This document shows positions 1 to 52,223 of a DNA stretch of 52,223 bases, one piece after another. The stretch spans positions 1 through 52,223 of IMG/VR virus record IMGVR_UViG_3300036376_000008. One strand, written 5' to 3'. The position numbers were made by a program, and so were the translations under genes. Within the stretch, counting starts at the first letter, position 1; every line of letters starts with the position of its first letter. The DNA comes from a virus. Taxonomy: Duplodnaviria > Caudoviricetes. The notes beneath the pieces are model-generated. The model saw nothing but the letters and a program-made list of their open reading frames with translations, ran no database searches and was not told where the DNA came from.

Positions 1-1584
1 ATGACGCGAGCTTACAGCTATCTCCGTTGCTCGACCCCGGAGCAGCTTCGGGGCGACAGCTTCCGACGCCAGGCCGAAGGATCCGCTCGGTACGCCGCCG
101 AGAACGGCCTGATTCTGGACGACACCCTCGACCTCAACGACCGAGGCATCAGCGCGTTCAAGGGCGCCAATCGAGATGCATCACTCGGCAGGTTCCTTGC
201 GGCGGTCGAGGAAGGACGTGTCGCCAAAGGATCCTACCTTCTCGTTGAGAGCCTAGACCGCCTGAGCCGCCAGACGGCCAGGAAGGCGCTGCGCACGCTT
301 GAAGAGATCGTGGAAGCCGGAATTACCGTTGTCACGCTCTCCGATCGCGCCGTCTACACGGTAGAGGCGATCGACAACGACCCTCTCGCTTTGATGCGCG
401 CGCTGCTCGTCATGATGCGGGCGCATGAGGAATCGAGCCTCAAGTCCACCCGCGTTGCCGGCGCCTGGGCGAGGAAGAGAGATCGCGCCAGGCAGAGCGG
501 CGAGGCGATGACGCGACGCTGCCCTGGTTGGCTTGAGATCAAGGACGGCCGTTACGTCCAGATCGAGAACCGCGCCGTAATCGTCAGGTGGCTCTTCGAA
601 CAGGCGATCTCTGGCCGCGGCAAGAGAACCCTCGCTGCCGAGTTGAACCGCCGCTCCGAGCCTGTATGGGGTCGAGGCAAGCGGTGGCACGACAGCTACG
701 TCCAGAAGATCCTGGCGTCCGTGGCGGTCTTCGGACGGCATGCGCCGCTCGCCGGCCGCGAGGCGCCGATCGACAACTACTTTCCGGCCGTGGTGGACGA
801 GGACACATATTGGCGCGCCCAGGCGGCTCTCGGCACCCGGCGCACGTCCGGAGCCACGGCCGAGATCGGGCGCAGCGGAAACGTGTTCCACGGCATCGGC
901 GTTTGCCAGACTTGCGGCGGCGCGATGCACTTCGTTGACAAAGGCGCACGCAGCCATGGTCCAGTTCTCGTCTGCGGCGAGAGCCGGGTCGGCCAGTGCG
1001 AAAACACGGATCGATGGCTTCCGGACTCGACCCGGTTGATCTGCATCGCGGCGCTCGACATCGAGGGATCCGGCTACTCGACATCGCAGGAGACGGCCCG
1101 CGCTGCGCACGATGCGGTCGTGACGGCGAAGACGCGGGTCGAGGCGTTCGAGCGCCGGGCAGCATCGCTCATGGAAGCCATCGCGGCCGGCGCGGGCGCA
1201 TCCCTGGCAGCAGCTCACGCCGCGGCCGAGATGGATCTTGCGACCGCCCGGCGATCCCTGGCCGATGCCGAGGCCGGGTTACGCGCGGTGACGCCGAGCG
1301 GCGACGACACGGAGTGGATCCTAGAGCTGCTGCGCGGCCAGGTTGAAGACCCGAAGACATGGAACAAGAACATGGCTGCGGCGCTCACGCGGACGGTCAA
1401 AAAGATCGAATTCGGCCGGGAGGGCTCAGTCAGGATCGAGCGCAGGAACGGCACGACCGCTAGCGCGGAGTTCCCGCACGGCTTCTGGCGACGCCGCGGC
1501 GAGATCCTGGTCGAGCACAATGCAGGGTGGTGGACGAGTGAGCGTGGGCCGGACGGCCGGCAGCGGAAGCGAGGCAAGAAATGA
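1..1584 (+). CDS. Large serine recombinase (integrase)
   Basis: N-terminal resolvase motifs 'AYSYLRCST' (catalytic Ser) and 'LLVESLDRLSR', then a recombinase domain, a Zn ribbon (CQTCGG...C...C) and a coiled coil. Confidence 0.92.
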   Translation: MTRAYSYLRCSTPEQLRGDSFRRQAEGSARYAAENGLILDDTLDLNDRGISAFKGANRDASLGRFLAAVEEGRVAKGSYLLVESLDRLSRQTARKALRTLEEIVEAGITVVTLSDRAVYTVEAIDNDPLALMRALLVMMRAHEESSLKSTRVAGAWARKRDRARQSGEAMTRRCPGWLEIKDGRYVQIENRAVIVRWLFEQAISGRGKRTLAAELNRRSEPVWGRGKRWHDSYVQKILASVAVFGRHAPLAGREAPIDNYFPAVVDEDTYWRAQAALGTRRTSGATAEIGRSGNVFHGIGVCQTCGGAMHFVDKGARSHGPVLVCGESRVGQCENTDRWLPDSTRLICIAALDIEGSGYSTSQETARAAHDAVVTAKTRVEAFERRAASLMEAIAAGAGASLAAAHAAAEMDLATARRSLADAEAGLRAVTPSGDDTEWILELLRGQVEDPKTWNKNMAAALTRTVKKIEFGREGSVRIERRNGTTASAEFPHGFWRRRGEILVEHNAGWWTSERGPDGRQRKRGKK

Positions 1585-1624
1585 CATGTATGTCAGCTTG
1601 TGGGACTTAAGCTGACATACATGT
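1584..1624. repeat. Perfect 16-bp inverted repeat with 9-nt spacer
   Basis: ACATGTATGTCAGCTT (1584-1599) / AAGCTGACATACATGT (1609-1624). Confidence 0.9.
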
Positions 1625-1638
1625 TAGTCCATTTTCCG

Positions 1639-1652
1639 TTTGTCTCTTTCGT
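1639..1652 (+). promoter_or_regulatory. Dispersed motif TTTGTCTCTTTCGT, copy 1
   Basis: Identical 14-mer also at 13768-13781(-), 19142-19155(-) and 22076-22089(+), all intergenic. Confidence 0.7.
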
Positions 1653-1828
1653 TCTCGACTGGAATCCTGATCACAGTTGCCGCTTGCACCGATCACCGCG
1701 TGGTGATGTCAGGCCGGCGACCAGTGCAAAACCAAGGTCCCCGTGGGACCCAACGGATGAAACGATCATGCGCCCTGTAACCGGCGACTGAATGGGCCGA
1801 GCCCGGGAGGTCCGCGTATGTGGGCCGC

Positions 1829-1864
1829 AAGACGCCAGATCGCGAGGTCTGGCGTTTTTGTTTT
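1829..1864 (+). terminator. Rho-independent terminator
   Basis: ACGCCAGA/TCTGGCGT stem followed by TTTTGTTTT. Confidence 0.65.
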
Positions 1865-2022
1865 CAGCGTCTCCCAGGCTTCCTCCGCATCGCGTTTACG
1901 CATCACTCGAGGTTCCGTGCTATCCACGGCGCCATGACCAAGCACCTGCTCATATCCGACCGCCCCACGACGCCACCCATCCCGCGTTGACGGCCGTCTC
2001 ATGACGGCCTTGGAGCCGTCCT

Positions 2023-4029
2023 ATGAGCAACGACTTTGAATCCTGCATCCCCGAAATTCCGCTGAAGATTTCCATCGAGCCGGACATCTGCGACCTCGCG
2101 ATCCTGTCCGCGCTGCGCCGTGTCGGCCTGCCCGATGCGATCCGCGCCGCCAGGGAGGACCTGCCCGCACTCATCGGCGTCACGCTGCCGACCGATTACG
2201 AAGTTTCCACGGCGATCGGCGTGATTCGCAGTGTCTTTTTCGAAGGCATCGACACGATGCCGGATCGCAAGACCCTGACGACCGACACCGTCCTGGTTCT
2301 CCTCGGCATGCGGTCGCAAGGCAGCGCGCTGAGCAACCCTGGGCTGACCGTTGTTGTTGCCGACGCCGGCGAGGTCGAGCGCGGCGCGGTGTGGCATGTG
2401 TCCGAACTCGCGGACCGCAGGATCGACGTGACGGTATGCGCGTCCGACATCCGGCGCGCGATCGCGCAAGCGTATCCCGAACTCGCCAACGAGCCGTTCG
2501 AGATCCACGACAACGCGTCTGTCAATGACCTCTCGAAGTTCCTGCATGAGAGCGTCACTGGTCATCAGCTCGTCCGGGCCGTGAACAAGATGGCCAAGCG
2601 CCGTCAGGCGAAGAGCGAGCAGCTGAAGCGCGATGCAGAGCCTGCGAAGACTGCCAGGAAGATCACTTTCCCGGTCACCGAGCCTGGCGGCATCTCGCTG
2701 TCCGAACTGCCGGGATTCTCGTCTGCGCGGCCGTGGGCAATGCAGTTGGCTTCCGACCTGCAGGCATACCTGCGCGGTGAGATCCCGTGGTCGGAGATCG
2801 ACCGCGGCGCCCTGCTCGTCGGCCCGCCCGGATGCGGAAAGTCCACGCTCATGCGCAGCCTCGCATCCACGGCCGGCGTGCCGATGATCTTCACCGGGTT
2901 TGCCGACTTTTCGAACGTGGGCGAAGGCCACATGGGAACGATCCTCAAGGGGATCTCGGCCCTGTTCACGCAGGTCGATGATCTCCTGCAGGAGCGCCGG
3001 GCCGTCATCGTGGCGATCGATGAGATCGACTCCGTGCCGCCGCGCGGAACAGGAGACCACTCCGACTACTGGGGTCCTATCGTCAACGCGTTCCTGGCTG
3101 CGATCAACGGCCGTCCGGGCATGATCGTCGTTGGCACAGCGAACAGCGCAAACGTAGACCCGGCGCTTGTTCGCCCAGGCCGGATGGACCGCGTCATCAA
3201 GATCGCGAATCCTGGTAGCGACGAGATCGCGCCCATCCTGCGCCACCACATCGGACACGATGTTACCGGCCTGGGATCGGTCTCTGGCATCCTGCGCGGC
3301 TCGTCCGCTGCCGACCTGGAGCAGATCGCTCGCTCAGCCCGGCGACGCGCCCGCAAGTTCGGTCGCATCCTGAGCATGGACGACATCAACGCTGTGATCG
3401 ATGAGATGCGGCCCCGGATCGTTGATGCTGACCTGGCGTACCAGATCGCGTTCCATGAAGCCGGGCATGCCGTCGCGCAGCTCTCAAGTCCGCATGTCGT
3501 TGGCGTCGATATCACGCTTTCCGAAACCTACTGCGCTGCCCGCGCGGAGTGCCGGGACGGATCCGATTTCCAGTCGATCGGATACTTGAGCTCGCGCCTG
3601 GTCGAGCTTCTTGCCGGCCGCGTTGCCGAGCGCAGGCATTGCGGAACCGTGAGCCGCGGAGCCGGTGGTCAGGAGGCCGAGAGCGACTTGCGCCGGGCTA
3701 CGAGGATCGCTATCGAGCTTGAGACGCAGCACGGCGTCGGCGTCACCGGACTCGTCCACGTGACGGATGACAAGGACCACGCGCTGCTGAATCCGCGCAT
3801 CCATGATGCCGTGCGGAGGAGGCTCGAAGACGCGCAGACCGCAGCCGAGCGGCTGATTGATGATCGATGGCACGTTGTCGGCGCACTGGCACTCGCCCTG
3901 GTACGAGACCGTTACATCTCGTCTGAGCGCGTGAAGGAGATCGTGGAGCGGGCAGATGCCGTGAAGCGTCAGGCCGACGTTGTGCTTGCGGCCGATCTTG
4001 ACGAGGCGGCGCTCAGCGAGAGCCTGTAA
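2023..4029 (+). CDS. Soluble FtsH-like AAA+ ATPase with peptidase M41 domain
   Basis: Walker A GPPGCGKS, Walker B IDEID, SRH 'DPALVRPGRMD', zinc motif HEAGH, 'LLAGRVAE', 'SDL'; no N-terminal TM helices. Confidence 0.88.
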   Translation: MSNDFESCIPEIPLKISIEPDICDLAILSALRRVGLPDAIRAAREDLPALIGVTLPTDYEVSTAIGVIRSVFFEGIDTMPDRKTLTTDTVLVLLGMRSQGSALSNPGLTVVVADAGEVERGAVWHVSELADRRIDVTVCASDIRRAIAQAYPELANEPFEIHDNASVNDLSKFLHESVTGHQLVRAVNKMAKRRQAKSEQLKRDAEPAKTARKITFPVTEPGGISLSELPGFSSARPWAMQLASDLQAYLRGEIPWSEIDRGALLVGPPGCGKSTLMRSLASTAGVPMIFTGFADFSNVGEGHMGTILKGISALFTQVDDLLQERRAVIVAIDEIDSVPPRGTGDHSDYWGPIVNAFLAAINGRPGMIVVGTANSANVDPALVRPGRMDRVIKIANPGSDEIAPILRHHIGHDVTGLGSVSGILRGSSAADLEQIARSARRRARKFGRILSMDDINAVIDEMRPRIVDADLAYQIAFHEAGHAVAQLSSPHVVGVDITLSETYCAARAECRDGSDFQSIGYLSSRLVELLAGRVAERRHCGTVSRGAGGQEAESDLRRATRIAIELETQHGVGVTGLVHVTDDKDHALLNPRIHDAVRRRLEDAQTAAERLIDDRWHVVGALALALVRDRYISSERVKEIVERADAVKRQADVVLAADLDEAALSESL

Positions 4030-4034
4030 ACGAG

Positions 4035-4061
4035 AAGACCCCGGTCGATGCCGGGGTCTTT
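4035..4061. terminator. Terminator hairpin between convergent genes
   Basis: AAGACCCCGG-tcgatg-CCGGGGTCTT. Confidence 0.7.
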
Positions 4062-4083
4062 CACTTCGAACTCAAGATGACGA

Positions 4084-4389
4084 TCACTCCCGGCCGACGT
4101 GCTTGCGGACCCAATCCCAGTTCGGTTCCGGCTGCTTGATGCCGCGCTTGCAGATCTCGTTCACGATGCTCAGTCGGGTCTCGATCGCGTTGCGCTCTTC
4201 CTGCGCGATCTTGATGACCGCCTCGTCAACCCAGGCCGGCAGCTTGACGTTGCCGGAGAGCCACTGCGTGAGCAGCCGGACCGACATCTTGTGCCGCGGG
4301 TGGTGGATCGCCAGGGCGCGGGCCATGGGCGACTGCCACTCCCGGCCGAAGATCGCCTCGCCCTCGAAAGCAAGCTGCTTCGGCGTCAT
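4084..4389 (-). CDS. Small HTH-like DNA-binding protein (paralogue 1)
   Basis: MTPKQLAFEGEAIFGREWQSPMARAL...SVRLLTQWLSG..LP; ATG overlaps the upstream stop (TGATG). Confidence 0.7.
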   Translation of the reverse strand: MTPKQLAFEGEAIFGREWQSPMARALAIHHPRHKMSVRLLTQWLSGNVKLPAWVDEAVIKIAQEERNAIETRLSIVNEICKRGIKQPEPNWDWVRKHVGRE

Positions 4390-4757
4390 CACGCGACCTC
4401 CTCGGTCTTGACGCTGACGCGCGCGAGGACGTTGCTGACGCTGACGAAGCAGTCCATCCACCGGCTCATCTCGGAGCTGACGTATTCCGCAACGCGCTTG
4501 TCCTTGATGCGCTCAACGACCGGCGCGTCGGCGAGGTGCTTTGCGAACTTGCAGGCGCCGAGCCACGACAGATGGTCGATGCTGACGCAATTGACGGCAT
4601 CCTGGGCGACGCAATCGAGCTGCTCCTGCGTCAGCTCGACCTCGACATCCTCCTGGACGGCCGGGTCGAAGCCGTTCTTCAGGAAAATGTACGACGTGCT
4701 GCCGCTGCTCACCATGTAGAAGGCGAGGCGCTCGCTGTGGCTGAGAACGATCTTCAT
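4389..4757 (-). CDS. Hypothetical protein
   Basis: Strong RBS AGGAGCAAGAC before MKIVLSH; translationally coupled to the next gene. Confidence 0.7.
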   Translation of the reverse strand: MKIVLSHSERLAFYMVSSGSTSYIFLKNGFDPAVQEDVEVELTQEQLDCVAQDAVNCVSIDHLSWLGACKFAKHLADAPVVERIKDKRVAEYVSSEMSRWMDCFVSVSNVLARVSVKTEEVA

Positions 4758-4861
4758 GGTCTTGCTCCTTTGCTCCATGCCGTGTTGGCATTATCCTAGA
4801 TATAGGAGAATGTGGTCATGGCGCAAGGGCCACCTGAGAAAAAAGTGAAGTGTCGAGCAAG

Positions 4862-4908
4862 GTTCTATTATAACCGAACTTCTGGCGAAAGTTCTGCTAT
4901 AATAGAAC
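4862..4908. repeat. AT-rich inverted repeat (operator candidate)
   Basis: GTTCTATTATA...GAACTT...AAGTTC...TATAATAGAAC. Confidence 0.7.
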
Positions 4909-4938
4909 GAGGCCGCAGCGTTCACTGCGGCCTCGTTT
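4906..4938. terminator. Terminator hairpin
   Basis: AACGAGGCCGCAG-cgttca-CTGCGGCCTCGTT right at the 4937 stop. Confidence 0.7.
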
Positions 4939-5185
4939 ATTCGAATTCGCGGAGCTTATCGGCCCGCGCGCCCAGGTCGATCCGCAGCCGCCTGGCGAGG
5001 TTGCGGACGGCCGGCTCGACCCAGTCCGGGATCCCGCGCTCTCGCGTCACCCAACGCTGCACGATGCGGTAGGTGACGATAGCCCGGGACGGATTGTACG
5101 GCGTCAGGGCGCCAGCGAGGTCGGACTTCCAGGAGACCCCGAAAGCCGCCTCACCGAACTTCTCCAGGCGCTCAGGCGTCAGCAT
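4937..5185 (-). CDS. Small HTH-like DNA-binding protein (paralogue 2)
   Basis: MLTPERLEKFGEAAFGVSWKSDLAGAL...TYRIVQRWVT..RGIP aligns with 4084-4389. Confidence 0.72.
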   Translation of the reverse strand: MLTPERLEKFGEAAFGVSWKSDLAGALTPYNPSRAIVTYRIVQRWVTRERGIPDWVEPAVRNLARRLRIDLGARADKLREFE

Positions 5186-5654
5186 TGGCGAGTTCCTGCC
5201 AGAGCCGTTTGCCGCCTTTGTTCGTGACCGTGGCGACCGCCAAGACATTGTCCATCTCGATTCCGTACTTCGCGTACGCCTCGTCGTAGCCCATGAAAGC
5301 GGTGCTCAGGTTGCGACGCAGCATATTGTCGAAGTCGGTCATCTTGCGAACGACCCAATCGGACGTGATCGCGCTGACGCTGAAGTTGATGCGCCAAGCG
5401 AGGTGAGCCAGGTCATTTTCCGCGATCTCGGCGTCGTTGAGACCGTGGCGGTCAGCGGCCACGCTGATTTTGCAGATCTCTCCAACAATGGTGTCAAGCT
5501 GCAGGCGCAACGCGTTGGCCTTCTCGGCATCAGCGTTCATACCCATCTCGCGCAGCGCCGTCACGGCGGCGACAAGCGTGTTGGACGCATCGTTAGCCTG
5601 TTCAAATGCGCAGTGGATAGCCTTTGTAGCGGTCTTCTTCGTCGTATTGCTCAT
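5172..5654 (-). CDS. Hypothetical helical protein
   Basis: 160-aa ORF with RBS GGAGCAGG; overlaps the next gene. Confidence 0.7.
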   Translation of the reverse strand: MSNTTKKTATKAIHCAFEQANDASNTLVAAVTALREMGMNADAEKANALRLQLDTIVGEICKISVAADRHGLNDAEIAENDLAHLAWRINFSVSAITSDWVVRKMTDFDNMLRRNLSTAFMGYDEAYAKYGIEMDNVLAVATVTNKGGKRLWQELANADA

Positions 5655-5680
5655 TGTCCTGCTCCGTTGTCTGCAAAGTT

Positions 5681-5709
5681 GAAAAAGGGCGGCGAGGTCA
5701 TCGCCGCCC
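5681..5709 (-). terminator. Rho-independent terminator
   Basis: GGGCGGCGA-tgacc-TCGCCGCCC followed by TTTTT on the minus strand. Confidence 0.7.
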
Positions 5710-5718
5710 AGGGTTGCA

Positions 5719-6057
5719 TCAGGCCCAGTCGATCTCCGGGTCCTCGTCGTCGTTCAGCGACTCGTACTCGTCGCGCAGGTACTGCAGCTCGTCGGCCGTC
5801 ATCTCGCGGCGCAGGCCGTTGTAGATCTCGTGGTCCAGGGCGGCGTTGAAGTACGCGACGAAGTTGTACTCCGAGCGCGTGTAGTTGTTGCACATGATGT
5901 CTTCGTCGGCGCCGTCGTTGATGTGCGCGGCGACGCGGTCGAGCAGCGCGCGGCGGCTGATGCTGCCGCTGAACGTCTTGCCGTATGCACGGTGCAGCTC
6001 GGTGCGGACGGCGTCCTCGACGTGGGCGGGGAACTTCTCGGCGGTCTTCGTAGCCAT
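5719..6057 (-). CDS. Hypothetical acidic protein
   Basis: RBS AGGAGCAAGAC before MATKTAEK; strongly GC3-biased codons. Confidence 0.72.
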   Translation of the reverse strand: MATKTAEKFPAHVEDAVRTELHRAYGKTFSGSISRRALLDRVAAHINDGADEDIMCNNYTRSEYNFVAYFNAALDHEIYNGLRREMTADELQYLRDEYESLNDDEDPEIDWA

Positions 6058-6098
6058 TGTCTTGCTCCTGACAAGGTGTTGTGGCGAACCCATGGACA

Positions 6099-6127
6099 TA
6101 CATATATGACCACTCGGATCATGTCAA
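6099..6127 (-). promoter_or_regulatory. Sigma70-like promoter
   Basis: TTGACA-N17-TATGTA on the minus strand upstream of 6057. Confidence 0.55.
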
Positions 6128-6147
6128 CGGCCGGGCGCAAGAAATCG

Positions 6148-6183
6148 CGAAAGGAAACTTAAGGCCGCTTTAGTTTCCTTTCG
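6148..6183. repeat. 12-bp inverted repeat containing a CtrA-like TTAA-N7-TTAG
   Basis: CGAAAGGAAACT / AGTTTCCTTTCG. Confidence 0.7.
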
Positions 6184-6388
6184 ACGGCCGGGGCGATCAT
6201 GCGCCGGTACTCTGCCGCCGAGATGCGCTCCTGCGCATATCGAGGTAATTTAAGCTTAATTACACTAGCGCCTAAAGAGATCCACGAAACAGGTGTCCAG
6301 CGGATTCAGTAGAGGTCTTCACAAAAGGAAAATCGCACGTGCTCAGGACTGGGCTGTGCAATCAAAGAGCTTGAGGATGCCGTCATAT

Positions 6389-7660
6389 CTACGCCTCGGT
6401 CGCGTCGCTCGTCACCCGCTGCCTAGTGTTGAATGCCGTTGGCAGCCCCTGGGCGCCGCGTCCTTTCCCGGTCCCCGGGTGCGGCTTGTGATCCCCCTGC
6501 ATCGGCAGGTACTCCTCCGGGACGTCGGCCAGCTTGACTGGCGGCGGAACCGGCAATCGGCGTGGCGGCATGAGGCGCAGCGGAGTGTCGATCGGCGCGG
6601 CCAGAAGTTGCACCCTGATCGCCCTGGCAAGGATCTCGGCGATAAGGGATGGGACCGCGTTCCCAAGCATCCTCTGCATCTCGGTGCGGCCGCACTCGAT
6701 CTTGAGCCCGTCCGGGAAGGTCTGGATCCGGCACATCTCCTCGAAGGTGAGCTTTCGGCTGTTCCAGTGGAACGGCCCGATGGCGCTGCCGGGCTGCGCC
6801 TGGACCGTCCAGGATGGTAGCCGCTTCGAGAGCTTCAGAAGAAACGACCAGTAGCGGGTGCGCCATCCAAAAAGCGGAAGGCCTCCACCGCGCGGAGTGT
6901 GCCACAGGTAGTTCTCGCCTTCGGGAATGGAGGGCAACAGGTCGCCCCACTTCCCCCCGATGCGCAAACCATCAAAGTCGTTCGGCTCGGCGAGGTCGCC
7001 TATCGCGTCCCATGCCGTCATGAACGGCTCGCGCGGCCCGGCGAAGAGGTCCCGCGCTCCTTTGTCGACACCAACATGCGTCGGCTCAGGGAAGCGGAAC
7101 TGACGGCCGTCCCGCGAGCCGACGATGAAGACGCGCTCGCGGATCTGCGGGACGCCGTATTCAACACATCTGATGACGCGCCATGTAGGCTGATAGTTCG
7201 TGCCCACGGCCTCGTTGATGTTCCGGACCCCCTCCAGCAGCAGCTGAAGGCCTTCGTCCTTGCCCTCGTACGCGAGGCCCCCAACGTTCTCTAACAGGAA
7301 GACCTTGGGCCGCGTATCCCGCAGGACCCTCAGGTATGCGGCGAGCGTGTTGGCTCGCGGGTCGTCCAGGCGCAGTGTGTCACCCCGGACCCAGTATGAC
7401 GACTTGGAGAACGGCTGGCAGGGAGGCCCGCCAATTAGCATGTCGGCCTCGCCCGCTGCCAGCCTCCCTTGCCGCAGGATCTCCTCTGACGTCACCTGAT
7501 GGACATCACCCTCGATCACCGCCCAGTCCGGCCGGTTGAGGCGCATCGCCCGGCAAGCGAACCGGTCCCACTCCAGGGCCACGCGCGTTTCGAAACCGGC
7601 CTCTTCGAACCCAAAGTCCAGGCCGCCGATGCCGCTAAAGAGACTGATTGTTTTGAACAT
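6389..7660 (-). CDS. DNA (cytosine-5) methyltransferase
   Basis: Motifs FSGIGG, GGPPCQPFS, ENV, PQIRERVF, RIQTFP, GNAV. Confidence 0.95.
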   Translation of the reverse strand: MFKTISLFSGIGGLDFGFEEAGFETRVALEWDRFACRAMRLNRPDWAVIEGDVHQVTSEEILRQGRLAAGEADMLIGGPPCQPFSKSSYWVRGDTLRLDDPRANTLAAYLRVLRDTRPKVFLLENVGGLAYEGKDEGLQLLLEGVRNINEAVGTNYQPTWRVIRCVEYGVPQIRERVFIVGSRDGRQFRFPEPTHVGVDKGARDLFAGPREPFMTAWDAIGDLAEPNDFDGLRIGGKWGDLLPSIPEGENYLWHTPRGGGLPLFGWRTRYWSFLLKLSKRLPSWTVQAQPGSAIGPFHWNSRKLTFEEMCRIQTFPDGLKIECGRTEMQRMLGNAVPSLIAEILARAIRVQLLAAPIDTPLRLMPPRRLPVPPPVKLADVPEEYLPMQGDHKPHPGTGKGRGAQGLPTAFNTRQRVTSDATEA

Positions 7661-7749
7661 GAAGGGATTCTAACCGGATCCGGTGAGCGTCTGTTAACCC
7701 TGAAGTCGCACCATCGTCGTCCCATCCACAGGGAAGACGGTAGGGCGCG

Positions 7750-8853
7750 GTGCTCCGACTCGATGGAACGTTAGCAGAACATATCCTTCGCGAGGAAGCA
7801 GCCAAAGCTTTGCAGGATCCAGGCGACGCGGCATGGATCAAGAAGGTCGAGCGCCTTTCCGATATGTGCGAGGCCTCCGGGATGCGGACGCACATCGCCT
7901 TCCTCGGTACTGCTCTTCTGGCGAAATCAGTCGACCGGAGAGCGGACCTCTACTGGATCAAGCCCAAGCACGCCAGCGAGGCACCGAACGCGTTCTCGGC
8001 AAGATCGTTTGCGCACGGCATCCTAGTCCCAATGTCCGCTGCGTTAGGATTCAGCCTCGGCGTGACCGGACGGGAGCCGCTCAACAACCAACCGTACTTC
8101 CGCATGACCCGCTTGGACGACGGCACGCCGGTGCACCAGGCAAGCAAACCTTCTTTCGACTACATGCTGACGCTCATCAAGGAGCTTCAGGACGTGCCTT
8201 CGGAAGCAATCGCTCGTGACGCGCTGCGCGCCTACATCACCGTGCGCACTCGGTACCAAACTCGCTACGGCGCCTCATCTGGAGCGTTCGCGATCACGCC
8301 GGAAGCGCTGCTTTCGGTGATCGCGACCTTCGTGAGCGAGACCTCGGAAGGTGGGAAGCGAGCTCAGGCCGTCGTCGCCGGTCTCTTCGACGTCGTCGTC
8401 GGCGAAGAGCGCGTGATATCGGACCGGATCAATGACCCGTCGCGCCGGCATCCGGGCGATGTTGTCGTCATGGATGATGAGATCGTCGAGAAGGCGATCG
8501 AGGTGAAAGACAAGCCGGCGTCCGAAAGCGACATTCAGCTGTTCGCCCGCAAGTGCGTATCCAAAGGCACTCGCGAGGCGGCGTACGTGATGGTTTCAAG
8601 GACGCAAGCACCGCTAAACGAGCCGGGTCTACAGCGGTGGGCTGCCGACCTGGGCATCGGCCTCACCCTCTTCCACGGCTGGCCGGAGCTGGTGACGCAG
8701 GCGCTGTTCTGGGCTCCGGCTCCACGTCATGAAGCGGCCGTTGCAGTTGCCGAGCGTGTGCGTGAACGTCTCGTCGGCGTCGAGGCGAACCCAGAAAGTG
8801 TGAGTCGGTGGGAGGCCCTGATCGCGCTCAATGCGCCAAAGACAAGGCCCTAG
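7750..8853 (+). CDS. Type II restriction endonuclease, SacI family (probable)
   Basis: Divergent from the C5 MTase; PD-(D/E)xK-like 'PGDV...AIEVKDK'; 'PLNNQPYFR' and 'SEGG' segments typical of SacI-family proteins. Confidence 0.7.
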   Translation: MLRLDGTLAEHILREEAAKALQDPGDAAWIKKVERLSDMCEASGMRTHIAFLGTALLAKSVDRRADLYWIKPKHASEAPNAFSARSFAHGILVPMSAALGFSLGVTGREPLNNQPYFRMTRLDDGTPVHQASKPSFDYMLTLIKELQDVPSEAIARDALRAYITVRTRYQTRYGASSGAFAITPEALLSVIATFVSETSEGGKRAQAVVAGLFDVVVGEERVISDRINDPSRRHPGDVVVMDDEIVEKAIEVKDKPASESDIQLFARKCVSKGTREAAYVMVSRTQAPLNEPGLQRWAADLGIGLTLFHGWPELVTQALFWAPAPRHEAAVAVAERVRERLVGVEANPESVSRWEALIALNAPKTRP

Positions 8854-8862
8854 GACACCAGC

Positions 8863-9330
8863 TTACGCCGCCTCGCGCACCCCAAGCAGCTGCCGGTGAT
8901 TCCAGAGCGCGATCAACGCCGCATCGGCGCGCCCGCAATCCTTCTTGCGAGCGAACAGCTGAGCCCGTGACGGCCAGAGGTCGAGTGCCTTCAGCCTGGC
9001 GTCGTCCTTCTCCTTGCCAGCAAGGCCGAGCGCACGCTTCCACACGGTCGGCTGCACGTATTCCTTGCCGTAGCCGAGAGCCGCCACGGCGCCATCAACG
9101 ACGCCCGCCGAGAGGCCAAACTTGAAGGTCGAGCTGACGCCCTGCCCCGGCATCGAGTGCACCTCTTCGATCACCACGAGGTCAGGCCTTGCGGAATGGA
9201 ACAGGTCAATCAGCAGCCCGGCAGCCACTCGGGACCCAGCCACCGGCATGTCCCAAGTGTCCAACAGGCGACCGTCCTCGATGAGCGCGAGCGCACCAGA
9301 CAGGCCGGGGTCGATGCCGAGGATTTTCAC
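8863..9330 (-). CDS. RuvC-like Holliday junction resolvase
   Basis: 'ILGIDPG..GA', 'VVIEEV', 'PTVWK', 'ADAALIA'; GTG start overlaps the upstream stop. Confidence 0.88.
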   Translation of the reverse strand: MKILGIDPGLSGALALIEDGRLLDTWDMPVAGSRVAAGLLIDLFHSARPDLVVIEEVHSMPGQGVSSTFKFGLSAGVVDGAVAALGYGKEYVQPTVWKRALGLAGKEKDDARLKALDLWPSRAQLFARKKDCGRADAALIALWNHRQLLGVREAA

Positions 9331-9599
9331 GCTGCGCACCCCTCTTCGAAGCCGAACTCGGCGTCTTTAGCGCGCTCAATCCAGGGGTCGTCATCGCGGT
9401 GCTCGTTGTCGATCCTCCGCTTCATGCTAGCGACCATCTCCTTCAGCGTATCCTCCCCGCTAGAGAAGCTGTCGAGGGCGATCCATCCATCGCTGAGCCG
9501 GGTGACCGTGAAGTATGTCATCATCCACCCTCCCAGGCATTGCTCCCGGGAGACACGGATCTCGTAGCCGCGATGCTGCGCGGTCAATTCCTTGCTCAT
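9327..9599 (-). CDS. Hypothetical protein
   Basis: Coupled ORF in the leftward operon, with RBS. Confidence 0.65.
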   Translation of the reverse strand: MSKELTAQHRGYEIRVSREQCLGGWMMTYFTVTRLSDGWIALDSFSSGEDTLKEMVASMKRRIDNEHRDDDPWIERAKDAEFGFEEGCAA

Positions 9600-9814
9600 G
9601 GTCTCATCCTTTCTTTCCCGGAAATCACATCTCGCGCCCGCGTCGTCAGCCGGATCTTCTCGTCGTCCCGCAGCCGGCCGGGGTCCGCGATCAGAGCGAG
9701 CGACGCCGCTTCGTTGACCGGCAGGCCGCGCTCGGTCGCATCGCGCAGCGTGATGCCGTTGCGGGAACCTGCGGCGGCGAGGAGTTCGAGGATGGCGCGG
9801 TCGCGCTCACTCAT
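9596..9814 (-). CDS. Hypothetical protein
   Basis: MSERDRAILE...; overlapping start/stop junctions. Confidence 0.6.
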   Translation of the reverse strand: MSERDRAILELLAAAGSRNGITLRDATERGLPVNEAASLALIADPGRLRDDEKIRLTTRARDVISGKERMRP

Positions 9815-10073
9815 CGTTGCCCAGCTCCACGTCCAGGAACTCGACCTGCAACCTCGCGATGCCAACGAACAACGTGTGCGAACTCCCAGGCTCGCCCTGC
9901 CACGATGTCCGGATGCGCCCGACGCCATCGACGGTCACGACCGCGACCGCCCGCGTGTCTCCGGCGCGCGCGATCTCAAGCTCGGCTTCAAGCGTCTCGA
10001 CGGCCGGAGCGTATGGCTCAGGCGGCGTCTCTGCGACGAGGCGCGGCGGCAGCGTGATGACGTTGTCGCTCAC
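9807..10073 (-). CDS. Hypothetical protein
   Basis: Coupled 88-aa ORF. Confidence 0.65.
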   Translation of the reverse strand: MSDNVITLPPRLVAETPPEPYAPAVETLEAELEIARAGDTRAVAVVTVDGVGRIRTSWQGEPGSSHTLFVGIARLQVEFLDVELGNDE

Positions 10074-10333
10074 GGCACGACCTCGCGGCCCGGCAGCACG
10101 ATCTCGAACCCATCCGATTCAGACAGCGCAAGCCAGGCGATCAGGCGCCCGGCTGCGGCCCTGCGCTCCATCGCATAGAGCGCGGCGACCGTAGCGGCCG
10201 CGTAAGCCGGCGATGCCCTGGCGCGGTCGTGAACGGCGACCTCGGCCGTCACGTCACCGTCCGCGTAGCCCTGCGCATGCTCCATGGCGGCGGCGTTCAT
10301 GCTGGCGCGGACTGGGTAGAGAAAGTCGCTCAT
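10070..10333 (-). CDS. Hypothetical protein
   Basis: Coupled 87-aa ORF. Confidence 0.6.
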   Translation of the reverse strand: MSDFLYPVRASMNAAAMEHAQGYADGDVTAEVAVHDRARASPAYAAATVAALYAMERRAAAGRLIAWLALSESDGFEIVLPGREVVP

Positions 10334-10977
10334 GCGCCGTCGTCTTCGTTCAAGACTTCCTGCTCGCGCCGGGCAACGACTTCGCGCGCCTGCCGAAGCA
10401 GGTCGCCCTCGACATCATTCGCAGGTTCCTTGCCTTCCATGGCCTCGATGAACGCGAGAGCGAAATCGTATTCACGATCCCTATTGACTTCCTCTTCCGT
10501 CTGTGGGCGCAGGTCACGGCAATCTGCGGACAACTCGCGCTCGACTTTTGCAATGAGCGCTTCGTCGTCGGCGCGCTGCCGGGCGGCGAACAGGCGATCC
10601 ACCTTATCTTTCTGCGCATCTACGTACGCGAAGATCCGCTTGCGCACTTCCGGCTCAAGCTTGTCGCGGTTGTCGATGAGCGTTCCGACGAGCCAGGCGT
10701 CGATCAGCAGGCTGCACGACGCCATGATGTGCGCGAGATGGTGCGTGCCGTCATCGGCCTCGTCCTCACCCATCGCCCAGGCGTCCAGGTGCCTCTGCAG
10801 CGCGCCGATATACGTGATCGCGTCCGGTGCATTCGTGCGCCAGTTCACCCTGCCGTACTTGTTCGCTCCGTCGCGGTTCGCGACAGCCTGCACCATGCGC
10901 GCCGGGACCGGGATGACGGTTTGGTTCAGGCGACTGGCGCCGTGAGCGAACTTGGGATTGGTGGAACCGTCAGACAT
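10330..10977 (-). CDS. dATP/dGTP diphosphohydrolase-domain protein (DUF5664-like)
   Basis: 'GANKYGRVNWR...YIGALQRHLDAW..GED..DDGTHHLAH' signature. Confidence 0.8.
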   Translation of the reverse strand: MSDGSTNPKFAHGASRLNQTVIPVPARMVQAVANRDGANKYGRVNWRTNAPDAITYIGALQRHLDAWAMGEDEADDGTHHLAHIMASCSLLIDAWLVGTLIDNRDKLEPEVRKRIFAYVDAQKDKVDRLFAARQRADDEALIAKVERELSADCRDLRPQTEEEVNRDREYDFALAFIEAMEGKEPANDVEGDLLRQAREVVARREQEVLNEDDGA

Positions 10978-10979
10978 TC

Positions 10980-11279
10980 TCAACCCTCCATGTGCCAGAC
11001 GATCCACCCATTCGGATAGGATGGCCCGTATGCGACGATGTCGCGGTAGCGCCGCTTGTGCTGCCCGAAGGCAATGACGACGCCGTTCTCAAGGACGGCG
11101 ATGCGGTCAGGCACGTTGGCAATGATCGGGTCTGCGAGGACGGTGTCCTGAACGGCATGGACGGCCTTCATCACGCGGTCGTCAGCCTCGTCGCCGGTGT
11201 GAATCAAAGGACGCGCTTCAGAGAGGAGGAATTGCCAGAAGGCCGCTGCGTCGGTCATGGCGCGGTTGAGATCAGACAT
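10980..11279 (-). CDS. Hypothetical protein
   Basis: About 99 aa, in operon. Confidence 0.6.
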   Translation of the reverse strand: MSDLNRAMTDAAAFWQFLLSEARPLIHTGDEADDRVMKAVHAVQDTVLADPIIANVPDRIAVLENGVVIAFGQHKRRYRDIVAYGPSYPNGWIVWHMEG

Positions 11280-11333
11280 CACGCAACATCCTTCCCTTGC
11301 ACCACGCGCCCAGGCGCGATCTCCATTGCGAAA

Positions 11334-11555
11334 TCAAGAATCCCACGCAGGGGTCTTCTGCGCCTCACGCGCTGCCGCAATCGCACGATCAATGAGCGTC
11401 ATGGCGTGATCCAGGTTCTCCTTGGCCTCGTCGCGCTCATCCCTGGCCTCGTCGCGCTCCTCGGTCAGCCGGCGCACGTCGGCGCGGTGCCAGAGAGCAA
11501 CGACGACCGCCAGGACGGCCGTGCCGAGAGCGATGTAGAAAGGCAGGTCGAGCAT
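11334..11555 (-). CDS. Small membrane-anchored coiled-coil protein
   Basis: N-terminal TM (FYIALGTAVLAVVVALW), then ERDEARD repeats. Confidence 0.6.
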   Translation of the reverse strand: MLDLPFYIALGTAVLAVVVALWHRADVRRLTEERDEARDERDEAKENLDHAMTLIDRAIAAAREAQKTPAWDS

Positions 11556-11815
11556 CACGCGGTCTCCGTGCGTCCATAGCGAATGACGAGGTAAAGCCAG
11601 ACGGTCGCCGCGGACGTGACGCCCAGTCCGGCAACAGTCGAAGTCCATTGTCCAAGGTGCGGGTAGTAGACGAGGTTCCAGAGACCCCACGACCAGAAGA
11701 ACAGCGCGGTCGTCCAATGGTAGCCCACGATCTTCTTGGCCCGCCAAGCCGACAGGATCGACGGCAGCAGGAAGAACCCGCCGCAGAGTTCGAAGGATGC
11801 GTTGATGAAGTCCAT
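11555..11815 (-). CDS. 3-TM membrane protein, PQ-loop/SemiSWEET-like
   Basis: 'FLLPSI...K...G', 'W..W..YY' and three hydrophobic helices in about 86 aa. Confidence 0.55.
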   Translation of the reverse strand: MDFINASFELCGGFFLLPSILSAWRAKKIVGYHWTTALFFWSWGLWNLVYYPHLGQWTSTVAGLGVTSAATVWLYLVIRYGRTETA

Positions 11816-12429
11816 CACGCCACCGCCCTCTTCTGATGCACGAAGAACCGGCTGACGAACTCCGTCGTCGCCCGGTTCACATCCCAGTCCTCGCGCACCC
11901 GCTCGACAATGATGTCCTTCGGAACCCAGGTGCGCCTCTCAGGTTTCAGCTCGTCGAGGCCGTAGATCAGCGCGTCCTGGAACAAGTGGTAGTTGTCGGC
12001 TTCCTTGATGACCTCATGCCACCGGCCGAAATCGACGCCGAAGCGACGCTCAATCTCGCGGTCGATCTCGGCCTCGATGTCCTTGATCGCGTCGGTCCCG
12101 GCGTGGACCTTGACGGAGACCTTCAGCGGCCGCGTGTTGTCGCCCACGAAGCTCTCATGGGCATCGTGCAGCAGCGCAGCCATCGCGGCGTCATGGTCGC
12201 CAGTGCGCTCGAAGACGCGGTCGCAGACAAGGCAGGAGTGCTGCCCGACCGAGATCCATCCGTCCACATGACCGTTGAAGCGGCAGATGCGGGCGAGGGA
12301 GTGCGCGATCGTGTCGATGCCGACGCGCGACAGATCAGGCTTCAGGATGTTGAACATCGAGCCGTTGACGAGACCCATCCAGGTCTCGTTCCAGGCCCAG
12401 TCGGCAATGGCGGTCGGGTTGCTCGACAT
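11815..12429 (-). CDS. HD-domain phosphohydrolase (YfdR/YfbR 5'-deoxynucleotidase-like)
   Basis: 'IAHSLARICRFNGH', 'SVGQHS', 'ALLHDAHESFVGD', 'KEAD'. Confidence 0.88.
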   Translation of the reverse strand: MSSNPTAIADWAWNETWMGLVNGSMFNILKPDLSRVGIDTIAHSLARICRFNGHVDGWISVGQHSCLVCDRVFERTGDHDAAMAALLHDAHESFVGDNTRPLKVSVKVHAGTDAIKDIEAEIDREIERRFGVDFGRWHEVIKEADNYHLFQDALIYGLDELKPERRTWVPKDIIVERVREDWDVNRATTEFVSRFFVHQKRAVA

Positions 12430-12617
12430 CAGACGGAATCCTTGTTGATCAGCCCGGCCGCGAGGATCTGGGAAGCAATCACGCCACCGAGCGCAGGCAT
12501 CCTGCAGTCGCGCTTCCGCGCTTCTCGCCGCACCTTTTCGTGCCTCGGCGTCTTCACAGGCTGCGCAGCTTTCCGCGCCTTGTGAGCCGCCCGGCGCTGA
12601 CGATCAGGATCGCTCAT
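12429..12617 (-). CDS. Small basic hypothetical protein
   Basis: Coupled ORF. Confidence 0.5.
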   Translation of the reverse strand: MSDPDRQRRAAHKARKAAQPVKTPRHEKVRREARKRDCRMPALGGVIASQILAAGLINKDSV

Positions 12618-12730
12618 CACTTGCTCCCGCCGCCTGTCCGCGGCCCCTTGGTTGATTGCGCCTGGCGCGGCAGCTTGACCTGCCTGGGCGCGCCGGATGC
12701 GTTGCGGTGACCGTGGGTGATCTTGGGCAT
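12617..12730 (-). CDS. 37-aa basic peptide (not in the ORF track)
   Basis: MPKITHGHRNASGAPRQVKLPRQAQSTKGPRTGGGSK; fills the gap exactly, with TGATG overlaps on both sides. Confidence 0.5.
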   Translation of the reverse strand: MPKITHGHRNASGAPRQVKLPRQAQSTKGPRTGGGSK

Positions 12731-13047
12731 CACCGCGCTCCCACGCGTTGCTTGCCGGTCTCAGTCTTGAGCATCCTGGCCATCATCCAGACGCTGCTCA
12801 GGCTCGTAGCCGCCACGTAGACCACGCCGGCCGCAGCGATCTCGCCGTAGGTGCCGTGCTCAATCGCGCGCCAGACCGTCGAGCCGATGATGATCTGCGT
12901 GACGAACCAGATGCCGTTGGACGCGATCGACCACTTGGCGTGGTGCGCGACATCGCCGCTGTTCCGGGACCGCGAGACGGCCGTGAAGGCGGCGTTCTGA
13001 ACGAAGGCGACGAAGGCCAGGGCGAGGAGCGTGAGGGCGAAGGTCAT
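12730..13047 (-). CDS. Small multi-TM membrane protein
   Basis: Three hydrophobic segments; 'QNAAFTAVSRSRNS' loop. Confidence 0.65.
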   Translation of the reverse strand: MTFALTLLALAFVAFVQNAAFTAVSRSRNSGDVAHHAKWSIASNGIWFVTQIIIGSTVWRAIEHGTYGEIAAAGVVYVAATSLSSVWMMARMLKTETGKQRVGAR

Positions 13048-13421
13048 TGGGAAACCTTGCCGCGCTGAACGCGGAACCACGTGCCGGACAGGTTCAGATG
13101 GCAGTTACCGTCCTCAAACTTGGCTTCGTAGCCATGCTGATACGCAAATTCCTTGCAGTCGTAGCGTGCATCCATCTCCGCTACATTGGCCACCGGGCAG
13201 TCCTTATAGTCCGGGCCGCAGACGGCCTTGGCGCGGTCGGGTGTGTAGATGGTAGAGAGGCCGCGAACCTCTCCCCAGACCGTCCGCTCGCGGTAAATGG
13301 CTCCAGCAAGGCGATCACATTCCGCGACGCTCTGAACGCGGTAGTAGCGATCAGGCTCCGTGTATCCTGCGATGTTGCGGGGGAACCAGATGTTGCAGAC
13401 GATGATGGCGGCTTCGATCAT
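13044..13421 (-). CDS. Cys-rich hypothetical protein
   Basis: MIEAAIIVC...; six Cys residues. Confidence 0.6.
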   Translation of the reverse strand: MIEAAIIVCNIWFPRNIAGYTEPDRYYRVQSVAECDRLAGAIYRERTVWGEVRGLSTIYTPDRAKAVCGPDYKDCPVANVAEMDARYDCKEFAYQHGYEAKFEDGNCHLNLSGTWFRVQRGKVSQ

Positions 13422-13423
13422 TG

Positions 13424-13729
13424 TCAGCTCCCATACCCCGGCGCCCAGAAACACGGCTTCCGCTCGGTATCCAGGATCACGTTGTTCGTGCTCTCGTATC
13501 GGCAGATGTGGAACTGGCCGTCCGGCGAGTGCTTGGCCTCGGCGTACGGAATCAGGGTTCCGTCAGACAGCAGGTATCCGTCCGGCGTCTCGCGGACGCT
13601 CTCGACCGGCACCGGCCGGCAGTCGCGGTCGTGGCAGCAGTCCGTTGGATACCAGGAGTGCGCGTGCGCCTGCGTCGAGATCAGTGCGGCAAGCACGAAG
13701 ACGGTAAGCTTTGCGGGCGAGAGATTCAT
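13424..13729 (-). CDS. Secreted Cys-rich protein (HSWYP..CC...DC type)
   Basis: Signal peptide ending AHA; 'HSWYPTDCCHDRDCRPV', 'SPDGQFHIC', 'CFWAP'. Confidence 0.72.
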   Translation of the reverse strand: MNLSPAKLTVFVLAALISTQAHAHSWYPTDCCHDRDCRPVPVESVRETPDGYLLSDGTLIPYAEAKHSPDGQFHICRYESTNNVILDTERKPCFWAPGYGS

Positions 13730-13767
13730 CGGTTGCTCCTCCGATGAACTATCGGTCTCACCCAAGT

Positions 13768-13781
13768 ACGAAAGAGACAAA
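13768..13781 (-). promoter_or_regulatory. Dispersed motif TTTGTCTCTTTCGT, copy 2
   Basis: ACGAAAGAGACAAA on the plus strand, about 40 bp upstream of the 13729 start. Confidence 0.7.
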
Positions 13782-13820
13782 TGGAAAAATTACTTTGAAA
13801 ACGGAAGGATTCGGGAATGC

Positions 13821-13849
13821 GAAAGCCGCCGCGGGGTGGCGCGGCGGCT
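13821..13849 (-). terminator. Terminator hairpin after the Acb2-like gene
   Basis: AGCCGCCGCG-N6-CGCGGCGGCT, then TTC. Confidence 0.6.
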
Positions 13850-13866
13850 GCAGGAATTGGATGCCG

Positions 13867-14208
13867 TCAGGCCAAGGGCTGCTCGGTGAAGCCGATGATG
13901 ACGGACGGGTCGGCATCCTTGGCCATGGCGGCGAGATCTTCGTCCGACACGTTGCCGAGAATGATGTCTTCCGGCAGCGCGATCCGTTCCGGCTGAAACA
14001 CGGCCCTGTTCGCGGCCATGAAACCTTCCTGAATGTGCGTCCGGGCAATCGACACCCAGCCGTAATCGAGGCCGGCCGTGGACTGTAGCGTGTCGAGCTG
14101 ACGCAGGACGCGCTCTTCGAGCTGCTTGTTTTGGTTGACCAGGTCGATCTTGTCCTGGCTCTGAGACTTGTAGCCGGCGACTGGGAGGCCGGCGATCGGG
14201 GTCGTCAT
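13867..14208 (-). CDS. acb2: Acb2-like anti-CBASS cyclic-nucleotide sponge
   Basis: 'GYKSQSQDKIDLVNQNK...W.SIARTHIQEGFMAANRAVFQP' matches the Acb2 pattern GYR.LSQ.EID.MN..K...RW.AI..T..Q.G.MA..RA.AQP. Confidence 0.75.
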   Translation of the reverse strand: MTTPIAGLPVAGYKSQSQDKIDLVNQNKQLEERVLRQLDTLQSTAGLDYGWVSIARTHIQEGFMAANRAVFQPERIALPEDIILGNVSDEDLAAMAKDADPSVIIGFTEQPLA

Positions 14209-14227
14209 AGTCTACTCCTTCGCGGCG

Positions 14228-14866
14228 TCACGCCGCCTGTTGAGATTCACTTGCGGCGCTTGAATGCTCCGAAGTCTTCTTCTGGATTCCTGTAAGCCAC
14301 GACCAATTCCTGCCCGTCATAATCAACGAGATGGTCGTGATCGGCACTCCAAGCAATGAATGAATTTTGTCGTACAAGGCTCCAGACCTTCGCATCTCAA
14401 CAACGCGCAAGACAGTTTCTTCAGAGTGGACGGACTTTCCGTTCGCCATTCCGCGGTTGCTTGTTCCGTGGATGATCCTGTCCATCTGATTTTCGGAATT
14501 GCTTGCCCATCGAAGGTGCCTTGGAGAGCAGCAGCCAAGATGCCCATTGCCGCAAGAGTGAGCGGCTTGGTGCTGCGCGGAAGGAGGAGGCCCAATGGCA
14601 ATGCAAGCCATTTCTCGATGAGCGAGGCGCTCTATGCCGTCCTTCCTGATCCTGCCATATCCGCGGTTGTTCCTGGCGAAAGGCCAGATCAGGCATTCAT
14701 TGCCGGAGAACGATGCATTGGCACGCAACCACGCGTAAGGCTTTCCTCTGAACTCGCCGCCCGCAAGCGGGTCTCCAAGTGTTCGCAGCCTGATGTAATG
14801 CGGGTTGCAGTAGCCCTTGGCACGGACAGGAAGATCGCATCCGTCGATGCAGCATGTCTTGCTCAT
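14228..14866 (-). CDS. Free-standing HNH (His-Cys type) endonuclease
   Basis: 'CLIWPF', 'GYG', 'AHRE', 'AAHSCGNGHLGCCSPRHLRW..NSEN', C-terminal HTH; lower GC than its neighbours. Confidence 0.85.
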   Translation of the reverse strand: MSKTCCIDGCDLPVRAKGYCNPHYIRLRTLGDPLAGGEFRGKPYAWLRANASFSGNECLIWPFARNNRGYGRIRKDGIERLAHREMACIAIGPPPSAQHQAAHSCGNGHLGCCSPRHLRWASNSENQMDRIIHGTSNRGMANGKSVHSEETVLRVVEMRRSGALYDKIHSLLGVPITTISLIMTGRNWSWLTGIQKKTSEHSSAASESQQAA

Positions 14867-16107
14867 GCCGCCACCCTCGACTTGACGCGATGCGGCACGA
14901 TGTTCACGCGATACCGCCCAACCTCTCCGTGTTCTCGGTGGTGGACAACGCAGCTCAAGCTGTGCGTGCTGCGGTAGCCGCCATTGGCCGCGTGAGCGTC
15001 CTTCGCAGCCGGAGAATTGAATGACTCAGCCCGGACGCCGGCCACTTCCTTGGCGGTTTCGTGGTGGATGTGTCCGGTGTAGGCCACGCGGAAGAACGTA
15101 TCGCCCCAGTCTTTCGGGCAATCGACGGCCATGGCCATAGCCAATCGATCAAACTTCATTGTATGGCCATGAGACGCCGCGATGAGCGTCTTCCCGAACC
15201 TGTAGTAGTAGATCGTTCCTGGTTCCGACTCGACAGTGACGCGCGGGTTGTTCGCGTAGAATGCGGACAGGGCGACCGTGAGGATGATGCTCGACTCTGG
15301 ATCGTGATTGCCCGGCAAGCATTTCACACGGACGTTGTCGTGCTTCTGCAGGGCGAGCTCAACGCAGTCCTGGAACAGCTTCACGCCGGTCGTCACGACT
15401 TTGAAGAATCGGCCGTCCACGTCGAGTTGGTGCTTGTGGGCCGGCGTCGCATTCGTCTGGTCGTTGTTGTGGAAGTAGTCTCCCAGGTTGAGGATGAGGC
15501 ACTCGCTTGCCTCCGGCGACCTCATGATCAGCTCGCGCATGGACGACAGAATCCGCTGCGCGCTGATCTCCAAGTCATAGTCCTCGCCCGCCTCGCGACC
15601 CCAAGCGAGCATGCCGTGGTGGACATCCGTGAGAATGTAGACAGCAAGCAGATCGCTGTCCGTGTGCGCAGGCGGCGGAATGATCTCGGCGCGGCCCTGG
15701 TAGTCATCGAAAGCGGATTTGATGGCGGCGACCAGATCGACAGGACGCACGTCGATCTTCGTCTTGATCCACTGGTTCGTGATGCGCCCCTGGCCGTCCG
15801 TGTGAGCCGAGATGCCCTTCACGACATGCCCGGCCGGCAATTCGAACTCCGGGCCGATCTCAGGCTTCTGCTGCACGAACTCGCCGGCGTAGTCGCCGTT
15901 GCGGTCGTACCGGATTGTGTTCTTGGAAACGCGGAAGCCATCCATCACCGGCTCACGCGATACGATGCCCTGGTTCCGTGCCGCCGCCAGATGCCGCTGA
16001 ACTTGGCGAAGCTGCATTCCGATCTCTTCGGCAATCTCCTTCGCGCTCAGGCCGCGGTCGCGAAGGACGACAATCTTCGGGTTCGGATTACGCACAACGC
16101 CGGGCAT
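14863..16107 (-). CDS. Calcineurin-like metallophosphoesterase with N-terminal HTH
   Basis: DVH, GDYFH, GNHD, HGH and GHIH motifs; N-terminal 'GLSAKEIAEEIGMQLRQVQRHL'. Confidence 0.85.
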   Translation of the reverse strand: MPGVVRNPNPKIVVLRDRGLSAKEIAEEIGMQLRQVQRHLAAARNQGIVSREPVMDGFRVSKNTIRYDRNGDYAGEFVQQKPEIGPEFELPAGHVVKGISAHTDGQGRITNQWIKTKIDVRPVDLVAAIKSAFDDYQGRAEIIPPPAHTDSDLLAVYILTDVHHGMLAWGREAGEDYDLEISAQRILSSMRELIMRSPEASECLILNLGDYFHNNDQTNATPAHKHQLDVDGRFFKVVTTGVKLFQDCVELALQKHDNVRVKCLPGNHDPESSIILTVALSAFYANNPRVTVESEPGTIYYYRFGKTLIAASHGHTMKFDRLAMAMAVDCPKDWGDTFFRVAYTGHIHHETAKEVAGVRAESFNSPAAKDAHAANGGYRSTHSLSCVVHHREHGEVGRYRVNIVPHRVKSRVAA

Positions 16108-16122
16108 CACATCTCTCCGGTG

Positions 16123-16647
16123 TCAGGTACAGGCAGGCACGGCGCCACCCAGGTCGCCGCGCAGCAGCTTCAGGAATCCGTTTGTAGGTTGTCCGTATTT
16201 CGAGACAGCCGACTTGATGCCGGGCGTCTCGTACTTGATCGGTCGCCTCTTGCCGTCCGGGTCCATCATTTGATGAACTTGCAAGACGGCTCGATCGGTC
16301 ATGCAGACGTTGCCTGTGGCGGCAAGTCGATCGACCAGTATCGTGCAGCTTGAGTAGCACTCGCCGTCAATCCGGATGTGCCGGCCGTCAGCCGCGATCT
16401 CGCGTGCGGCGACTTCGAAAATCGTGACGAGACCGCCGTAGGATTTCGTGACGGTGCATGGCTCACCGCAGACGTCCCGACTCATCGAGTAGAGCGGGTT
16501 CTCCGTGGAGCCGACGTTCGCGGTCATGATCTGCATTGGCATCGCGCCGTCCTGGGCGCGCTGCATGAGCCGGAACCCGTGCATCGCGAGAGCAATCGTG
16601 GCGGCGAAAATGACCAAGAGGCTCACAATCCGTGCCGCCGTGCGCAT
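16123..16647 (-). CDS. Membrane-anchored periplasmic protein, ClpP/crotonase-like fold (tentative)
   Basis: N-terminal TM; 'SYGG', 'IDGECYSSCT', 'AVLQVHQ'. Confidence 0.5.
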   Translation of the reverse strand: MRTAARIVSLLVIFAATIALAMHGFRLMQRAQDGAMPMQIMTANVGSTENPLYSMSRDVCGEPCTVTKSYGGLVTIFEVAAREIAADGRHIRIDGECYSSCTILVDRLAATGNVCMTDRAVLQVHQMMDPDGKRRPIKYETPGIKSAVSKYGQPTNGFLKLLRGDLGGAVPACT

Positions 16648-16913
16648 TAGTGTCCACCCTTCAGGAACCAATTGAGGAACGCGCCGAAGCCCGCGGCCGC
16701 GACAGCAAGGATCGCGGCCCAGGCGCGATTGCTGACGCTCTCGACCTTGCGCTCAAGCTGTTGGATGCGGCCGTGGTGATCGGCCTTGATCTCGGCGTGG
16801 TCGGCTTTCGACACGTAATGATCCTTCATCGACTGCTCGAGGCTGTCGAAGCGCCGGTTGATGTCGTCCTTGAGATCCGCGACGAGGCGGTAGATAGATG
16901 GCTGATCGCTCAT
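16647..16913 (-). CDS. Coiled-coil protein with C-terminal TM (XhlA/holin-like)
   Basis: Heptad region, then AWAAILAVAAAGFGAFLNWFL. Confidence 0.6.
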   Translation of the reverse strand: MSDQPSIYRLVADLKDDINRRFDSLEQSMKDHYVSKADHAEIKADHHGRIQQLERKVESVSNRAWAAILAVAAAGFGAFLNWFLKGGH

Positions 16914-17236
16914 CACTTCGCCCTCTTCTTCTTGAGAGCGTCCACGGACTTCACGATCGACTCCGCACGCATGTTGCAGGCGTCGAGTGCCGCCCGGTAG
17001 TTGACCAGGAGCTCGCGCCATTCACCGTGCGACAGGCTGTCCGGCGTGGCCGGCGTCGGCGTCTCGGCGCGCTGCGTGGCCGTCAGGGTCGGCGTGACGG
17101 TCTGGATGACCAGACGCTCACGCACCTGTACGCCAGGCGCGCAGCCGGACATGATAGCGGCCAAGATCGCCGCCGATGCGATGATCCAGAATCGGGTCCA
17201 CCCGACTTGGAGCTTGAAGAGAAACTCGTTGTTCAC
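16913..17236 (-). CDS. Outer-membrane spanin-like lipoprotein
   Basis: Lipobox 'IMSGC', Pro/Thr-rich segment, 'ALDACN'; follows the i-spanin candidate. Confidence 0.7.
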   Translation of the reverse strand: MNNEFLFKLQVGWTRFWIIASAAILAAIMSGCAPGVQVRERLVIQTVTPTLTATQRAETPTPATPDSLSHGEWRELLVNYRAALDACNMRAESIVKSVDALKKKRAK

Positions 17237-17709
17237 TGACGCCTCGGACGATTGAGAATCTCGATGACCTTGCGGTCGCGGGGGTCCTCGGCGGTCTGCT
17301 CCGTGACAGCCGGGCATTCAGGAACCTTGGGCGCAGGCGTGTCGCGCAGCGCGGCTAGGTCGGCCTGCAGTTGCGAGGACAGCGCGCCCTGGCGGCGAAC
17401 AAGCTCGTCGGTGGCGTCGATTGCGGCCTGGGCTGACGCGAGGTCGCCCCATGCCTTCGCGGCTTCGGCCATCGCGTTTGCGGCGTCGAGCTGCGCCTTC
17501 GCAAGCTGCTGAGCAGCCGCCGTCCGCTCCCTCGCGGCGGCAGCGTCCCGGCGCATCGCGTCCACGGTCCAGAATCCGTAGAGAGCGCCCGCCACGGCCA
17601 CGCCGACGAGGGCCAGGCCAAGGCGCGAGGTCAGGAACGTCCAGGCGCCGCGCACGGCAGCGAGAGACCTCTCAGCGCCGAGACCGAGTGCGAGCATGTC
17701 AGGCTCCAA
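17233..17709 (-). CDS. Inner-membrane spanin-like protein
   Basis: Single TM, Ala-rich coiled coil and C-terminal Cys; in the lysis cluster. Confidence 0.65.
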   Translation of the reverse strand: MEPDMLALGLGAERSLAAVRGAWTFLTSRLGLALVGVAVAGALYGFWTVDAMRRDAAAARERTAAAQQLAKAQLDAANAMAEAAKAWGDLASAQAAIDATDELVRRQGALSSQLQADLAALRDTPAPKVPECPAVTEQTAEDPRDRKVIEILNRPRRQ

Positions 17710-18034
17710 GAATCTTGCCGACGCCGATCGGCGAAATTTGCGTGGCTGCCGTCCCAGTTGCGCCGATCGGCGAATTATCGGACGCAGGTGACGGAGCGTC
17801 CTTCGTCAGCTTCGCGGCCTCGGCTACGGCTTCATCGATCACCGACGCCGGAACGCCGACATCGCCGACGATATCCTGGACCACGGTTTCGCCAGTGCTC
17901 GACCAAATCAGGCCGAGCATGGAGACGACCAAAACGACAGTGGCCAGAGCCGCGGCGAGGTGCGAGACAACGGCCAGAGCCAAGACGGCAAGAGCCGCTC
18001 CAGTCAAAACAATCTTGGTGGCATAGCGCCGCAT
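17699..18034 (-). CDS. Holin-like two-TM protein
   Basis: Long hydrophobic N-terminus immediately after the endolysin. Confidence 0.5.
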   Translation of the reverse strand: MRRYATKIVLTGAALAVLALAVVSHLAAALATVVLVVSMLGLIWSSTGETVVQDIVGDVGVPASVIDEAVAEAAKLTKDAPSPASDNSPIGATGTAATQISPIGVGKILGA

Positions 18035-18039
18035 CACAA

Positions 18040-18888
18040 TCACGCCGTGGCTCCTTGCGTGGTGGGTGAGGTCGAGACCGCAAGCGCGTCCGCGATCTCT
18101 TGAGACCGGCGCGTCGCGTAGCTGCGATAAGCAAATCCGAGGACACCGATGACGGCGCCGATCGCGGTCGCCACGGCAAGCCATTGCCCGGCCAGTGGCA
18201 GCACATCCGCGACCGGGCGAAGCTGATCGACAACCTGCGAGAGGACGGCCGTCGAGCCGCCCGCGCCGCTCAGGGTGTCTGCAAGGGCCGTGGACGGCTT
18301 GGAGACCTGATCGCGCTCCCAGGCCTTCCCGCCACCGTCAGCGAAGTAGACAGGCGCTGCGGCGTCAGGCGCCTCGGCGGCGAGAGCCTTCGCGACCTTT
18401 CGGACATGCTCGACCCGGCTCGACCACCCGCGCCCGAACGTGCGCCAGGTCTTCAGCGCCTTCATGAAGCGCAGCCGGTCGTCACAGATGCGGTCGATGA
18501 CCGTGACGGCGTCGATGTCCGCAATTCGCGACATCGTGGCGTTGCCGATATGGCCGTCCACGACGAGACCGCCGATCGCGCGCTGCAGAGCCTTGGTGGC
18601 GCGGGAGCAGCCTGAGTTCACCGCGAAGTCGAAGACCGCGTAATCGACACCTGCGGGCAGCTCGTCGCCCCGGATGCCGTCCCAGTACTGGTTGCGGTAA
18701 ATCGCGGAGATCTCGGCCGGCGTGATCGTCCAGACATCGCGGACAGGCTTGGCCTGCGACCGGAGCCACCCGGAGAACACGGTCTGCGTGACGCCGTAGG
18801 CCGTGCGGCCACCCGGGTCGCGCTTGTCGTCAACCTTGCCACCTTCGGACTGCAAGACGTACGGAAGGACTTTCGCGAAAGCGCTCAT
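18040..18888 (-). CDS. Endolysin, glycoside hydrolase family 108, with PG-binding domain and C-terminal TM
   Basis: 'SEGG...DPGGRTAYGVT', 'FDFAVNSG', 'DGHIG..T', 'FGRGWSSRV'. Confidence 0.92.
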   Translation of the reverse strand: MSAFAKVLPYVLQSEGGKVDDKRDPGGRTAYGVTQTVFSGWLRSQAKPVRDVWTITPAEISAIYRNQYWDGIRGDELPAGVDYAVFDFAVNSGCSRATKALQRAIGGLVVDGHIGNATMSRIADIDAVTVIDRICDDRLRFMKALKTWRTFGRGWSSRVEHVRKVAKALAAEAPDAAAPVYFADGGGKAWERDQVSKPSTALADTLSGAGGSTAVLSQVVDQLRPVADVLPLAGQWLAVATAIGAVIGVLGFAYRSYATRRSQEIADALAVSTSPTTQGATA

Positions 18889-19118
18889 GCGTCGCCTCCC
18901 ACGCCTTGGTCACCAGTGAAGTCGTCAGCCTCGCGCTGCGCCTTCAGCCACTTGCCCGACACGGCCCACAACACCCAGGCGCCAAAGATCAGCAGGCAGA
19001 TCAACCCAAGCTTGATCAGGAAACCGAGCAGCAACACCACGAACAGCACTGTCAGCTCCGGTCCAACAACCGCAACCGACAGCAGCAACAGGAACGTGAT
19101 GACAGCGAGCGCGTGCAT
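18885..19118 (-). CDS. Hydrophobic membrane protein (holin candidate)
   Basis: About 55 largely hydrophobic residues and a charged tail; coupled to the endolysin. Confidence 0.55.
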   Translation of the reverse strand: MHALAVITFLLLLSVAVVGPELTVLFVVLLLGFLIKLGLICLLIFGAWVLWAVSGKWLKAQREADDFTGDQGVGGDA

Positions 19119-19141
19119 ACGTCGAACTCGCGCATGCACTT

Positions 19142-19155
19142 ACGAAAGAGACAAA
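19142..19155 (-). promoter_or_regulatory. Dispersed motif TTTGTCTCTTTCGT, copy 3
   Basis: Directly upstream of the lysis operon. Confidence 0.7.
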
Positions 19156-19368
19156 CGAAAAAATGCGGTTCCTTGTGCTTCCATCGGAATAAAAGTCCGA
19201 TGGAGAGGATTACCCATGCCACGGCAACCCATAATCCTTCGACTTTCAAAGGAAAATAATTCGGTTGCACGGATCGCAGAGTCGATTCACCTTTAGGAAC
19301 CCTTGCGGACACGTTCCACGCGTCGTGGATGTCGCAGGTTTCCCCATTCTCGCGCGCTGCACGGCTCG

Positions 19369-22068
19369 ATGACTTCACCGCCTTCCGTCATTCGCAAAGA
19401 GCGCGTGAGCGCGGCTATTGCCGCGCCTCGCAGCTTCATTGCGTTGTCGCCGGAAGAGGTGCGCCGCGAGTTTGTCGAAGCATCGGCCGCGAACCGTGCA
19501 TCCAAACTGAAGGCTTGGCTCAAGCGCCGCGATCGCAATCTCGCCCGGGCTAAGCAACGCGCCGAGGAACTTGAAGACCGCGTCCAGTCCGGCGTCTTCC
19601 CGACCGAGGACGAGCTTGAGAAACAGCGCCGGATCAACGATTCGATGGCGCAATACCGCGCCGAGAAGTCCGCGGTTGCTTTGCGCATTTCGGCGGGATT
19701 TGAATGGCAGGGCGGTCGCATCGGAAGCACCCGCATTCCGCAGCCGATTCACGACCCGCGCCGCGGACCGAAGCGCAAGCTTGTAAAGCTCGACCCCGGC
19801 TTCAACGGCCTGACCTCGCCAACGCCTGAGGATCAGCGCATCGGAGGTTACGAGGTTGCTCCATTCCTGGAGCAAGGACTGCGATCAGGCGAGTCCGGCT
19901 TTCACATGCGGTTCGCCCAATACACCGACAAGGGGTCGATCCGCGGCTCGATCGACAAGGACGTCCTCTACACAGTCGATCGCAAGATCTTCGGCTTGGA
20001 CTTGCCCTACATCACGCTGCGTCCCGACTGGCTCTGCACGCATCGCATCGACCTCGACACGACATGGCCCACGCAGGACGCCTTAGTCGCCGTCCTGCAG
20101 GCAAAAGTCGATGCCGGGCAGCTTCCATGCCTTCCGCACGGCTACGCGTCTGCGCGGCTTCCTGACGGCGACGACCGCATTGTGCGCCCGCACCTCTTCT
20201 GGCACCTGCCGAAGGAGCAGGAGGTCCGGACCACATCCTACGGAGACAGCCCGGCCGAGCGGCTCTTCTATTCCGTCCAGGTCGGCATCGTGAAGGCTCT
20301 CGAAGACATCGGCGCGGACATCGGCGCCGTTGCCAACCCCAGGCGCATCAAGAATCCGCTCAGCCCGTTGTGGCGCAGCGCATGCATCCAGGACGAGGTC
20401 TACCCAAGCCTGCAGCAGTGGCGCAATTTTGTCTGCACGGCCACGACCCGGAACCAGGCTCTCGTCGCCAAGATTACCGAGATCTCCGGTCTCGATGAAA
20501 CGACATCGAACTTCCTCTACATCCGCGCCGGCATCGAGGCCAGGGCGTTCCTGCTTGCCCTGCACGACGCCAAGGATCCGACCTACCTTTCCGCCCTCGG
20601 CAACTGCGACGCGATGTCCGGCATCGTTTCCAGGCACATCATGTCGGGCCTGAAGGGCATGGATCCCGACCACACGCGCATCTGGAAAATCGCGCAGCTC
20701 TGCGGCAAGCGTTACGGTGGTGGTTGGGATCCGGCCCGCGCCAGGACGACCGGCAACCGCGGCGCCTACGCAGCCGAGATGATCTCGCTGACGGACACCG
20801 CCGAGCGCCGGGCTGCATCGGGCCGCATCACTGGATCCGTCCGCGTCAGCAAGTCGATCCAAGCGATCTCGGATGCCGTGACCTCAATCGTCAACGACAC
20901 CGGAGAGCTGCCTTCCCAGGCCGAGGTCTCCCGGAGGACCGGCATCTCAAAGAACACGGTTTGCGCTCACTGGAAAACTGCGATCTCGGCATCCCAAATC
21001 GGTGCTGTTAAAAAGCTACGGTCTTCTGAAACCGAAGATCATAACCCTTCCCTTCCTTCGCCGACGTCTTCTGACGATTCCGCCGCGTCAGCATCGTGCA
21101 GGATCGCGGTGTCTGTCTCCGCTGCCGACATCGTTGTCCGTCGCCGCCCGGACTGCATTGCGGATGCGGCAAACGATCTGTCTCCGACGAACTGCAGCAA
21201 CCGTGGGAACGGTATTGCCGCATCCGTAACTGACTCATCGCCCATCCGAGAAAACCCTGCTGCGCGGTCGCCCTGCGCTATCCTGGAGGCCGATACCGTA
21301 GTCCAGGTCGCTCGCCGCATCGTCGGGGAAGGCGCCAGGACTGCGCGTGGGCGGGTTTTCACATCTTCGGTGGATCGTCAGCCACGGAAACAGGAAACCA
21401 CGGCCACACGGCCATCCCCGTCCGTCCTGGGCCGCCTGGTCAGCACGAACACCGCGGCGCCGACGCCGTATGCTGGCGATCCCCGCCGCCTGAGCCGCTA
21501 CGTGGATGAGATCGACAACCGGCCTGAATGGATGAAGAGGCGGTCGCCGTCATCCGTTCTCCCCAAGCACGCCTGGGATGCTCGTGGGCAAGGCAAAAGT
21601 GTTTCCGTGGATCAGTCATCGGAAAACCAGGAAAACCCTGCCCAGCGTCGTCCTAATTCGGTTCTGGCCAGTCTCCGCAGTCAGGGTCTTGATCTGGTCT
21701 GCGATACCGGCGCTCCCGAAGTCGTCGTTCCTCGGCTGTCGAAGAGGGATATCGGAATCGCGAAGTGGCGAGCGAAAAAGGATGCCGAGCGGTTGGCGGC
21801 GCGGGCGGCTGAGCGTGAGCGCAAGGAAGCCGTCAGGAAAGCGGTTAGGGAGGCCGTGGTTGATCCCAAGGCGGCTGCGCAGCAGGCCGAGTATGATCGC
21901 CAGATGGCGCTGACGCGGGCTGCGCGCGGCGAGGTCGTGGCGACGGTTTTTGACGACCCCGATCCGTTCGACCTGCTGACGCCGGAGCAGCAGGCGTGGC
22001 TCGACGCCGGGCCGACCGAAACGGATCCCGAAGTCATCCGGCGAATCGAAGAAGAGATTCCGTTCTGA
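19369..22068 (+). CDS. Replication initiator, ColE2-type replicase/AEP primase-like, with HTH and long disordered tail
   Basis: 'RIDLD', 'RPHLFWHL', 'KNPLSPLW', HTH 'SQAEVSRRTGISKNTVCAHW'; ends EEEIPF; start uncertain (19303 or 19369). Confidence 0.65.
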   Translation: MTSPPSVIRKERVSAAIAAPRSFIALSPEEVRREFVEASAANRASKLKAWLKRRDRNLARAKQRAEELEDRVQSGVFPTEDELEKQRRINDSMAQYRAEKSAVALRISAGFEWQGGRIGSTRIPQPIHDPRRGPKRKLVKLDPGFNGLTSPTPEDQRIGGYEVAPFLEQGLRSGESGFHMRFAQYTDKGSIRGSIDKDVLYTVDRKIFGLDLPYITLRPDWLCTHRIDLDTTWPTQDALVAVLQAKVDAGQLPCLPHGYASARLPDGDDRIVRPHLFWHLPKEQEVRTTSYGDSPAERLFYSVQVGIVKALEDIGADIGAVANPRRIKNPLSPLWRSACIQDEVYPSLQQWRNFVCTATTRNQALVAKITEISGLDETTSNFLYIRAGIEARAFLLALHDAKDPTYLSALGNCDAMSGIVSRHIMSGLKGMDPDHTRIWKIAQLCGKRYGGGWDPARARTTGNRGAYAAEMISLTDTAERRAASGRITGSVRVSKSIQAISDAVTSIVNDTGELPSQAEVSRRTGISKNTVCAHWKTAISASQIGAVKKLRSSETEDHNPSLPSPTSSDDSAASASCRIAVSVSAADIVVRRRPDCIADAANDLSPTNCSNRGNGIAASVTDSSPIRENPAARSPCAILEADTVVQVARRIVGEGARTARGRVFTSSVDRQPRKQETTATRPSPSVLGRLVSTNTAAPTPYAGDPRRLSRYVDEIDNRPEWMKRRSPSSVLPKHAWDARGQGKSVSVDQSSENQENPAQRRPNSVLASLRSQGLDLVCDTGAPEVVVPRLSKRDIGIAKWRAKKDAERLAARAAERERKEAVRKAVREAVVDPKAAAQQAEYDRQMALTRAARGEVVATVFDDPDPFDLLTPEQQAWLDAGPTETDPEVIRRIEEEIPF

Positions 22069-22075
22069 GCTGACG

Positions 22076-22089
22076 TTTGTCTCTTTCGT
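22076..22089 (+). promoter_or_regulatory. Dispersed motif TTTGTCTCTTTCGT, copy 4
   Basis: Upstream of 22151 and the morphogenesis genes. Confidence 0.7.
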
Positions 22090-22150
22090 ATTCGGGTGTC
22101 ATCGATGTCGCGAATTCAGGACATCGCATGATCATCGGGAAGCACTAAGC

Positions 22151-22546
22151 ATGACTGAGCGAAGCAGGGAGGAGCGCGCGGCGTTCCGGGCTGAGGTCGT
22201 GGCGCGCCGGGCAGCCAAGGCAGCGCAGGAGGCCGTGGAGACCGCTGATGACGGTGGCAACAATCCTCCGGATGATTCCGCAGCCGCGATAATGGTCCGC
22301 TTCAGCACGGCGCTCTGGGGACGTCGCTGGTACACGGAGGCCGCCGAGTGCATGGGGGTTTCCGTCCGTACCGTTCACCGCTGGATGAAGGGACACGGAG
22401 AGCCTGACGCCAGGAGCATGGCTTACCTGGTCAAGGAGGCCAGGCTGCGTCTCAGGCAGCTTCATGCGGTACTGCACGGCGATGTCGCCCCAAGCGCGCA
22501 GCGTGCGTTCCTGGTGGATGGTCCGGCGATGCGTGGTGGCATGTGA
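22151..22546 (+). CDS. HTH DNA-binding protein (related to 4084 and 4937)
   Basis: 'ALWGRRWYTEAAECMGVSVRTVHRWMKG..EP'. Confidence 0.72.
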   Translation: MTERSREERAAFRAEVVARRAAKAAQEAVETADDGGNNPPDDSAAAIMVRFSTALWGRRWYTEAAECMGVSVRTVHRWMKGHGEPDARSMAYLVKEARLRLRQLHAVLHGDVAPSAQRAFLVDGPAMRGGM

Positions 22547-22667
22547 CCATGCCGTGCTGGAACTCGCGGTGGATCGGTGCAGTGCGGTTGTGGCTGGTAG
22601 TCGAGGGCATGGGCGGCGACAGCGCTGCACCGGTAGATCCCCGAACGAAGTCACTCATGGGTCGCCG

Positions 22668-22722
22668 GTGACCTGCGCGCGGGTTGCCATGACCTGCGCC
22701 CACAAGACACCGACAATGTCAA
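22668..22722 (+). repeat. 55-bp element with two TGACCTGCGC repeats, copy A
   Basis: Gap-free match to 45158-45212. Confidence 0.8.
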
Positions 22723-23050
22723 CTTGTGAGTTTCATACATGCAGGCGATAGACCTGATGCTGGGCTATGCCTGGCAACGGCGACGCGTCGGCCCTGCGTG
22801 CATGTACCGTGGTTTGCTCCCACAGCGGGGTCGACGCGAAGCTCGTTCGAAATCGTTCTTGTAGGATACAAGGCCGGCGAAGAAGGTCGTGGATGTCGCA
22901 AGACATCGAGCATCACGGCCTCCCCGCGCGGGTCCTTCCCCCGGGGGTGGGTGAAGGCCGTGAGGGTTCGCGTGACCGCCTTGGCTAGTGTCAGGGGTCG
23001 AAAATCCGGTTCGCATGTGCGGACCGCGGCCCGATCAGACGGGCGAGCTC

Positions 23051-23773
23051 ATGGATCATCTCCGTCACTCGAAGCTTGAGAACGTCAGGGTTTCCGACCT
23101 TGTCGGCTATGCGCGCAACGCGCGCACTCACTCCGCGAACCAGATCGCACAGATCGCTGCGGCGGTTCGGCAGTTCGGATGGACCAACCCTGTCCTCATT
23201 GACGAAGACAACGTCCTCATCGCGGGTCACGGCCGTCTTGCGGCAGCCCGGCAGCTCGGGCTGCAGGAGATCCCGGCCATCCGGATCTCGGGACTGTCCG
23301 AGGCCGACCGCCGCGCCCTCGTCATCTCCGACAACAAGATCGCCCTGAACGCCGGGTGGGAAGAGCGCACCCTTGCCGAGGAGCTGCGGGCCATCCGCTT
23401 TGCCATGGACTCCGGCGACCTCGACATCGACCTGCAGGTGCTCGGCTTCAACGACGTCGAGCTGGCCGAGCTGGACAGGATCCTGGATGAGCCTGTCGAC
23501 ATGGACGAGACGCCGAAGGACATCGCGGTGACCGAGGAGCCGGCCGTCGCCAAGACCGGAGAGACATGGATCCTCGGCGCCCACCGCCTCACCGTCGGCG
23601 GCGCTGAGGCTGCCCGCGACGTCGATGCGGTCATCCGGTTCTGGGAGCGCGAGACCAAGATGGACGCGCGCCTGTCCGGCGCGGAGACCACGTTCAAGGC
23701 GCGCTCCACGGACCTCGGCGTCGAGTTCGTCCGGCCGCCGGCTAAGGCGCAGCGCGCACGCCGCAAGGCCTGA
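23051..23773 (+). CDS. ParB/Srx N-terminal domain protein (ParB-methylase type lacking the MTase core)
   Basis: 'YARNARTHS..QI', 'FGWTNPVLID...IAGHGRLAAA', 'DNKIALNAGW'. Confidence 0.85.
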   Translation: MDHLRHSKLENVRVSDLVGYARNARTHSANQIAQIAAAVRQFGWTNPVLIDEDNVLIAGHGRLAAARQLGLQEIPAIRISGLSEADRRALVISDNKIALNAGWEERTLAEELRAIRFAMDSGDLDIDLQVLGFNDVELAELDRILDEPVDMDETPKDIAVTEEPAVAKTGETWILGAHRLTVGGAEAARDVDAVIRFWERETKMDARLSGAETTFKARSTDLGVEFVRPPAKAQRARRKA

Positions 23774-23775
23774 CA

Positions 23776-24333
23776 ATGGGTCTCAGTCTTCGCGCCTACG
23801 CCAAGCACAGGAAGGCACTCGGGCTGCGCGGCGGTACGGATGCCGCCGTCCGCAAGGCCGTGGCGACAGGACGCATCAGGCTGCTTGCAGACGGCACCGT
23901 CGACCCGGTCGCGGCCGACGCATCGTGGGATGCCAACACGGTCAAGGTCGGCAAGCCTGATCCCGAGCCGATGTCATCATTTCAGGACACCGACGACGAC
24001 GGTCCTCCGCTGCAGACCGATGCCCTGACGCCGAAGCAGAAGGTCACGCTGAACGACGTCAAGATTGCCCGCGAGAAGGTGAAGCTGAAGAAGGAGCTGC
24101 GACTGGAGGACGAGGCCGTTCGCAAGCTCGTTCCGCGAGAGCCGGCGCGCAGGTTCGTGTTCAACCTGGCTCTCTCCTACGCGACGTCGCTGCAGGCGCT
24201 TCCCGACGTGAAGGGACCGCAGATCGCCGCCCGGTTCGGCATCTCCGAGCACGACATGGTCCAGGCGCTGAAGGACATGGTGCGCGAGCATCTGGAGGAG
24301 ATCTCAAGGGAGCCGACCGATGTCGCACCTTGA
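23776..24333 (+). CDS. Terminase small subunit (probable)
   Basis: N-terminal 'LSLRAYAKHR...AVRKAVATGRI' HTH; lies directly before the large subunit. Confidence 0.75.
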   Translation: MGLSLRAYAKHRKALGLRGGTDAAVRKAVATGRIRLLADGTVDPVAADASWDANTVKVGKPDPEPMSSFQDTDDDGPPLQTDALTPKQKVTLNDVKIAREKVKLKKELRLEDEAVRKLVPREPARRFVFNLALSYATSLQALPDVKGPQIAARFGISEHDMVQALKDMVREHLEEISREPTDVAP

Positions 24334-26563
24334 TACGCTCGACGCTGCCTTCGACGGCTCCAATGAACTCCTCGTCTCATGGTTGCAGGGACTGAAGCCT
24401 CCTCCGGATCTCCTGGTGTCGGAATGGGCCGACCAGAAGCGCGTCCTCGACAAGCCGTTCACCAAGGTGCGGACGATCTGGAACACGTCCAAGGTTCCGT
24501 ACATGCGTGAGCCGATGGACGTGCTGTCCGCTCGCTCCCCGGTCCGACGTGTGTCGATGATGAAGGGCGCCCAGGTCTCCGGGTCCGAGACCGGCAACAA
24601 CTGGGTGGGCTACCTGATCGACCAATCTCCCGGCCTGACCATGGTCGTGCTGCCGACGATCAAGATGGCCGAGCGCATGTCGGTCCGCATCCAGGCGATG
24701 ATCGACACTTCGGCCGACCTGACCCGCAAGGTGAAGCCGGCGCGCAGCCGGGACAGCGGCAACACGAAACTGATGAAAGCGTTCGCCGGCGGGCTGCTCG
24801 TCTTCGTGGGCGCCAATTCCGGCCCGAGCCTGCGCTCCTACGCTTGCCAGAACGTCTTCATCGATGAGGCCGATGGATTCATCCACGACGTCGACGGAGA
24901 AGGCCCGCCGATCCAGGTCGTTGAGGCGCGCACCTTCGGCCAAGGTGACCGCTACAAGATCTACGTGAACTCGACGCCGAAGATCGAGCAGACCTCGGTC
25001 ATCAACAAGGAGTGGCTGAACGGCGACCAGCGGAAGTTCTTCATGCCATGCCCGCGCTGCGGGAAGAGGATGGTCTACGACTTCGCCCTGATGCGCCTGG
25101 ATGCACCAGGCCGCTACGACACCGTCTGGCACGAATGCCCGAGCGGCTGCGGCGAACGGATCGTGGAGAACCTCCACAAGACGGACATGATGGCGGCCGG
25201 GCGGTGGATCCCGAAGGCGATCTGGGCCGACGAGGCGCGCATGGCGGCGATCCACGCCGGCGACTTCACGGACCTGGAAGAGTTCAACAAGACCGCGCTG
25301 GAGCGCAGCTACCACCTGCCAGGTCTCTACTCGCCGATCGGGTGGATGAGCTGGCGGCGCGTCATGCGCCTGTGGGACGAGGCACAAGGCAGCCCCGGCC
25401 TTCTGAAGTCCTTCCGCAACACGGTACTCGGGCTGCCATGGCTTGAGGTCGGTGAGGCTCCGGACTGGGAGGAGCTTCTCGCCCGGGCCAAGACGTCTTC
25501 CCTCGTCATGCGGCAGGTGCCTGAATGGGTGACCTTCCTGGCGGCCGGCATCGACGTCGGCCAGGACCACATCGAGGTCAGCGTCTACGGATTCGGCCGC
25601 CGCAGGCGAAGGCACCTTGTCGACCACATCCGGATCAACGGAGAGCTGCTCGACCAGAAGCTGTGGGAGCGGCTCGACGACTTCTGCGACCGCCGCTACT
25701 TGCACCCGACCGGGGCGGTTATGACCACGCGCCGGAACTGCATCGACCGCAACAAGTGGCCGCACATCGTTGACGTATGGCTCACGCGGAAGGACCGCTC
25801 CAGGTTCACAGGCGTCCGCGGTGACGACAGGATCGACATTCCCTTCAAGTGGAGCGGTCACAAGACGCAACGCTCTGATGGAAGCGTGTCCAAGATCGAT
25901 GCGATGAAATGGGCTCGGGCCGGCGTCTCGCACCTGAAGCTTGAACTCTTCAAGCAGCTGCACCTCAAGCCGGATGACGACGGCGGCACGCCTGCTGGAT
26001 ACGTCTCCTTTCCATCGGACGTTACTGCCGACTGGCTGAAGCAGCTCACATCGGAGCGCCTCGTCTTCAAGACGAAGAACGGACGGCCGTACCCGACATG
26101 GGAGGAAGACCCAAACCTGCGCCACGAAGCGCTGGACTGCACGAACTATGCCCGCACGGCCGCGGCGATCGAAGGATGGGACGACTGGACCGACCTCGAG
26201 TTCGAGCGCGAGGAAAAGCACCTGGCCGAGATCGCCGCGCAACTGAAACTGGAAATGGCCCGGCGCAACCTCACCGACGTCGCATCCATCGTGGCCGGCC
26301 TTGTCTCACCGAGGGACGTGTCAGCAAAAGCGGACATCGTTGCGATGAACAGATCAGAACCCGCTGCGCCGCCCGCGCCAGCAGCACCTGCCCAAGATCG
26401 CCCCGGGCCGGTTCCGCTGAAGCGATTGAGGGAAGAGCAAAAGGCGAAGCAGGCCGAGCAGGTCCAGATGCCTGAGCCGGAAATCGTCATTGCAGGATAC
26501 AGACGACCGCCCAACACCATTCCGATGCCGAACTACATCGGGATGGATGAGGACGATGACTGA
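24320..26563 (+). CDS. Terminase large subunit, lambda gpA family
   Basis: 'VSEWAD', 'MKGAQVSGSE', 'FIDEAD', 'STP', CPRC, 'GIDVG', 'EALDC'. Confidence 0.95.
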   Translation: MSHLDTLDAAFDGSNELLVSWLQGLKPPPDLLVSEWADQKRVLDKPFTKVRTIWNTSKVPYMREPMDVLSARSPVRRVSMMKGAQVSGSETGNNWVGYLIDQSPGLTMVVLPTIKMAERMSVRIQAMIDTSADLTRKVKPARSRDSGNTKLMKAFAGGLLVFVGANSGPSLRSYACQNVFIDEADGFIHDVDGEGPPIQVVEARTFGQGDRYKIYVNSTPKIEQTSVINKEWLNGDQRKFFMPCPRCGKRMVYDFALMRLDAPGRYDTVWHECPSGCGERIVENLHKTDMMAAGRWIPKAIWADEARMAAIHAGDFTDLEEFNKTALERSYHLPGLYSPIGWMSWRRVMRLWDEAQGSPGLLKSFRNTVLGLPWLEVGEAPDWEELLARAKTSSLVMRQVPEWVTFLAAGIDVGQDHIEVSVYGFGRRRRRHLVDHIRINGELLDQKLWERLDDFCDRRYLHPTGAVMTTRRNCIDRNKWPHIVDVWLTRKDRSRFTGVRGDDRIDIPFKWSGHKTQRSDGSVSKIDAMKWARAGVSHLKLELFKQLHLKPDDDGGTPAGYVSFPSDVTADWLKQLTSERLVFKTKNGRPYPTWEEDPNLRHEALDCTNYARTAAAIEGWDDWTDLEFEREEKHLAEIAAQLKLEMARRNLTDVASIVAGLVSPRDVSAKADIVAMNRSEPAAPPAPAAPAQDRPGPVPLKRLREEQKAKQAEQVQMPEPEIVIAGYRRPPNTIPMPNYIGMDEDDD

Positions 26564-26783
26564 GCTCGAACAGCTGCAGGCCCAGCTCGCTGAAGCCAGG
26601 GCCGCAGAGCACAAGCTCCTCACACAGAAGCAAGCCGTATCCGTCAATGCCGCCATCGGCGGCCAGAACGGCGTCACGTTCAAACTTCCCGACGCCCCGC
26701 TGCTGCGCGAATACATCGTCCGACTCGAAGGCCAGATCCGGCTTCTGAAGGGCGAGCTGCGCAGCCGTCCCGTCTACATGTGA
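26556..26783 (+). CDS. gpW-like head completion protein
   Basis: Between terminase and portal; 'LREYIVRLEGQI'. Confidence 0.75.
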   Translation: MTELEQLQAQLAEARAAEHKLLTQKQAVSVNAAIGGQNGVTFKLPDAPLLREYIVRLEGQIRLLKGELRSRPVYM

Positions 26784-26790
26784 GGTCCGG

Positions 26791-28383
26791 ATGGACAAGC
26801 TAAATTCCCCCGGCGCCGGGCGCGTTGTCGTCACGGACGGCAAGGGGCATGAGATCCAGCGCGGAGCCTACGGCGACACGCAGCATGCGGCGGCATCGTA
26901 CGACGTCGAGCTGCGCGGGTGGTCACCCGCGCCCGGCTCCGCAGACGCGGACAACAACTACGAGCTCTACGACATCATCCCGCGGGCCAGGGACAGGCAC
27001 CGCAATGACGGCCTCGCCCGCGGCGCGGTCACGACGCCTGTCACGGCGGTCGTGGGCGCCGGCCTGCGCTGCATCCCGACACCCGACTACCGGGCGCTCG
27101 GGAAGGACAAGAAGTGGGCCGACGAGTGGGCGGCAACCGTCCAGTCGAAAATCGAATCGGTCTTCAACTCGACCGACATCGACGCATCGCGCCATGACGA
27201 TATGGGCGGCCTGACCGCGCTCGCGATGACGCAGATGATGAACAATGGCGGCGTCATCGCGCTGCCTGTGTGGATCGAGGACGGCTACACGCCGTACGCG
27301 ACATCCATCCACATGATCGAGATCGACCGCCTGTCGAACCCAATGGGCTATCCGGACACGGCCGATCGCCGCGGCGGCATCGAGATCGATGAATACGGCG
27401 CGCCGCAGGCCTACTGGATCCGCAAGGCGCATCCGGGCGACCAGTACCTCTACGGATTCTCGGCTTGGAACTGGGAGAGGATCCCGGCTTTCACGACCTG
27501 GGGTCGGCGCCGGGTCATTCACTTCTACAAGAAGGAGCGCGTCGGACAGAACCGTGGCGTTCCCTTCATCTCGCCTGTCATGGGCGAGTTCAAGGTCATG
27601 AACGACGCGACGCAGTCCGAGCTCAACGCCGCCGCCGCGAACGCAATCATCACCTATTTCGTCGAGAGCCAGACTGACGTCGAAGGCCTCAAGACGATGT
27701 TCGGCTCCTATGAAAACTACCTGACCGCAAGGTCGAAATTCCAGGGCAAGCTGAAGAACAAGGCGATCATGCCGCTCTTCCCGGGCGACAAGATCCAACC
27801 TGGATTCACCAACCGGCCGAACCAGAATTTCGGAGCCTTCTTCGACGTCATCGCGAAGAACATCTCCGCAGGAACCGGCGTCCCGGTCGAGATGATCCGC
27901 AAGGATTTCTCGCGGATGAACTACTCGTCAGCCAGGGCGATGATCCTGGAGGCCTGGCGCGACTACCAGCTGATGCGGGCGCAGCTCAAGAAGGGCTGGA
28001 TGCAGCCGGTCTACGAGCTCGTCTTCGAGGAGCTGGTCGACAAGGGCGAGATCCCGGACTGCTCGCTCGAAGACTATGACCGCAACCGCTACGCCTGGAC
28101 CCGCATGCGGGTTGTCGGGCCCGGCATGGGCTGGGTCGACCCGGTGAAAGAAGCTGAGGCTGCCCACCTTCGCATGACGACCGGACTCTCCACGCTTGAG
28201 TCCGAGTGCGCCGAGCAAGGCAAGGACTGGCGCGAGGTTCTCGACCAGCTGAAGACCGAGCGGAGCTACTGCGCGGAGCTCGGCATCCCTCACCCGGCAG
28301 ACGTCAAGGCGCCGAAGCCATCTTCGCTGCCGGAGCAGGACGCTGATGGTGACGGCCCGAACAAGGAGAACAGCAATGTCTGA
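26791..28383 (+). CDS. Portal protein, lambda family
   Basis: 'RARD..RND', 'GIEIDEYGAPQAYW', 'GQNRGVP', 'NYSSARA', 'WVDPVKE'. Confidence 0.95.
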   Translation: MDKLNSPGAGRVVVTDGKGHEIQRGAYGDTQHAAASYDVELRGWSPAPGSADADNNYELYDIIPRARDRHRNDGLARGAVTTPVTAVVGAGLRCIPTPDYRALGKDKKWADEWAATVQSKIESVFNSTDIDASRHDDMGGLTALAMTQMMNNGGVIALPVWIEDGYTPYATSIHMIEIDRLSNPMGYPDTADRRGGIEIDEYGAPQAYWIRKAHPGDQYLYGFSAWNWERIPAFTTWGRRRVIHFYKKERVGQNRGVPFISPVMGEFKVMNDATQSELNAAAANAIITYFVESQTDVEGLKTMFGSYENYLTARSKFQGKLKNKAIMPLFPGDKIQPGFTNRPNQNFGAFFDVIAKNISAGTGVPVEMIRKDFSRMNYSSARAMILEAWRDYQLMRAQLKKGWMQPVYELVFEELVDKGEIPDCSLEDYDRNRYAWTRMRVVGPGMGWVDPVKEAEAAHLRMTTGLSTLESECAEQGKDWREVLDQLKTERSYCAELGIPHPADVKAPKPSSLPEQDADGDGPNKENSNV

Positions 28384-29896
28384 CAAGCCGGTTCCGCTGC
28401 GCGTCCTGGGCCGCCTGGCCGACGCTCACTGGGCGATCCGACGCGAGCAGCTGGAGGAGATGCTTTCCATCGCCTCGCGGTCGGACGTGCAATCCACGAT
28501 CGTGCAGGCGCTTGCGGCGCAGCCGACGCGTGCGCTTACAGACACGACCTCCATGGTGGTGCGCAACGGCGTCGCGGTGATTCCGTTCATCGGTCCCGCT
28601 TTCCGCTACGCGTCCTTCTTCACGGAGATCTGCGGCGCGACGTCCTACGAGCGCACCATGCTGGCGTTCCAGTCGGCGCTCGATGATCCGAAGGTGAAGT
28701 CGATACTGTTCGAGATCGACAGTCCGGGCGGCGAGGTCACCGGGTGTGGCGAACTGGCCCAGGCCATCTTCAATGCGCGCGGCAGCAAGCCAATCGTCGC
28801 CTATGTCGGCGGCGAGGCATGCTCGGCCGCGTATTGGGTTGCGTCAGCATGCGACCACATCGTTGCCGCGCCGACGGCCGTCCTCGGCTGCCTTGGCGTT
28901 GTCGGCGTCTACACCGACCGCACGGCTGCAGACGAGAAGGCGGGTGTGCGCCGCTACGAGATCGTCTCATCCCAGACGCCAAACAAGCGCCCAGACATGA
29001 CGACCAAGGCCGGCAGGGATCTTGTCCAGGCACAGATGGACAGCCTCGCCGATGTGTTTCTCGGTGACGTCGCGACCTATCGCGGCGTGTCGCCGGACCA
29101 GGTTGCCAAGCAGTTCGGAGAGGGCGGCGTTTTCATCGGCGCCGATGCTGTCGAGGCTGGCCTGGCCGACGAGCTCGGAAACCTTGAGGAGACGATTTCG
29201 GATCTGACGTCGAACCGAAAGTCCTTCTTGGAGGATACAAAAAGCGGCTCCAAGTCTCATGGAAACCTGAATTCAAGGGCCGCACCTGCGGCCGCGAGCA
29301 AGGATTCTATTATGGGTCAGAAGCTCCGTGCGAAGGTCGACGCCGTGAAGGCGTCAGGCGCCGCCGATGACGAAGACGAGGCCGCCATCGCGGCTGCCGT
29401 TGCCGCCGTGAATGGTGAGAAGGTTCCTGTCGCGAAGAAGGGTGAAGGCGAGAAGATGCCGGCGCCCGCCAAGACCGACGACAGCTCGGACGACGAGGAC
29501 GATTCCGCCAAGACCGACGAGATGGACGACGGCGACGGTCCCGACGACGAGAGCGATCCCAAGGACAAGGAAGAGGACAAGAAGCAGAAGGCGACCGCGC
29601 CTTCGGCTGGGTCCGATCCCAAGGCGCGCATCCGCGCCATCCTGGAGCACGACGAGGCCAAGGGCCGCGACGATCTCGCCAAGCACCTCGCTTTCGACAC
29701 CGATCTCGATGTCGACGCGTGCGCCAAGCTGATGGCGGTTTCGCCACGCGCCAATGCGGCTCCCGCCAAGCGCTCGCTGTCTGCGGACATGCGATCCGTT
29801 CCCAACCCACGCGTCGGCGCGGCTGCCGACAAGGGACAGGACATCGACGAGGGCGATGAGCTCCTCGCCGCGGCCAAGTCCCTCGGTATCGCCTGA
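28376..29896 (+). CDS. S49 prohead protease with C-terminal scaffold (gpC/Nu3-like)
   Basis: 'IDSPGGEV', 'ACSAAYWVAS', 'AVEAGLAD'; acidic C-terminal region. Confidence 0.93.
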   Translation: MSDKPVPLRVLGRLADAHWAIRREQLEEMLSIASRSDVQSTIVQALAAQPTRALTDTTSMVVRNGVAVIPFIGPAFRYASFFTEICGATSYERTMLAFQSALDDPKVKSILFEIDSPGGEVTGCGELAQAIFNARGSKPIVAYVGGEACSAAYWVASACDHIVAAPTAVLGCLGVVGVYTDRTAADEKAGVRRYEIVSSQTPNKRPDMTTKAGRDLVQAQMDSLADVFLGDVATYRGVSPDQVAKQFGEGGVFIGADAVEAGLADELGNLEETISDLTSNRKSFLEDTKSGSKSHGNLNSRAAPAAASKDSIMGQKLRAKVDAVKASGAADDEDEAAIAAAVAAVNGEKVPVAKKGEGEKMPAPAKTDDSSDDEDDSAKTDEMDDGDGPDDESDPKDKEEDKKQKATAPSAGSDPKARIRAILEHDEAKGRDDLAKHLAFDTDLDVDACAKLMAVSPRANAAPAKRSLSADMRSVPNPRVGAAADKGQDIDEGDELLAAAKSLGIA

Positions 29897-29908
29897 CAGG
29901 AGGCCTAG

Positions 29909-30289
29909 ATGTCTTACCCATTCGTTCCCGGTTCGGCCGTCCACGACGCCGATTTCAACGACCACCGCTTTGCTTCCCAGAAGCAGCCGATCGTGGTTCC
30001 CCGCACCATCGCCGCCGGCCAGAACCTGGCTGCTGGCTCGGTGCTCGGCATCGTGACCAGCACTCATGAGCTGAAGCTCTCGGCCACGGCTTCCGAGGAC
30101 GGATCCGAGGTCGCGAAGTTCGTGCTGACCGACGCGGTCGACACGACCTCCGGTGCTGTGACCGGCCTCGTCTACGCCGAGGCTCACCTGCTTTCGACCT
30201 TCCTGGTCTACGGCACGGGTCACTCGCTCCTCACCGTGCGGGACTCGCTGCGCGAGGCCGGCATCACCGTTTCCGTCCCGGCTTACTGA
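29909..30289 (+). CDS. Head decoration protein (gpD-like)
   Basis: 'GQNLAAGSVLG', 'DGSEVA'; lies before the capsid gene. Confidence 0.85.
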   Translation: MSYPFVPGSAVHDADFNDHRFASQKQPIVVPRTIAAGQNLAAGSVLGIVTSTHELKLSATASEDGSEVAKFVLTDAVDTTSGAVTGLVYAEAHLLSTFLVYGTGHSLLTVRDSLREAGITVSVPAY

Positions 30290-30331
30290 GCCGGGAACGT
30301 TCACCACCAGGCTCCGCAGGAGAGACACGAG

Positions 30332-31408
30332 ATGTCCGACGGGCTCTACACCACGCAGCGGGTCATGGGACTGGTCAAGTCTCTGCTGCGCACCAAGACC
30401 TTCTTCCTCGACAAGTTCTATCCGTCCGTCCAGACGGAGGAGAGCGAAGAGGTCCACATCGACATTGAGCTCGGCCACCGCAAGGCCGCGCCCTTCGTCG
30501 CGCCGCGCGCTCAGGCCAAGTCGATCCGACTGCTCGGCTTCAAGACGCGGACCTTCACGCCTCCGACGATCAAGCTGATCGCGGACCTCAACCCGAAGGC
30601 TGCTCTGGCCCGCATGGCCGGCGAGCGCATCGGGGGTGACAACACCGCCCAGAACCGCGCGGCTCTCGTCCTCGCCAAGGCTGCCAGCGATGTGAAGACC
30701 CTCATCGAGCGCAAGCAGGAGCAAATGGCGATCGAGAGCCTGACGACCGGCACCGTGACGGTCGAGGGCGAGGGCTACGAAGAGCCCATCACGATCGACT
30801 TCGGCCGCGACGAGCAGCTGACCGCCGCCCTGACTGGCGACGCCCGCTGGAACCAGTCCGGCGCCAAGCCGCTCGAGGACATCGAGACGATGGGCCTTCT
30901 GGTCCAGAAGATCGAGGGCGCCCGGATCACCGACGTGGTCATGGATATCGAGGCCTGGAAGGCTGCCCGCAAGGATCCGCAGCTGATCGAGATCCTGAAG
31001 CTGCGCCGGGCCGTCGGCAACAACACCGCTGACCTCGGTCCGCGCAATGTTGACCAGACTGGCGCCACGCTGGTCGCCGACGTCGGCGACTACAAGATCT
31101 GGGTCTACACCGACTTCAAGGACATCGTGTCGATCAATGAGGCCGGCGCTGTCTCGGTCACCCGCGGCGTCCCTGTCCTGGCGCCCGGCACGGTGATCGG
31201 CGTCGGCCCCGTCCTGGAAGGCATCCGTCTCTTCGGAGCCATCCAGGACCAGGAGGCGATCGAGACCGGCTTCTCCGCGGTCGAGCTGTTCATGAACAGC
31301 TGGATCGAGAAGAACCCCGGTCGCCGCCTGATCCAGGGTCAGTCGGCTCCGCTGCCTACCCCGAAGCGCCCCAACGCTTCGTACTGCCTGAACGTCTTCG
31401 GCGACTAA
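30332..31408 (+). CDS. Major capsid protein, lambda gpE family
   Basis: 'APFVAP', 'IDFGRD', 'QSAPLP'. Confidence 0.93.
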   Translation: MSDGLYTTQRVMGLVKSLLRTKTFFLDKFYPSVQTEESEEVHIDIELGHRKAAPFVAPRAQAKSIRLLGFKTRTFTPPTIKLIADLNPKAALARMAGERIGGDNTAQNRAALVLAKAASDVKTLIERKQEQMAIESLTTGTVTVEGEGYEEPITIDFGRDEQLTAALTGDARWNQSGAKPLEDIETMGLLVQKIEGARITDVVMDIEAWKAARKDPQLIEILKLRRAVGNNTADLGPRNVDQTGATLVADVGDYKIWVYTDFKDIVSINEAGAVSVTRGVPVLAPGTVIGVGPVLEGIRLFGAIQDQEAIETGFSAVELFMNSWIEKNPGRRLIQGQSAPLPTPKRPNASYCLNVFGD

Positions 31409-31413
31409 TCGCC

Positions 31414-31635
31414 ATGCCTGCGCTCTGCAAGGCGTTGATGTCACTCAAGACCGGGGACGGCTGGATCGCCCCCGGTTCCGAGCTTCTGCTCGACACCGAC
31501 GAGGCCCGCCGCCTTCAGGCAGCGAAGGTCGTCGTGATTGTCGAGGAAGACGAGCCTGCTCCTGCTCCCGCGCCGGCCGTCGAGGGCGCCGCGAAGCCCA
31601 CCCGGAAGAAGGGCGGCTCTTCGGCCGCTGCCTGA
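31414..31635 (+). CDS. Small post-capsid protein
   Basis: 73 aa with a Pro/Ala/Lys tail; typical position. Confidence 0.6.
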   Translation: MPALCKALMSLKTGDGWIAPGSELLLDTDEARRLQAAKVVVIVEEDEPAPAPAPAVEGAAKPTRKKGGSSAAA

Positions 31636-31644
31636 GGTCGAACG

Positions 31645-31998
31645 ATGAGCCGCGCCGGTTTCTTTCCCCCGCATTCCAATGCGCTTGGCGACCAGACGGC
31701 GCTCCCGCTTGCCTGGCTGCATTTCCCGATGGTTCTCGTCGGGTCCGCGACCGCTGGCTCCCCCCTCGTCACCGATCCGCTGCCTGAGGGCGCGTACTGC
31801 ATCTGGGTTGACGGAGCCGCGTGGGTGAATGCCGGCGATGACGGTGCGCCATCCGTCAATCCCGATGACACCTCTACTGGCGCTCCCAAGGCTCACGCCG
31901 GCGGCGACTGGATCGTTGCCGTCGAGGACCAGCACCGCATCGCCGTTGCGCCCAAGGGTGGCGCGTCCGTCAACGTCCGCATTTACAGGGTGAACTGA
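31645..31998 (+). CDS. Hypothetical virion protein
   Basis: In the structural operon. Confidence 0.6.
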   Translation: MSRAGFFPPHSNALGDQTALPLAWLHFPMVLVGSATAGSPLVTDPLPEGAYCIWVDGAAWVNAGDDGAPSVNPDDTSTGAPKAHAGGDWIVAVEDQHRIAVAPKGGASVNVRIYRVN

Positions 31999-32000
31999 TC

Positions 32001-33296
32001 ATGGGCGGCTACTCGACACCGACCGGCATTCCGACCTTCAGTGTTCTCCCCGACGCGTCGCAGCTTCCTGACGGCCTGACCCTCAAGACCAAGGATGGTC
32101 TCTGGATCATTGGCGAGGACCTGCAGGGAACGCCCGGCGCGCAAAACCGCATTGGCTCCGGCGCGCCCGCTGCCGAGCTCGGCAACGACGGCGACACGTA
32201 TCTGGACCTGACGACCGGTGTCCTTTGGTCGAAGGCCAATGCCGAGTGGACGGCCGGGCAGACGGTCATCGACGTGGGCGGCACGCCGATCAACGAGAGC
32301 GACATCATCTACCTCGATCATCCTCCGACCGCCGCTGATGGCGTTGACGGACAGACGTGCTTTGAGACCCCGACTTACAATTCAGTTCCGAAAACCGTTT
32401 ACGGACCCAAGGCCGGAGGCGTGTGGCCGCGTGGCCGCAGCCTGTCGAACCTGGCTGTCAACGACGTCGACCCACGCCCGAACGGCGTCCTGCGCCTGCG
32501 CCTGACAAACGGTAGGTCGAAGGACATCCAGGTTCAGGGCGTCGGCGGCAACACTGGCTTCACCGAGAACGTGCCCACCACTGGCATCATCAAGGGCCAG
32601 ATCTCGGTCACGAACGGAAACCCGATCGCAAGCCTCGGCCTGACCAACTCAGACAACACGGTTGTGATCGAGGTCTACAACGGACCGCTTTCCAACAATT
32701 CTGGAGCCGGCACATACACGATCACCGGGTTCACCGACCCGGTCAATTTCGTCACGCCGGACATCGTCTTCACCAACATTGGGAACGGACTTGGCCTGGC
32801 CATTTTGAACGCCGCAGGTGCGGGCGGTCAGACCAGCTGGGATGACAACGGAACGACGAAATACGGCTGCGCTGTGGTGGCCGGGTACTCGTTCCGCGTC
32901 CAGGCCGGAACCCTTGCAGACGCCATCGGAATCACCGGCGACCACGACGTGGTGACGGTGGCGACCGCCTTCGATGTCCACGGCAACAAGGTGAAGCTCG
33001 ACAACGTCGCCGGAAATGCTCCGTGGCCGGCGTCTCACTACGCATGGGCGCTCACCGTGAGCGACCTGCAGACCTACACGCAGCTTCTCGGTAATGCGCT
33101 CGGAGCCGTGCTCGGCAAAGCGGGATTCTCGGTGTACTCGCCCAACGGCGACGGCCCGAACCCCGGCCTGTTCTTCCTGAAGTTCGATGCCGCGACGAGC
33201 GAGTTCGTTCTCAAGAAGCTTCCCGATCTCCCCACCGGATCTGGCAAGGTTCAGCTCACCTACGACAAGGCGAGCGGCGATTTCTCCTGGGAGTGA
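32001..33296 (+). CDS. Fibre-like virion protein (possible head fibre)
   Basis: 'GSGAPAAELGNDGDTYLD' and 'VYGPKAGGVWP' fibre-type motifs; G/T/N-rich beta body. Confidence 0.6.
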   Translation: MGGYSTPTGIPTFSVLPDASQLPDGLTLKTKDGLWIIGEDLQGTPGAQNRIGSGAPAAELGNDGDTYLDLTTGVLWSKANAEWTAGQTVIDVGGTPINESDIIYLDHPPTAADGVDGQTCFETPTYNSVPKTVYGPKAGGVWPRGRSLSNLAVNDVDPRPNGVLRLRLTNGRSKDIQVQGVGGNTGFTENVPTTGIIKGQISVTNGNPIASLGLTNSDNTVVIEVYNGPLSNNSGAGTYTITGFTDPVNFVTPDIVFTNIGNGLGLAILNAAGAGGQTSWDDNGTTKYGCAVVAGYSFRVQAGTLADAIGITGDHDVVTVATAFDVHGNKVKLDNVAGNAPWPASHYAWALTVSDLQTYTQLLGNALGAVLGKAGFSVYSPNGDGPNPGLFFLKFDAATSEFVLKKLPDLPTGSGKVQLTYDKASGDFSWE

Positions 33297-33300
33297 TGGA

Positions 33301-33651
33301 GTGGTCGCGCCCATCTACGAAACAGGAACGGAGCTGTTCGACGACGTCCTGGGCACGGCCATCATGGACCCGGACAACGGCATGTCCGTTTCGGCAACCC
33401 TTGAGACTGCCGGGCAGCCGCCGCGCGACATCCTGGTCGTGTTCCGCGCGCCGTTCATCGCGATCTCGAATTTGGGCCAGGACGTCAATGACGTGCAACC
33501 GCAGGCTCTCGGCCTCAATTCCGATTTGCAGGATACAAGGCGCGGTGACGTCCTGACCGTCAACGGCCATCGCTGGCGCGTCATCACGCCAGAGCCGGCC
33601 GGCGCCGCGATGACGCGGCTTCGACTACAGGGACCGATCGGTGACGGCTAG
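33301..33651 (+). CDS. Head-tail joining protein (gpFII-like)
   Basis: 'RGDVLTVNGHRWRV'; position; GTG start inferred. Confidence 0.65.
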   Translation: MVAPIYETGTELFDDVLGTAIMDPDNGMSVSATLETAGQPPRDILVVFRAPFIAISNLGQDVNDVQPQALGLNSDLQDTRRGDVLTVNGHRWRVITPEPAGAAMTRLRLQGPIGDG

Positions 33652-34138
33652 CCGGACTACACTTCGCCACGATGTCGCGGACACGCTTGAAGGCGTGACG
33701 GCCGGCGGCATCGCTGCGCGTGTTGTTCGTCAGCGCGTCGTTCCGTCTGAGGTTCGCGACCTGCCGACCGTGTCCGTTTTCATCCCGGAGGAGGTCGACG
33801 TTCAACAGGCCGCTGGCGTGCGCGGGCGGCGCATCGAAATCTCGAAAACCCGCCTTGTCATCGCAGTCCTGCAGGCCCGCCCGGCGTCTGACGACGGAAC
33901 GCTAGAGGACGAGGTTGACGATGCCATCGCGCAGATCAGGAACCGCCTCGCTGACCGCATCGTGCCGTCGGCCGGGACGACTCCCTTTGTCGCGTCCGAC
34001 CTGCGCCTCAAGCGCGTCCAGACCTCAATGTCGACCGGCAGCGCAAATGCCGTCGTCGTGACGGTTCTCGATTACGAGGCCGTCCTGCACACCCGCGAAG
34101 GCACCATTGAAGCAACCCTGCCGCGCCGCGGCGCCTGA
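33641..34138 (+). CDS. Tail terminator-like protein
   Basis: 'LPTVSVF...E'; lies before the tube gene. Confidence 0.55.
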   Translation: MTASRTTLRHDVADTLEGVTAGGIAARVVRQRVVPSEVRDLPTVSVFIPEEVDVQQAAGVRGRRIEISKTRLVIAVLQARPASDDGTLEDEVDDAIAQIRNRLADRIVPSAGTTPFVASDLRLKRVQTSMSTGSANAVVVTVLDYEAVLHTREGTIEATLPRRGA

Positions 34139-34149
34139 GGAGACCCACC

Positions 34150-34905
34150 ATGACGATCGCCGCTTCGAACTACGGCATTCTCGACTCCAGCAGCTACTCG
34201 ATTCCGTTCGCCCAGGTGCTTGCCCGCGCCGTCGGCTCCGCGCCTGATGCACCCTGGTTCATGATCGGCGACGTCGACAGCTTCAAGCTCAAGATCGACA
34301 CGCAGAAGAAGGACCGCTGGACGAAGAACCAGCGCGTGCAGGTCAAGGCTCTGCAGGTCATCACGCAGCTTGAGGCGAGCGTGACCTTCAAGGCCATGCA
34401 GCAGACGAGCTTCATCCGTGCCGCCTCGCTGCTCGGCCAGGCCGTGCCCTTCACGCAGGACGCCGCTACTGCGGCATCCTTCGCGATCTCCAACCCGGTC
34501 GTGGGCAAGATCTACTACCTGCCCGGCTTCGACGTTTCGAACGTTGCTTGCGCGACTGACGGCGTCACCTTCGACGTGGTCGACCAGGCGCTCGGCGGCA
34601 TCCGGTTCACCGCGATCCCGGGCTCGACCTCGTCGGTGACCATCACCTTCGACAAGGCGGCCATCACCGGAACCGACAACCGCAACCGCATCCAGATCGG
34701 CACGCAGACCCGCGTCCGCTTGGAGCTGATGGTTCGTCAGGTGTCGGACATCGGCCCGAAGTCGGTCCTGCACATCCTCGATGCCCAGCTCGCCCCGAAC
34801 GGCGACCAGGACTACGTCGCTGACGACTTTGTCGGCGTGGAACTCCAGGGTCTTGCCGCGCTCACGAGCAACGGCATCGGCTACTGGCAGGAGCTGCCGG
34901 CCTGA
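34150..34905 (+). CDS. Major tail tube protein
   Basis: Strong RBS, 251 aa, beta-rich, position. Confidence 0.75.
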   Translation: MTIAASNYGILDSSSYSIPFAQVLARAVGSAPDAPWFMIGDVDSFKLKIDTQKKDRWTKNQRVQVKALQVITQLEASVTFKAMQQTSFIRAASLLGQAVPFTQDAATAASFAISNPVVGKIYYLPGFDVSNVACATDGVTFDVVDQALGGIRFTAIPGSTSSVTITFDKAAITGTDNRNRIQIGTQTRVRLELMVRQVSDIGPKSVLHILDAQLAPNGDQDYVADDFVGVELQGLAALTSNGIGYWQELPA

Positions 34906-34966
34906 TCTTGCCGGGTCGGAACTATCCGGCCCGCGCACACCCTGACACGCAACCCGGGAGCAACGA

Positions 34967-35512
34967 ATGTCGCAGCAGCAGCGCAGGGAGTTTCGGGCTC
35001 TCCGCAGGACCGTCCAAGCGGAGATCCGTGGTCAAGCGATCGAGTATTCCAAGCTCGGCGTCCTCGGCCTCACCGAGCACCTGTCGCGCAACGAGCACCT
35101 CGCGGGCCTCGTAGAGCGCCTGATCGAGGTGACGCAGAAGGCCAAGGGAAAGCCGGATGGCGCAGACGTCGCGAAGGCCTTCAAGGGCATCGTTGACGAC
35201 ATGTCCTCCGGCGACAAGACGAAGGTGGTCCTCGACCTGCTCGGCACGCTGCCGGCCGTGGTCAAGGACATCCTGGCCGACAGCTTCGTCGCCATTGACG
35301 ATGACGAGCGCGCTGGGTTCAGGGACCTTCTCGATGACCTCGGGCTGTCCGAACTCTTCGACCAGGTTGCAGCCTGGGTCAGCCTGAACCTGCCTGAGGC
35401 CTACAGCCCTTTCGTGAAGGCCAGCGCCGGCCTCCTGGTGCGCATCGATCACCTCGCGAGCTCGCTCGCGAACGTGTCCGAGGCGATCACGGCGCCGGCA
35501 GAGGCAGCGTAG
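34967..35512 (+). CDS. Tail assembly chaperone (gpG-like)
   Basis: Between tube and tape measure; contains an in-phase slippery heptamer. Confidence 0.75.
   Translation: MSQQQRREFRALRRTVQAEIRGQAIEYSKLGVLGLTEHLSRNEHLAGLVERLIEVTQKAKGKPDGADVAKAFKGIVDDMSSGDKTKVVLDLLGTLPAVVKDILADSFVAIDDDERAGFRDLLDDLGLSELFDQVAAWVSLNLPEAYSPFVKASAGLLVRIDHLASSLANVSEAITAPAEAA
35407..35413 (+). other. -1 ribosomal frameshift site C CCT TTC
   Basis: X XXY YYZ in phase with the 34967 frame; -1 frame is open from 35398 to 35883. Confidence 0.75.
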
Positions 35513-35562
35513 CTGCGGAGGTTCCCGAGTATCGCGGCTTTTGGGCTGCGGTCGACGACGCG

Positions 35563-35883
35563 ATGAGGAGGCTCCGGTTCGCCGGCTATCCACCTGATTA
35601 CGTCGGATCTCTGTGCCTCAACGACCTCTTCCACGAGGTCGCGGGCATCCAGGACCTTCGCTCGGTTCAGCTGCGCGAGATGCTCCATGTCTTCGTGTCG
35701 GCAGCGGCCGTCACGGCAGACGGCGGCAAGGCATTCAAGGAGATGGATGAGGCGCTGAGCCCGCGGAGCGCGGCTCCTGCCAATGCTCCGGATGAGGCGC
35801 CGAAACCGAGAACGCTCGACGACGCGGAGGCGATGAGAATTGCCGCCTCGTTCGCCAAGGCAAACCAGTTCTGGAGCAAGTGA
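35563..35883 (+). CDS. Tail chaperone extension (gpT-like), probably reached by frameshift
   Basis: -1 frame relative to 34967; stays open upstream of its ATG. Confidence 0.7.
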   Translation: MRRLRFAGYPPDYVGSLCLNDLFHEVAGIQDLRSVQLREMLHVFVSAAAVTADGGKAFKEMDEALSPRSAAPANAPDEAPKPRTLDDAEAMRIAASFAKANQFWSK

Positions 35884-35884
35884 C

Positions 35885-38800
35885 GTGGCGACGACGCCGA
35901 ACATTCAAGCACGCGTTTCGATCAAGGGAGCGGATGACGTCCGCGCCGAATTCGAGCGCATGCGCGATTCCGGCGTCCGCTCTTTCGACAAGGTCCGCGA
36001 AAGCGCGGGCAAGGTCGGGTCTTCTGCATCGACTAGCGTGAAGCTTGCAACCTCGGCCGTGAACGGCGCGGCATCTGCGGTTGGCGGTGCTGTTTCGGTC
36101 GTCACAGGAACGATCAGCGCGCTCACATCAGGCCTCGGTTTTGCGCTCGACCTTGCAGAGAAGATCGCGATCGCGGGCGGCGTGACTGGCGTGATCGCCG
36201 GCGCAGGTTTCGGCGGTCTGACCGCGGCGCTGAAAGACTACACAAAGACCACGGCCGAGGCGGTCGAGGGCACGGCTGCGCTCGGCGCCGAATTCAGCAT
36301 GTCGACCCAGACGGCATCGAAGTGGCAGGCATTGCTGCGCCTGCAGGGCGGCGAGGCTGACGAGGTTGAGCGCGCATTCTCCTCGCTGCAGAAGGCCTAC
36401 CTCAAGGCTTCCGAGGGCGACGAGGCTGCCTTGGCGTTCTTCCAGAACGTTGGGCTGGCCGGTAAGCAACTGCGCGACGCGCAAGGTGGACTGCTGCGAT
36501 TCCCGGACCTCCTGGAGCGCGTGTCCACGAACCTGTCCCAGGTGTCAAATTCTGCACTGCGATCCAAGGCCGGCGTGCAGCTTTTCGGCAAAGACGCAGG
36601 GACGATGATCGACATCCTGGAGAAGGGCCCGACCGCCTTCTCCAAGCTCCTCACTGAAATGAGGAAGTTCGACCAATCGCGCGACGCGAAAAGCGCAGCA
36701 GCGGACGCGAGGGAAGAGGCCGACGCGCTGCGTGAGCAGATCGACGAAATCGACAGGTACGGCACTGTCGTCCCGCAGAGCCTTGAGGACGTTACCAGCG
36801 AGTACCTCGACAACACGCGCAAGCTCGCGGAAGCCTGGCGCGGTCTCGGCATGGTGCTGGTCAATGCCTTCGCGCCGATTTTCACCGAATCAGCCAAGGG
36901 CTACACGGACTGGCTCGTTGACAACAAAAAGCGGATCCAGGAGTTCGCGGACTGGGCAGCCGAGACGTTCTCGAACATCACCGACGACCTGAAGGAAATG
37001 TTCCTCGGCGAGCGCGACGTCGAGGACCGTTCAAGCGCGGATGCGAAGACTGCGTCGAACAGCGATGACGAGGAGGAAGACGACACCGCTACGTCGGGCG
37101 CAATCACGTCCGGTGGCGGCGGCAAGAAGGGTGAGAAGTTCAACTACTCCATCTTCAAGTACCTGTCCGTCCCGGTTCAGACGCTGCGCGACGCGATCCT
37201 GGACATCACAGACGCCTACCTCGGAAGGGACGCTCTCGGGTCGAGGGTTCCGTGGCTCGTCCAGGCCAGGGAGATCATCGATGAAGTATGGAAGTCGGCC
37301 AATGCGTTGTACGACACCTTCCTCGAACTCGTCGGCGTGGCCCGCAAGGACGTTCCGACTTTCGCGCAGGTTCTCGCGGTCGCTCGCGATGTGATCAAGT
37401 CTGTTCGCCTTGGGTTCATCGATGACAAGGGCGAGGCTCCGTTCCCGTGGTTGAAGTCGATCGGCGGCATCCTGCGCACGGCTGAGCGCGCGCTGATCGC
37501 GTTCTATGCGATCCTCTACAACAACCGAGACCTCATTCTCTCGCTCGCAAATTTCGCGATGCGCGCCCTGGCTGACGGGCTTGAGGCGATCAACCATATC
37601 CTGAAGGGAGAGTCGATCGGCGGCGACAACCTGTTCTCCTTCCTGGACCGCGCCATCCCGGCCGCCAAGCAGAAGGTGGACGACTTCCGGTCCTACCTGG
37701 CCGAGTCCCTTCACATCGACCCCAAGGCGTCCTGGGGACAGGTGGTCGTGTCCGCATTCAAGGCCATGAAGCAGGCCGCGACCGATGCTGCCGCATACCT
37801 GAAGCTTGCCTGGAGCAATCTGAAGACGGCATTCGACGCCGTCTATCCTGTCCTGCAGAAAGTCGCTTCCGCTCTTGGTTTCAAGGACAAGGACGGAAAC
37901 GGAGACGTCGCACAGCTCGCGGTCGTTTTTCTGATCCTGAAGTTCACGGGTCTGCTGGACATCCTTAAGGACGTTGCGCAGGCAGCCGGTGGATTTGGCT
38001 TGGCTCTCAGTTCGGGCCTGAGCATTGGTCAGAGGCTGCTGCCCGTGATCCTTGGATTTCTGTTCAGTCTGCCAGGGCTAATCAGCGTCACGATCTACGT
38101 CTGGTACGCCTACTGGGACAAGATCAAGCTTGGCGCCATCTACATGTTCGATGACGTCAAGGAGGCGGCGTCAGACGCGTGGGACTCGATTGTTGGAGTG
38201 TTCGGAAAAGCAACTGAGTGGTTCGCTCAGTTGTGGACGGACGTCGTCGAGGGTGCGACCGACTTTTGGAACTGGCTTGTTGGGCTCGCATCTGATGCGT
38301 GGAACGGCGTCGTTTCCGCGTGGGATGGCGTGGTCGAGTGGTTTGCCGGCCTGTGGACCGACATCGTTGATACCGCGACTGGATTCTGGGATGCGATCGT
38401 TTCATCCGCACAAGGTGCATGGGACGGCATCACCTCGATCTGGAGCCGACTCGGCTCGTTCTTCCAGGAGAAGATCGATGGCGTGAAGCAGGCGTTCCAG
38501 AACCTCTGGGACACGATCAAGGCCGGTGCCGGCGCCGCCTGGAACTACATCTTGGTCAAGCTGCACCTGCGATCAGACGCGCAGCCTGATGTCGCGACCG
38601 AGCCGGGCGAGGGTTCCGGCCTGAAGGTGAAATCCTACGACGTTGGAGGCGTTGTGGGTGGAGCAGAGGGACAGGGCCAGCTCGCCATGGTGCATGGAGG
38701 AGAGCGCATCCTGACCACGGCTGAGACGCCGATCTTCGATCGCATGATGGCTGCTCTCGGTGGACTGGTGGTTCCCGACACCGACTTCACTTCGGGCCCG

Positions 38801-38980
38801 CTCGGAGTTCCCGCCGGCGCTGGTGGAGGACTTCCGCTATCGCCCTTCAGGCTTCCTGGCGGCGTCACCGAGGAAGGCTTTTACGGCACACCGGGTGCGC
38901 TGCGTGAACTGCGGATCTCGCAGTCTCGCGCATCGACGGCGCGCGGCCGCACGCTCACCCGAGCGGAGTTGATGCGATGA
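35885..38980 (+). CDS. Tape measure protein
   Basis: About 1030 aa, Ala/Gly-rich and helical; 11-residue Trp periodicity near 38100-38550; 'SYDVGG...GE' C-terminal motif. Confidence 0.9.
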   Translation: MATTPNIQARVSIKGADDVRAEFERMRDSGVRSFDKVRESAGKVGSSASTSVKLATSAVNGAASAVGGAVSVVTGTISALTSGLGFALDLAEKIAIAGGVTGVIAGAGFGGLTAALKDYTKTTAEAVEGTAALGAEFSMSTQTASKWQALLRLQGGEADEVERAFSSLQKAYLKASEGDEAALAFFQNVGLAGKQLRDAQGGLLRFPDLLERVSTNLSQVSNSALRSKAGVQLFGKDAGTMIDILEKGPTAFSKLLTEMRKFDQSRDAKSAAADAREEADALREQIDEIDRYGTVVPQSLEDVTSEYLDNTRKLAEAWRGLGMVLVNAFAPIFTESAKGYTDWLVDNKKRIQEFADWAAETFSNITDDLKEMFLGERDVEDRSSADAKTASNSDDEEEDDTATSGAITSGGGGKKGEKFNYSIFKYLSVPVQTLRDAILDITDAYLGRDALGSRVPWLVQAREIIDEVWKSANALYDTFLELVGVARKDVPTFAQVLAVARDVIKSVRLGFIDDKGEAPFPWLKSIGGILRTAERALIAFYAILYNNRDLILSLANFAMRALADGLEAINHILKGESIGGDNLFSFLDRAIPAAKQKVDDFRSYLAESLHIDPKASWGQVVVSAFKAMKQAATDAAAYLKLAWSNLKTAFDAVYPVLQKVASALGFKDKDGNGDVAQLAVVFLILKFTGLLDILKDVAQAAGGFGLALSSGLSIGQRLLPVILGFLFSLPGLISVTIYVWYAYWDKIKLGAIYMFDDVKEAASDAWDSIVGVFGKATEWFAQLWTDVVEGATDFWNWLVGLASDAWNGVVSAWDGVVEWFAGLWTDIVDTATGFWDAIVSSAQGAWDGITSIWSRLGSFFQEKIDGVKQAFQNLWDTIKAGAGAAWNYILVKLHLRSDAQPDVATEPGEGSGLKVKSYDVGGVVGGAEGQGQLAMVHGGERILTTAETPIFDRMMAALGGLVVPDTDFTSGPLGVPAGAGGGLPLSPFRLPGGVTEEGFYGTPGALRELRISQSRASTARGRTLTRAELMR

Positions 38981-39468
38981 GCTACGTCATTCCCGATCTT
39001 TCTCAGGATACCGTCCTTGACATGGTGGAGCTCGGCGTTGTGCCGGGATCTGCCCGCGGCATGAAGCAGGATCTCAAACCTCTGGAGAACGGCAAGGTCT
39101 ACGTCACCGTCAATGGAAACGACGTCAACACTGGCCGCCCGGCGCTGAACCTGTTCGTGACCACGGTCAGCGGAGAAGATCTCTGGCCGCCAGCCATCGG
39201 AGGCTTGTGGCGCGGCGCTCTCGTGACCTTGCACTGCGCCGTCGAGATCGTGCAGCGCGCCGGGACGGACTTTGTACGGCCGGCCGTCGACGGATCGATC
39301 CGCTATCTCGACGCTGACATGAACGACCTCTCCTCAAGCACCGGAGCGGCATGGGTCTGCTTTAGGCCGATCCTGCGCTGCGTGGTCCTCGACTTCTCGA
39401 CCGACCGTGACGAGTGGACCGACAAGGTGACCTGGTCGATCTCCTTCCGGGAGACGCGTCGTGCATAA
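38977..39468 (+). CDS. Distal tail protein (probable)
   Basis: Coupled after the tape measure gene; 163 aa. Confidence 0.6.
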   Translation: MSYVIPDLSQDTVLDMVELGVVPGSARGMKQDLKPLENGKVYVTVNGNDVNTGRPALNLFVTTVSGEDLWPPAIGGLWRGALVTLHCAVEIVQRAGTDFVRPAVDGSIRYLDADMNDLSSSTGAAWVCFRPILRCVVLDFSTDRDEWTDKVTWSISFRETRRA

Positions 39469-41329
39469 GGACTGGTACGTCGCGATCGTGCCGGCCGGGA
39501 CAGCGTTCGATGCCGCGGCTCACCGTCGGCTCGACATCGACCCGATCAAGATCGCCATTTCCGAGGCCGAGTCGAACGGCCGAGCGAGGGTCGTCCTAAC
39601 CTGCGCCCGCGGAGCCATGGCCGACGTGGCTGACCTGGGCGGCTGGCTGCATCTCTCGCGGGAGCTATCTGATGGTTCCCTGAAGCACATGGCCTACGGC
39701 TACCTGCTCGACATTCCGCTCAAGACAGGATCGGGCGACACCGAGCAGCTTGAGTTCAATTGCTCTCCTGTGAACTGGACGTCCGCGGAGAACACGGCCG
39801 TGCAGCCGTATCGCGTCGTGGCCCACGCTGACCCGGTTCTGATCTCTCCGGAAAGGCGCGGCGACACGGCCGAGATCCTGGACGGCTATGCGAAAGTCAC
39901 GCACTGCCACCGGGCAACTCACACCTACTCTGTCGTCGACATCTTCGGCACGAGCCTTCCCGATTTCTCGATCTCCGATCCCTTCATGCCGGGCCCGGAG
40001 CGCCGCATGACCGGGACGCCGCTTGCGGCGGTCGACGTCACGTTGGAGACGCAGTGGACACAGTCTGGCGAGGGATCGTTCGACGCGACATCCCTGATCG
40101 TTGACCAGTTCCGCGACAAGGGCGAGAAGATCAACACGCTCACCGGCGAGCACCTTGAGAACAACTGGCCGAAGCCGGGTGCCGGCCTGAACGGAAACAG
40201 CGGCTGGTTCGTTCTCAAGTCGACCCTGACCGACGTCACCGAGACGCTTGTCGAGGCCGACTTCCCGCGCCGCGCCGGACCGTTCCATGGATCGAGCAAG
40301 GTCTTCAACTATCTGGACGACCCGAACCTGACGTCTCCGGTTCCCAAGGACGTTTCGCTTCCGCGGTCCTGGTACGATGCCGAGATGGTTCTCGGCTGGG
40401 TCGCGCGCCAGAAGCGCCGAGAGACGGTGACGCTGCGCCTGATCAACGGTTGCCAGCTTGCGGGCATCGGAGAGGTGAAGCGCCTCACCCTGTCCTGCGC
40501 CGACGTCACCCAGGACGACGGAACGGCCCAGTGGGCAACCGACACGACCTACGCATCCGGGGCGGTCGTCCGGTTCGGCCAGGGCTACTACCAGGCGACC
40601 TCGGCTCACACGTCCGGAGGGTCATTCCAGCGGGACTGGTACAACGGCCGGTGGCAAGCCGTGACGGTCAACGCATCGCCCATCGGCGACAGGATGGCCG
40701 AGACGTATTTCAGGACGAGCCGTGGCCTGCAGACGATCTTCTCCGCGATCTTCAAGGCGAGGTCGCTGATCGCGCACTCCACGCGCTGCGTCGAGGTCAA
40801 AGTCCGCTGTGAGCTGACGGACGACCTACTCGACATCACGACTGCCGCCACGGCCAGCTTGAGCGCGCCGCACGACATGCTGCCCGGCGGGTTCGTGAAG
40901 GCGAAAGTTTCCAACGTCGTGATGCTGTCCGAGCAGGCAGACGAGTATCTTGAGGTCACGGTTCTCGCGGCAGTCGGATCCGGCCCCGACAGCTCGTCCG
41001 GCATCTCCGAGACTGGCGAAGCGTGGGATCAGATCGCGGTGGAACTTGACGGAGCCAGCCCGCTTCCGTTCGGAGACATCGGCGGCGTCTGCTTCGTTGA
41101 GAACGGCGGCGCTGACCAGATCGACTACATCGCCGCGAACGACTTCGACACAGCAGCCGGCCGCACCGACAAGGACGCCACCAACCCGACGAAGTTGGTG
41201 AGGGACGTTCCCACGAAGGTCACGCTGATCATGACGCCGATGAGCGGACGGCCGGAGTTCCAGCACTTCGTGACCGTCGCGACATCGCCGTGGCGCGGGC
41301 CTCTCCAGTACGACATGGGAGCCGAGTAA
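39461..41329 (+). CDS. Tail tip/hub protein with a carbohydrate-binding-like insert
   Basis: Position; 'WATDTTYASGAVVRFGQGYYQA' resembles CBM5/12 modules. Confidence 0.65.
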   Translation: MHKDWYVAIVPAGTAFDAAAHRRLDIDPIKIAISEAESNGRARVVLTCARGAMADVADLGGWLHLSRELSDGSLKHMAYGYLLDIPLKTGSGDTEQLEFNCSPVNWTSAENTAVQPYRVVAHADPVLISPERRGDTAEILDGYAKVTHCHRATHTYSVVDIFGTSLPDFSISDPFMPGPERRMTGTPLAAVDVTLETQWTQSGEGSFDATSLIVDQFRDKGEKINTLTGEHLENNWPKPGAGLNGNSGWFVLKSTLTDVTETLVEADFPRRAGPFHGSSKVFNYLDDPNLTSPVPKDVSLPRSWYDAEMVLGWVARQKRRETVTLRLINGCQLAGIGEVKRLTLSCADVTQDDGTAQWATDTTYASGAVVRFGQGYYQATSAHTSGGSFQRDWYNGRWQAVTVNASPIGDRMAETYFRTSRGLQTIFSAIFKARSLIAHSTRCVEVKVRCELTDDLLDITTAATASLSAPHDMLPGGFVKAKVSNVVMLSEQADEYLEVTVLAAVGSGPDSSSGISETGEAWDQIAVELDGASPLPFGDIGGVCFVENGGADQIDYIAANDFDTAAGRTDKDATNPTKLVRDVPTKVTLIMTPMSGRPEFQHFVTVATSPWRGPLQYDMGAE

Positions 41330-41982
41330 TGGCCGAGGAATTCGACCTGCAGGGCATTGCCCAGGAGATCCTGCGCTCACAGACAGACGCGCGGTTCGCC
41401 GGAGACAGCGTCCCCAACACGGATCAGGCGCAGGCCATCCCGGTGCTTTCGACGGACGCCGGCGAGATCGGGTCTGCCGTTCGGGTTTCGCTGCAGGCCG
41501 ACTACGCCGAGCAGGGCGACACCGGCCCGGCGTTTCGCGGAACGCCGAACGACTTCGGATGGCGGCATCAGAACCGGATGGAGATCGGCGCCTACAGCGA
41601 GAGCTACGTCGGCGTCCAGATCGAGGCGGGCGGCGTTCTTGAGCTCAATCCAAACCGCGCCACGGTGTACTGGGTCAACGCACTCGGCTCGCTCAGCGTG
41701 CGGATCGCAGACATCTCCGACCCCGGGTCAGTGTCAGGTTTCGCTCCGACCCCGATCCGCTGCGTCTCGTTCGTGATCGTCCTCAATCGGTCTGGCGGCG
41801 CCACGGTGACCTGGCCGGACGGAACGCAGTGGTCGAAGGACGTCCGTGATCCGAATGGAGACGGCAGCGCGGCCGACAGCCTGCTGAACGCTCCCTCGGT
41901 CAGTTCGCGAGACGTCTTCGTGCTCCTGCATTTCCCGGGTCTTGCGACGATCGGATTCCTGTCCGGCAAGGATTTCGCCTGA
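41329..41982 (+). CDS. Tail protein
   Basis: 'TVTWPDGTQW' tail-fibre-type motif; coupled. Confidence 0.6.
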   Translation: MAEEFDLQGIAQEILRSQTDARFAGDSVPNTDQAQAIPVLSTDAGEIGSAVRVSLQADYAEQGDTGPAFRGTPNDFGWRHQNRMEIGAYSESYVGVQIEAGGVLELNPNRATVYWVNALGSLSVRIADISDPGSVSGFAPTPIRCVSFVIVLNRSGGATVTWPDGTQWSKDVRDPNGDGSAADSLLNAPSVSSRDVFVLLHFPGLATIGFLSGKDFA

Positions 41983-43355
41983 TGCTGGCCAGGAGGCTCA
42001 TGAACGCGCCACGGACGGCGAAAACGCCGCGGGGCGATGCGAACTACATCGTGCGCGGTCAGACGACCGGCAGCACGTATATCGCGCTCTCAAAGCAGAA
42101 ATGGGAATCTGGGTCCTTCAGGCGCCAGGCGCTGCTGGAGACCACGCTCTATTCGGACCCGCTCTACAAGAGCATGGTGGTCTTCCCCGATGCGGACGGA
42201 ACGATCGGCATCATCGGAACAGGACCGTCGACCACGCCGGTGCAGACGCCGAAGTTCCCGGCCGGCCTGAACCTGGTTCGCTTCGGAACGGCGAGTGACG
42301 GCATTGCCGCAACGGCAGCCCAGTCATGGCCGTTCACGTCTCCCATGAGCGGTACGAGCGTTCACACTGCCTATCCGTTTTCGGGATCCAAGGTCGCCTT
42401 CGTTTCCGCTTCCTCCGGCTCCTCGCGCACCGTGATCGTGTCCGATTATGCCAGAGCGATCTCTTCGACCAGGAACTACACCAACACCGGATTCTTCCCT
42501 GTCTGCGGTGGCATCCTTGGCGTTCCCGCGGTGACTGGCGAGGCGTCCGTTTCGTCCTACTACACCGCATCCGGCACTTCGTATGTCCGGTTCGACGGCG
42601 TCCGCGACGCAGACCCATCGGCCTACCTCGTCACAGGTGTCTCCGCTCCGCTGGCGGTGAGCTGTTCGCCATACAGCCGCGGCATCTCTGCGAACACCGT
42701 GTCCCGGCACAAGAAGCAAACGTTCACCGGCGGATTCCAAGGCCCGGGCAAGACGAGCTGGGGCAGCTACTACCAGGAGACCATTGAGGTCGACGTCTAC
42801 AACCCTGATGGCGGTTCAACGACAAGGATCATCGCCGGGAACTACTATCGCACGAAGATGCTCGACCGTCGCATCTGGTATCGAGCCGGGATCTGTCGAT
42901 TCAACGGCGATGGAACGATCACACAGTTCGAGACCTGGCGCCAGGGTTTCAACGACGTCAGGCTGGTATGGGAGCAGGGTGGTCCGTCCTCGTCCCCTGG
43001 CGTGTGGTACGGCCAATACTGGCGATATGTGAGCGCGACGCAGGTCGGAAGCTTCCCGGCGCTTGCATCCGAGCTCCCGGCCGCAACCGGAACGCGTGTG
43101 AACATCACAGGCGTCTCGCGCAGCTACGTCATCGCGACGATCAACGGAACCGCGCTTTCATGCCTGGTGTCATTCGACGGATCGACCGTGACGCCGCTCA
43201 CGAAGCTGGCAACGCCTCTTGCAGACATCGGGATCCTGGTCAACCAGTCGGACGGAACCTACTCGGCAGATGGTGGGCTGACCTGGACAACGCTGCCATT
43301 GGCGACAGAGACGCTGCCGACAGATCTCGGCGGGCAGCCGCTCTATTTGGTTTAG
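41982..43355 (+). CDS. Receptor-binding/tail fibre candidate
   Basis: S/T/G/Y-rich beta protein with Asp-box 'SADGGLTW'; last gene of the operon. Confidence 0.6.
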   Translation: MLARRLMNAPRTAKTPRGDANYIVRGQTTGSTYIALSKQKWESGSFRRQALLETTLYSDPLYKSMVVFPDADGTIGIIGTGPSTTPVQTPKFPAGLNLVRFGTASDGIAATAAQSWPFTSPMSGTSVHTAYPFSGSKVAFVSASSGSSRTVIVSDYARAISSTRNYTNTGFFPVCGGILGVPAVTGEASVSSYYTASGTSYVRFDGVRDADPSAYLVTGVSAPLAVSCSPYSRGISANTVSRHKKQTFTGGFQGPGKTSWGSYYQETIEVDVYNPDGGSTTRIIAGNYYRTKMLDRRIWYRAGICRFNGDGTITQFETWRQGFNDVRLVWEQGGPSSSPGVWYGQYWRYVSATQVGSFPALASELPAATGTRVNITGVSRSYVIATINGTALSCLVSFDGSTVTPLTKLATPLADIGILVNQSDGTYSADGGLTWTTLPLATETLPTDLGGQPLYLV

Positions 43356-43978
43356 TCGCCGGCCGCCAACGACCGTGACAGCTCATCTGCGATGATTGGA
43401 CCCAGGTCCGCGGCGGCGCTCTCCCCGACAACGCCATAAAAATCGAAGCGCGGCTTGTAGTCGATTTCCGGCACGAGCAGCGCGAGCAGTTTTGACGACT
43501 GGCCCGGGATCTCCTCGATCAGAAGAAGGCTTCCGGGCTGCTGCCTCGATGGCGCCCAGCCGACGCGCTTCCGAGCCAGAGCCTTCGACAGGAAGTCCCG
43601 TGGCAGGTTACCGTAGCGATCGACCTTGGCATCGGGACCCGGAATCAGGACACCTCGGCTCGTCGTTGCGTAATCGCCGGCAACGCGCTCTCCTCCGAAG
43701 ATCTCAAGCTCCAGCCACTGCGCCTGCTGCCGCATGATGGTGATCAGGACAGCCGGATCACGCACTCCGTCATTGCGGGCAGGAAGGAAGGACGCGCCCT
43801 GAGCGGTGAACGGAACCGGCCTATCGAACACGCGAAGCATCGCGGTCTGAAGCCGCAGCTGCGTGACCCGGGCCCACCTGTTCAGGCCTGCGACGATTCC
43901 GTCAGACCAGTCCTTCCGGATGTAGGTGTCGGCATCCCGGTCGAACTCGGAGACATCAAGGTCGATGTCGATCCGCAT
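43352..43978 (-). CDS. Tail-completion/gpZ-like morphogenesis protein (tentative)
   Basis: 'GLNRWA...MLRVFDRPVPFT', 'IFGGER', 'YKPRFDF'. Confidence 0.5.
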   Translation of the reverse strand: MRIDIDLDVSEFDRDADTYIRKDWSDGIVAGLNRWARVTQLRLQTAMLRVFDRPVPFTAQGASFLPARNDGVRDPAVLITIMRQQAQWLELEIFGGERVAGDYATTSRGVLIPGPDAKVDRYGNLPRDFLSKALARKRVGWAPSRQQPGSLLLIEEIPGQSSKLLALLVPEIDYKPRFDFYGVVGESAAADLGPIIADELSRSLAAGD

Positions 43979-44235
43979 CACTCGACCTCGATCTTGACCT
44001 TGACCCCAACGGCCTCTGCAATCGAGAGCGCGCGCGTCAGCGAGAAGAGGTTGTAGTCGCCCTGGATGATCGCGGAATGCGCAATCTGACGGAACGACGG
44101 CAGGCGCTTCTGGATGTCGACAGGCTTCATCCGGCGCTCACAGACACGCCTTGCAACGGCATCAAGCACGCTCTCCTTGAGCGCGCGCTCGGTGTCTGAG
44201 ACGTGGGGTCTAACTGGTCCACCAAAATTCGGCAT
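43978..44235 (-). CDS. XRE/HigA-like HTH protein
   Basis: 'SAIIQGDYNLFSLTRALSIAEAVGVKVKIEV'. Confidence 0.6.
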   Translation of the reverse strand: MPNFGGPVRPHVSDTERALKESVLDAVARRVCERRMKPVDIQKRLPSFRQIAHSAIIQGDYNLFSLTRALSIAEAVGVKVKIEVE

Positions 44236-44255
44236 GGCGTCATGGATTCATAGCT

Positions 44256-44296
44256 TCATGAAACTCACAAACCCTTTGTTTTCAGTGAGTTCATGA
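44256..44296. repeat. Imperfect inverted repeat upstream of the XRE-like gene
   Basis: TCATGAAACTCAC ... GTGAGTTCATGA. Confidence 0.55.
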
Positions 44297-44394
44297 TTTT
44301 CGGCGGCCGGCTTATAGCTCGCCGTCACGCACCGCCCAGGCTTCGTCCCCCCGTTACTCCTTCATTCGCCGTCACGCACTGCAACACAGAACCG

Positions 44395-44745
44395 TCACGG
44401 CGTCGGCAACCGATCATCCCAGTCGGACGACACGGTCTCGTGCCGCTTCACCCGCGACAGCAGCGCCGACATGGTCTCCCGCCTGTCGTGACCGCGCGCA
44501 ACGAGCAGCGCGATTGCCCGGCGCAGGACGGAGAGACCGCTGATCCTCGCTTCCCGGCGATCGGGCCGTGGCATCGCCTCAGCCGTCTCATCGAGTTCCA
44601 GGACGAACGCCGCCGACAGTGCCCAGTCGCAAGCACGGCCGTCCGGACGCCGGTTCTCGCGCAGCCGCCCGCGCCACGTCCTCGCCCGCTCCGCGACCTC
44701 GCGACGCTGCCTGGCTTTCCGTGCGGTGTAGGTTTCATCGTTCAT
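44395..44745 (-). CDS. Hypothetical basic protein
   Basis: MNDETYTARK... portion of the longer ORF. Confidence 0.55.
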   Translation of the reverse strand: MNDETYTARKARQRREVAERARTWRGRLRENRRPDGRACDWALSAAFVLELDETAEAMPRPDRREARISGLSVLRRAIALLVARGHDRRETMSALLSRVKRHETVSSDWDDRLPTP

Positions 44746-44886
44746 GCGATCATGGAAAGCCCTGAGATCGCAAGCCACAAGCACCCATTCGCCGCGTGAC
44801 GGCGAATGTGATTTTCGCATTGGATTCAACGCGTTAACGACTTGCTCGAGGTTTCGTGCTAGGCATGGTCTCGAAGGAGAAATTCC

Positions 44887-45144
44887 ATGTCTGCATCGTC
44901 CATCGTCGGCGGCTTCGATGGCCTGTTTTCCGGCATCGCGCAGGCCGCAGCGATCTCGCACATCAACGCCATGAACCGCGCGCCGGAGAGCAACGGCGTC
45001 AATGCCGTCATCCGCGTCAGCCGCGCCCTGCAGCGCGAGCGCTCCGAGCATGCCCGGACCCGCGCTGCCCTGGACGAGGCTCTCGCCCGCGCCGAAGCCG
45101 CAGAGGCCATGCTTGTGAAGCTTGCCGAGGTCGGAGTGATCTGA
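44887..45144 (+). CDS. Hypothetical coiled-coil protein
   Basis: Strong RBS AAGGAG. Confidence 0.65.
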   Translation: MSASSIVGGFDGLFSGIAQAAAISHINAMNRAPESNGVNAVIRVSRALQRERSEHARTRAALDEALARAEAAEAMLVKLAEVGVI

Positions 45145-45157
45145 CGGCGACTTGCGC

Positions 45158-45212
45158 GTGACCTGCGCGTAGATCGCCATGACCTGCGCCCACAGGTGGT
45201 CACGAAAGTCAA
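45158..45212 (+). repeat. 55-bp element with two TGACCTGCGC repeats, copy B
   Basis: Gap-free match to 22668-22722. Confidence 0.8.
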
Positions 45213-45373
45213 TCGGGTTTTACGGTCTCGCAACCCGATTTCTTGGGACTCCGCAGGATAGGCATTTCGGCGGGCCGGGATTGCGAATGCGATCCTGGCT
45301 CTCTTTCATGCTCAAGACAAACTAAAGGCCGTGGATCGCTCCACGGCCTCTTTTCATTCCCGGCGCGACCGTC

Positions 45374-46018
45374 TCAGTGAACCATCCGCAGCGACGGATG
45401 ATCGACATCGCCAACGTCAGCGCGGAGCTGAGGCCGAGCCTCGCGCGCCTCGCGGTCCCGGCGCAGCCTGTCGGCCACCGCGGCCGCAGCCAGTCCGAAC
45501 GCCTTCCGGGCGTCAGCATGCTCAGGCGCGTTGAAAAACGCCCTCGGCGCCACGCCAGGCTCGATGACCTGCTCCGGGATCACATACTTGAATGGCCCGG
45601 ACTTCGGCACGTCCTGCACGCCGGCGATTGCCTTGCGGCCGGCCAGATGCTCTTCCTGAGCCGCCCTGGGCGCACGCAGGACGGCAATCGCCTCGTCCTT
45701 CGACATCCCGATAAGCCAGGCCTGAACGCCGTTCGGAAGGCCGCGCATGCCCGGCCACGGCGTCCCGATGCCGATCGACGCGACGCATCCGATCGCGCGG
45801 TTGATCATGCTGTCAGGGTCGTAGCGATCACCGATCTTGCGCTCGTCGCCCTGCGGCTGCGCGAGAGCCTCGTCAGCGATCTCGTCTGCAGCGCCGGCCG
45901 CGAAGCCGGGAACGCCGAGCAGCTTCTGGATCAGCGCGATGACGCCGTCACCGAGCGCGCCGATGGTGTTGAGAACGGCCACGATGGCGCGGCCGATAGC
46001 GTAGAGAATGGACTTCAT
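45374..46018 (-). CDS. Hypothetical protein
   Basis: RBS GGAG; 214 aa. Confidence 0.65.
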   Translation of the reverse strand: MKSILYAIGRAIVAVLNTIGALGDGVIALIQKLLGVPGFAAGAADEIADEALAQPQGDERKIGDRYDPDSMINRAIGCVASIGIGTPWPGMRGLPNGVQAWLIGMSKDEAIAVLRAPRAAQEEHLAGRKAIAGVQDVPKSGPFKYVIPEQVIEPGVAPRAFFNAPEHADARKAFGLAAAAVADRLRRDREAREARPQLRADVGDVDHPSLRMVH

Positions 46019-46082
46019 GTTGGTTGCTCCAAGGTCGTGGGTGACCCTGTAGCAGGGTGAATCGCGGCTATGAAAGGGACAA

Positions 46083-46553
46083 TCAGAACCGATTCGACTT
46101 CATGCGATGAGCATCGTACTCGTCGCGAGTCATCATTACGGTCGATCCATTCACGCGAACCGGGATGCACCGATCATCGTCGTCATCCCGGCGCTCGCGC
46201 AACTTCCCTCTGGCCCACTTGCCAAACATTCTCAGGAAGTCGCCGCGACACGCCTTGCAGCAGGTGACGCTGTAAACGGACTGATCGACAAGCCGGATCG
46301 GAGGAACAGGATCCTGCTCAATCGTGATCCTGGTGACGTTGCCATCCTGATTGACGACATGCCTGTCCTTGGTTCCACCGCTGTACCGGCGAGTCACTCC
46401 CCAGATCGCGGCGTCAAATTCGACCTCCCTGAAGATGGTGCTTTTGTCAGCTTCAGGAACAACTTCATGGACATCGTAAAAGCATTCGACGGATACGTGC
46501 CGCGAGTCCTCCATATCGCCGTTGCAGACCGGGCAGATCTCTACATTGCTCAT
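46083..46553 (-). CDS. Hypothetical protein with split CxxC pairs
   Basis: CPVC ... CCKAC. Confidence 0.6.
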   Translation of the reverse strand: MSNVEICPVCNGDMEDSRHVSVECFYDVHEVVPEADKSTIFREVEFDAAIWGVTRRYSGGTKDRHVVNQDGNVTRITIEQDPVPPIRLVDQSVYSVTCCKACRGDFLRMFGKWARGKLRERRDDDDDRCIPVRVNGSTVMMTRDEYDAHRMKSNRF

Positions 46554-46567
46554 GATTGGCGCTCCTG

Positions 46568-47803
46568 TCATCGCTCGTACGACGTCTGATACGATCCGTT
46601 GGCGTATCCGTCGGGCAACTTCTTTGCCTGCCCTGCAGCCAACGCCGCGTCGATCTGGGCGCGCATCTGAGCCGCCACGTCGCGCGGGTTGACTGGATTC
46701 CTGCGCGTTCTTAGGACGGCCGTCGAGACGCGCTGCGGCACCCGCGGAACCCGGATCTCGAAATGATCTGCCACCGGCCGGTCGGACCGCGCGCGACGCT
46801 CTGTTGTCTTGGCCTGAATGACCTCAAGCCGGGCCCGGCGCTTGGCATTCCGCGCTGCCTCGCGCACGGCTTCAGTTGCCTCGCGCGCCACCCTCTTCGC
46901 CGCCTCGGCGGCAGCGCGCCTCTTGGCAGCGGCCGCAGCCTTTGCAGCGTTTCTCTGTGCCTGCTTCTCGGCCGCGAGAACGGCCCTGGCAGCGCGCAGC
47001 TCCTCGGCCCTCTGCGCCTTTGCCGCGGCCTTGGCCTCGCCCTTCGCCGCCTGCGCTGCTTTCCTGGCCTCGCGCCTTTCGGCGTACGACATCGCCTTGC
47101 GAGCGTTGGCGGCGCCAATGACGCGCTTCTTCATCTCGGGAGACATCGGCTTCCGCTTGATGCGGATGCCCAGATCCATCATGCGCTTGCGCAGTGTGAC
47201 GTGACTGACGCCGAAGCGATCCGCGACCTCCTGCACGTCGGGCCGGTCGAGCGGGTCCGCAAAGATCCTGCGCAGCTCCGCGTTGTCGTCCTCCGACCAG
47301 GCTCGGTTGCCGCGCGGAAGCTCGATGCCCTCGCGCATCGCCATGCTGAACATGGAGCCGTAGGTGCGGCCGACAGTCTTTGCGATCACGTACCGGTTCG
47401 TGCCGGCTGCGGCGAGCACGCGGACCTTCTCGATCTCGTCGGCCGACCAGTTCTTCGCATGGCCGCGGAACCCGGCTCCGCTGCTCGGCAGCGTGATGCC
47501 GTGCTTCGCCGCCTTCTCCTGAATCGTCGCAAGCGGCCGGCCGAGTGCGGCCTCGATCGACTTGCGGTCGGGCAGCGTCGCCGCGAGCTCGCGCAGCCGG
47601 TCAACCTCGGCGTCGGACCAGACAGCGAACTTGGTCGCAAAGCGGATGCCGTCCTTCGACGCGCGGCCCATGACGCCTGTGTACGGCCGTCCAAGAATCT
47701 CCGCGCACTGCTTCCCGGTTTTGCCGGCCGCAGCCAAGTTGCGCAGCCGCTCGATCTCGGCAGGCGACCAGTCCTTCGGACCGCGACCGGTGGACTTGGT
47801 CAC
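46568..47803 (-). CDS. Multi-HTH regulator A (4 GcrA/Myb-like repeats)
   Basis: Four W-S-x-x-[ED]...GI units, an Ala/Lys/Arg-rich coil and a conserved C-terminal motif. Confidence 0.75.
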   Translation of the reverse strand: MTKSTGRGPKDWSPAEIERLRNLAAAGKTGKQCAEILGRPYTGVMGRASKDGIRFATKFAVWSDAEVDRLRELAATLPDRKSIEAALGRPLATIQEKAAKHGITLPSSGAGFRGHAKNWSADEIEKVRVLAAAGTNRYVIAKTVGRTYGSMFSMAMREGIELPRGNRAWSEDDNAELRRIFADPLDRPDVQEVADRFGVSHVTLRKRMMDLGIRIKRKPMSPEMKKRVIGAANARKAMSYAERREARKAAQAAKGEAKAAAKAQRAEELRAARAVLAAEKQAQRNAAKAAAAAKRRAAAEAAKRVAREATEAVREAARNAKRRARLEVIQAKTTERRARSDRPVADHFEIRVPRVPQRVSTAVLRTRRNPVNPRDVAAQMRAQIDAALAAGQAKKLPDGYANGSYQTSYER

Positions 47804-48408
47804 GCCGCGCTCCTCTTGCGCTCAAGCTCATCGCGCATCTCGACGAGGATTCCGTAGACGGACGGATCCGGCATGCCCTCGCTAAGGTGCCAGACCGGCT
47901 CGAACGTTGCCGCCCGGCCACCAGTCCTCCACCGCGGATAGTCCGTGACGCCGCGCTGCTTCAAGGCGACGCGAACGACATGCTCCGACACGCCTTCGTG
48001 GAGCGCCGCAGCCTTGATGCCGCCCACCGACATCACGATGTCGACCAGCTTCGCCGCGTACCACGTCTCCAACTTCAGCTTGGGACCGCGCCGCCCGCGC
48101 TTCGGGACGCGCTTCGTCAGGCCGTGCCGGATCGCGAGAGACGTCAGGTACGAGCGCGGCTCACCGGTCTCATCGGAGACGTCGGAGACAGGGCGAGAGC
48201 GCATCATCTCGACGAGCTCCTGCTCACGCTCCGGCGTGTTCCTGCACCGGTGCGGAGCGCGCTGCTTTCCGGCCTGGCCGGCGCCAACGCGGGCAAGAGC
48301 GGACAGCACGGTTGTCGAGACGCCGGGCCAGCGATCCTGAAGGTCGCGGAGGCTCGCTCCAGACGCGACGGCGGCCGCAACGCGCTGCGGGTTCGGGAGA
48401 TCGCTCAT
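47800..48408 (-). CDS. HTH-containing protein (2-3 degenerate HTH units)
   Basis: 'VSDVSDETGEPRSYLTSLAIRHGL', 'IKAAALHEGVSEHVVRVAL'. Confidence 0.6.
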   Translation of the reverse strand: MSDLPNPQRVAAAVASGASLRDLQDRWPGVSTTVLSALARVGAGQAGKQRAPHRCRNTPEREQELVEMMRSRPVSDVSDETGEPRSYLTSLAIRHGLTKRVPKRGRRGPKLKLETWYAAKLVDIVMSVGGIKAAALHEGVSEHVVRVALKQRGVTDYPRWRTGGRAATFEPVWHLSEGMPDPSVYGILVEMRDELERKRSAA

Positions 48409-48734
48409 CGCGTCAGCCCCTTATCCCGGCAATACGAGACCCAGCTCTCGATCACCGTCCGCGCAAGCTCGGCGTCGCTGTCGTTGACGTGATCCGCAGC
48501 CGAGTAGCCATCGGTGCGCGACATCTCCTGCAGGCACCAATCGCGCTGCTCGACCGTCATCGGCTCCGTGCGACCGCAGTAAGCCCAGGCGCGCAGGACG
48601 CGTTCTTCCGGTGCGCAGACGCATGAAGAGCTGACCGCGTCAGCAATCCATCCATCATCAAGAACAGTCTCGGGCTGCGACCACTCCATGCCGCAGGCAC
48701 ATGCTACTTCGATACCGTGAAAAGGCGTGGTCAT
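48405..48734 (-). CDS. Hypothetical protein
   Basis: RBS AGGAG; first gene of the leftward arm. Confidence 0.6.
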   Translation of the reverse strand: MTTPFHGIEVACACGMEWSQPETVLDDGWIADAVSSSCVCAPEERVLRAWAYCGRTEPMTVEQRDWCLQEMSRTDGYSAADHVNDSDAELARTVIESWVSYCRDKGLTR

Positions 48735-48883
48735 CGGCTTGCTCCTTCCGAATCCCCTCGACACCAAGGATGAATCAGATTTTCCTTGTCCGCAATATTT
48801 TGAATTTCGAAGGAATTAAGCCTGTAAACGCTGGCCGAAAGTTAAGTCATTAATTCTGGCGCAGATTTTTCCTTGAGAGACCG

Positions 48884-48912
48884 TTGACAGGATCGAGAAC
48901 TCGTCGGATCAT
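48884..48912 (+). promoter_or_regulatory. Sigma70-like promoter for the rightward arm
   Basis: TTGACA-N17-GATCAT in an AT-rich divergent intergenic region. Confidence 0.45.
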
Positions 48913-49020
48913 CCTTGCACGACGAGCCACGTTGGCTCCGGGTGCGTTCGTGAGTTCCGAAGTACGCAGCCTGTACGCTCAATCGAGCGTGTCACGCAAT
49001 TTGGCATCTGGAGAGAACTT

Positions 49021-49167
49021 ATGAACCAGGTCACCGATGACCTGCTCGCACGGATTCGCCGCCTGCGCGAATACGTTGAGGGCAAGCGCGCTGCTCGCAA
49101 GCAGCGCTACGACAACAAGCAGGACTACTTGGACTTCGTGAAGACGAACAAGGAGGACTCCAAGTGA
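49021..49167 (+). CDS. 48-aa protein (not in the ORF track)
   Basis: MNQVTDDLLARIRRLREYVEGK...; RBS GGAGAG; GTGA overlap with the next gene. Confidence 0.6.
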   Translation: MNQVTDDLLARIRRLREYVEGKRAARKQRYDNKQDYLDFVKTNKEDSK

Positions 49168-49409
49168 GCGCCCGCGCTTTCATCTGGAACTTCCAGTCCG
49201 GCCGCGTCGACGTTACCGAGAACACGCTCGGCGGCACGGTCGAGATCATCGCGATCGGGCCGAAGGACGCCTTGGCTGAGTACGCCGACAGGCTGCTCTC
49301 CGACTACCACCCGATGGGCTACGGCACGACCGTGGACGACCCGAAGCCGGTCGGCATGGGCGAGGGCGCGTGGCGCATGAATGCGCGCCGGTATTCGAGC
49401 TGCGGGTGA
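49164..49409 (+). CDS. Hypothetical protein
   Basis: RBS AGGAGG; coupled. Confidence 0.65.
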   Translation: MSARAFIWNFQSGRVDVTENTLGGTVEIIAIGPKDALAEYADRLLSDYHPMGYGTTVDDPKPVGMGEGAWRMNARRYSSCG

Positions 49410-49413
49410 CGCC

Positions 49414-49662
49414 GTGAGCGCGACGACAAGCACCATCGAGACGATCCACGGCCCGGTCGAAGAGACCGTTGAGCAGCGCAGCCCCGGCCGGATTTCGCGC
49501 ACCGCCACCGGCGACCGAAAGGCCGTGGAGGAGTGGGCATACGAGATGCGCAGCCTCTACGGATGGACGCGGTGGGGCGGGTGGATCGGCCCTGTCGAGA
49601 ACCTGCAGGACGGCCAGGCGCGCTGCCAGTGCGTACACAATCGGGTGGAGCAACGCGGATGA
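49414..49662 (+). CDS. Hypothetical protein
   Basis: In operon; weak similarity to the preceding ORF (Y.P.GYGT vs MRSLYGWT). Confidence 0.55.
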   Translation: MSATTSTIETIHGPVEETVEQRSPGRISRTATGDRKAVEEWAYEMRSLYGWTRWGGWIGPVENLQDGQARCQCVHNRVEQRG

Positions 49663-49988
49663 AAGTCCACGTCACCGTTCACTCGATCGCCCGCTACGCG
49701 CAGCGCGTCCTGCGCACTCACGACGAGCGCCTGGACGACGAGTCCGTCCTGGCCGACCTGGGCGAAGAAACGATCGAGCGTATCCGCGCCGCGATCTTGG
49801 ACGTCTGCGCCGATGTCGCCCGCGTCGGCGGCAGAGGCATCACCTGCGGCGGCATCGTCTACGTGATCGATGCCGGCAGGATCGTCACCCTCTATGCGAC
49901 TGGCGCCGTCGATCTCGATGCGCGCCCGGAGCGACTGAAGCAGGCGCTGAAGGCGTGGCGCCCGGCCGAGATCGGAGCGGCGGCATGA
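49659..49988 (+). CDS. Hypothetical protein (RelE-like fold possible)
   Basis: 'VTVHSIARYAQRV ... YVIDAGRIVTLY'. Confidence 0.6.
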   Translation: MKVHVTVHSIARYAQRVLRTHDERLDDESVLADLGEETIERIRAAILDVCADVARVGGRGITCGGIVYVIDAGRIVTLYATGAVDLDARPERLKQALKAWRPAEIGAAA

Positions 49989-50323
49989 GCATCTCCGACA
50001 CCGTCCGAGAGATCATGGAGAACGCGATCAACGAGATCGAGTATCTCGACTGCGAACTCCTGGCGATTGCAATCAACGAGCGCATCTGCACATCGCTCTA
50101 CATCTCGTTCGCGGGCTGCACCAAGGTCACGATCTACGAACCTCATCCAAGCGGCCACGTGCAGACGCTGTACTCGTTCACGGACCGCTCGCACCCGGAC
50201 ATGGACGACATCGACCTGACCTACGCCGTCGATGCCATCGTCGGAATCCAGTCAATCGACAAATGGAAGCGCAGCCGGAAGGCGCGCAAGGCGCGCAAAG
50301 AGCGCAAGGAGCTGAACCAATGA
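49985..50323 (+). CDS. Hypothetical protein
   Basis: ATGA-coupled on both sides. Confidence 0.6.
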   Translation: MSISDTVREIMENAINEIEYLDCELLAIAINERICTSLYISFAGCTKVTIYEPHPSGHVQTLYSFTDRSHPDMDDIDLTYAVDAIVGIQSIDKWKRSRKARKARKERKELNQ

Positions 50324-51609
50324 GGACCGCCAACGCGAAAAACTGGTCACAGACCGAGGTCGAGACAATCCGCACGATGGCCGCAGCCGGGGCGACGAAG
50401 AAGGACGTGGCCGAGGCCCTGAAGCGCAACATCTTCAGCGTGCGTTTGCAGGCAAACAAGCACGGCATCAAGTTCCACCGCATCTCGAACGCCGGCCGGC
50501 CGTGGTCGAGGGAGGACGAGGCCACGCTGCGCGATCTTGCCGCGTCCGGCATCGGACTTGGCGAGATGTCGAAGCGCCTGTCGCGCGAGATCTCCGGCAT
50601 CCAGAAGCGCTGCCGATTGCTACGCATCAAGCTCAAGCGCGCCGAGTTTTCGGCTCTGAACTGGACGCCGGAGTTCATCGCGCAGATCGAGAACAACTTC
50701 CGCGGCGACAGCCCGAAGTCGATCCGCGAGATCGCCCGCAGCCTCGGCGTCTCCCACGCCACCCTGATCCGCGGCATGGCCCGATACGGCATCGAGAAGC
50801 AGCCCACGGCGTCCACGGTCTCTGCCGCCGCGCGCCGACAGGAGAGCATGGTGCGCGGCCTTCCCGACGCCATCCGTGACGCCATTCTTCTCGACTACGC
50901 GAACGGTGTTCCGCTTGACGTCATGAGCAAGCGATACGGCCGCACCGGGCGGCACCTGGCGCACATTGCGGTCAACGCAGGCGTCCGCAGGTTGACGCCG
51001 GCGAACCAGATCCACCCGGACGTGAAGGCGGCGATCTTGGCCGAGGTCGTCCGCAGCGACCGGCGCGCGGTACAGGACATTGCCGAGGCGCACGGTGTGG
51101 CCGTCAGCTCGATCAAGAAGATCGCCACGCGCGCCGGGGTGAGGATGGCAGTGCGGATCATGGAACGCGGGCCGGACGAGCCGAAGCATGAAGGATCGAT
51201 CTGGACGCCGTCCTTCCTCGCCCAGGTCGGCGCGGCCTGGTCGGGCGGCGTGCCGACGCAGGAGATCATGCGGAAGTTCAAGCTGACGAAAGGCATGCTG
51301 CTCTCGGCCATGTTCCGCGCCGGGATTCAGCGCACCCTGGCGCCAAAGGTTCACAAGCCCAAGCAGCCGCCAAAGCCGCGGCCGAGGCGCGAGACGGTCA
51401 CCGAGGCGCACCGGGCGCCCATCGTGATCTCGCCCACCTACGCGACGCCAGGCGCGGTCGGAACACGCCGCCGCCCGGTCAACCCGCGTGAACTCGCCGC
51501 CGAGATGCGCGCCGCGATCGACGCCAAGATCGCGGCCGGCGCGGTCACCAAGCTGCCGACGATGTGGGCGAGCGGATCCTTCGTCAGCATCTACGGCGCC
51601 GGAGCCTGA
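50320..51609 (+). CDS. Multi-HTH regulator B (about 6 GcrA/Myb-like repeats)
   Basis: WSQTEVE.., WSREDE.., WTPEFI.., two degenerate units, WTPSFL..; C-terminal motif shared with 46568-47803. Confidence 0.75.
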   Translation: MRTANAKNWSQTEVETIRTMAAAGATKKDVAEALKRNIFSVRLQANKHGIKFHRISNAGRPWSREDEATLRDLAASGIGLGEMSKRLSREISGIQKRCRLLRIKLKRAEFSALNWTPEFIAQIENNFRGDSPKSIREIARSLGVSHATLIRGMARYGIEKQPTASTVSAAARRQESMVRGLPDAIRDAILLDYANGVPLDVMSKRYGRTGRHLAHIAVNAGVRRLTPANQIHPDVKAAILAEVVRSDRRAVQDIAEAHGVAVSSIKKIATRAGVRMAVRIMERGPDEPKHEGSIWTPSFLAQVGAAWSGGVPTQEIMRKFKLTKGMLLSAMFRAGIQRTLAPKVHKPKQPPKPRPRRETVTEAHRAPIVISPTYATPGAVGTRRRPVNPRELAAEMRAAIDAKIAAGAVTKLPTMWASGSFVSIYGAGA

Positions 51610-51611
51610 CG

Positions 51612-52223
51612 ATGGTTGACCTGCACCTCATCCGCGGCCGCATCGCCGCCGCCCAGGCCGAGCTGAAGGACGCGCTCCGGGAACTCGATGAAGCCCTGGC
51701 GAAGGATGGGCCCCCGGTGCTTGGCTACATGCTTCCGGTCGTGTTCCCCGACCTTGCGCCCGGCGAACCGGAGATCGAAATCCCGGAAGGCATTTCGAGC
51801 GGACCCGATCCTGAGCCGCCGCCGCCGCGCCACGGCAAGTTCGACCTGAGCGACTGGGACGATCCGTTTGCCGACGTGGACGAGACGCCGGTCGTCGTCG
51901 TCCAGGAGCGCCGTGTACGCGTCCACACGCCACCGGTTCCGTTCCGCGGCGAGGTGCGCCCGGACCCGGCTATTGACGGCGAGGATGTGATCCCTGATCT
52001 GCCGGCCGACGAACCGAAAACCGTCGAGCCCAAGGCCACGGAACCTGCGCCGGCCAGGCCGACCGTCAGGCGCACGCCGCGCCCGCTGCGGCCTCCGGCA
52101 CCGGAGAAGCTGAAGAGCCTGATCGCGCTGACCGGAGAGCTGCCGCCAAGTGTATCGCACACGCGGGCGCCTGGACGGCCGATCGTGCAGGCGGCTGACG
52201 AGGCCGATGAGATTCCGTTCTGA
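51612..52223 (+). CDS. Pro-rich disordered protein ending in an SSB-like tail
   Basis: N-terminal coil, P/E/D-rich body, C-terminus DEADEIPF. Confidence 0.65.
   Translation: MVDLHLIRGRIAAAQAELKDALRELDEALAKDGPPVLGYMLPVVFPDLAPGEPEIEIPEGISSGPDPEPPPPRHGKFDLSDWDDPFADVDETPVVVVQERRVRVHTPPVPFRGEVRPDPAIDGEDVIPDLPADEPKTVEPKATEPAPARPTVRRTPRPLRPPAPEKLKSLIALTGELPPSVSHTRAPGRPIVQAADEADEIPF

Follow-up and report, generated by a model that had tools for sequence, protein, structure and literature searches.

Near one end of a prophage, two long repeat-built proteins, P0001 and P0002, are encoded on opposite strands and finish in the same kind of tail, which raises the question of what such a pair does for the phage and what the tail is for. 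The window is the whole 52,223-nt stretch of record IMGVR_UViG_3300036376_000008. As the original prediction had it, there are two divergent operons, each with an array protein of about 420 aa: P0001 has 411 aa and four helix-turn-helix (HTH) units, and P0002 has 429 or 448 aa, depending on its start, and six units. The two translationally coupled operons diverge at 48768-49020 (253 bp); P0001 and P0002 are not neighbours but lie inside their operons (P0001 third, P0002 sixth). Both operons lie at the integrase-proximal end of a prophage of alphaproteobacterial type: the integrase ATG is window base 1 and the final stop is at 52223, at opposite ends of the linear record, and excision brings this end and the integrase gene together. 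The prophage also has a gene for an FtsH-like AAA+/M41 protease (2023-4029). Two further copies of the module, L007 and L008, occur in one other assembly, and an integrase adjoins the same module in L008. From left to right, the locus contains:

45324..45351, no strand: hairpin resembling a two-way terminator, at the end of the leftward operon
45374..46018, minus strand: closing gene of the leftward operon, for a 214-aa protein with a hydrophobic N-terminus; both L007 and L008 conserve it
46083..46571, minus strand: CxxC ... CCxxC protein, 162 aa, with ATGA coupling to the P0001 stop, absent from L007 and L008
46568..47803, minus strand: P0001, 411 aa, an array of four HTH units, then a basic spacer rich in Ala, then the tail; it starts at a GTG lying over the stop of P0003 (GTGA), giving translational coupling
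47800..48408, minus strand: P0003, 202 aa, a divergent three-unit HTH protein coupled to both neighbours
48405..48767, minus strand: opening gene of the leftward operon; its Cys-rich product of 120 aa matches no family, and both L007 and L008 conserve it
48768..49020, no strand: divergent intergenic region, with the next two sites
48799-48814, minus strand: one copy of TCCTTC-N4-TTCAAA
48884-48912, plus strand: sigma-70-like site TTGACA-17-GATCAT
49021..50323, plus strand: five small coupled genes 5′ of P0002 (48, 81, 93, 109 and 112 aa), with GTGA/ATGA overlaps at 49164, 49659 and 49985 and no informative family match
50320..51609, plus strand: P0002, 429 aa from ATG 50320, an array of six HTH units joined to the tail by a Pro/Lys linker
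51612..52223, plus strand: the gene that ends both the rightward operon and the provirus record, coding for a Pro-rich repeat protein with the C-terminus ...DEADEIPF, its TGA at the window end

The longest P0002 ORF covers 50263-51609 on the plus strand (448 aa, the numbering used below); the true start is probably ATG 50320, which overlaps the upstream gene's stop as ATGA and corresponds to the start of the database copy P0004. The third HTH-array protein proposed at 47800 was recovered in part, in that hhalign aligns three P0003 units to the array profile (63%, E 7e-5), although PHROGs gave no match. P0001 and P0002 divide as follows:

47159..47776, minus strand: P0001 HTH array, residues 10-215, units 10-57, 60-105, 117-162 and 167-215
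46769..47143, minus strand: P0001 spacer, residues 221-345, with 35% Ala and a net charge of +21
46577..46738, minus strand: P0001 tail, residues 356-409 (TRRNPVNPRDVAAQMRAQIDAALAAGQAKKLPDGYANGSYQTSY)
50338..51333, plus strand: P0002 HTH array, residues 26-357, six three-helix units
51334..51468, plus strand: P0002 linker, residues 358-402, with 20% Pro and a net charge of +7, disordered in the model
51469..51606, plus strand: P0002 tail, residues 403-448, helix 408-424 (pLDDT ~80), then GAVTKLPTMWASGSFVSIY

W-S-x-x-E/D units begin at residues 12, 62, 119 and 169 of P0001, the first 220 residues of which carry a net charge of +13, and are followed by an Ala/Lys/Arg-rich, helical, low-complexity spacer. 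P0002 has W-S/T units at 28, 81, 134 and 314 and two degenerate ones at ~198-243 and 248-295, an array charge of +27 and a Pro/Lys-rich linker. In its AlphaFold2 model, built from a 36-row alignment, block-mean pLDDT is ~71-97 in the array helices, exceeding 90 in units 1, 2 and 6 and lying in the 70s in unit 5; the tail is modelled as one helix at pLDDT ~80, and its remainder is uncertain. The N-terminal arrays of the two proteins are 31% identical over 157 aa (BLASTP, E 4e-12).

On the modelled structure, the units are GcrA-DBD/Myb-type HTH modules, as had been proposed. Our in-house structural aligner, VIA-align, ranked the GcrA DNA-binding domain (DBD) first (5yiu_A; Z 8.2, rmsd 1.4 Å, 48/49 residues), a Z of ~8 being common for small helical domains, followed by Tc3 and the c-Myb repeats (both within ~1 Z of the GcrA DBD) and by Cbp1. 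c-Myb R1-R3 (PDB 1H88/1MBG) reached Z 7.0 with one repeat and 6.8 with two, and Cbp1 (PDB 2LVS) 5.6; Foldseek probabilities within this Myb/Cbp1 group were 0.94 and 0.89 with non-significant E-values, and the P0002 model had no PDB match at E <= 1e-3. The Pfam GcrA profile is passed by 19 of the 34 phmmer relatives tested, while P0001 and P0002 stay below its cut-off (15.4 vs 26.9 bits) and a six-frame search also found no match; Pfam Myb_DNA-binding scored 13 bits (cut-off 24.4). With Myb repeat proteins and Cbp1 the arrays share tandem three-helix repeats, each unit opened by a conserved Trp, but those proteins are tail-less and belong to other biological contexts.

Both proteins match phrog_323, 'transcriptional regulator, D5-like', the family of T5 D5 and further phage proteins with tandem HTHs (P0001, E 1.9e-21; P0002, E 4.9e-26), and the match spans two to three units in each. 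Members of this family are basic, repeat-built and presumed to bind DNA, and the part of PMC13405049 available to us treats T5 D5 as a phage protein that binds DNA-like ligands. Among predicted viral protein structures (BFVD), 18 multi-HTH phage proteins were matched at E <= 1e-3, including 'D5 protein' and many uncharacterised ones, and a search of 1.84 billion proteins yielded 318 representatives of the array class at E <= 1e-3, nearly all matching in the units only. Phage HTH arrays of this class are widespread. Compared with phrog_323 proteins, P0001 and P0002 are longer, both have a long spacer and end in a conserved tail, and they are paralogues that a temperate phage encodes in two opposed operons.

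The tail itself is far from widespread. The predicted shared C-terminal motif is present, with 27/54 residues identical between the paralogues (50%; BLASTP, E 1e-13), and is better kept than the arrays (31%); between orthologues, too, it is the best-kept part (56-74% vs 37-52%), so the alignments point to a tail under constraint. It comprises a helix of ~17 residues with a low hydrophobic moment (0.15-0.19), then a single conserved Gly before a short hydrophobic stretch; it is preceded by a basic region, and its core is flanked by the conserved segments RRxPVNP before and GS[YF]xxxY after. The core sits 15-25 residues from the C-terminus; the two paralogues do not share their last residues (…YGAGA vs …SYER). 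Of the 149 other array representatives only 2 have the tail. Outside this prophage it was found in the two copies in the second assembly, both of which look decayed (a frame change in L008, a truncation in L007). With the module in only two assemblies and the copies in the second decayed, evidence from conservation is therefore thin. A P0002 homologue is missing from L008, which keeps the leftward module, and most of P0001 is gone from L007, so that these copies do not show the two proteins conserved together.

A 24-aa core of the tail, EMRAAIDxAxAxGxVTKxPxG, recurs at the N-terminus of GP88/phrog_2554 proteins from alphaproteobacterial phages, the peptide common to both families reading EMRAAIDxAxAxGRVTKxPxG. 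An hhalign comparison of four tails with 11 proteins of this type gave 96% and E 4.2e-9 over 24 columns; E-values for GP88 relatives from one profile search are inflated, because its profile included P0155, and the unbiased figures are 27 bits and E 0.85, plus the hhalign result. In both settings the peptide stands beside the same kind of HTH units and in early operons; in Ruegeria phage 45A6 (ANH49055.1), for example, it heads an early-operon protein with three HTH units. The GP88 proteins differ in carrying it N-terminally, ahead of HTH units and of a GP88 domain rich in Cys, a domain that the window does not contain. On this recurrence, the core is a portable module. There is, in our judgement, an even chance that P0001 and P0002 are paralogous early-region phage regulators in which tandem GcrA-DBD/Myb arrays are tethered to a partner-docking tail.

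The original prediction cast them instead as opposing regulators of a CI-less lysogeny switch, one per divergent operon, acting on the control region and on dispersed sites, which we regard as unlikely. The operons do diverge from a region with a sigma-70-like site and a TCCTTC-N4-TTCAAA copy, the module adjoins the integrase in the circular form, and six-frame searches of the window found neither an S24 peptidase (Peptidase_S24) nor an XRE HTH (HTH_3) above cut-off, in line with the claim that no CI/S24 repressor is visible. The dispersed motifs are in excess, with four exact copies of TTTGTCTCTTTCGT (0.18 expected), three of TCCTTC-N4-TTCAAA (0.2 expected) and 18 of TGACCTGCGC at <=1 mismatch (7.4 expected). 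However, neither gene is promoter-proximal, the leftward module of L008 stands without a P0002 homologue and L007 without most of P0001, the record is rated 74% complete, and there are other repressor candidates:

43978-44235: HTH_37 (XRE-clan) protein, 85 aa, a weak match below cut-off (E 8.7e-4)
22151-22546: HTH protein, another repressor candidate

Somewhat less probable still is a tail for self-association, which would make the proteins DNA-bridging or looping organisers of the phage chromosome, or of an origin or partition complex, rather than transcription factors. The arrays are very basic, the +21 Ala/Lys/Arg spacer of P0001 resembles non-specific DNA-binding tails, and readers of multiple sites would fit repeats like the TGACCTGCGC pair, whose copies are 21 nt apart and keep the same module position in both the window and L008, and in part also in L007. 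The low hydrophobic moment of the tail helix speaks against this, as does the monomeric state in which GcrA acts according to the available portion of PMC5887438.

We give slightly less credence again to a tail that binds host RNA polymerase, making the proteins GcrA-like cofactors, whether in the manner of SutA (helix, Gly and strand on the beta protrusion) or via sigma-70. A GcrA-type Cys motif closes the array of 9 of 149 relatives, where P0001 and P0002 have the tail, and the order of DNA-binding domain, long linker and small C-terminal element is that of GcrA. Yet the tail has no detectable similarity to the GcrA sigma-binding domain, and it contains no Cys and therefore no GcrA-type zinc site. 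The SutA resemblance suggested earlier is not supported: to Pseudomonas SutA (PDB 7XL3, 7XL4) there is only a loose pattern of a ~17-20-residue helix, Gly and short hydrophobic stretch, and the tail profile retrieved no SutA chain from the PDB at E <= 10, the best chain of any kind having E 0.4. SutA, as the accessible text of PMC9300723 presents it, is a small RNA polymerase-binding protein with a functionally required G78-G79 pair and an acidic, D/E-rich N-terminal region, and that text mentions no DNA-binding domain; the tail has one Gly and a basic flank and is attached to a DNA-binding array. The same core at the N-terminus of GP88-family proteins also argues against polymerase binding.

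Least probable is a control handle, a degron or antirepressor docking site through which both regulators would be removed jointly at induction in place of RecA-driven self-cleavage: it would suit the lack of an S24 domain in the window, the terminal position of the peptide in both families, the richness of the tail end in aromatic and hydrophobic residues and the prophage's own FtsH-like protease, but it is a purely inferential reading, and the core lies back from C-terminal ends that differ between the paralogues.

For paralogous early-region regulators with a docking tail, a comparable design is that of Caulobacter GcrA (PF07750; 5YIU, DBD; 5YIX, SID-sigma70 domain 2), in which, as far as the available portion of PMC5887438 describes it, a long flexible linker joins the DBD to a sigma-70-binding domain. 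By analogy, the logic of P0001 and P0002 may be the same, with differences: they have four or six heads against one in GcrA, fall below the Pfam cut-off and lack the Cys/zinc sigma-interacting domain. With its four or six three-helix modules, each protein would recognise an extended composite site and be fixed on specific phage sites, and the long basic spacer would link the modules to the conserved terminal peptide, which may dock a partner common to both paralogues. P0001 and P0002 probably regulate phage early genes, and the process under control would be phage transcription and possibly replication.

The region of interest comprises the final 8 kb of the window, where a 253-bp stretch (48768-49020) separates two operons that point away from each other. 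The leftward one holds, in order, the genes for a 120-aa Cys-rich protein, P0003, P0001, a 162-aa CxxC protein and a 214-aa protein; in the rightward one, five small proteins come first, followed by P0002 and a Pro-rich repeat protein ending in DEIPF. Neighbouring genes are joined by four-base start-stop overlaps (ATGA or GTGA) in three consecutive pairs of the leftward operon and in four of the rightward one. The ATG at 50320 forms one of the rightward overlaps and matches the database copy of the protein; it was taken as the true start of P0002.

Main features of the divergent operons
45324-45351, terminator-like hairpin at the end of the leftward operon
46568-47803 (-), P0001, 411 aa, HTH array, spacer and conserved C-terminal tail
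47800-48408 (-), P0003, 202 aa, third HTH protein
50320-51609 (+), P0002, 429 aa, HTH array, linker and tail
51612-52223 (+), Pro-rich repeat protein, last prophage gene, C-terminus ...DEADEIPF

P0001 and P0002 are paralogues, with 31% identity between the arrays over 157 aa and 50% identity between the tails over 54 aa (E 1e-13), so that the common C-terminal motif proposed for the pair is borne out. In both proteins conservation is highest in the tail, which is therefore under constraint; no further copy of it was found in the window. The repeat units are also as the original prediction had them, with four W-S-x-x-E/D units in P0001, and four W-S/T units plus two degenerate ones in P0002. 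Six three-helix units make up the array in an AlphaFold2 model of P0002 made from a 36-row alignment; block-mean pLDDT is above 90 in units 1, 2 and 6, about 83-91 in units 3 and 4 and lowest, in the 70s, in unit 5 (a single-sequence model was poor, with pLDDT of 50.5, and was left out). The assignment of P0003 as another HTH-array protein holds in part: it aligns to the array profile along three units, with modest support (63%, E 7e-5).

As a class, such arrays are known, widespread and ordinary. The PHROG family phrog_323 (“transcriptional regulator, D5-like”) is matched by P0001 in three stretches (E 1.9e-21) and by P0002 in two (E 4.9e-26), and an exhaustive phmmer search over 1.84 billion representatives yielded 318 proteins at E <= 1e-3, ranging from 104 to 1340 aa in length and nearly all matched through residues 20-180. 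The Pfam GcrA cut-off is passed by 19 of the 34 relatives scanned, which match the N-terminal 50 positions of the profile several times over, and Foldseek recovered 18 multi-HTH phage proteins at E <= 1e-3 among predicted viral structures (BFVD), and nothing significant in PDB with the P0002 model. A homologous-protein search with P0002 returned only the protein itself, tblastn against 50,697 phage records gave no match for P0002 and one weak match for P0001, and no related locus was found in genome or viral contigs; a match at locus L006 was dismissed as due to chance, being limited to 15 residues with no other gene in common. A surface-level literature search for GcrA with prophage or phage returned nothing on array proteins of this kind.

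The tail, on the other hand, is rare. Only two of the 149 other phmmer representatives carry it, namely P0005 (a fragment resembling P0002) and P0046 (resembling P0001), and a tail profile run against 5.8 billion proteins recovered the two proteins from the window, P0046, a borderline P0155 (27 bits, E 0.85) and no others. The 47-aa tail had no tblastn match at E <= 10 in the 50,697 phage records, Pfam and NCBIfam yielded nothing for the tails and the neighbour genes, and ESM Atlas gave no usable feature match for the tail, its structural rows being unrelated. In a metagenome scan, P0005 and P0046 both mapped to a single assembly, to the loci L007 and L008, which share homologues of the 120-aa protein, P0003, the 214-aa protein and the DEIPF protein. 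At both loci the module is decayed. In L007, the P0001 homologue is cut to 46 N-terminal residues, and, at 9414-10177 (+), the P0002-like gene, reduced to one HTH unit plus tail, is preceded by an interrupted second copy of the same “HTH unit + tail” combination in another frame, which reads …RKVPVDPRALAAQMRAAIDAKLA before the frame is lost; this double copy suggests recombination within tail-coding DNA. In L008, the P0002 homologue is absent, and the P0001-like gene shifts frame after the first unit.

We found the tail core to be linked to a second group of phage proteins. Addition of P0155 to the tail profile recruited eleven proteins (P0155-P0165), all of which (11/11) begin with M-x-I-S-P-E-M-R-A-A-I-D-x-A-V-A-E-G-R-V-T-K-V-P-x-G, and which are members of phrog_2554 and Pfam GP88, or short forms consisting of the peptide and one HTH; their relatives occur in phages of Ruegeria, Rhodobacter, Roseobacter and Sphingomonas. 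Since the recruiting profile had been seeded with P0155, the link was re-checked independently by hhalign, which aligned the four tails with the 11 GP88/phrog_2554-type proteins at 96% (E 4.2e-9, 24 columns, 58% identity), and the tails do match the GP88/phrog_2554 terminal peptide, EMRAAIDxAxAxGRVTKxPxG. In Ruegeria phage 45A6, the protein is composed of the peptide, three HTH units and the GP88 domain, in that order, and its gene lies in an early operon adjoining a divergent promoter region. The Cys-rich GP88 domain itself (PF17338) is absent from the window, where no phrog_2554 match covers the GP88 part; the phrog_2554 profile weakly matches the P0001 HTH array through profile positions 66-265 (E 4.3e-4). 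Judged by sequence, the hhalign link and the presence of HTH units beside the peptide in GP88 relatives argue that the tail core is a portable terminal peptide of alphaproteobacterial phages, travelling with HTH arrays. A literature search for PF17338 returned no papers, and, as far as our searches of print and sequences reach, both the tail common to the two proteins and its link to the GP88 N-terminal peptide are new.

We then compared both parts of the proteins with characterized regulators. Unit 2 of the P0002 model superimposes on the DNA-binding domain of Caulobacter GcrA (5yiu_A) with Z of 8.2 and rmsd of 1.4 A over 48 of 49 residues, placing it at the top of 48,161 solved chains, with Tc3 transposase and c-Myb repeats within about 1 Z and Cbp1 further down. 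At the sequence level, P0002 scores 15.4 bits (E 0.025) against the GcrA cut-off of 26.9 bits (PF07750), in an alignment spanning profile positions 2-67 only; P0001 has no listed match, and a six-frame search of the window for PF07750 gave none at E <= 1. The Myb likeness exists at the fold level only, as P0001 reaches 13.1 bits (E 0.11) against the Myb/SANT cut-off of 24.4 bits (PF00249). The designation “tandem GcrA/Myb-type HTH” is therefore a fair description of the fold, yet the proteins do not belong to the GcrA family. In the published structural description of GcrA (PMC5887438), the DNA-binding domain (1-45) is followed by an unstructured linker (46-107) and a sigma-70-interacting domain (108-173) with zinc-binding residues. 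Although P0001 and P0002 have in common with GcrA the order of head, linker or spacer, and small C-terminal element, both tails contain no Cys and the Cys-motif pattern was not found here, so the tail is not the GcrA sigma-interacting domain. A GcrA-type Cys motif is present in nine of the 149 relatives, at the same position as this tail.

The resemblance of the tail to SutA, which had been proposed by eye, failed for every feature compared: sequence similarity, the Gly pair and flank charge. A search with the tail profile of all PDB chains, among which SutA is represented by 7XL3 and 7XL4 (PMC9300723), gave eight matches at E <= 10 (best E 0.4), none of them SutA. According to PMC9300723, SutA has a middle helix followed by two conserved Gly residues (G78, G79) and a strand, together with an acidic N-terminal region and a wedge loop; the helix of the tail, in contrast, is followed by one invariant Gly (AAG), and the linker preceding it is basic (net charge +7 or +21) rather than acidic.

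The GcrA-like layout, with a Cys motif occupying the tail position in nine relatives, led us to interpret P0001 and P0002 as tethered readers of DNA sites in which the tail docks a shared partner, and we assign this reading an even chance. We infer that the array (net charge +13 in P0001 and +27 in P0002) would read a DNA site, the spacer (125 residues, 35% Ala and net +21 in P0001; 45 Pro-rich, disordered residues in P0002) would act as a tether, and the terminal peptide would dock a partner common to both paralogues. Candidates for this partner are RNA polymerase, the proteins themselves, a protease and an antirepressor. Complex prediction for the P0001 tail with the P0002 tail, from 4-row alignments for each and without controls, gave a score of 0.01 and a mark of 0.32, which count neither for nor against such pairing.

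The proposed role of the pair as a lysis-lysogeny switch is neither supported nor contradicted by the evidence, and we give it a low probability. The divergent operons adjoin the integrase in the circular form, as would fit an early control region, and no classical repressor was found within the window, in agreement with the original prediction: Peptidase_S24 (PF00717) was unmatched at E <= 1 in six frames over the whole window, in a search which detected the family in 12 of 14 control genomes, and no XRE-type HTH exceeded the cut-off in any frame. However, each gene has neighbours on both sides within its operon, the sole other assembly has not kept the two together, and other small HTH proteins are present. 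Of the sequencing runs listed as containing the region, one is a DNA run, perhaps from the source sample, and none is an RNA run.

Other small HTH proteins in the window
22151-22546, HTH protein
43978-44235, HTH_37 protein, weak match

A more elaborate version strikes us as a long shot: the EMRAAIDxAxAxGxVTKxP peptide would serve alphaproteobacterial phages as a transferable tag that docks to a single host hub, most likely RNA polymerase, arrays bearing it would become GcrA-like polymerase-bound site readers, and the paralogues from the opposed operons, alike in tag but not in array, would compete for the hub and so form a repressor-free switch. The view of the arrays as homing-endonuclease leftovers is rejected, because the HNH/LAGLIDADG matches in BFVD and PHROG are confined to the HTH units and a nuclease domain is absent.

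With regard to sites which tethered readers might recognize, the dispersed motifs described earlier are real, but nothing ties them to P0001 or P0002. Two of them, both far above chance, look like phage promoter or leader elements. The best candidate binding site is a double TGACCTGCGC site, which could serve a regulator or terminase; at its second position, it is conserved along with the module, being kept in L008 (11048-11078, -) and partly in L007 (~7071-7101, +).

Candidate cis elements
1639, 13768 (-), 19142 (-) and 22076, four exact copies of TTTGTCTCTTTCGT, each just upstream of a gene-block start
13794 (-), 19235 and 48799 (-), three copies of TCCTTC-N4-TTCAAA, two of them within 100 nt of TTTGTCTCTTTCGT
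22668-22704, 37-nt repeat with two TGACCTGCGC copies 21 nt apart, between a small HTH gene and the packaging genes
45158-45194, the same 37-nt repeat, 89% identical, just past the 85-aa gene at 44887-45144

The 85-aa ORF (44887-45144, +) is antisense to the 5′ part of a 261-aa ORF (44395-45180, -), and is the better conserved of the two (58% and 55% identity). The true length of the latter is probably ~140 aa, since L008 homology spans its residues 119-257 only; thus shortened, it would form with the 85-aa ORF a small divergent pair kept in three of three elements.

The Pro-rich protein, for which no family match was found, is built of the repeat EIPEGIxSxPDPxPPPPRHGxFDxSDWxDPFxDVDETP, and its homologues in L007 (10059-11354, +) and L008 (6505-7605, -) contain three such repeats and likewise terminate in EDEIPF. 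Its ...DEADEIPF terminus resembles the acidic C-terminal tip of bacterial SSB, and the protein may mimic the SSB tail, engaging SSB-binding host proteins.

The provirus record (52,223 bp) is rated 74% complete; the window runs from the ATG of a serine integrase gene to the stop codon of the last gene. Packaging, head and tail genes form a complete siphovirus-type module that extends to about 43.3 kb, and other genes include a SacI-type restriction-modification pair, a RuvC-like resolvase, an exonuclease and lysis genes. The FtsH-like protein is unusual prophage cargo, and the Acb2/Tad1 family consists of phage sponges for nucleotides used in defence signalling.

Accessory genes
2023-4029 (+), FtsH-like AAA+/M41 protein, 668 aa, AAA domain and Peptidase_M41, directly 3′ of the integrase gene
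13867-14208 (-), Acb2/Tad1-like protein, 113 aa, Acb2/Tad1 hairpin domain (Pfam E 1.2e-18)

Tandem-HTH arrays count, to our knowledge, among the most frequent early proteins of phages that have gone unstudied, and the step leading from their DNA binding to an effect is not known to have been worked out. The anatomy of the present locus is real and tidy: a long spacer links the array to a peptide that is short, conserved and very rare, and that also heads a second alphaproteobacterial phage family. Once the partner of the tail is known, the mode of action of two families would follow. Were there no such partner, the locus would be one more pair of phage DNA-binding proteins. If the partner is RNA polymerase, phages would have repeatedly rebuilt the GcrA design of a DNA reader tethered to the polymerase, with different docking parts.
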